NCBI GenBank assembly: GCA_964608145.1 | Contig: CAZSMD010000002.1 | Span: 1-39,935 of the forward strand | Direction: 5' to 3' | Source of the DNA: an uncultured Candidatus Saccharibacteria bacterium | Lineage (GTDB): Bacteria > Patescibacteriota > Minisyncoccia > Phycocordibacterales > EsbW-18 | Length of the DNA stretch: 39,935 bases | Shown: positions 1 to 39,935 of the stretch, piece after piece | How the letters are laid out: each line of letters opens with the position of its first letter | How positions within the stretch are numbered: the first letter of the stretch is position 1 | Made by a program: the position numbers and the translations under genes | Notes under the pieces: generated by a model | Told to the model about the DNA's origin: nothing | The model's input: only the letters and a program-made list of their open reading frames with translations | Database searches by the model: none

Positions 1-110
1 GGAGTTTCAGCATAAACCGTTCCGAGGACTTCAAATCCTTCGGCGAGAAACTTGTCAGCGAGCGCCTTTCCGATTCCTTTTCCAATACCCGTAATAAGTG
101 CCGTCTTCAT
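1..110 (-). CDS. short-chain dehydrogenase/reductase (SDR), N-terminal fragment running off the window edge
   Basis: The reverse complement of 1-110 reads MKTALITGIGKGIGKALADKFLAEGFEVLGTVYAET..., with ATG at 108-110. It carries the TGxxxGIG Rossmann motif of classical SDRs. It is absent from the ORF track because it is truncated. Confidence 0.6.
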   Translation of the reverse strand, partial: MKTALITGIGKGIGKALADKFLAEGFEVLGTVYAET

Positions 111-137
111 AGCTCTAGGATACCATAGTTGATTTTT

Positions 138-2177
<2,040 letters not shown>

Positions 2178-2186
2178 AACGGGTTA

Positions 2187-3461
2187 TTATAGCGTTTTTC
2201 GGCGGTACATGAGGTGGTAGAGCCACTCCCAGGCAACCCGGAATTTTAAGTCCCATCGCACAACCGAAAACACGTAGATAATATGCGCAAGGTGCCACGC
2301 AAGCAAACCGGAGAATTTGTATCCGAAAATCTCGGCAATACCATAATGCTTTCCTATCGGCACAAGGAACCCGCGCGCTTGTACTCTGAAGGAAGTTGGT
2401 TTTTTGCCCTGCAGCATCTTCAAAATGTTTTTTGCCGCATGACGACCCTGGCGAACGGCGAACTGCGCCTGCATACCGTATGAACCGCCCCCCTCTTTCG
2501 GAACATGCGCCGTGTCACCGACAACAAAAATGTGTTCCTTCCCTTCAAGATTCAGTGTCGGGGTCACAAAAATCCTTCCGCGGTCATCATGCGACACCGG
2601 CGGTTGTGAAGTCGTCTGCACCGGTGACCCCGAAACACCGCCGGTCCAAACTATTGTCCGGGACGGTATATATCCTTTGCTGGTTTTTATGCCCCTGTCC
2701 GTGATTTCGAGGATATCCGTGCTGGCGGACACCGCAACACACGGAAGCTGCGCAAGCCGCTCACTCGCTTTTGCACCAAGCCATGCATTTCCCCCAAGTG
2801 TTATTTCTTCCCCTTTGTTGATGAGAATAACACGCGCAAAATCACAGAGGTCGGGATACTTTTTCGCAAGCTCTTTTGAAAACAAGTCCGAGAGTTCTCC
2901 AACAAGCTCGACACCGGTCACACCGGCACCCACAGAGATAAAGGTGAGCTGCTCCTCTTTCTCCGCGCGGGTGTTTGCTTTTTTTGCCTTCTGAAACTGC
3001 TCAAGAATATGCGCCTTCAGTTTTTCGGCATCAGCGAGCGAACGCAGCTGAAACAAATGCTCTGCCCCGCCCGGAATGTTCGGCAGCGCCGGCGACGATC
3101 CCGTCGCCATAACGAGCCAGTCGAACGAAAACGTCAGACGTTCTCCTTTTGCGTCAACGGTTATGTACTTTTTGTCCGCATCAACGGCGACGACGCGTCC
3201 GCACAGAAGCTCTGTTTGCGGACATGCAATGTATTTCGAAAGCGGCCACGAAATGACGCTCCCCGGAATCGCGCATGTTGCAACTTCATGAATCAACGGA
3301 ATGTGTACGAACAATGCATTGTCGGAAATCAGCAAAAGTTCATATGAGCCGTCGCGACACGCCGAAAGAGTGCGGTAGGCACTGACCCCGGCGAATCCCC
3401 CGCCGACGATAATGATTCTCTGTGGATAACTCTCCTCTCTACCTTTTGCCATAGGTATCAT
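2187..3461 (-). CDS. ndh: type II NADH:quinone oxidoreductase (NDH-2) / FAD-dependent pyridine nucleotide-disulfide oxidoreductase
   Basis: 424 aa. There is an N-terminal IIIVGGGFAGV FAD fold and a second dinucleotide fold (SVGAGVTGVE). The FVVGD motif and an amphipathic, hydrophobic C-terminus are typical of NDH-2. Confidence 0.85.
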   Translation of the reverse strand: MIPMAKGREESYPQRIIIVGGGFAGVSAYRTLSACRDGSYELLLISDNALFVHIPLIHEVATCAIPGSVISWPLSKYIACPQTELLCGRVVAVDADKKYITVDAKGERLTFSFDWLVMATGSSPALPNIPGGAEHLFQLRSLADAEKLKAHILEQFQKAKKANTRAEKEEQLTFISVGAGVTGVELVGELSDLFSKELAKKYPDLCDFARVILINKGEEITLGGNAWLGAKASERLAQLPCVAVSASTDILEITDRGIKTSKGYIPSRTIVWTGGVSGSPVQTTSQPPVSHDDRGRIFVTPTLNLEGKEHIFVVGDTAHVPKEGGGSYGMQAQFAVRQGRHAAKNILKMLQGKKPTSFRVQARGFLVPIGKHYGIAEIFGYKFSGLLAWHLAHIIYVFSVVRWDLKFRVAWEWLYHLMYRRKTL

Positions 3462-3588
3462 TATACCATAATTACGGCTTAAAATAAAGGTTAAATCAGA
3501 AAAATAAAATTTTTATCAAAAGTGTTCTTGGCGGGTTTTCAAAACATATAGTACAGTACCTTCCTATACCAGACGTAACCACACATAT

Positions 3589-4275
3589 ATGCGGGTTCTA
3601 GTTGTTGAGGATGATATGAGCATCGGCAACTTCTTGAGATCCACCTTGGAACAAGAGCATTTTGCGGTTGACCTTGCAACCGACGGCGAGCGCGGGGCAT
3701 ATCTCGGAAAGACAAACGACTACGACCTCATTGTGCTCGACAACGTCACGCCGAAAAAACACGGGCTCTCCGTGTGTAAAGACATCAGAGCGTCCGGCAA
3801 ACAAACGCCCATCCTCTCGCTCTCGGTACAGTCGGACTTGGCGACGAAGGTGGCGCTCCTCAATGCGGGGGCTGACGACTACCTCACAAAACCATTCTCT
3901 GCTCACGAACTCCTGGCGCGCATACGCGCCATTTTACGTCGCCCGAACGCAATCCTCGGAGAAGTACTGACGCTTGACGATCTTGTTCTCGACACGCGCA
4001 AGCATACCGTGACGCGTGACGGGATGCCGATTACCCTCACGCGAAAGGAATTCATGCTGCTTGCATATTTGGTCAGAAATCAGAACGTGGCAATCCCACG
4101 TTCTGAACTTTTAGAGCATGTATGGGACCTTGCAATTGACCCGTTTTCAAACACCATTGAGTCGCACATCTTTACGCTTCGAAAGAAAATCGATCGTAAA
4201 GGAAAGAAAAAACTTATTCACACGGTCTCCGGTACAGGGTACAAGGCGGCCGTTTTTGTTCCGTCCGGCATATGA
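3589..4275 (+). CDS. OmpR/PhoB-family response regulator (receiver plus winged-helix DNA-binding domain)
   Basis: 228 aa. Receiver motifs are MRVLVVEDD, the phospho-acceptor region DLIVLD, and ADDYLTKPF. The C-terminus has an OmpR-type trans_reg_C signature (LTRKEFMLLAYL ... TVSGTGY). Confidence 0.9.
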   Translation: MRVLVVEDDMSIGNFLRSTLEQEHFAVDLATDGERGAYLGKTNDYDLIVLDNVTPKKHGLSVCKDIRASGKQTPILSLSVQSDLATKVALLNAGADDYLTKPFSAHELLARIRAILRRPNAILGEVLTLDDLVLDTRKHTVTRDGMPITLTRKEFMLLAYLVRNQNVAIPRSELLEHVWDLAIDPFSNTIESHIFTLRKKIDRKGKKKLIHTVSGTGYKAAVFVPSGI

Positions 4276-5015
4276 AATACATTTCCTCGCATCACGCGTG
4301 TATACCCGCGAAAAAAGCACCGAAAATGCGTACAGGGCTTCGCGAGCAAGCGCTAGCCGATATTGCTCACAGCTTACAGACCCCGCTTGCCATACTCAAA
4401 AGCGAGCTTTTCTTCCTGAAGCAGGAACACCCGGGAAACGGCCGCGCGCTCATGTGCGACAGGCTCATTGACACTGTTTCGCAGAGCGTCAACGCATTCC
4501 TGCATATTTCCACACTGGAGCACGCGCTCCGAGACGAGCCGCCTGCAGACACACGCCTAGATACTGTCATTACCGATGTGTGCACCCACATGAGTCCCCT
4601 GGCGGACATTCACGGCATAACCATCATCCGAGAAATCAGCCAGCCGGTGCACGTCATAGGTGTACGGAACAAACTCTACGAACTCGCCATGAACATCATG
4701 AGCAACAGCATAAAATACATGGGGTTCGGCAAAAAACGGGAAATTCGGGTCACACTCTCGCACACTTCCCGCGTTGCGCGCCTTTCAATTGCCGATACGG
4801 GCCTGGGAATTCCTTCTTCTGATATTCCCCACCTCTATACTTCCCTTTTTAGAGGCACCAACGGCGCGAAAAACCGGAGCATCCAGGGAAGCGGGCTCGG
4901 TCTTGCTATCGTTAAAAAAATTGTTGATGCACATCACGGGAGCATACAGACAAAAAGCGCCCCGGGAAGAGGCACTGAAACCGTCATCCGCATTCCGCTT
5001 GCACACAAACATTAA
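4272..5015 (+). CDS. histidine kinase, DHp plus catalytic domains only (no transmembrane or sensor domain)
   Basis: 247 aa. Its start overlaps the regulator's stop in an ATGA junction. It has an H-box (DIAHSLQTPLAIL), an N-box (NIMSNSIKY), and G-boxes (DTGLGI, GSGLGLAIV). I see no hydrophobic segment. Confidence 0.85.
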   Translation: MKYISSHHACIPAKKAPKMRTGLREQALADIAHSLQTPLAILKSELFFLKQEHPGNGRALMCDRLIDTVSQSVNAFLHISTLEHALRDEPPADTRLDTVITDVCTHMSPLADIHGITIIREISQPVHVIGVRNKLYELAMNIMSNSIKYMGFGKKREIRVTLSHTSRVARLSIADTGLGIPSSDIPHLYTSLFRGTNGAKNRSIQGSGLGLAIVKKIVDAHHGSIQTKSAPGRGTETVIRIPLAHKH

Positions 5016-5689
5016 CGCCGCGTATCACTGACAATCATGCCGTCTTCGAGGTGGATGATGCGGTCTGCGTATGCGGCATACTCGGGTTCGTGGGTCACCA
5101 TGATGATTGTCTGCTCTTTTTTCTGATGCAGTTCATTCATCACATTCATGACGTCCTGGCCCGATACACTGTCGAGGTTAGCGGTCGGCTCATCGGCAAA
5201 CAGAATATCCGGTTCATGCGCAATCGCGCGCGCAATTGAAACGCGCTGCTGTTCTCCGCCGGAAAGCTGGCTCGGGCGGTTATCGTGTCTGTGTGCGAGC
5301 CCGACTGAGTCAAGCGCCGCAAACGAGCGCTCCGTTGCTTCGTGTTTTGAAAGCCCCAGCATCATCATGGGAATAAGCACGTTTTCCGCAGCAGAAAGCT
5401 CGGGAATAAGCGCATAGTCCTGAAAGATATACCCCAGGTGTCTAAGGCGGAAATCCGTCCGTTCCCGTTCTGAAAACTCCTCGGTATTAATGCCGTCAAC
5501 AATAATCTCCCCGCCCGTCGGTTTGTCGAGAAGGCTCATTTGGTACAAGAGTGTAGATTTTCCCGCACCGGATTTACCCATGATGGCGACGAACTCACCT
5601 TTTTCAATGCGCACATCAATGCCACGAAGCACTTTCGTGATAACTTCGCCGTTGCCGAAATTTTTTATGAGTTGTTTTACTTCAATCAT
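5012..5689 (-). CDS. ABC transporter ATP-binding protein (MacB/LolD type)
   Basis: 225 aa with Walker [10 protein letters not shown], the signature LSGGEQQR and Walker B ILFADEP. Its stop overlaps the kinase's stop by 4 nt in convergent orientation. Confidence 0.9.
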
Positions 5690-5698
5690 ACGGATTTC

Positions 5699-6964
5699 TT
5701 ATCTGCCGAGAATTGAATCAAGCGTATTTCGTTTAATAATCATCCACGCGGGAATATAACCGGCGATAAGGGTCGAAACCACGAGGATGATGAGTTTGGT
5801 GATTGTGCTCCCGAGCGGAGCTACAAGAATACCGTCGGAGAACGGAAAATCAATCGGGTGCGAATTAAAGAAGGGCACCATGAGGCCGTAGATAATAACA
5901 AGCGCAAAACCGGAACCGACGAGCGCATAGAGAAGCGACTGAAAGACGTAGGAAAGCTCGATGGCACCTGCGCGCACGCCGATACCTTTAAGAATACCTA
6001 TGTACTTTCTCCGCGTAATGGCATTGACGAAAATAACGATAAAGATGGTGATCGAAGACACCATGAGCCCGACGGAGCTGATGCCGTTTCCGAGCATCGC
6101 AAACGTCGCAATCATGTCAATGAGAAACTGGGGCAATCCTTCGCGCGAAAGCCGCACGACTGCAGTATCGCCGATGCCGCTGTCTAGAAGCGACTGCTTG
6201 ACCGCCGGCGCCTGCGCAATGTCATCAACTCGGATAGCCACCTCATTCACGTTCAAGTCGGTCCTGCCGGCAAGACGGATAAATTCCTTCTCGGGAAGAA
6301 AAGCGCGCATCGAGACCTGGTCTACTTTCGTTTTGACGATTCCCTTGACGATGTACTCCTTCGTCGCCTCGCCGACGGTTACCCGGATGCGTGATCCGAT
6401 TTGTACATTCGAGAGTGTGGGAAAACCGTATTCGTCCCCCTGCCCCAACGGCGAATACTGCTCGAGGTTCATCGAGCCGAGCATGATGTAATTTGAATCG
6501 TCAGAGGTGAGATATTCCCCCTCGATTACCTTATCTGAAAGATTGGTCACCGCGTCTTCGATTTCCGGGTTTATTCCGGCCAATGTCGTCCCCACGGTGT
6601 CCCTGAGAGCCTGCGGGTCACGTCGCTCGCGGTAATTTGCCTCGAGCCGCACGCTTTGCGTAAAACGCGCACTGTAGCCCTTGATGCCGGGAAGCGTGTC
6701 GAGTGCGGCAATAATGCTTCTGCTTTGATCAATGCTGTCTTTACCGACTTTTGTGGAAAGAAAAATATCGCCCGTGTACTGGTCGCTGTAGGCTTTCACC
6801 GAACCTTCGATAAGTCCCACCAAAATACCGGAAACCGCCACAAGGTTGAGGAACGTGAGCATCATGATAAAAATGATGAGGCCCGTCGTCCACACGCTTG
6901 CGTGGCGTATTTGCCGGACTCCAAGCAGGAGGCCGACGCGTAATGTTTCCTTCCACATCTTCAT
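5699..6964 (-). CDS. ABC transporter permease, FtsX/MacB-like with a large extracytoplasmic domain
   Basis: 421 aa. One N-terminal TM helix is followed by a ~240-aa soluble domain and three C-terminal TM helices. The RRKYIGILKGIG motif is typical of the FtsX family. Confidence 0.85.
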   Translation of the reverse strand: MKMWKETLRVGLLLGVRQIRHASVWTTGLIIFIMMLTFLNLVAVSGILVGLIEGSVKAYSDQYTGDIFLSTKVGKDSIDQSRSIIAALDTLPGIKGYSARFTQSVRLEANYRERRDPQALRDTVGTTLAGINPEIEDAVTNLSDKVIEGEYLTSDDSNYIMLGSMNLEQYSPLGQGDEYGFPTLSNVQIGSRIRVTVGEATKEYIVKGIVKTKVDQVSMRAFLPEKEFIRLAGRTDLNVNEVAIRVDDIAQAPAVKQSLLDSGIGDTAVVRLSREGLPQFLIDMIATFAMLGNGISSVGLMVSSITIFIVIFVNAITRRKYIGILKGIGVRAGAIELSYVFQSLLYALVGSGFALVIIYGLMVPFFNSHPIDFPFSDGILVAPLGSTITKLIILVVSTLIAGYIPAWMIIKRNTLDSILGR

Positions 6965-6967
6965 AGT

Positions 6968-8401
6968 TTATGAGGCGATGAGCACCTGGTCCCCCGAAGA
7001 GAGGCCCGCGCGCACCTCAAACATCGCGTCTGAACCGCGAAGACCGAGCACGAGTTCTTTTTCTACCGGGTCACTTCCGTCGCTCTGCTGAACAAGGACA
7101 AACGGCGTACCGTCTTCCCGATACTTGATTGCCCGCGCAGGAACAGCGAGCACGTCCTTCCGCTCTTCGGTAACAATACGCGCCTCGGCAGTCATACCCG
7201 AAGCAATGCGTTCATCGGTTGTGTCAAAAGCAATGCGCGCTTCATACACGGCAACATTATCCACCAGTGTCTCTGCCCTGTTGACGGACACGACGGTTCC
7301 TCCAAACACCACGTTCTCGCCAAACGCATCAAGTGTTATCGTTGCTTTGTTGCCGACACGAACCTTAACGCTGTCTACCTCAGGAAGATCTATTTCAACT
7401 CCAAACCCTCCCTGAGAAATAAGTGATATCGCCGGTGAACCTGTAGACACGGACTCCCCCGGGTCTATCGAAACAGATGTAACAATGCCGTCAAACGGCG
7501 CAATGAGCGTGCGTTCGCTTATCTGTGCCTGAATACGTGCAACGCTTGCCTCTGCCTGTGCAAGCTGCGCTTCTGCTATTGATGAGCCTGCCTCCTGAGC
7601 ACGAATATCGGCTTCTGCCTCTTCAACTGCCCGGTTTCGTTCATCAACCGCAGAAAGATAGGCGCTGTAGTTTACAGCATATGAAGCCCCTTCCTCGTTA
7701 GGAAGAACCACAAGCCAGGTTGTGTCTTCATATGAAGAAATGTCGTCCGGGAAGGAAACGGAGAGCCCTCGTGTTCCAATTGGCGTTGTCCCCGTCTTGC
7801 TGATAGCCACCGGTTCCGGCTGCTCAAGACCAAAAACAGCGAGGAACTGCTTTGACTGCTGCGCCGAACCGATAACACGAAGCTTGTACACGCCCTCTCC
7901 TCCGGAATAGCGCCCTGTAATGACCGGCGGTGTCTGTGTGTAGGTGGAGCTCTGCGGTTCCGCAATGAGATCATCAGAAAGCAGTTCACTCAATGCGTTC
8001 GCAACGAGCGTATCTTGCTTTTGACGTATGGTGTCAAGATTTGTGGTTGTATTGGCAAGCTCCGCGCGCCTGATGAGCACGTCTGCTTGTGCCGACTGCA
8101 AATCCGCGAGCAGTGTCCCGAGCGACAGTTGTGCCAGCACAGTCCCTTGTGTCACGGCGTCGCCCTCTTTCACAAACACACTTCGAACCGCACCAGATGC
8201 TTCAAAGCCGAGGTCAGAAACGATATCCGCCTGCACAGAGCCCGCAAGAATCACCTCATCAACGATGTTACGCCGTTCGACAGAAAAGATTTCATGCTCG
8301 CCGTTACCGTTTTTGAATGCGGCAAAACCGCCGACAACCAGAATAACAATGGCTCCCGCGGCACCATAAAGCACCTTTTTATTTTGTAAGAGTTTCTGCA
8401 T
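6968..8401 (-). CDS. HlyD-family periplasmic adaptor (membrane fusion protein)
   Basis: 477 aa. It has an N-terminal anchor, a lipoyl-like half (GDAVTQGTVLAQL ... APFDGIVTSV), a coiled-coil hairpin and a beta-barrel. It sits immediately upstream of the permease and ATPase genes. Confidence 0.8.
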   Translation of the reverse strand: MQKLLQNKKVLYGAAGAIVILVVGGFAAFKNGNGEHEIFSVERRNIVDEVILAGSVQADIVSDLGFEASGAVRSVFVKEGDAVTQGTVLAQLSLGTLLADLQSAQADVLIRRAELANTTTNLDTIRQKQDTLVANALSELLSDDLIAEPQSSTYTQTPPVITGRYSGGEGVYKLRVIGSAQQSKQFLAVFGLEQPEPVAISKTGTTPIGTRGLSVSFPDDISSYEDTTWLVVLPNEEGASYAVNYSAYLSAVDERNRAVEEAEADIRAQEAGSSIAEAQLAQAEASVARIQAQISERTLIAPFDGIVTSVSIDPGESVSTGSPAISLISQGGFGVEIDLPEVDSVKVRVGNKATITLDAFGENVVFGGTVVSVNRAETLVDNVAVYEARIAFDTTDERIASGMTAEARIVTEERKDVLAVPARAIKYREDGTPFVLVQQSDGSDPVEKELVLGLRGSDAMFEVRAGLSSGDQVLIAS

Positions 8402-8473
8402 AGTGACTTAGTATAGCACAGAAAATGACACCCTGCACCGTTTTTTTGTGAAGCGGCGGCGCGCACAAAACTA

Positions 8474-9100
8474 TTACCGCTGAAGCAGGTTGGGAAACAG
8501 CTTTGAAAAGAGCGTCGTGCTGCTTCCCGAAATGTTAAAGATGAGAGCAAGCGTAAACAGGAGTAATGAAAGCTTTGTGTCAAAAAAACTGATAAGAATG
8601 GCGAGCGCAGCCGTGTATACCGGAACCAGGATGCGGAGTGTCATGTGTTGCAGCTGTACGGGAGTTGTTTCCGCATTTCGTATTGTCGGAGAAGCGATGA
8701 TGTACCCCCGCATCCAGTACAGCAGAAGACCGATGACGATGACATTGAGACCGTACAGCGCAATCGCCGCCTGTGTTTCAAAGTACCGGCCGACCAAAAG
8801 CGTCGTAAACGGAACAAGACCGACAAAAAGGAAGAAGAAGGCGTTGATGGTCGTCAGTTTGCTGTCTATGTTTTGCGCGAGAACCGACGCAATGGAGTGG
8901 TGCCCGCGCCAATACGTAAAGAGGAGCAGAAAACTCAGCACATACGCGAGTATAGACGGCACTGCGCTCTCAAGAGCCACGATGAGCGAGCCGTTCGAAG
9001 CCAAACCGTTGAGCACCGGAATATGCAAATCGAGCACCAAAAGCGTCATGACGATGGCAAAAATGCCGTCTGCCAGAGAGTCCAAACGAGCCTGTTTCAT
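8474..9100 (-). CDS. TMEM175/DUF1211-family membrane protein (putative K+ channel)
   Basis: 208 aa with six predicted TM helices. The N-terminal signature RLDSLADGIFAIVMTLLVLDL matches the RxxxFSDGxxAIxxTLLVL motif of prokaryotic TMEM175 homologues. Confidence 0.75.
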   Translation of the reverse strand: MKQARLDSLADGIFAIVMTLLVLDLHIPVLNGLASNGSLIVALESAVPSILAYVLSFLLLFTYWRGHHSIASVLAQNIDSKLTTINAFFFLFVGLVPFTTLLVGRYFETQAAIALYGLNVIVIGLLLYWMRGYIIASPTIRNAETTPVQLQHMTLRILVPVYTAALAILISFFDTKLSLLLFTLALIFNISGSSTTLFSKLFPNLLQR

Positions 9101-9175
9101 GCATCCAGTATACCCCGTTTAAGACATTCTTCTATCCACAGCCGCCCTTCCTGTTTTCTTTCGCCCAGGGTGGGC

Positions 9176-9181
9176 TATACT
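9176..9181 (+). promoter_or_regulatory. candidate -10 element TATACT, 7 nt upstream of the ATG at 9189 (leaderless or near-leaderless)
   Basis: GGGCTATACTACAGGATATG. The same 11-mer GGGCTATACTA recurs at 35296-35306 with identical spacing to an ATG. Confidence 0.45.
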
Positions 9182-9188
9182 ACAGGAT

Positions 9189-9599
9189 ATGGACAGTACG
9201 GCAGTGCGCCACAAATTACTCTTCGTCGACGACGATCTCTTTTTTCTTGACCTCTACAGCAGAAAAGCACAGCAGTACGACCTTGAGATGAAAACGGCCA
9301 ATGGCGCCGAGGAGGCCTTCAAAAAACTCGATGAGGGGTTCGTCCCCGATCTCTTTGTTGTTGACTTGGACATGCCGAACATCAGCGGCTTTGAGTTCAT
9401 CGAAGAACTCAAAAAGCGCGGCATTACCGACAAAGCGTACATCGTTATTCTGACAAATAAGAACGACCCGTACTTCATCCAGAAATCAAAAGAATACAAT
9501 GTCGACCGCTACATCATCAAAGCAACACGCGTGCCTTCAGAGGTCATGGAGGAACTTGTCGACCTGCTCAAAGCAGGGAGCAAAACTCCCGCACAATAA
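9189..9599 (+). CDS. stand-alone response-regulator receiver domain (CheY-like)
   Basis: 136 aa. Acidic pocket FVDDD, phospho-acceptor FVVDLDMP, and a conserved K in YIIKA. There is no output domain. Confidence 0.85.
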   Translation: MDSTAVRHKLLFVDDDLFFLDLYSRKAQQYDLEMKTANGAEEAFKKLDEGFVPDLFVVDLDMPNISGFEFIEELKKRGITDKAYIVILTNKNDPYFIQKSKEYNVDRYIIKATRVPSEVMEELVDLLKAGSKTPAQ

Positions 9600-9619
9600 T
9601 TCTTTCCATTTGTGTATTT

Positions 9620-9649
9620 AAAAAACCGGCTATGCAGCCGGTTTTTTTT
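9620..9649. terminator. bidirectional rho-independent terminator between convergent genes
   Basis: AAAAAA-CCGGCT-ATGC-AGCCGG-TTTTTTTT. The last codons of the kinase gene lie inside the stem. Confidence 0.6.
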
Positions 9650-11288
9650 CTTCAACAGACGCCGCCGGCAGTTCCACAGAGAACACACTTCCCTTCCCCG
9701 GGCCTTCTGATTCTGCCCAAATACGCCCTTTGTGCGCATCGACGATTTTTTTCGCGATATAGAGTCCGTATCCTGTACTGTGGATGTTCACCTTTCGTGA
9801 ATCTTTGCCGTGACCGCCTTCCTTAAAGAGCACCTCTTTGTCTTCGTCGTTTATGCCGATACCGGTGTCTTTGATTTGTAACGTATACACACCGGAATCA
9901 TTCTTTGACAAGGACACATCAACGGAGCCTTTTGGCGTGTAATTGAGAGCATTGTTGATAAGGTTGCGGAGCACGTGGGTTTCAAGCTGCACTTTGTCCG
10001 CAGTAATCATGTATGCGCCGTCCGCGATATGTGTCGCAATTGAAAGACCTTTTGCCTCTGCATCTTTTCTCGCCTCTTCGACAAGACGTATGACGGTTTC
10101 CTTGAGGTCAAATGGAGCGGGGTTAAGCACCAGCTCGTGTCCTGATTCAAGAATTGTCGTGATGGAATCAATAAGCGTGTGCGTATCGGCAAAAGACTGC
10201 TTGAGAAACGGTTTTGCGTCGTCCGGAACAACACCCAAATCACCTTCGATGAGCGCGTTGAACATGTCCTTGTTTTTCCCGAGAACCGCCTTAACATCAT
10301 GGCTCAAGATACTGTTGACGTTCTTCAGCCGTCGGGCAAGATCCTCGATTTCCTCTCGCTGGCGAACCTCTTTTTTGACGCTACGGACGAGGAGAATACC
10401 GCCGATGACTGAGATGAAGAACGTGGCGCCGTTAAGAACGCGGTTTCCAGACGATGCGATGAAGAAAAATTGTGACCCGATAAGAATGGAGAGGGAGACC
10501 GAGAGCGCCTGCGTTGCGATAAGGCGGATATCGAATGCTTTGTAACGGATAATCAAGTACGAGAGAAAGGCAATAAAAATAGGCATTCCAAACAGCCCCC
10601 ACTGCGGAATACGCCAGTCATTAGTAATCGTACCAATGATGTTTCCGAAAGAGAGCGTCAGGAGAAAAAGCAGGATACCCACGGTCACAAGAATTATTTG
10701 ATGACGAAGCGTAGGATTATTTTTTACCTTTCGAAAACGCTCCATGGTAAATATCACTATCCAAAGGGTGTAGATGACTTCAATAAGGTAGCCAAATTGG
10801 GTTAATGGTCCCTCAATCGCTTCACGGTCGCAACTAATTAGGTTGTAACCGAGCAGCGCAAGATCTGTATGTGCAAGCAAGAGTGTCGGAATTAGTAAAA
10901 GTCCGATGACAATCTTGTTTTGAAGCGTTGTGTCCTCTCCGGTGATAAAAACCTGTATAAAATACAAACCCGCCGCATAAATAACGGGCTCAATGATGAC
11001 CATCAACGACCAGAAAAAAATTGTCAGGTGGGGTTTGTCGGTCGCCCACAGAATGAGATCAAAAAAGACCCACGCGGAAAAAAGGCTCGTAATAAAGAAA
11101 AGTATTCTTGTAGGCAGTAATCGCGGGTTTTTATAAAGCACAAAAAAGCCGATTGTAAGGGAGAGGATGAGCGGTACGATGTGGGAGTAGTAGATAAAAG
11201 GATCGAAGACATTCTCGGAAACAACCAGAAAATCCGTGGTATCCCACGCGCAGGCTGCCATGAGGTTTTGAACCACACTACTGTACAT
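9630..11288 (-). CDS. polytopic membrane sensor histidine kinase
   Basis: 552 aa. About 9 N-terminal TM helices are followed by an H-box (ILSHDVKA), an N-box (NLINNALNYT) and G-boxes (DTGIGI, GYGLYIAKKIV). Confidence 0.85.
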   Translation of the reverse strand: MYSSVVQNLMAACAWDTTDFLVVSENVFDPFIYYSHIVPLILSLTIGFFVLYKNPRLLPTRILFFITSLFSAWVFFDLILWATDKPHLTIFFWSLMVIIEPVIYAAGLYFIQVFITGEDTTLQNKIVIGLLLIPTLLLAHTDLALLGYNLISCDREAIEGPLTQFGYLIEVIYTLWIVIFTMERFRKVKNNPTLRHQIILVTVGILLFLLTLSFGNIIGTITNDWRIPQWGLFGMPIFIAFLSYLIIRYKAFDIRLIATQALSVSLSILIGSQFFFIASSGNRVLNGATFFISVIGGILLVRSVKKEVRQREEIEDLARRLKNVNSILSHDVKAVLGKNKDMFNALIEGDLGVVPDDAKPFLKQSFADTHTLIDSITTILESGHELVLNPAPFDLKETVIRLVEEARKDAEAKGLSIATHIADGAYMITADKVQLETHVLRNLINNALNYTPKGSVDVSLSKNDSGVYTLQIKDTGIGINDEDKEVLFKEGGHGKDSRKVNIHSTGYGLYIAKKIVDAHKGRIWAESEGPGKGSVFSVELPAASVEEKKPAA

Positions 11289-11463
11289 ACGAAGAGGTTG
11301 GTTCTGTGACCCTTTTAACTAAGTCTGTGTAGGCGGGAATATCATCCTCCGAAATAAAAATACTGAACCTGCCAAGGACAATCGTGTCATAGTAGGTAAA
11401 GAGGATAGACGCCAGTATAAACAGGAAGAAAACTACAAAGAAAATTTTTGACTCTTTTTTCAT
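11278..11463 (-). CDS. small single-pass membrane protein (hypothetical)
   Basis: 61 aa with one hydrophobic helix (IFFVVFFLFILASILF). Its ATG overlaps the SET gene's stop (ATGA), and its 3' end overlaps the kinase's start by 11 nt, which suggests translational coupling. Confidence 0.4.
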   Translation of the reverse strand: MKKESKIFFVVFFLFILASILFTYYDTIVLGRFSIFISEDDIPAYTDLVKRVTEPTSSYVQ

Positions 11464-11948
11464 CTTTTCCCTTTCATTTTATTGTATCGCAGATACACCT
11501 TTTGAAAATAGGTAGGAATAAAGGGAAGATATCTCTTAAAGACAGCTCTCGGCAAAGTCTGAATCGATTGAACTTTTTTGCGACAGTTTGATTCCCCACA
11601 GCGACAGCTTAGCGTCCAAAACCTGTCTTCCTCCGTTGTCGAGTAATCGAATACAATTTCTTCACCCTTAGAAATTTTTTTCATTGCCTTTAGCGTCACT
11701 GAACCACGTATCCCCGCGTTAGGATTACAGGAGTGATTAAGAAATGAAGCGGGTGAAACCGGGTCAATCCAGTGATGTCGCTTAATGCCGACCCAGTGGG
11801 GACCTATCTTTGAATCTTTTTGTGAATGAATAACTAGCCGAACAGGTTTCCCCTTTATTAAGAAAATTGTTTCTCCTTTTTTAATGTCTCGTGCAGCGTG
11901 TACGCCTCTCCCGTGTACTCGACTATTAGTTATGTAGACCTTCTGCAT
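11460..11948 (-). CDS. SET-domain protein (putative protein lysine methyltransferase) with a post-SET Cys cluster
   Basis: Motifs present: GRGVHAARDIKKGETI, NHSCNPN, GEEIVFDY and CRCGESNCRK. I prefer the ATG at 11948 (MQKVYITN) over the track's TTG at 12005, which would overlap the upstream gene by 50 nt. Confidence 0.85.
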   Translation of the reverse strand: MQKVYITNSRVHGRGVHAARDIKKGETIFLIKGKPVRLVIHSQKDSKIGPHWVGIKRHHWIDPVSPASFLNHSCNPNAGIRGSVTLKAMKKISKGEEIVFDYSTTEEDRFWTLSCRCGESNCRKKVQSIQTLPRAVFKRYLPFIPTYFQKVYLRYNKMKGKR

Positions 11949-11955
11949 ACAGATT

Positions 11956-12531
11956 TTAAAGATTTTTTTTCTTTCTAAAAAGAAGTGCGAGAACAACACC
12001 GTCAATCACCGCTGCATAGACCGGATACACGGCAATAGCAAAAATCCATTTTTCCACCGCAAAAAGATTGAGGAAATTGCCAATTCCCGTGAGTGACCAC
12101 GCAAGACGGTCTTCTTCCTGCGGGTTATAGTATGTCTTGAAGACAGTTGGAATAACTGCAAGAAAATCTATTGAAAGGCTTGCAACCAAAGCAACGAGAG
12201 CAGAACCGGAAATTCCCCAGAGAACAAGGCTTACCAATGAGCCGATGATTGCAAATTTATCAATCGGGGTCCAACCCCCGACACCGTATTTTATTGAAAG
12301 TATGGCAATTGCGAGAGGACCTATCACTTCACCAAGCGGTACCCATATTGTATCTTCGGCACCGGACAAGAAGTAACTAAAGCCAATAATGATGCCCAGT
12401 GCAGACCAAATCCACCATGTAGTCCGGCTTGGCTTCGTAAAACCACGGACTATGGCGATGATGTAGATGATGTAGGCTAAGAAAGCAACTATTCCAGCCA
12501 AGACTCCGAGAATGGCGTGTATGTCAGGCAT
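11956..12531 (-). CDS. six-TM integral membrane protein, function unknown
   Basis: 191 aa, strongly hydrophobic with about 6 helices. It is the first gene of the tightly packed run 12531 to 9630. I recognise no family motif. Confidence 0.6.
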   Translation of the reverse strand: MPDIHAILGVLAGIVAFLAYIIYIIAIVRGFTKPSRTTWWIWSALGIIIGFSYFLSGAEDTIWVPLGEVIGPLAIAILSIKYGVGGWTPIDKFAIIGSLVSLVLWGISGSALVALVASLSIDFLAVIPTVFKTYYNPQEEDRLAWSLTGIGNFLNLFAVEKWIFAIAVYPVYAAVIDGVVLALLFRKKKNL

Positions 12532-12595
12532 GATTGTTCCGATTGGCTATCAACATTAAAAGTATAACACGCATTCGGACCTTCGGACGATTTTG

Positions 12596-12666
12596 TGCGG
12601 GTACCGGGAATCGAACCCGGGTCTCAACCTTGGGAAGGTCGCATTCTGCCACTAAACCATACCCGC
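12596..12666 (-). tRNA. tRNA-Gly (anticodon CCC)
   Basis: The minus strand reads GCGGGTATGGTTTAGTGGCAGAATGCGACCTTCCCAAGGTTGAGACCCGGGTTCGATTCCCGGTACCCGCA. It folds into a cloverleaf with a 7-bp acceptor stem, anticodon loop TTCCCAA and T-loop TTCGATT. CCA is not encoded. Confidence 0.9.
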
Positions 12667-12771
12667 AAGAGAGGAACAGACTGGGCGAACGTGTTCGTTC
12701 GGACTTGTTCCGAACGCCGCGGCTATATGCCTACATATACCCGCAAGAGAAGAGCAGACCGGACGTGGTTG

Positions 12772-13149
12772 CTACCGAACAAAAAACTCTTTTATCTTAT
12801 CCCAAAAACCTTCTCCCCTTTCCTCCTCTTCCTCGTGAGTATCTTCGTCATCGACGAGAACCACGATTTCTTCTCCCTCTTTGGCAACGCCATACCGGTC
12901 CCGAACCGCCTCCTCAAAACCCGCCTCAGTTTTCAAACTCTCGATGTCAGCCGAGAGGGCAAGCGCGCGCAGAGAGAGTTCGCCATGAGAGGCCTTCGCC
13001 TGTTCAAGCATTTCCCGGGAAAGCCGTTCTTTCTCGTAAATACCCCACGTCTTATACCCGACAAAAAGAACAATCACAGCGAGGACGCCGATGGTTAGCC
13101 GGGAGTAGAGAAACCTGCGAACCCGTTGTTTATAACGAAAATCCTCCAT
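12772..13149 (-). CDS. septum formation initiator family protein (FtsB/DivIC-like)
   Basis: 125 aa. One N-terminal TM helix is followed by a coiled coil, then the family-typical EEAVRDRYGVAKEGEEIVVL motif and an acidic tail. Confidence 0.55.
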   Translation of the reverse strand: MEDFRYKQRVRRFLYSRLTIGVLAVIVLFVGYKTWGIYEKERLSREMLEQAKASHGELSLRALALSADIESLKTEAGFEEAVRDRYGVAKEGEEIVVLVDDEDTHEEEEERGEGFWDKIKEFFVR

Positions 13150-13201
13150 GCGTTCCTAGTATATCCCAGCAAGCGGCTCTGTGGTACACTGCTTTGTATC
13201 T

Positions 13202-13309
13202 ATGCTGTTCAACAAGAAAACACAGAAGGCAGCCAAGGTGATTTGGGTCGTTATCTGCGTCCTCGTCATCATCAGCATGGTCCTTCTCTACATGCCGTCA
13301 CTGCGCTAG
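13202..13309 (+). CDS. 35-aa small membrane protein (hypothetical)
   Basis: An ATG ORF outside the track reads MLFNKKTQKAAKVIWVVICVLVIISMVLLYMPSLR: a basic N-terminus plus one TM helix. Its stop overlaps the lepA stop in convergent orientation. Confidence 0.35.
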   Translation: MLFNKKTQKAAKVIWVVICVLVIISMVLLYMPSLR

Positions 13310-15105
13310 CGCTTGACCATCTCCATAAAGACCTCGTGCGGAATGTTTACCTTCCCCCGTTCGAGCATCTTTTTCTTTCCCTTTTTCTGCTTCTCGAGCA
13401 GTTTCATTTTTCGCGTAATATCGCCGCCATAGAGGTACCCCGTCACATCCTTGCGAAGCGCCTTGAGGCTATCGGATGCAATAATCCGTCCTTTTGCGCG
13501 CGCTTGGATCTTAGTAACAAAGAGCTGGCGCGGGAGAATACTGTGAAGTTTTTCAACCGCCTTGCGCGCTTCTTCTTCGAGCACGCGGGCCGAGACAACG
13601 CGGGAAAACGCCGGGACCATCTCATCTGCAACAAGCAAATCAAGGCGGACCACATCCGCATCGCGGAACGCCCCGAGTTCGTATGACATAGAAGCATACC
13701 CGGCCGAGACGCTCTTCACCGCGTCAAAAAAACCGCGCATGAGTTCACGTAACGGCATTGTGAGCGAAATTGACATGCGCCCGTCACCGAATGTTTTGGA
13801 ATCTTCTATAGTCGCTTCGTGTTCATAGAGAAGCTGCATAAGCGGGCTCACATAGTCAGGCGGAGTCAGCAGGTGCACCGATACCCACGGTTCACGAACA
13901 CGAACGACGCTCCCATCATCAGGAAACATGGACGGCGAGTAAATCATTTCTGTCTTTCCGTTTTTGTAGGTAACCTCGTATGTAATCGACGGCGTAGTCA
14001 CAATAAGCGCGAGGTTCGACTCACGCTTCAGCCGTTCCGTGACAATCTCAAGGTGCAGCATGCCGAGAAAACCGCAGCGAAATCCCCTACCAAGAGTTCC
14101 TGAGGATTCTTCCTCATAGGACAGGGACGAGTCGGAAAGCCGCAGGCGGTCAAGCGCCTGGCGCACAAAAAGGAAATCGTCCTGGCTTTCAGGAAACACA
14201 CTCGCCCACACAACCGGTTGCGGCTGGCGGTATCCGGGAAGTTCCGCCGCCTTGTCACGGGCATACGTCACCGTATCACCGACAGAGGCAATACCGGGTT
14301 TTTTGATGCCGGTAACGATATAGCCGATCTCCCCCGCCCCGAGAGATTCAGCAGGCCGTTCATCAGGGTTAAAAATTCCAATCTCTCCGGAAATAAACTC
14401 CTCGCCCGCAGCAAGAAAGACGAGGCGTTCGCGCGGCGTAAGGCGGCCGCTCATGACACGTGTGTGGATGATAATTCCGCGGTGGTTTGAGTAGGTAAAA
14501 TCAAACACCAGCGCCTGCAATTTATCGTTATGCACGTCGGCCGGCGGCGGAACGCGCTCAATAACAGCCGCAAGCAAATCGAGAACCCCCTCGCCTGTCT
14601 TTCCGGAGACACGGAGCACGTCCTCGGGGCTGCAGTTAATGATTTCGGTAATTTCCTCAATAGCGTCGTCGACGCGCGCAAGCGGAGAATCTATTTTTGA
14701 GACAACGGGAATAATCGTAAGGCCCTGCTCTTCGGCCATCGCAAGCGTTGTGAGCGTCTGAGCCTGAACCCCCTGTGTTGCGTCAACAAGCAAGATTGCG
14801 CCCTCTACAGCCTTCAGAGCCCGAGATACCTCGTATGAGAAATCAATATGACCGGGCGTATCGATAAGGTTAAGCGAGTACGGACTTCCCTGGTGGGAAA
14901 AACGCATCGTGACCGGCGCCATTTTGATAGTAATACCGCGCTCACGTTCGAGGTCCATAGAATCGAGCACCTGTTCCTTCATTTTCCGTTTTTCAATCGT
15001 TCCGGTGAGCTCAAGCATTCTGTCGGCAAGCGTGGACTTGCCGTGGTCTATATGTGCAATAATGCTGAAATTTCGTATATGTCGTGCATCCATACGTTTC
15101 ACCAT
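13306..15105 (-). CDS. lepA: translation elongation factor 4 (LepA)
   Basis: G-domain motifs AHIDHGKST, DTPGH and SKID, plus a LepA-specific C-terminal domain. I trimmed the start to the ATG at 15105 (MVKRMDARHIRNFSIIAH). The track's start at 15237 would run through a terminator hairpin and into murJ. The ATG at 15093 is an alternative. Confidence 0.93.
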   Translation of the reverse strand: MVKRMDARHIRNFSIIAHIDHGKSTLADRMLELTGTIEKRKMKEQVLDSMDLERERGITIKMAPVTMRFSHQGSPYSLNLIDTPGHIDFSYEVSRALKAVEGAILLVDATQGVQAQTLTTLAMAEEQGLTIIPVVSKIDSPLARVDDAIEEITEIINCSPEDVLRVSGKTGEGVLDLLAAVIERVPPPADVHNDKLQALVFDFTYSNHRGIIIHTRVMSGRLTPRERLVFLAAGEEFISGEIGIFNPDERPAESLGAGEIGYIVTGIKKPGIASVGDTVTYARDKAAELPGYRQPQPVVWASVFPESQDDFLFVRQALDRLRLSDSSLSYEEESSGTLGRGFRCGFLGMLHLEIVTERLKRESNLALIVTTPSITYEVTYKNGKTEMIYSPSMFPDDGSVVRVREPWVSVHLLTPPDYVSPLMQLLYEHEATIEDSKTFGDGRMSISLTMPLRELMRGFFDAVKSVSAGYASMSYELGAFRDADVVRLDLLVADEMVPAFSRVVSARVLEEEARKAVEKLHSILPRQLFVTKIQARAKGRIIASDSLKALRKDVTGYLYGGDITRKMKLLEKQKKGKKKMLERGKVNIPHEVFMEMVKR

Positions 15106-15115
15106 CCTACCAGAG

Positions 15116-15138
15116 AAAAAGTCGCGGAGCGACTTTTT
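15116..15138 (-). terminator. rho-independent terminator downstream of murJ
   Basis: The minus strand reads AAAAAGTCGC-TCC-GCGACTTTTT, followed by CTCT. Confidence 0.5.
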
Positions 15139-15211
15139 CAAATCCCAAACCCCAATGTTCAACGTCCAAGAAAATTTGAATATTTGGCTTTGGTCATTGT
15201 CCGTTTCGGGC

Positions 15212-16894
15212 TCACAGTTCTTCCGTCTCGGGGACAATCGCCTGAGTTTTCCAGAACTTTGTGCGCAGAGATTCCGCGATTTCTCTGATTTCCAGATTGC
15301 CGAGAAGAAACAGCACTCCTGCTGCCGTTAGGATACCTCCGAGCCCTGCGATAAGTCCCTGACTGAATACGCGCGAGAAGGTCTCAAGACCGACAACGGG
15401 GTCAAAGACACGAAGCAAGAGGTACGCAGCAAACGCTGCGATGACCGAGGCCGAGAAACTTTGCCAAAGCGTCTTAAGAACAACCGCGGGAACATGGCCG
15501 CCAAAGTCACGGCGGAAGAAAAGCCAGAATGCAAATGCGTTTACAATCATGCCGAGCGAATATGCAAGGGGCAGCATGAGCACGGCGGTACCCGGGACGT
15601 CCTCTACGCGGAGGAGCGACTCGACAAAAAAACGAAACGGTTCTGAAGCTGCAAAGAGTTTTGTTCCGGCAAAGGCAAAAAGAACGATAAGGAGCGAAGA
15701 AGCGATGTTAATAAGGAGCGGACGCGTTGTTTTCCCTGAGGCGTAATACCCGCGGACAAACAGAAGCATGAGACTGTGTGCAACAAGCGAGACAATAAAG
15801 AGTGCAAGTGCGGCAGCGGTAAGACGTGTGTCCGACCAGTCAAACGCACCGGCACCAAGCAAGGTGCGGACAATGTGTGCGCGAAGCACGATAACGAGCG
15901 TAATAACAGGAAACGACCAGAACAGCACGTGGCGCACAGCGGTCAGCATGTGGCTCAGAAACGCCTCCCGATCACCATTTGAAAAAAGACTTGCAAGCGT
16001 CGGAAATGCCGCGACTGAATACGAAACACCGATGATGGAAAGCGGAGCGAGTTGCAGGTTTGACGCAAAATTGAAAACCGTAATCGAGCCCTCCGGCATG
16101 AGTGAGGCAAAACCGACAAGCGCCAGGAGTGCCGCCTGGTTGAGTGCAAGCGTCACCGTACGCGGAACAGACACGGCGACCAAAGAACGGATTTCGCTCC
16201 AATCGAACAAAAACCGTACACGCGGCATGAGCTGCTCATGCACTACCGCGGGAACCTGCACACCGACGTGAAGCAGTGAGCCGAGAATCACACCAAGGAC
16301 AATACCCGGCATGCCGAGCACCGGATAGAAAAAGACAACACCGATGATGATGCCGAGGTTGTATACGACCGGCGAAAGTGCATAGACGGAAAAACGTTGT
16401 GTCAGCTGGGTTACGCTTGCAAGGATGTTAGAAAAACCGAGCAAAAGCGGAGAAAACAGGAGTATGCGGGTCAAAAAAACAAGTGTCTCGTGGGCTTCCC
16501 CGGAAAATCCGGGATACAAGAGCTGCGAGAGCCACGGGATACAGAACCAGAGAACGGCGACGACAACACACATGAACAGCGTAAATAACGTCGCGACACT
16601 GGAAAGAAAATCGCGCGCGGATGTCGTGTCCTCTCCGTTGAGTTTTCTCGACAAAAACGGTATCAGCACAAACAGGGAAACCAACGAGGCAACACCGGCA
16701 AAAACGAGGTCAGGAATACGGAAGGCGGCGTAGTAGATATCAAGCTCGGCTCCCGCACCAAAGAACGACGCCAGCATGCGGTCACGAAAAAGCCCCAGAA
16801 TCTGGGAAAGGAGGGCAAAAACGGCGATGATGTACGCCGCCTCATGCAACCCGGTTACCTTATCTTTCAGGAATGAAATAATTCGCCGTACCAT
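15212..16894 (-). CDS. murJ: lipid II flippase MurJ
   Basis: 560 aa with about 14 TM helices. The N-terminal signature AAYIIAVFALLSQILGLFRDRMLASFFGAGAELDIYYAAFRIPD is typical of MurJ/MviN. Confidence 0.9.
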   Translation of the reverse strand: MVRRIISFLKDKVTGLHEAAYIIAVFALLSQILGLFRDRMLASFFGAGAELDIYYAAFRIPDLVFAGVASLVSLFVLIPFLSRKLNGEDTTSARDFLSSVATLFTLFMCVVVAVLWFCIPWLSQLLYPGFSGEAHETLVFLTRILLFSPLLLGFSNILASVTQLTQRFSVYALSPVVYNLGIIIGVVFFYPVLGMPGIVLGVILGSLLHVGVQVPAVVHEQLMPRVRFLFDWSEIRSLVAVSVPRTVTLALNQAALLALVGFASLMPEGSITVFNFASNLQLAPLSIIGVSYSVAAFPTLASLFSNGDREAFLSHMLTAVRHVLFWSFPVITLVIVLRAHIVRTLLGAGAFDWSDTRLTAAALALFIVSLVAHSLMLLFVRGYYASGKTTRPLLINIASSLLIVLFAFAGTKLFAASEPFRFFVESLLRVEDVPGTAVLMLPLAYSLGMIVNAFAFWLFFRRDFGGHVPAVVLKTLWQSFSASVIAAFAAYLLLRVFDPVVGLETFSRVFSQGLIAGLGGILTAAGVLFLLGNLEIREIAESLRTKFWKTQAIVPETEEL

Positions 16895-16935
16895 ACCAAC
16901 CCACCCATAATAGCAAGGTGTTTCGCCTTTGCTAC

Positions 16936-16963
16936 TTGCAAAAACCTTGACTTACTATATAAT
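16936..16963 (+). promoter_or_regulatory. sigma-70-like promoter for the RNase P RNA
   Basis: TTGCAA (16936-16941), a 16-nt spacer, then TATAAT (16958-16963). This puts the transcription start near the 5' strand of helix P1. Confidence 0.5.
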
Positions 16964-16969
16964 ACATGG

Positions 16970-17335
16970 TGCTTGTATCAGGCAGTTGCGCCAGTTCTTT
17001 CACAAGATATTGGTGAGGAAAGTCCGAACATGCCTCTCGCCTTGCGAGAGAGGACGGTAGTGGGTAACACCCATCGCACGCAAGTGTAGAGGTGCGAACA
17101 GAGACGTGCGGATGCGAAAGCAAACGCATATCCAGTTTCTGGATAAGCTCCCGCGGTAACACGGGAGGTGAAACGGCAAAATCCTTACCCGCATGCAAGA
17201 CCGTATTCCGGTGCTTCGCACTGGTCTGAGTCGCTTGACCGCGTGGGTAATCACGCGGCTAGATAAATAACTGCCGTCTGTCTCATACACGGAGACAGAT
17301 ACAGAATTCGGCTTACCGATACAAGTCGTAATCAC
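16970..17335 (+). ncRNA. rnpB: RNase P RNA, bacterial type A
   Basis: The universally conserved P4 strands are present: GAGGAAAGTCCG (17015-17026) and ACAGAATTCGGCTTAC (17301-17316). P1 pairs CTTGTATC (16972-16979) with GATACAAG (17318-17325). The ~365-nt length fits, and the RNA is flanked by a promoter and a terminator. The ends are approximate. Confidence 0.85.
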
Positions 17336-17361
17336 AAAAACCCCGTTCAACCGGGGTTTTT
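17336..17361. terminator. bidirectional rho-independent terminator (rnpB and nrdB)
   Basis: AAAAA-CCCCG-TTCAAC-CGGGG-TTTTT. Confidence 0.6.
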
Positions 17362-17383
17362 GTGCGCATGAGTAACCAAACGG

Positions 17384-18391
17384 TTACCACTCAAGCTGTC
17401 CTCCTGTCTTATACTCAGAAACGCGCGTTTCAAAGAAATTTTTTTCCTTGCGCGCATCCATAATTTCACTCATCCAAGGAAACGGGTTTTTTGTGTTGTA
17501 TTGCACAGGGAGACCGATGCGCTCGAGGCGGCGGTCAGCGATATGTTCAAGATATTCTTCGATACTTCCGGGCGTCAGTCCCATGATGCCTTTCGGCAAG
17601 GCCTCGCGTGCGTACTGTTTTTCAAGATCAACCGCACGTTTAATCTTAGTGACAAGGTCATTCTTGAATTCTTCCGTCCAGATTTCAGGGTTTTCCTCAA
17701 CGATAGTGTTGATAAGATCCGAACCAAACGCGAGATGCACCGTTTCGTCACGTAGAATGAACTGGAACTGTTCCCCTACCCCGACCATTTTATTTTGGCG
17801 AAGCAGGGATAGCATCATTGCGAAACCGGCATAAAAGAAAATGCCTTCCATGATGACGTAATAGCCGACGAGGTCGTGTACAAAACGCTGAATATTTTCC
17901 TTTCCTTCCGTCACGAATCCCGTGTCAAAAACAGACTTTGTAAACTCAATGACGAAGTCGTCTTTTTCCTTAATCGACGGAATGGTGAGATACATGTTGT
18001 AAATCTCTTCAGGGTCAAGGCCGAGCGTGTCACAACAGTAGATGAAGGTATCCGTGTGCACCGCTTCTTCATACGCCTGGCGTAAAAGATACTGGCGGCA
18101 CTCCGGATTGGTAATGTGCCGGTAAATTGCGAGCACAATATTGTTCGCAGTAAGCGACTCCGCCGTCGAGAAAAAACCGAGGTTATACGTAATCATGCGG
18201 CGCTCATCTTCAGTCAGCGCCCCCGGCCCTTGCTTCTTCCACAATTCGACATCGAGTTGCATGGATACTTCCTCGGGCACCCAGTTGTTCGCGACACCGT
18301 TCTTGTAATGCTGGCGCGCCCAGGGGTACTTGAGCGGAAGAATTTTGTTCGGGTCTACGTTCGATGCATTGAGAATTTGTTTTTTTGACAT
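17384..18391 (-). CDS. nrdB: ribonucleotide reductase class I beta subunit (NrdB/R2)
   Basis: Ferritin-like di-iron ligands are present (EEAVHTDTF ... RDETVHLAF). The gene lies directly downstream of nrdA. I prefer the ATG at 18391 (MSKKQ) to the track's GTG at 18412, which overlaps nrdA. Confidence 0.9.
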   Translation of the reverse strand: MSKKQILNASNVDPNKILPLKYPWARQHYKNGVANNWVPEEVSMQLDVELWKKQGPGALTEDERRMITYNLGFFSTAESLTANNIVLAIYRHITNPECRQYLLRQAYEEAVHTDTFIYCCDTLGLDPEEIYNMYLTIPSIKEKDDFVIEFTKSVFDTGFVTEGKENIQRFVHDLVGYYVIMEGIFFYAGFAMMLSLLRQNKMVGVGEQFQFILRDETVHLAFGSDLINTIVEENPEIWTEEFKNDLVTKIKRAVDLEKQYAREALPKGIMGLTPGSIEEYLEHIADRRLERIGLPVQYNTKNPFPWMSEIMDARKEKNFFETRVSEYKTGGQLEW

Positions 18392-18402
18392 AGGTACAAC
18401 GA

Positions 18403-26402: not shown

Positions 26403-27566
26403 CTACAAAATATCCGACAAAACACTCACGGCGTAGTCAATGTCGTCTTCCGTTGTTTCTCTACCGAACGAAAAACGAAGCGTGCTTCCGGCGTATTCCG
26501 GGTTAAGAGCCGCAACGACAAACGATCCTTCTCCGCCCCCCGACAAACACGCGCTTTTTGATGACACCGCTACGCCGCGTGCGCTTAACTGTGTGACGAG
26601 AAACTCCCCTTCATGGCCTGGAAATGAAACGTTCAAAATTCCTCCCGACGTAGGTGCCGAATCTCCGTTGCAATGCGCCTCCGGGAAACGCTCGAGAATA
26701 CGGTCGCGCATGTACGCGCGAAGCTCGTCCATGCGCTTTCCGTGCGCCGCGCGGAGCGCGGCGCTTCTCCGCACCGCCTCAGCAAAACCGAGCGCGAGTG
26801 CGACCGACGGCGTTCCGCCGCGATCCGGTTTGTGGAGCGCACCCACAAGCCCCGCGTACGGCGTGCCGTTTCGCACATACAGCGCACCGATACCGACAGG
26901 CCCGTAGATTTTTCCGGCATCAAAAGTCGCGAGATCGACATCGAGCTCTTTTACCTGTATTGGCACCGTCGAAAAAGCCTGACTCATATCAGAATGCACA
27001 AGCGGCAGACGGTCAGTACCGAGCTCCGTTCCGCGCCGCCGCACCACCCGCACAAGATCGCGGAGCGGCTCCAGAACGCCGATTTCATTGTTGACCAGCA
27101 TAACCGACACAAGCACCGTCTTGGGTTCAATCAGCCGCTCTATCTCTTGTATGTCGATAATTCCCGAAAAGGTTACAGGGGCATACGACACCCTGACACC
27201 GCGCCGTGAAAGCAGCTCGGCTGCTCCACGAACGGACTGGTGCTCGATTGCACTCACAATGATGTGCATGTCGGAAAGATTCTTTCCCGAATCCTGAAGC
27301 GCATGCACGACCCCGTAAAGCGCGCGTGTATTTGCATCACTGCCGCCCGCCGTGAAAAAGAGTTCGTCAGCCGAACACCCAATCTCACGGGCAATATCCG
27401 CGCGCGCTTGTGCAAGCGCCGCTCCCGCCTCTTTCCCTTCCGCATGCAGAGCGTTCGGATTTGCAAAAGTATTTTCCAGATAGGCGGTGATGACCGTGCG
27501 CGCGCTGTCATCAAGCGGAGTCGCCGCTGCATAGTCGAGATATACGCTGTGTCTTTTCTGTGTCAT
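26403..27566 (-). CDS. cysteine desulfurase (NifS/IscS-like class V aminotransferase)
   Basis: N-terminal region YLDYAAATPL ... ANPNALHAEG ... FTAGGSDANT. PLP-lysine region SDMSQAF..., and an active-site Cys loop SSKSACLSG. I prefer the ATG at 27566 (MTQKRHSVYLDY) to the track's GTG at 27596. Confidence 0.85.
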   Translation of the reverse strand: MTQKRHSVYLDYAAATPLDDSARTVITAYLENTFANPNALHAEGKEAGAALAQARADIAREIGCSADELFFTAGGSDANTRALYGVVHALQDSGKNLSDMHIIVSAIEHQSVRGAAELLSRRGVRVSYAPVTFSGIIDIQEIERLIEPKTVLVSVMLVNNEIGVLEPLRDLVRVVRRRGTELGTDRLPLVHSDMSQAFSTVPIQVKELDVDLATFDAGKIYGPVGIGALYVRNGTPYAGLVGALHKPDRGGTPSVALALGFAEAVRRSAALRAAHGKRMDELRAYMRDRILERFPEAHCNGDSAPTSGGILNVSFPGHEGEFLVTQLSARGVAVSSKSACLSGGGEGSFVVAALNPEYAGSTLRFSFGRETTEDDIDYAVSVLSDIL

Positions 27567-27663
27567 GAATCTATTGTACTCGAAACAATCCCGCACACAC
27601 TTGGTATTTTGCTCTTTTTATTGTATAGTAGAGGGTACGTACGTCGCTCCGACGTCTTTTTAT

Positions 27664-29172
27664 ATGACACCTCCATCACGAACAATTCCCCGCCCCCCTG
27701 TCGTTGTCGTTCTCGGCCACGTCGACCACGGCAAATCAAGCCTTTTGGATTACATCCGAAAGAGCAATGTTGTCGCGGGTGAGGCCGGAGGCATCACCCA
27801 GCACACGGCCGCATACGAAGTGACGCGCGCGGACGCGGAAGGAATCGAGCGCCGCATCACATTCATCGACACGCCAGGTCATGAGGCATTCGGCGCACAG
27901 CGGCGCCGCGGCGCGCTTCTCGCCGACATCGCCGTTCTAGTCGTGTCCGCCGAGGACGGCGTGAAAACACAGACAAAGGAGGCGCTTGCTGCGATTCTCG
28001 ACGCAAAAATTCCATACGTTGTCGCTATTAATAAAATTGATCTCCCCAATGCTGATCTTGAGCGAACGCTTGGGAGTCTCGCGGAAAATGAAATCTACGT
28101 TGAAGGCCGGGGTGGGGCTATCCCCTACGTGCCGATAAGCGCAAAAACAGGAGAAGGCATTGAAAACCTGCTTGAAGTGGTATTGCTGCTCGCCGAAGTT
28201 GAACAATTCACCGGCACACCCGATGTCCCGGCGGAAGGTATTATTGTGGAATCACACCGGGATCCTAAGCGCGGCATTTCCGCAACATTCATCATCCGCA
28301 GCGGAACCCTCAAAACAGGCATGGCAGTTGCGTCTGCAGGCAGCTTCGCCCCTGTCCGTTCCATCCTTTCCGCGAACGGCGACACGCTTTCCGAGGCAAC
28401 TATGTGTACACCGGTGACAATCATCGGCTGGAGCACAATTCCCGAAGTCGGCGCAAAAGTGGTTTCATTTGAGAAGAAAAAAGATGCAGAGTGCTACGCT
28501 GATGAAAACTGCAAAATAGAAAAGCGTGCGGAACCGGCAATGGAGAGCGCCGCCGAGGACAGCGCCGTCGCGCTCATCCCCATTATCATCAAAGCCGATG
28601 TGACCGGGTCCATAGATGCCATCCGCCACGAAATCGGAAAAATCCAGACCGAACGCGTCCTGCTTAAAGTACTTCACGCGGATGTCGGCGCAATCGGTGA
28701 AGGTGATGTTAAGCGCGCCGGCGGTGATGCGCGAACGGTCATCATCGGATTCAACACGATGCTTGAGCCGGGTGTGCGCGAAATTGCGGAACGCGCCGGT
28801 GTCGCCATTCACACCGAATCAATTATTTACAAACTGCATGAGTGGCTCGAAGCGCTTGCTGTTGAGCGCCGGCCCAAGCAAACAATTGAAGAGGTGCACG
28901 GACGCGCAAAAATTTTGAAAATTTTCAGCAAAATTAAATCAAAGCAGGTTATCGGCGCGCGCGTTGAAGAAGGAGTCATCGGTCTCGGAAACACCGTCAC
29001 TGTTCTGCGCCGCGACGAACCGATAGGAAACGGAAAAATTGTCGAACTTCAGAAAGAACGAAACACCATTAAGGAAGCGGAGAAAGGCGCCGAGTTCGGA
29101 GCAAAAATCGATGCGCACGTTGATATCGCGCCCGGTGACCACATCGCCGCATATACCACCGTCATTCGCTAA
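27664..29172 (+). CDS. infB: translation initiation factor IF-2, short form starting at the G domain
   Basis: G-domain motifs GHVDHGKSSLLD, DTPGH and NKID, plus IF-2 domains II to C2. I prefer the ATG at 27664 (MTPPSRTIPRPPVVVVLGHVDHGKS). The track's extension from 27565 is hydrophobic junk that overlaps the divergent promoter region. Confidence 0.9.
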   Translation: MTPPSRTIPRPPVVVVLGHVDHGKSSLLDYIRKSNVVAGEAGGITQHTAAYEVTRADAEGIERRITFIDTPGHEAFGAQRRRGALLADIAVLVVSAEDGVKTQTKEALAAILDAKIPYVVAINKIDLPNADLERTLGSLAENEIYVEGRGGAIPYVPISAKTGEGIENLLEVVLLLAEVEQFTGTPDVPAEGIIVESHRDPKRGISATFIIRSGTLKTGMAVASAGSFAPVRSILSANGDTLSEATMCTPVTIIGWSTIPEVGAKVVSFEKKKDAECYADENCKIEKRAEPAMESAAEDSAVALIPIIIKADVTGSIDAIRHEIGKIQTERVLLKVLHADVGAIGEGDVKRAGGDARTVIIGFNTMLEPGVREIAERAGVAIHTESIIYKLHEWLEALAVERRPKQTIEEVHGRAKILKIFSKIKSKQVIGARVEEGVIGLGNTVTVLRRDEPIGNGKIVELQKERNTIKEAEKGAEFGAKIDAHVDIAPGDHIAAYTTVIR

Positions 29173-29176
29173 TTGT

Positions 29177-29503
29177 ATGCACGCGTCGCACGAAGAACAC
29201 TTTGCGCATCTTGCCGCAGAGTTCATCAACAAAGAATCAAACCGGCAGTCACTGGTGACGGTAACGAACGCGCGGCTCTCTCGCGACGGTAAGCGCTGTG
29301 ACATTTTGCTGACAGTACTCCCCGAGGACAAAGAACACGACGCGATTGATTTTCTTACGCGTAAGGTTAGCGAATTTCGTTCATTCGTCAAAAGCCAGTC
29401 ACGCGGACGAATTGTTCCCATGTTCAGTTTTGCAATTGATACAGGAGAAAAAAACCGCCAAATTCTTGACACATTGTCAGAGGGCGATAAATCCTTAGAA
29501 TAA
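29177..29503 (+). CDS. rbfA: ribosome-binding factor A (RbfA)-like
   Basis: 108 aa from the ATG at 29177. It has the canonical position after infB and a KH-like pattern (VTVTNARLSRDGKRCDILLTV ... RGRIVPMFSFAIDTGEKN). Confidence 0.7.
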   Translation: MHASHEEHFAHLAAEFINKESNRQSLVTVTNARLSRDGKRCDILLTVLPEDKEHDAIDFLTRKVSEFRSFVKSQSRGRIVPMFSFAIDTGEKNRQILDTLSEGDKSLE

Positions 29504-29510
29504 GAGAGAC

Positions 29511-29582
29511 GGCACGATGGCGAAGTGGTAACGCGACGGTCTGCAAAACCGTTATGCACGGGTTCGATTCCCGTTCGTGCCT
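29511..29582 (+). tRNA. tRNA-Cys (anticodon GCA)
   Basis: GGCACGA ... ACGGT CTGCAAA ACCGT ... CACGGGTTCGATTCCCGT TCGTGCC T. Discriminator U, as expected for Cys. CCA is not encoded. Confidence 0.9.
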
Positions 29583-29593
29583 CCTGCTTTTAC

Positions 29594-29679
29594 GTCGGGG
29601 TGGCGAAATTGGTAGACGCCGCAGACTTAAGATCTGCTGTCTGTAAAAAGACGTGAGGGTTCGAGTCCCTCCCCCGGCA
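29594..29679 (+). tRNA. tRNA-Leu (anticodon TAA), long variable arm
   Basis: GTCGGGG TG GCGAAATTGGTAGACGC C GCAGA CTTAAGA TCTGC TGTCTGTAAAAAGACGT GAGGG TTCGAGT CCCTC CCCCGGC A. CCA is not encoded. Confidence 0.9.
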
Positions 29680-29780
29680 CAAGCGAAGCTTGTCTCCTTG
29701 AGGGACGAGAAGACCTTTTGAGAGAGTTTGTGAGCATTGCGAAACAAACTATCCAAAAGGTGTACTGCTCCTGTAAGGAG

Positions 29781-29801
29781 CGAGTCCCTCCCCCGGCACA
29801 A
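29781..29801 (+). repeat. distal direct copy of the tRNA-Leu 3' end (21 nt)
   Basis: CGAGTCCCTCCCCCGGCACAA is identical at 29662-29682 (tRNA-Leu T-loop through the discriminator plus CAA) and at 29781-29801. Confidence 0.9.
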
Positions 29802-29805
29802 AAAT

Positions 29806-29831
29806 CCCTCCCGAAATCGGGAGGGTGTTTT
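29806..29831. terminator. rho-independent terminator after the tRNA-Leu region, convergent with the protease gene
   Basis: CCCTCCCG-AAAT-CGGGAGGG-TGTTTT. Confidence 0.65.
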
Positions 29832-29844
29832 GCAACAAGAAACA

Positions 29845-30990
29845 TTACTCCGAGACACCGCGTTCGTGGAAAATACTCTCGAAAAGTGCTGCGGACGAGA
29901 TACCGGAGGCGTCGTCTCCGGCGGCGAGCTCGCGGTACAGTCCGTCGCCGCGTTTCGTGAGAACGGACGTGCGGGGATCACCGACCAGCATGCGAACCGG
30001 GCGTTTCTCTCCGCCGCGCCACGCAAGCTTTGTATCGCGGATGAAGAAAAAGGCGTCGTCTCCTACGAAAACTGCTGCATCGTCTGAAGCTTCGAGCGGA
30101 CTCGTGCCCAGCACGGTGACGACGGTCTCCGTGAACTTATCTCCGCCGTGCAAGAGTGGAGCAGATTCGACGGTGATTTCGTAGAACGGAAGCGCGGAAT
30201 ACGTCGTCTCCCCGACTGCATCGGCAACGGTCTCTTCCCAGTAGAGGCCCGAATCCTGGTTCCACTTCGTCTCGGAAACAGCAACAACGCGCCCGACCAG
30301 GATTTCATCGGCGATTTGAATTCGCTCGAGGAGAGAGAACTCCTGGTACGAGAAATCAACGTGTACGTTGCTTTCCGAAGGTTTCTCCGCAGACGAGACG
30401 CCCGGACTCGAGAGCAGATTGTCGTACTGTGCGTTCACCGCGTCTTCGTCGTCATTTTCGAGCGAGCGCTTCCAGGTCTTTCCGTACTTGTACCCGGAGC
30501 ACATGGTAGGACGGTTTGATTCGGAAACCGACGAAGAGCAGTTCTCGCTTTGCGTGTGCCCGATGCCGAGCGCGTGTCCGAATTCGTGTGCGGTCTCAGA
30601 ACGTGCGTCAAGCCTGCTGCTTGAGGGCGAGCTCGACCCCGTGTACCACGACTCCCCGTTGTCGAACCGCATGCTCATCTTGGTAATCCAGTTGTTGTAA
30701 TACCAGACCGTCGTCGTTGCGAACGTGCCGTACTTCCCGTCGATGTCCGTCATGAATACGTCGTTGATGCTCCCGGAATCATAGCGCCAGTCGAACGGCG
30801 ACGCCGACTCCCACCGGCCGGCGCCGTAGGAAGCCGCACTTCGCCAGGACGAGGTCATGGTGTGCGCGTCGTACGTCGCACTCGGCGTCGGCCACGCGCT
30901 CCCGTAGAGCACGTAGGCACTCGCCTCAGCGGTGACGAAAAACGCAACGACGAGAATGATGCTGCCGACGAGAGAAAGCTTGGTCTTCAT
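29845..30990 (-). CDS. secreted metzincin (matrixin/M10-like) zinc metalloprotease with a C-terminal domain of unknown function
   Basis: Signal or anchor MKTKLSLVGSIILVVAFFVTAEASA, zinc site HEFGHALGIGH (HExxHxxGxxH) and a downstream Met-turn candidate (RPTMCSG). I chose the ATG at 30990 because it follows AGGAGA by 5 nt. The track's extension to 31113 is unsupported. Confidence 0.75.
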   Translation of the reverse strand: MKTKLSLVGSIILVVAFFVTAEASAYVLYGSAWPTPSATYDAHTMTSSWRSAASYGAGRWESASPFDWRYDSGSINDVFMTDIDGKYGTFATTTVWYYNNWITKMSMRFDNGESWYTGSSSPSSSRLDARSETAHEFGHALGIGHTQSENCSSSVSESNRPTMCSGYKYGKTWKRSLENDDEDAVNAQYDNLLSSPGVSSAEKPSESNVHVDFSYQEFSLLERIQIADEILVGRVVAVSETKWNQDSGLYWEETVADAVGETTYSALPFYEITVESAPLLHGGDKFTETVVTVLGTSPLEASDDAAVFVGDDAFFFIRDTKLAWRGGEKRPVRMLVGDPRTSVLTKRGDGLYRELAAGDDASGISSAALFESIFHERGVSE

Positions 30991-31246
30991 GATGTTCTCC
31001 TGTGTGTTAGTTTTTTTATCTGCATCTCCGACTTCGCACTGCGTGATTCTGCTCCTCCTTTCTTGTTGTTTGTAATGAACTCTCTGCACCGAGTTTAGAA
31101 AACGAGGGTTCAAGAGAAATTCAAAGAAACCGATTGACGTGTCTTACATTTTGCCAGATAAAGATAAAAGAAAAATAAAAAACACACCTAGAGAGCGGTG
31201 CGTTTTTGTTTTCCCGTGTATAGAGTGCGCCGTCTTTTCTGCCGAC

Positions 31247-32524
31247 CTAGCGCGCGCCGCGGAACGGCGGCCGAGAGCGGCGGTTCGGTTTTCCCTGTCC
31301 CCTCCTTTGAAAAGCATGTGGACGCGCCGACGTACGCCGCGCGTGTCTAAAATGCCGGGGCGCATCAGGACTGTCGTCTCCCGAGGCAATCGAACGCGCC
31401 GGGGGGAGATCAGAAGGAACATGCGAAATACGGAGCGGTTTCTTGATGAGGCGTTCGATACTGCGCGCATCATTACGTTCATGCGGCAGTGCAAACGAAA
31501 TGGCGCTGCCCTCTCTTCCCGCACGTCCGGTTCGTCCGATACGGTGGACATAATCAGTCGTTTGCGACGGCAAATCGAAGTTGACGACGAGTTCAATGCC
31601 GGAAACATCAATGCCGCGCGCAGCGATGTCGGTCGCAACAAGCAAACGATATTTTCCGCTTTTAAAACCTTCCAATGCTTCGCGTCGCTGGTTGAGCGAA
31701 CGGTTGGAGTGAATTTCCGCTGCCGTATGCCCCATTGCACGGAGCGAGCGGGCGATTCGTTTGGCGCCAAATTTCGTCCGTGAAAAAACCAAGGTCGGGC
31801 CGTGGTATTCGCCGACAACTTTTTCAAGCAGTTGTAGTTTTGATTGTTTGGGCACAACAATGATTTCCTGTGTCACGTGCTCTGCTGCGGTTCCCTGCGG
31901 AGCAATTTCAATGCGTATCGGCAATTTCATATGTGTCGAGGCAATCGACATGACTTCGCCGGCGAGCGTCGCAGAAAAAAGCATCGTCTGACGGTCTTTC
32001 GGCACAGCCGCGAGCACCTTTCGAATTTGTGGCAAAAAGCCCATGTCGAGCATGCGGTCGGCTTCGTCGAGTACCAAAATGCCGACCTCTCCGAGACGGA
32101 CTGTTTTATGCTCCAAGTGGTCAATGAGGCGGCCGGGTGTTGCAATGACAATGTCGGGTCCCCGGCGCAATGAGCCAACCTGTGCGTGCATCGGCGCGCC
32201 GCCGATAAGCACCGCCGTTTTAATGCCAAGCGGGGTTCCCACCGCACGGAGCGATTCTTCCACCTGAAGCGCAAGTTCACGGGTCGGCACAAGTACAAGC
32301 CCTTTGGTATTTTTGCTCTTAATCTGCTGAATCATCGGAATGCCAAAAGCGAGCGTCTTGCCCGTTCCTGTTTGAGCAATACCAACGACATCCTTTCCTT
32401 CTATTGCAATGGGGATTGACTGACTTTGAATCGGCGTTGGGACCGTAAATTTGAGACGTAACAAAACATCGCGCACATCCGGCGCGAGTCCCATACCGTC
32501 AAACGTCTGGTGTTGTGGAGTCAT
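31247..32524 (-). CDS. DEAD-box ATP-dependent RNA helicase with an Arg-rich C-terminal tail
   Basis: Q motif (TPIQ), motif I AQTGTGKT, motif II DEAD (VLDEADRM), SAT, and motif VI HRIGRTGRAG. Confidence 0.92.
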   Translation of the reverse strand: MTPQHQTFDGMGLAPDVRDVLLRLKFTVPTPIQSQSIPIAIEGKDVVGIAQTGTGKTLAFGIPMIQQIKSKNTKGLVLVPTRELALQVEESLRAVGTPLGIKTAVLIGGAPMHAQVGSLRRGPDIVIATPGRLIDHLEHKTVRLGEVGILVLDEADRMLDMGFLPQIRKVLAAVPKDRQTMLFSATLAGEVMSIASTHMKLPIRIEIAPQGTAAEHVTQEIIVVPKQSKLQLLEKVVGEYHGPTLVFSRTKFGAKRIARSLRAMGHTAAEIHSNRSLNQRREALEGFKSGKYRLLVATDIAARGIDVSGIELVVNFDLPSQTTDYVHRIGRTGRAGREGSAISFALPHERNDARSIERLIKKPLRISHVPSDLPPARSIASGDDSPDAPRHFRHARRTSARPHAFQRRGQGKPNRRSRPPFRGAR

Positions 32525-32577
32525 GAAGAGCTACACAATACCACGTTTTTTATTAAAAAGATACCCCTGAGAAACCA

Positions 32578-34371
32578 CTAGCGCACAGCTAAAAAGCCGC
32601 CTGCTTGTAGATTCCATAAATCTTTGTAGAGACCATCCTTTTTTGCAAGCAGTTCCTCGTGACTTCCCTCTTCGATAATCGATCCATCACTAATAACAAT
32701 GATGCGGTCCATCTTGCGAATCGTCGAAAGGCGGTGTGCTATGACAATCGTTGTTTTCCCGCGCATGAGCCGGTCAAGCGCATCCTGAATGAGCGACTCC
32801 GAGTGAGAATCGAGACTCGAGGTTGCTTCGTCAAGAATAAGTACCGGTGCGTTTTTGAGAATTGCACGCGCAATAGCGACACGTTGTCGTTCTCCCCCGG
32901 AAAGCTTGACGCCACGCTCACCGACAAATGTTTCATATTTGAGCGGAAGTTGTTCTATAAACTCGTCGCAGTGTGCCAAACGAGCCGCTTCGATAACCTC
33001 CTCATCCGTTGCGTCACGCCGTCCATAGCGAATATTCTCCATAAGCGTACGGTGAAACAAAACCGGGTCTTGTGGTACCAGACTGATATTTTGTCGCAAA
33101 CTTTCTTGTGTTACTTGATGGATATCCTGTCCGTCAATGAGAATCTTGCCATCAGTTAAATCGTACATACGCGCAAGTAATTTCACGATTGTAGATTTCC
33201 CCGCTCCTGACGGACCGATACAAGCAACTTTCTCTCCACCGTGTATGGAAAGGTTGACGCGTTTTAAAACCGAGCGTGTTTCATTGAAGGCAAACGACAC
33301 ATCTTTAAATACAACACTGCCTTGTGTCACCGTGAGCGGTTTCGCCCCCGGAACATCTGACACTTCGTGCGGCAGTGCCAAAATTTCCACCATTTCTTTC
33401 GAATCACCAAACCCCTCGTAGACACTTCGAACCACGCGACTAAATCCCCAGAGTTGGCCGGCAAGCCCGAGGATGTAGACTTGTATCAAGACGAACGTAC
33501 CAACGGTAATCTCTCCGCGTTCCCAAAATCCAAGGGCAAAGTAGAAAAGCAAAAAACCGATGACAATGATAAGCCCAGCCTGCGTTGAATCGAGAATCAT
33601 CGAAAAATTCCACGTACGACGTTGCGCGCGTGCCTGCTCATTTGACACATCCGTGAAAACGGCTGACTCATGAGATGAGCCAACGAATGAAGCGACCGTA
33701 TTCTGGTTCGTCAGCGTATCTGCTAATCGCGCCGTTGTTGCTGAATCGGCCTCTGCAGAACGAATATCATATTTGAGTTTCCAGCGCGAGAAGAAATAGC
33801 TGAAGAGGAGGACGAATGAAGCCCACGCAAGGATAATCTTCGCCACAGCGGGTTCTTGAAACCACACGACCGTCACTACACCGACGGTTTGTATGAGGAG
33901 CGGAATGAGGTTAAAGATAAGCGTATCAAAGAGACGTTCAAATGAACGGCTGAAACGGTTCACTCGCTGGACCAATGCGCCTGAAAAATTGTTCGTGAAG
34001 AATTTGTACGAGTGATCAATCATGTACGTCAGCGACATCTGCTTGAGACGCGCCATGACGCTCGATTCAAAATCCTGAACAACAAACAGTCCTGCCTGGA
34101 ACAGCACCCAGGCGATGCCCTCAACAATGAGGATGAGCACGAGGATGTCCACCAGTCCCGGGACAAGTGCATCTCGCACCGAATCGGCGGCTGAGATTGC
34201 GTCGAAAAAACGCTTATATAGAAGCGGTGGAAAAAGACGTATGGCATACGATCCGCTAAAAACGATTATGGTGAAGTAAAAAGCCCATCGTTTGGGACCG
34301 ATACCCGACCAAAATGCTTTGAGGACGTCCGTAAGCCCGACTTTTGGCATGTTCGGATCTTTGACTTTCAT
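32578..34371 (-). CDS. ABC exporter, fused permease and ATPase (MsbA/multidrug type)
   Basis: 597 aa. A six-TM type I exporter domain is followed by an NBD with Walker A GPSGAGKST, signature LSGGERQR and Walker B LILDEATS. Confidence 0.9.
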   Translation of the reverse strand: MKVKDPNMPKVGLTDVLKAFWSGIGPKRWAFYFTIIVFSGSYAIRLFPPLLYKRFFDAISAADSVRDALVPGLVDILVLILIVEGIAWVLFQAGLFVVQDFESSVMARLKQMSLTYMIDHSYKFFTNNFSGALVQRVNRFSRSFERLFDTLIFNLIPLLIQTVGVVTVVWFQEPAVAKIILAWASFVLLFSYFFSRWKLKYDIRSAEADSATTARLADTLTNQNTVASFVGSSHESAVFTDVSNEQARAQRRTWNFSMILDSTQAGLIIVIGFLLFYFALGFWERGEITVGTFVLIQVYILGLAGQLWGFSRVVRSVYEGFGDSKEMVEILALPHEVSDVPGAKPLTVTQGSVVFKDVSFAFNETRSVLKRVNLSIHGGEKVACIGPSGAGKSTIVKLLARMYDLTDGKILIDGQDIHQVTQESLRQNISLVPQDPVLFHRTLMENIRYGRRDATDEEVIEAARLAHCDEFIEQLPLKYETFVGERGVKLSGGERQRVAIARAILKNAPVLILDEATSSLDSHSESLIQDALDRLMRGKTTIVIAHRLSTIRKMDRIIVISDGSIIEEGSHEELLAKKDGLYKDLWNLQAGGFLAVR

Positions 34372-34403
34372 ACGGCGTTTTTATTCTACTCCTAAGGAAG
34401 TAG

Positions 34404-34429
34404 AAAAAGAAGCGCTCTGCGCTTCTTTT
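34404..34429 (-). terminator. rho-independent terminator after lexA
   Basis: The minus strand reads TAA-AAGAAGCGC-AGA-GCGCTTCTT-TTTCT. The stem begins at the lexA stop codon. Confidence 0.55.
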
Positions 34430-35000
34430 AGTGTCCGTACCTTCGGATAACGGAACGAACGACCGCCCCGATGCGCATCGTTTCTTCCGGGTAAATATCT
34501 TTGTATTTTTTATTTCCAGGTTCCAGATAGTAACCGCGCTGTCCCTGACGCAAATATTTGAGCGTCCAGGAGCCGTCCACTTCCGCAACAACGATTTCGC
34601 CCACCTTCGCTTTCTCAGTACGTTCCACAAGCACAAAGTCTCCCTCAAAAATTCCCGCGTCTATCATGGAGTCCCCTTTGACACGCAAGATATACGTCGC
34701 TTCTCTGTCGCCGACAAGCCATTCATCCAGACTTGTCGTATCAAGCACCTGTTCTTCCGCAGGCGTCGGAATACCCGCCTCAACAAGACCAAGCATCTTT
34801 ACTTCGCCAAAAAGAACCGAGGGTGTGAGCCGCCCGAGATGGTCTTTCATGACGACACCCGCATCAACAAGTTTTTCGACGACCTTCGCCACCGCATTTT
34901 TGGACTTGAAGCCGAAAAGCTTCATCATCTCGGTGTACGTCGGCATCCGCTTGTGCGATCCGTAAAAACGATTCAGTTTGTTGGAATATTCTGTGAGCAT
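34428..35000 (-). CDS. lexA: LexA repressor (S24 self-cleaving peptidase)
   Basis: 190 aa with an N-terminal winged HTH. It has an Ala-Gly cleavage site (LVEAGIP), the catalytic Ser in VKGDSM and a Lys in WTLKYL. Confidence 0.92.
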   Translation of the reverse strand: MLTEYSNKLNRFYGSHKRMPTYTEMMKLFGFKSKNAVAKVVEKLVDAGVVMKDHLGRLTPSVLFGEVKMLGLVEAGIPTPAEEQVLDTTSLDEWLVGDREATYILRVKGDSMIDAGIFEGDFVLVERTEKAKVGEIVVAEVDGSWTLKYLRQGQRGYYLEPGNKKYKDIYPEETMRIGAVVRSVIRRYGH

Positions 35001-35195
35001 TTAGAAAAGCGCCATAACAGATGACAGACGCGTGAGGAGCGACGGCTGCCGGCGGTGACGTGCCCATCTGAGAAGCGCCTTGTGACGCTTCGCCTCCCGT
35101 TTATATGATAGCCCGTGGAGTATCTTCTCATCAATGAGAAGGTTGAGATTGTCGAGTTCACGCTCGACACGCTTGTGGTAACTGCGGTAGTGCAT
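35001..35195 (-). CDS. 64-aa basic hypothetical protein, first gene of the lexA operon
   Basis: The ORF starts with ATG. Its TAA stop is immediately followed by the lexA ATG (TAAATG). The promoter and SOS box lie upstream of this ORF, not upstream of lexA. I recognise no family. Confidence 0.5.
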   Translation of the reverse strand: MHYRSYHKRVERELDNLNLLIDEKILHGLSYKREAKRHKALLRWARHRRQPSLLTRLSSVMALF

Positions 35196-35246
35196 AGGCG
35201 ACGATTGTTAGTGGATAAACCCCGTTTGTAACGTATGTGTAGTATA

Positions 35247-35264
35247 GGTGAACGGTCGTTCACC
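35247..35264. promoter_or_regulatory. candidate LexA operator (SOS box, GAAC-N4-GTTC type) abutting a -10 element
   Basis: GGTGAACGGTCGTTCACC has perfect 8-bp inverted arms whose core is GAAC-GGTC-GTTC. On the minus strand it is directly followed by TATACT (35246-35241), about 45 nt upstream of the small ORF's ATG. Confidence 0.6.
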
Positions 35265-35299
35265 TGTCAAATGCCGCCTGTGGACAACTCAAAAAGGGC

Positions 35300-35305
35300 T
35301 ATACT
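35300..35305 (+). promoter_or_regulatory. candidate -10 element TATACT, 7 nt upstream of the ATG at 35313
   Basis: AGGGCTATACTATTGCATATG matches the 9172-9191 region at 17 of 21 positions, with the same spacing to the ATG. Confidence 0.4.
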
Positions 35306-35312
35306 ATTGCAT

Positions 35313-36716
35313 ATGAATACGTTCCCCGCGCTTGCACATAAAGAGCTCCCCGACCCGCCCCACTGGACGAAAGCCCTGGGTGTCGGCGTCGTCATTATGG
35401 GCATGGCGATGGGCACCGGCGAACTCATCCTTTGGCCGCATCTCGTGACAAAGTGGGGTCTTGAAATTCTCTGGTTCGCGCTCATCGGCATCAGCTTGCA
35501 GTATTTCATTAACCAGGAAGTCATCCGCCACACGCTCGCAACCGGCGAGAGCTTCTTCACAACATCCGCGCGCGTGCTGTTCTGGACTCCCCTGTTCTGG
35601 CTCATCGCAGCACTTCTCCTCTACATCTGGCCGGGTTGGGCAAGCACACTGGGCACCATCCTCGCTGAACTTTTCGGATTCGGGACCTACGTCACGTGGG
35701 CTTATGTTTCTCTCGCGCTTGTTCTTGCGCTCACGCTTTCCGGACGGCGCGCCTACGCCATGCTCGAAGGCGCGCTGAAAATTATCGTCCCCGTCTTTGC
35801 GGTGCTGCTCATCTGGATAAGTATTCTGAATCTGAGCATGGCTGAACTATTCTCCGCGCTGAAGGGTCTGGTGAGCTTCGGCTACATGCCGGAGGGCATC
35901 GATATGACCGTGCTTCTCGGCGCCATCGTTTTCGCCGGCGCAGGCGGCATGCTCAACCTCTGCACGTCGCTCTGGTACCGTGACAAGCAGGCAGGCATGG
36001 CGTTCTATGAAGGACGCATTGCAAACCCCGTCTCGGGAAAACCTGAAACGATCGGCGTCGTCGGCGCGACGTTTGACTCAGACAATTACGACCAGATGTC
36101 CCGCTGGAAAAAATGGATGCGCCTCGTCCGCATTGACCAAGGCGTCATCTTCTGGGGACTCGGCACACTCACGCTTGTTCTCCTCGGAGCAAACGCGTTC
36201 GTCGTGCTTTCACCGCTCGGCATCGTTCCGGAAGGCACACGGCTCGCCATCGAGCAGGCGCACATTTTCGGCGCGCACTTCGGCACTCTTGGTACGGTGC
36301 TGTACCTCGTAATGACGTACCTCATGCTCTTTTCCGTTATGTGGACCGTCATCGATGCACTGACGCGCATCATAGGCGACATCATTCACACCAACGCCCG
36401 CGAAGGCCGTCTTGTGTCCGTCTTCAAACCGCTCTCCCGTCTTTCCATACACCATCTCTATTACGGACTCATCATCGCCGTCATCATCGTGCAGGCGCTC
36501 CTTTTGCCGTTCAATCAGCCCTTCGTCTTTCTCGTGACAAGCTCCGCGCTGGGCGGTATCGTTATGGCGCTCTATGTGCCGCTACTTCTCTATCAAAACA
36601 ACACGAAACTCCCGAGAGCACTTCGTCCTGGCATATTCACAAATCTCATACTCGTCGGCGCTTCCCTCTTTTATCTGTATTTTGCCGTCGTGATTATTCT
36701 GAATTTCTTTTCATAA
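35313..36716 (+). CDS. polytopic membrane transporter, possibly distantly Nramp/APC-like (function uncertain)
   Basis: About 11-12 TM helices with an N-terminal GVGVVIMGMAMGTGELILWP segment. The family assignment is by general resemblance only. The start is ambiguous: ATG at 35313 (preferred, preceded by a -10 element), ATG at 35271, or the track's 35235. Confidence 0.55.
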   Translation: MNTFPALAHKELPDPPHWTKALGVGVVIMGMAMGTGELILWPHLVTKWGLEILWFALIGISLQYFINQEVIRHTLATGESFFTTSARVLFWTPLFWLIAALLLYIWPGWASTLGTILAELFGFGTYVTWAYVSLALVLALTLSGRRAYAMLEGALKIIVPVFAVLLIWISILNLSMAELFSALKGLVSFGYMPEGIDMTVLLGAIVFAGAGGMLNLCTSLWYRDKQAGMAFYEGRIANPVSGKPETIGVVGATFDSDNYDQMSRWKKWMRLVRIDQGVIFWGLGTLTLVLLGANAFVVLSPLGIVPEGTRLAIEQAHIFGAHFGTLGTVLYLVMTYLMLFSVMWTVIDALTRIIGDIIHTNAREGRLVSVFKPLSRLSIHHLYYGLIIAVIIVQALLLPFNQPFVFLVTSSALGGIVMALYVPLLLYQNNTKLPRALRPGIFTNLILVGASLFYLYFAVVIILNFFS

Positions 36717-36747
36717 AAAACTCCCGCCTTCGGGCGGGAGTTTTTTT
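36715..36747. terminator. bidirectional rho-independent terminator
   Basis: AAAAAA-CTCCCGCC-TTCG-GGCGGGAG-TTTTTTT. Confidence 0.65.
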
Positions 36748-36769
36748 GTATCCGGAAGAAAGCCGGGTT

Positions 36770-37960
36770 CTAGTCCGCAGTCGTCTTGAAGTGGGTCGCG
36801 CTTGATGTCGCCGTGTTCCCCTCCGCATCTTCTGCAACGATGATGAAGTAGTAGTCCGTGCTGGTCGCCAAACCCTCGAGGAGCACGCTGTGCTCGCTGT
36901 CGAATGAGGCTACGGACTCCTTCATGTCGGGGTCAAGGTCAATGTTGCTGTCGTTGTCATACCAGACCGTCCCCTTTGCATCCTCGTCCGTCTCCCATGC
37001 AACTTCCGCCGATGATGTGCTGATGTCGTTCACATCAATGTCTTCGAAGTCCGGGGCCGAGGTATCAGACGGCTCATCGCCGGTTGTGAAGTGTTTGACG
37101 CTTGATGTCGCAGTGTTCCCCGCCTTGTCTTTTGCAACAATGACGAAGAAATATTCCGTGTCTTGCTCGAGACCGTCAAGAGAAATTTCGTGTGATGTAC
37201 GGAACGTCGATACGGACTCCTTCATGTCGGGGTCAAGGTCAATGTTGCTGTCATCGTCGTACCAGACAATGCCTGATGCTTTTTCGTTTGTTTCCCATGC
37301 AATTTTTGCTCCGTCATCTGAAACATCGTCCACGTCAATTTCTTTGAACGTGGGCGCCGTTGTGTCAGCATCATCGTCATCGTCATCATCGTCGTCCCAC
37401 CAACCATTAAATTTCTTCGCGATACCGCCGGGCACGTTTGAACATCCGGAGATGTCAATCATGTGTCCGCCGATTTTCTTCTTCTGGCCGGGTGCGATGA
37501 GTTTACCCCACGCTTTGCATGTGAAGTCGTCGTCATCGAGAAGATCGTTCAGTTTTTTGAGTGTCTTCGGTCCCACAAATCCGACCTGTTCAAGGCCGTA
37601 CTTCTTTTGAAACTTCAGCACCGCCCTTTCCGTCAGCGGGCCGTAGTAGCCGGTGATAAGACCTTCCGGATAAATCTCCGGGTCCGCTGCAAGAATTTCC
37701 TGGAGCGCTTTGACGTCGTCGCTCGACATGCCAAGACGAAGCTCCCGTGCAAGCGCGACCGTTTCCCTGAGTTCTTTCTGCAGGTTTGACTGCTTATTCA
37801 TAAGCGCCGCAATTTCGTCCTGGAGATCTTTAATCTGCTGCAGCAAGTTCTCAAGCTTGCTAACGTCGCTTGATGTCGAAGTCTCCGCCCGCGCAAATAC
37901 CGGAACAAACGAAACGGCTAAGAGAAAGCCGAATCCAAGTGCTGCTAACTTGTTTTTCAT
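36770..37960 (-). CDS. secreted protein: coiled coil, peptidoglycan-binding domain (PG_binding_1), poly-Asp linker and two FN3-like repeats
   Basis: Signal peptide MKNKLAALGFGFLLAVSFVPVFARA. PG-binding motif DVKALQEILAADPEIYPEGLITGYYGPLTERAVLKFQKKYGL..GFVGPKT. A run of nine Asp residues follows, then two ~100-aa repeats ending in GNTATSS..HF.T. Confidence 0.75.
   Translation of the reverse strand: MKNKLAALGFGFLLAVSFVPVFARAETSTSSDVSKLENLLQQIKDLQDEIAALMNKQSNLQKELRETVALARELRLGMSSDDVKALQEILAADPEIYPEGLITGYYGPLTERAVLKFQKKYGLEQVGFVGPKTLKKLNDLLDDDDFTCKAWGKLIAPGQKKKIGGHMIDISGCSNVPGGIAKKFNGWWDDDDDDDDDADTTAPTFKEIDVDDVSDDGAKIAWETNEKASGIVWYDDDSNIDLDPDMKESVSTFRTSHEISLDGLEQDTEYFFVIVAKDKAGNTATSSVKHFTTGDEPSDTSAPDFEDIDVNDISTSSAEVAWETDEDAKGTVWYDNDSNIDLDPDMKESVASFDSEHSVLLEGLATSTDYYFIIVAEDAEGNTATSSATHFKTTAD
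36776..37375. repeat. tandem duplication, 2 x 300 bp, inside the CDS (the two FN3-like modules)
   Basis: A 42-nt perfect match (TACGGACTCCTTCATGTCGGGGTCAAGGTCAATGTTGCTGTC) occurs at 36911-36952 and 37211-37252. Further matches (for example 36801 versus 37101) fall at exactly the same 300-bp period. Confidence 0.85.
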
Positions 37961-38118
37961 AGAATGAAATTAAAGAGTAAAAACACTTAGTAAAAACGAC
38001 TGACCGCGAATCAAAAAGTCGATTCGGCGGTTCTATATAGTGCATGCGCTGTTTTGGCGCAAAGGTTACACCAAAAAAGCACCGGAAAATGGAAGCGAGC
38101 CGGCGTCAAGATGCTCTT

Positions 38119-38994
38119 CTATTGCGCCTTTGAGAACAAGCCGAAAAGCGCCTTAATTCCCGAAAGATTTCGTTCCCACTCAACTGTTTCGTGCGTCGAG
38201 AGTTCTACGGTAATCGCCGGAATGTTGACCGATGCGAGCCATCCTTCCGCGTCTCCTGTGATTGCGTATGCGTCAAATGAGTCAACTGCGGGATATCCTG
38301 CTGCTTTCGCGTATGTATTCATGACGTCGCGCGTCCTCGGCAAAATGCCGTTCTCGCATTCAGATGCATAAACCGCGTTCGCCTGACTGTGCCAGAAGAC
38401 AACCGCATCGGGTTTTTCCGCAAGAATAAAATCGCGGAGCGCCGCCGCTTCAGGTTCTGAAAACGGCGCCGTGCCCGCCGAGACCGTCTGCCCGCGCCAC
38501 GTGCTTTCCGGCTGCCATTTACAATTGAAGTTGCGGTTCAAGTCCACGTCGCGCGCGTTGAAACGTGCGCTTGCTTGCACGGTTTCATCCGCAATAACAT
38601 CGGCTGCCGTGAATCTTCCTTCCTTCCCGGTGACCTTAAAGATTCCGTCCGGGTTTGCTGACGGCACAACCGTTACCGAGATACCGCTCGGAATGATTTC
38701 GGGGTTTGCGTCGAGATACTCCATGAATTGGTAGGCCAGGAGCACGCTGTTCCATTCATAACCGCCATGCACGCCGCCGACGAACAAAAGACGCGAGTCC
38801 CCTGTTCCCCATGTATAGCTTTCAATCGCGCGGCCTTCGACAGACGTGCCGATGACTTCACGCGTGGATGTTGCCTGCGGCAACGGAGCGGGCGTGCTCT
38901 CCGGAGCACGCCCGCGAACCGCGAAGAAAATACCGACGATTACAATCGCGAGAACGACAACAGCCGCAACGATTCGCTTTGCGAAAGGAGTCAT
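38119..38994 (-). CDS. membrane-anchored M14-family zinc carboxypeptidase
   Basis: 291 aa. Motifs present: VHGGYEW (His/Glu zinc ligands), NPDG, RFNARDVDLNRNF, FSEPE, FWHSQ (third zinc ligand) and ITVEL (catalytic Glu). Confidence 0.8.
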   Translation of the reverse strand: MTPFAKRIVAAVVVLAIVIVGIFFAVRGRAPESTPAPLPQATSTREVIGTSVEGRAIESYTWGTGDSRLLFVGGVHGGYEWNSVLLAYQFMEYLDANPEIIPSGISVTVVPSANPDGIFKVTGKEGRFTAADVIADETVQASARFNARDVDLNRNFNCKWQPESTWRGQTVSAGTAPFSEPEAAALRDFILAEKPDAVVFWHSQANAVYASECENGILPRTRDVMNTYAKAAGYPAVDSFDAYAITGDAEGWLASVNIPAITVELSTHETVEWERNLSGIKALFGLFSKAQ

Positions 38995-39009
38995 CGTGTG
39001 TTCGCTGTA

Positions 39010-39912
39010 TTAGTTTGCGTAGGATGCAAGAACCGCCTCAACACCAGCCTTGTTCTTTGACCACTCGGTGTCGTTGTGTGTTGTGAGAAGCACGCTTGCC
39101 GCGTGTATACCCTGCTTCGCGAGCCAGTTCGCCATGTCACCGCTTGTCTCATAGAAGTCGAAACTTTCGTATGCGGGGTACCCCGATGCTTTTGCGAACG
39201 CGTTGGTGAGTTCTTTTGTTTCTGCAGATACCGCGCCGTCGCAGCTTGAGCTGTACACGCCGCCTGCTGCGCTGTACCAGATGATTGCCGCGTCCGGAGC
39301 AAGCTTCATAACGTAATCACGAAGCGCCGCACTTTCCGGTTCAGAGAACGCCGCCGTGCCGCCTGAAACAGGCTTGTTCTGCCATACGCCCGTTGCTTTC
39401 CACTGACAGTCAAAATTACGGTTGAGATCAACATTGTTCGCGTTGAAACGGCCGGATACAAGAACATCCTGTGCTGTTGCAACGTCTGCTTTTGCGAAGC
39501 GTCCTTCTTTGCCCGTTGCCTTGAACAAGCCGTCCGGGTTTGCAACAGGAATCACTGTCACGCGAATATTTTCCGGAACGACAGTCGGATTTGCTTTGAG
39601 ATAATCCATCAGTTCATATGCGACAAGCGCCGTGTTCCACGCATAGCCGCCGTGGAGTCCTCCGACAAAGAGCAGCTCCGTGTCTCCGTTACCAAAGTGA
39701 TACGCTGTGATGTCGCGTCCCTCTACCGACGAGCCGATGACAAATTCTGAACCCGTGTCTTGCGGTTCACCTGTCACAGCCGTCGTTGTCGCGGGAGAGG
39801 TTGTTGCGTTGTCATCAACCGGTCCCGGTGTCGCGGGCGCTTTCTTCATGAGAAAGTAACCGCCGGCAACAATAACAATGAGCACAAGAACCCAAATGAT
39901 TGTGTTTTTCAT
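39010..39912 (-). CDS. M14-like paralogue lacking three catalytic or zinc-binding residues (probable pseudo-peptidase)
   Basis: 300 aa, collinear with the downstream paralogue across the whole M14 domain. It reads LHGGYAW (Glu to Ala), IWYSA (His to Tyr) and ASVLL (catalytic Glu to Leu). NPDG, VDLNRNF and FSEPE are retained. Confidence 0.75.
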   Translation of the reverse strand: MKNTIIWVLVLIVIVAGGYFLMKKAPATPGPVDDNATTSPATTTAVTGEPQDTGSEFVIGSSVEGRDITAYHFGNGDTELLFVGGLHGGYAWNTALVAYELMDYLKANPTVVPENIRVTVIPVANPDGLFKATGKEGRFAKADVATAQDVLVSGRFNANNVDLNRNFDCQWKATGVWQNKPVSGGTAAFSEPESAALRDYVMKLAPDAAIIWYSAAGGVYSSSCDGAVSAETKELTNAFAKASGYPAYESFDFYETSGDMANWLAKQGIHAASVLLTTHNDTEWSKNKAGVEAVLASYAN

Positions 39913-39920
39913 ATGCGGAT

Positions 39921-39926
39921 AGTATA
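39921..39926 (-). promoter_or_regulatory. candidate -10 element TATACT, 8 nt upstream of the ATG at 39912
   Basis: The minus strand reads TTCTATACTATCCGCATATG, the same CTATACTA...CATATG arrangement seen at 9174-9191 and 35298-35315. Confidence 0.4.
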
Positions 39927-39935
39927 GAACAGGGC

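Follow-up and report, generated by a model that had tools for sequence, protein, structure and literature searches.

The tRNA-Leu(UAA) locus and its repeated 3' end

In the window (the whole stretch of 39,935 nucleotides that was analysed), a tRNA-Cys gene and an intact tRNA-Leu(UAA) gene are followed by a partial second copy of the tRNA-Leu. The 21-nucleotide sequence CGAGTCCCTCCCCCGGCACAA, which runs from C56 in the T-loop to the discriminator A73 (29679) plus CAA, occupies positions 29662-29682 and is found again, without a single mismatch, at 29781-29801. We call the direct copy of the tRNA 3' part X, its reverse complement X', and the hairpins of the element P0, P2 and P3. The locus is composed as follows:

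29474-29501, + strand: promoter-like site TTGTCA-16-TAGAAT upstream of tRNA-Cys (consensus match only)
29511-29584, + strand: tRNA-Cys(GCA), 3' end not duplicated
29594-29680, + strand: tRNA-Leu(UAA), intact gene (end at 29679/80), discriminator A at 29679, CCA not encoded
29662-29682, + strand: proximal X, tRNA C56 to A73 plus CAA
29679-29693, + strand: P0, trailer hairpin ACAAGC-GAA-GCTTGT, beginning at the discriminator
29700-29712, + strand: X' (GAGGGAC, 29700-29706, reverse complement of tRNA G59-C65), then GAGAAG
29713-29761, + strand: P2 of the second core type, a long nested hairpin with ACC/GGU closing
29759-29781, + strand: second-core signature GGUGUACUG, then P3 (CUCC-UGUAA-GGAG), adjoining X
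29781-29801, + strand: distal X, exact copy of the tRNA 3' part, which could pair with X' and close a three-way junction
29806-29831, + strand: intrinsic terminator (hairpin 29806-29825, then a T run), 3' of the distal copy

Within P2, the outer arms ACCTTTTG (29713-29720) and CAAAAGGT (29754-29761) pair with each other, and the inner arms AGTTTGT (29725-29731) and ACAAACT (29744-29750) enclose a loop of 12 nucleotides; the full P3 hairpin, GCTCC-TGTAA-GGAGC, occupies 29767-29781. The GAGAAG that follows X' is a degenerate reverse complement of the start of the T-loop. The perfect duplication and its limits, GAGGGAC, the nested hairpin with its 12-nucleotide loop, the GCTCC-TGTAA-GGAGC hairpin, and a terminator placed after the distal copy rather than after the tRNA had all been described in an initial annotation of this DNA, and all were recovered; the trailer hairpin is also real, but lies at 29679-29693 and not, as then given, at 29678-29692.

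Judging from its sequence, the promoter-like site is likely to be the start of a transcript that contains tRNA-Cys, tRNA-Leu and the element. Since the element lies between the tRNA and the terminator, the tRNA-Cys/tRNA-Leu precursor probably carries it as a structured 3' trailer. The fold of the tRNA-to-terminator stretch is very stable (z = -7.3), and in its minimum-free-energy structure the distal copy pairs with the 5' acceptor and 5' T-stem strands, the proximal copy being paired with X'.

For exact 21-mers repeated within 400 nucleotides, the number expected in this window is 3.6e-6. Exact direct repeats of at least 18 nucleotides within 400 nucleotides are found at four places, three of which are the 3' ends of tRNA-Trp, tRNA-Tyr and tRNA-Leu, the fourth being a 300-nucleotide coding repeat (about 36900-37235). 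It had been correctly stated that tRNA-Leu is the third instance among five tRNAs, tRNA-Cys and tRNA-Gly being without a duplication. Both junctions of the tRNA-Leu insert are crossed by contigs from eight sequencing runs in four studies (for example, 29511-29691 and 29772-30100), which refutes the assembly artefact initially envisaged, and no joint skipping the insert is reported among the contigs of those runs. Neither an excised form nor a fresh insertion between near-identical strains was seen in sequencing-run contigs. Runs labeled as RNA-Seq consist of contigs whose depth is a flat mean per contig, which explains why RNase P RNA has the same depth as its neighbors; such depths carry no signal of expression.

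Sister elements, and filled and empty sites in relatives

The two other duplications of tRNA 3' ends in the window belong to elements of the same layout:

21953-22121, - strand: tRNA-Trp sister element (tRNA 22103-22174; proximal X 22102-22121; canonical core 21972-22035, 78.5 bits; distal X 21953-21972)
22542-22775, + strand: tRNA-Tyr sister element (tRNA 22475-22559; proximal X 22542-22562; distal X 22711-22731, then a terminator)

In the tRNA-Tyr element, P0 is terminator-like, X' (GCCGAGAGGATTCGAAC) lies at about 22615-22632 and a P2 of canonical type at about 22630-22666; the core match of 13.7 bits covers this P2 part only. The window thus holds three copies in 40 kb, with inserts of 98-148 bp and no ORF.

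Comparison with related genomes revealed the same tRNA genes with or without the insert. The tRNA-Tyr site is filled in the window and in locus L088, and empty in L081 and L087, where a terminator directly follows the tRNA. The tRNA-Trp site is filled in the window and in L081, and empty in L088, where the ATG of the next gene overlaps the last base of the tRNA; L087 has a different tRNA-Trp sequence at this site, likewise without duplication. The region 3' of the window's tRNA-Leu is variable among relatives. L081 contains three strong or moderate core matches in 20 kb (tRNA-Trp, tRNA-Leu(UAG) and tRNA-Lys), and many tRNAs of the same genome, as well as orthologous tRNAs in close relatives, are devoid of the element. 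These filled and empty sites, together with the position of the terminator, support the initial proposal that the insert landed between the tRNA and its original terminator, duplicating the 3' end. A separate scan with IF-2 yielded no close relatives, because the nearest named genome, Ca. Zambryskibacteria, was only 46% identical; it served as a control tRNA set.

In its left part, the tRNA-Leu(UAA) insert shares homology with elements found behind tRNA-Leu(UAG), which have the canonical core: X' plus GAGAAG (29700-29712) corresponds to GAGAGGAC-GAGAAA in the tRNA-Leu(UAG) elements of L081, L084 and L088, and P0 in the relatives' tRNA-Leu(UAG) elements reads CAAAC-GAA-GTTTG, a compensatory difference from the window's P0. 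A comparison addressing a possible remoulding of the window's tRNA-Leu(UAA) from tRNA-Leu(UAG) gave identities of 0.79 versus 0.71-0.76.

A family of folded elements

Beyond what had been noted before, the tRNA-Leu insert belongs to a widespread family with conserved, covarying hairpins. Its members, non-coding and about 90-180 nucleotides long, follow the order tRNA, P0, X', P2, P3, X, with P0 beginning immediately behind the tRNA, and an intact gene is kept beside the element; in the loci that we read, the tRNA genes do not encode CCA. There are at least two core types. The canonical one, GCCGGAG...GGGGUCGCG..UUUUCAGCAGAAAA..CGUGAC, has at least 120 metagenome matches, and among the matches listed it is found behind tRNAs of about 28 anticodons and behind tmRNA. 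The second, with the GGUGUACUG/UGUAA signature, is carried by the tRNA-Leu copy, and its stems are fully complementary in 13 of 13 instances comprising eight different stems. Locus L002 may represent a third type.

The elements were seen in ultra-small CPR bacteria of the Paceibacteria type, at tRNA and tmRNA 3' ends and sometimes elsewhere. Across 121 tRNAs from 90 sources (89 loci plus the window), duplications of 17 nucleotides or more at the 3' end were limited to Parcubacteria-type loci. Other targets include D-loops, the end of the rplL coding sequence, partial tRNA copies upstream of intact genes, and 5S rRNA gene copies, which the core interrupts or abuts in antisense orientation.

Read on the tRNA-sense strand, the element folds into a Y-shaped three-way junction closed by X' and X. 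Pairing is maintained in 98.6% of pair cells, with changes on both sides in 10 pairs (160 cells). The covariation score is 0.383; shuffles give 0.122, and slid controls do not exceed 0.07. G.U pairs are restricted to the tRNA-sense strand. Conserved loop nucleotides (a GGA/GA internal loop and an AGCA loop), together with the covarying hairpins, are suggestive of tertiary contacts or of a partner that binds. Between the window and L081, the orthologous tRNA-Trp element shows 92% identity, compared with 38-44% at fourfold sites, and identity falls sharply after the distal X; conservation of orthologous copies extends to P0, outside the core.

Target-matching flanks and the two-nucleotide rule

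The GAGGGAC that had been noted as complementary to the distal copy turns out to be a defining part of the element: it is the reverse complement of the target and reaches 2 nucleotides past the duplicated part. In 39 of the 41 scorable cases, X' covers exactly 2 nucleotides more of the target than X does, on the upstream side. Nor is this an ordinary target duplication of fixed length, since X starts in one of two discrete registers, at C56 of the T-loop (long register) or at N72 of the acceptor (short register), and the duplicated target measures 5-29 nucleotides (only about 5 in short-register copies). The junction dinucleotides vary (UU, CG, TG, CT, GT, CA, AC); in the short register the dinucleotide varies yet matches in 17 of 18 cases. 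The rule is obeyed at the end of the rplL coding sequence as well, and where the insertion lies in a partial tRNA copy, 2 nucleotides of the target are missing. Some copies start with GUGCG, which is no more than the complement of a tRNA 3' end in ...CGCAC and covaries with the tRNA. In other genomes the distal copy has often decayed outside the part that pairs with X', the acceptor part being affected in about half of the long-register copies.

Searches for known families and protein partners

A covariance-model search of the window and eight canonical loci against Rfam 15, at gathering and permissive thresholds, matched tRNA and RNase P only, and no family to the insert; there was no relevant sub-threshold match in these sequences either, self-cleaving ribozymes and introns included. 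No family of Rfam 15 corresponds to it, and a full-text literature search found no report describing it. A published survey of rRNA insertions in CPR bacteria lists none in 5S rRNA, and does not treat tRNAs. The core pattern had no match in viral contigs.

Clustering of the ORFs within 2.5 kb of 115 cores did not point to any transposase, integrase or reverse transcriptase associated with the element, nor was an HUH enzyme, TnpB or IS110-type gene found among them. Only syntenic housekeeping genes recurred, plus a sporadic large serine recombinase, present within 2.5 kb of 5-6 of about 115 loci, outside the element and in inconsistent arrangements. In the window itself, no integrase was identified among nine ORFs scanned against Pfam, and none lies in or beside the three inserts.

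Several further candidates were rejected: a retron ncRNA, in view of the missing reverse transcriptase; group IIC introns; permuted or two-piece tmRNA, Y-RNA-like RNA and T-box; and a fixed-length duplication of the CRISPR or casposon type.

Origin of the repeat

The question arises as to what kind of event left such a repeat. We consider it fairly probable that the tRNA-Leu repeat is one copy of a family of small, strongly folded, non-coding insertion elements with target-templated flanks. Such an element would be, or would once have been, mobile; at insertion, each target would serve as the template for X' and X, and selection or repeated homing would later retain the copies. The geometry can be read as a bottom strand ending at -2, joined via the core to a top strand starting at 0, as if a break with a 2-nucleotide 3' overhang had been capped by the core and then copied.

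A more specific version, which we put forward tentatively and hold to be possible but rather unlikely, is that the elements form a new, protein-less mobile unit, whose conserved two-hairpin core would cap or bridge a break staggered by 2 nucleotides, the flanks being newly synthesised at each target by copy-back or template switching. The breaks would fall in loops or at ends of highly structured, highly expressed genes (tRNA T-loop, D-loop and acceptor end, tmRNA, 5S rRNA). Each element would hold a 'guide' to its insertion site that it has written itself, and would always regenerate an intact host gene.

A second scenario, possible although we hold it to be rather unlikely, is that the element is a cis-acting RNA module beneficial to the host, either a structured 3' trailer or a small RNA released from tRNA precursors, serving in termination, in the processing of 3' ends, in stabilising the precursor, or as a decoy. 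Retention of X' and X would then reflect a need to pair with the tRNA 3' end or with each other. The whole insert is under strong purifying selection: its identity is 92%, compared with about 40% at neutral sites, and drops sharply at the distal X. The high conservation of orthologous copies, P0 included, is no less compatible with a host function than with a selfish element. The covarying hairpins with their conserved loops, the folding of the tRNA-sense strand, the placement of the window's element inside the tRNA transcription unit and its very stable fold all point the same way. However, the core is also found antisense in or beside 5S rRNA gene copies, in partial tRNA copies and downstream of a protein gene; within one genome many tRNAs do without it, as do orthologous tRNAs in close relatives; and the distal copy decays outside its paired part in other genomes. 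Moreover, P0 in other genomes is frequently a good terminator, placed between the tRNA and the core, so that in those genomes the tRNA transcript may not include X' and the core. Such a module might also represent an insertion element that was domesticated at a later stage.

The repeat might instead be the scar of a classical integrase-mediated element, that is, attL and attR around the remnant of an internally deleted island or prophage. The T-loop and the extreme 3' end, where the repeats begin, reportedly are the crossover sublocations of tRNA-targeting integrases (a description said to go back to Williams in 2002), and the region downstream of tRNA-Leu is variable among relatives. The locus has one complete and one partial tRNA copy, as is left by the integration of tRNA-targeting elements (PMC9897764). 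We nevertheless regard this origin as improbable: the inserts are 98-148 bp long and ORF-less, covarying cores are common to distant genomes and different tRNAs, neither an integrase gene at the window's three inserts nor a viral match of the core was found, and both the target-specific inverted X' and the 2-nucleotide rule are foreign to att scars.

Very improbable, too, is an intervening sequence in the T-loop: the genuine 3' end of the tRNA would be the distal copy, the proximal one being removed together with the insert. In the minimum-free-energy fold, the distal copy does pair with the 5' acceptor and T-stem strands and X' with the proximal copy, and the complementarity of X' extends over the junction of the uninterrupted target, like that of an internal guide sequence. 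Yet the proximal gene is already a complete, high-scoring tRNA, the distal acceptor part is decayed in about half of the long-register copies elsewhere, in the short register only some 5 nucleotides are duplicated, no intron or ribozyme family matches, and bacteria are not known to have a tRNA splicing endonuclease. Finally, short repeats may in principle lead assemblers astray, but chance or misassembly can practically be dismissed, given the expectation and the junction coverage reported above and the recurrence of the architecture in independent assemblies.

Comparison with known systems

Like integrative elements of tRNA and tmRNA genes, the elements described here are flanked by a direct repeat of the tRNA or tmRNA 3' part starting in a loop or at the extreme 3' end, preserve an intact gene with a displaced partial copy downstream, and vary in presence among relatives. 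Unlike them, they contain neither integrase nor kilobase-sized cargo (about 100 nucleotides versus kilobases), have a conserved folded core and a target-specific inverted X', and also occupy D-loops, 5S rRNA gene copies and the end of a protein gene.

With MITEs, Correia, RUP and REP/BIME sequences and the PATEs of IS200/IS605, they share being short, non-coding, rich in hairpins, present in several copies per genome and sporadic at orthologous sites. In contrast to MITEs, however, their inverted repeat is not a fixed terminal repeat conserved with a parent IS, X' and X being host sequence that differs from target to target; the target duplication is 5-29 nucleotides long in two registers instead of short and fixed; and structure covariation and conservation of orthologous copies are strong. 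An IS200/IS605-type PATE, which would insert 3' of a fixed target of 4-5 nucleotides without duplicating it and would have conserved LE/RE hairpins, is also at odds with the variable junction dinucleotides and the duplicated target.

Concerning mobile introns (guides P1/P10 in group I, EBS/IBS in group II) and guide-bearing recombination RNAs, the likeness is that X', an internal segment, spans the junction, being the reverse complement of 2 target nucleotides on one side of the insertion point and 7-20 on the other. The elements differ in that they are too small for a catalytic core and match neither Intron_gpI nor the group II models of Rfam, have no associated protein gene, and leave the host gene uninterrupted, the target being duplicated instead.

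Lastly, the terminal hairpins of parvovirus ITRs, T- or Y-shaped, and integron attC sites, which recombine as folded single strands, also have a stem made of two mutually reverse-complementary sequences with two small internal hairpins. In our elements, too, only one strand folds, because the G.T wobbles lie on one strand, and the forward-inverted-forward order recalls hairpin-primed copying. Here, however, the stem is host-derived tRNA sequence, different at each site, and the elements are chromosomal and not at replicon ends; neither a Rep/HUH or IntI gene nor the attC R/L boxes (R''/R', RYYYAAC / GTTRRRY) were seen.

Implications

CPR bacteria (Patescibacteria) have tiny genomes with few recognised mobile elements. 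A conserved, structured family that follows about half of the tRNA genes seen in this lineage (in the window, three of five) would rank among the major non-coding features of such genomes. On the practical side, it creates tRNA-like fragments and long palindromes, a potential source of error for tRNA annotation, island prediction and assembly. If the elements are mobile, target-templated flanks with a strict 2-nucleotide offset would point to a mechanism of insertion unlike that of IS elements, MITEs, integrases or introns. If they are host RNAs, they would constitute a new tRNA-linked RNA, possibly tied to 3'-end maturation.

The duplicated 3' end of tRNA-Leu(UAA)

As the initial annotation had it, the 3' end of tRNA-Leu(UAA) is repeated downstream without a mismatch, CGAGTCCCTCCCCCGGCACAA (21 nt) standing at 29662-29682 and again at 29781-29801. 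The proximal copy runs from T-loop C56 to discriminator A73 plus CAA. The parts described for the insert are all present, although the trailer hairpin ACAAGC-GAA-GCTTGT lies at 29679-29693 and not where it had been placed. The terminator ascribed to the region behind the distal copy was found at 29806-29825, followed by a T run.

Features of the window
29474-29501: promoter-like site, preceding tRNA-Cys
29594-29679/80: tRNA-Leu(UAA), intact (ARAGORN and Rfam)
29713-29761: long hairpin of the tRNA-Leu element (second core type), ACC/GGU closure
12659-12687 and 12737-12765, minus strand: copies of the repeat that spans the tRNA-Gly start and leader

In this window, exact 21-mer repeats within 400 nt are expected by chance 3.6e-6 times. 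Exact direct repeats of at least 18 nt within that spacing occur at four places: a coding repeat, and the 3' end of each of tRNA-Trp, tRNA-Tyr and tRNA-Leu. Contigs from eight sequencing runs of four studies cross both junctions and none skips the insert; the duplication is therefore not an assembly artefact. Strain variants were seen at 29738 (T>C in three runs, in the loop of the long hairpin) and at 17359, just behind the RNase P RNA gene (a 9-nt insertion, TTGTGCGCC, in one run). A tandem repeat with a 300-nt period (80-85% identity, with a 42-nt exact stretch) occupies 36787-37305, within a minus-strand ORF at 36770-37960.

Presence and absence among relatives

Genes for a short IF-2, RbfA, ClpB and a ribonucleotide reductase lie in the window, as does a class A RNase P RNA with a low score. 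The nearest named genomes belong to CPR bacteria of the Parcubacteria/Paceibacteria type: the IF-2 shares 46% identity with that of Ca. Zambryskibacteria, and its RbfA has relatives that carry the names Parcubacteria, Kaiserbacteria and Paceibacterota. Four syntenic relatives were retrieved via RbfA (70-80% identity). Duplications at the same tRNA are present in some genomes and absent from others, which supports the insertion proposed at the outset.

Inserts behind tRNA genes in the window and in relatives (L081, L084, L087 and L088 are compared loci)
tRNA-Trp: insert in the window and L081; none in L088 and L087
tRNA-Tyr: insert in the window and L088; none in L081 and L087 (tRNA, then terminator directly)
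tRNA-Leu(UAA): insert in the window, degenerate relative in L081; none in L084, L087 and L088
tRNA-Leu(UAG): insert in L081, L084 and L088; no insert-free case seen

The insert-free site of L087 carries a different tRNA-Trp sequence. In L088, the last base of tRNA-Trp (2979-3050) is overlapped by the ATG of the next gene, DUF192 (GCCCGCA/TGAAAAAG), an overlap suggesting that the 5' end of this mRNA is made through tRNA 3' processing. Every relative is rearranged downstream of RbfA/tRNA-Cys, with an extra tRNA-Lys and tRNA-Leu(UAG), and with inversions in L088. Between tRNA-Cys and tRNA-Leu(UAA), L084 (7020-7619) and L087 (10474-11061) hold an ORF (about 200 aa, weak HNH hits) whose call overlaps the tRNA-Leu gene. 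The tRNA-Cys of these two loci (6857-6929 and 10310-10382) is on the minus strand according to ARAGORN and on the plus strand by synteny; its sequence seems to allow a tRNA fold on both strands.

Among 121 control tRNAs from 90 sources (the window and 89 loci, mostly of unrelated bacteria), 3'-end duplications of at least 17 nt were confined to Parcubacteria-type loci, including L001 (Zambryskibacteria) and L002 (GW2011_GWB1_40_14).

The inserts are strongly conserved. Between the window and L081, fourfold sites are 44% (ClpB) and 38% (IF-2) identical and an intergenic spacer 64%, against 92% for the 129-nt tRNA-Trp insert, whose P3 differences are compensatory. In a sliding comparison of this locus, identity is 40/40 in the tRNA, 35-40/40 in the element and about 21-28/40 right behind the distal copy. 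For the tRNA-Leu(UAG) inserts, identity across three genomes is 78-84%. Such values would reflect either selection acting on resident copies or homing, in which the site is replaced again and again.

Architecture of the elements

Read side by side, the inserts share one order: tRNA, hairpin P0, X', a short purine-rich joint, hairpin P2, GG, hairpin P3 and X. P0 starts at the discriminator or right after it, and is often a good intrinsic terminator inside a longer perfect palindrome that reaches into the 3' end of the tRNA. X' corresponds, in reverse complement, to part of its own tRNA (T-loop, T-stem or acceptor 3' strand), and thus varies with tRNA identity; X repeats the 3' part of the tRNA in direct orientation. 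The sequence of the canonical core is G-N-C GGA (stem, loop GACG) GA G-N'-C GG GGUCGCGnn-nnUUUUC-AGCA-GAAAAnn-A-nnCGUGAC. A pattern derived from P3 matched at least 120 stretches in metagenome contigs and none in viral contigs; of the matches listed, 77 follow a same-strand tRNA at a distance of 42-322 nt (about 28 anticodons) and five stand behind tmRNA. Rfam 15 holds no family matching the element, even at permissive thresholds. Two-element tandem arrays behind one gene were seen in L157, L144, L099, L200, L108 and L160, at times combining the canonical and the second core type, each element ending with its own target copy.

Pairs were counted in an alignment of 53 distinct gap-free cores. 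Standard pairs fill 98.6% of pair cells (84.7% in shuffles), changes on both sides occur in ten pairs and in 160 cells (44 cells in shuffles), and the covariation score is 0.383, compared with 0.122 for shuffles and at most 0.07 with slid partners. This signal comes from P2a, P2b and the free P3 positions; columns fixed by the search pattern contribute none. Columns 33-57 have G.U in 32 of the 53 cores, and G.U pairs are never replaced by A.C, which indicates that the tRNA-sense strand is the one that folds, as RNA or single-stranded DNA. With the covariance model built from this alignment (R1), the window's tRNA-Trp element reaches 78.5 bits and its tRNA-Tyr element 13.7 bits (P2 part only); copies in L001, L081, L084 and L088 are detected as well. 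No copies were found in the Saccharibacteria, Peribacteria, Falkowbacteria and Nealsonbacteria loci searched, and a match in a Jorgensenbacteria locus was insignificant and partial (15.3 bits, E 0.69).

At the window's tRNA-Leu, this model of the canonical core gave no match. The left part of that element (P0 CAAGC-GAA-GCUUG, X' GAGGGAC, joint GAGAAG) is homologous to that of the relatives' tRNA-Leu(UAG) elements (CAAAC-GAA-GUUUG, GAGAGGAC, GAGAAA), with compensatory changes in the P0 stem. Its long hairpin is followed by GGUGUACUG and a small hairpin, CUCC-UGUAA-GGAG, adjoining X. The motif GGURUACNG-N4-YGUAR-N4 has 13 distinct instances among the compared loci; the N4 segments, whose complementarity the search did not demand, are fully complementary in all 13 and form eight different stems. 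Seven instances have an annotated same-strand tRNA at most 600 nt upstream, most with the X'...X frame, and the other six have none within 600 nt on the stretch examined. Segment 29712-29780 recurs in the same metagenomes between ...CATCGACGTGAA-GTAA-TTCACGTCGATG and TCGACGTGAA..., in the layout target, loop, reverse complement, core, target copy, the copy beginning 2 nt in; the tRNA-Leu core is therefore present at another locus or in another genome. In these metagenome contigs, the 69-nt segment is preceded by CATCGACGTGAAGTAATTCACGTCGATG and followed by TCGACGTGAAATAATG. Cores thus seem to be interchangeable modules set in a shared frame, and L002 may contain a third type.

The P0 of the window's tRNA-Leu copy is no terminator and the terminator comes after X, so that the element probably belongs to the tRNA-Cys/tRNA-Leu precursor, from which a structured RNA of about 125-150 nt could be released. 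In the predicted minimum-free-energy fold, X' pairs with the proximal copy and the tRNA body with the distal one, which shows that the RNA has two alternative pairings open to it.

Flank registers and targets

At tRNA 3' ends, the flanks fall into two discrete registers. In the long one, the direct copy X begins at C56, and the reverse-complementary X' covers the target from U54 on; in the short one, the starting points are N72 for X and N70 for X'. For 39 of 41 scorable cases, X' exceeds X by exactly 2 target nt. These nucleotides vary in the short register (CG, TG, CT, GT, CA, AC), yet they match for 17 of 18 copies, with a chance expectation of 1 in 16. A non-RNA target, the end of the rplL coding sequence (last codons) in L158, follows the rule as well. 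Among long-register copies, about half have a decayed acceptor part of the distal X and a retained X'-pairing part; an identity as perfect as the 21 nt of the window is therefore no general requirement.

In some other copies, the P0/X' hairpin is replaced by a separate one, H0 (conserved loop GAAUACUUGGA). These copies lie inside partial tRNA-Ser or tRNA-Asn copies upstream of the intact gene or, at tRNA-Pro, in antisense beside the intact gene, and their junctions lack 2 target nt: GT (tRNA-Ser D-loop), CT (tRNA-Asn) and AA (tRNA-Pro T-loop). Cores in antisense also interrupt or adjoin 5S rRNA gene copies (L156, L159, L118, L188); L159 has an intact copy ahead of the interrupted partial one, and L156 a second copy behind the interrupted one. 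An intact host gene copy is adjacent at the examined tRNA and tmRNA sites; some 5S rRNA sites lie on stretches too short for this comparison.

tRNA-Gly (12595-12666, minus strand) has its first 8 nt, together with 21 nt of leader, duplicated 78 nt upstream (86% identity), with a hairpin, GTTCGGA-ACAAG-TCCGAAC, between the copies. This recalls the 5'-side elements at tRNA-Asn and tRNA-Ser in other genomes; no core is recognisable in it (R1 6.6 bits, E 9).

Origin of the family

How could such blocks have arisen? Among known kinds, the closest is the signature of att repeats that marks integrative elements at tRNA and tmRNA genes. The sublocations within tRNAs that Williams reportedly described for integrative elements in 2002 match those found here. 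Where such elements integrate, one copy of the gene stays complete and another is partial (PMC9897764). However, their defining integrase and cargo are both absent here. Large serine recombinases, which cut with a 2-nt stagger, lie near a few copies, in inconsistent arrangements. In L207 (1746-3386 / 3372-3446) and L130 (3-1175 / 1166-1238) the recombinase, on the strand opposite tRNA-Asn, ends within the 3' end of this tRNA, and a core element is on the tRNA's 5' side; related recombinases are near H0-type elements in L165, L149 and L169.

The same cores recur at many unrelated targets, in both orientations to the host gene and with flanks that would have to be rewritten per target; we lean towards insertion elements, rather than host-evolved trailers or integrase scars. 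The flanks read as the target bottom strand ending at -2, then the core, then the top strand from 0. A break with a 2-nt 3' overhang, capped by the core and then copied, would produce this geometry; an upstream P0 turn combined with the capped flank would give the forward-inverted-forward arrangement and keep the gene intact. The folded form would be a Y-shaped three-way junction, reminiscent of parvoviral terminal hairpins and folded attC sites.

MITEs share the small size and multi-copy nature of these elements, but lack a target-templated inverted repeat and a variable, register-bound duplication. Intron guide sequences share complementarity across the junction; in contrast to introns, the present family has no catalytic core and leaves the gene uninterrupted. 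A published survey of CPR rRNA insertions, which counted only those of at least 100 bp and did not treat tRNAs, lists none in 5S rRNA. A full-text literature search returned no description of the family, an absence that is no proof of novelty, and we think it rather unlikely that the mechanism is categorically new. What the tRNA-Leu repeat opens onto is a widespread, conserved family of structured elements, for which neither Rfam 15 nor the searchable literature yielded an entry.
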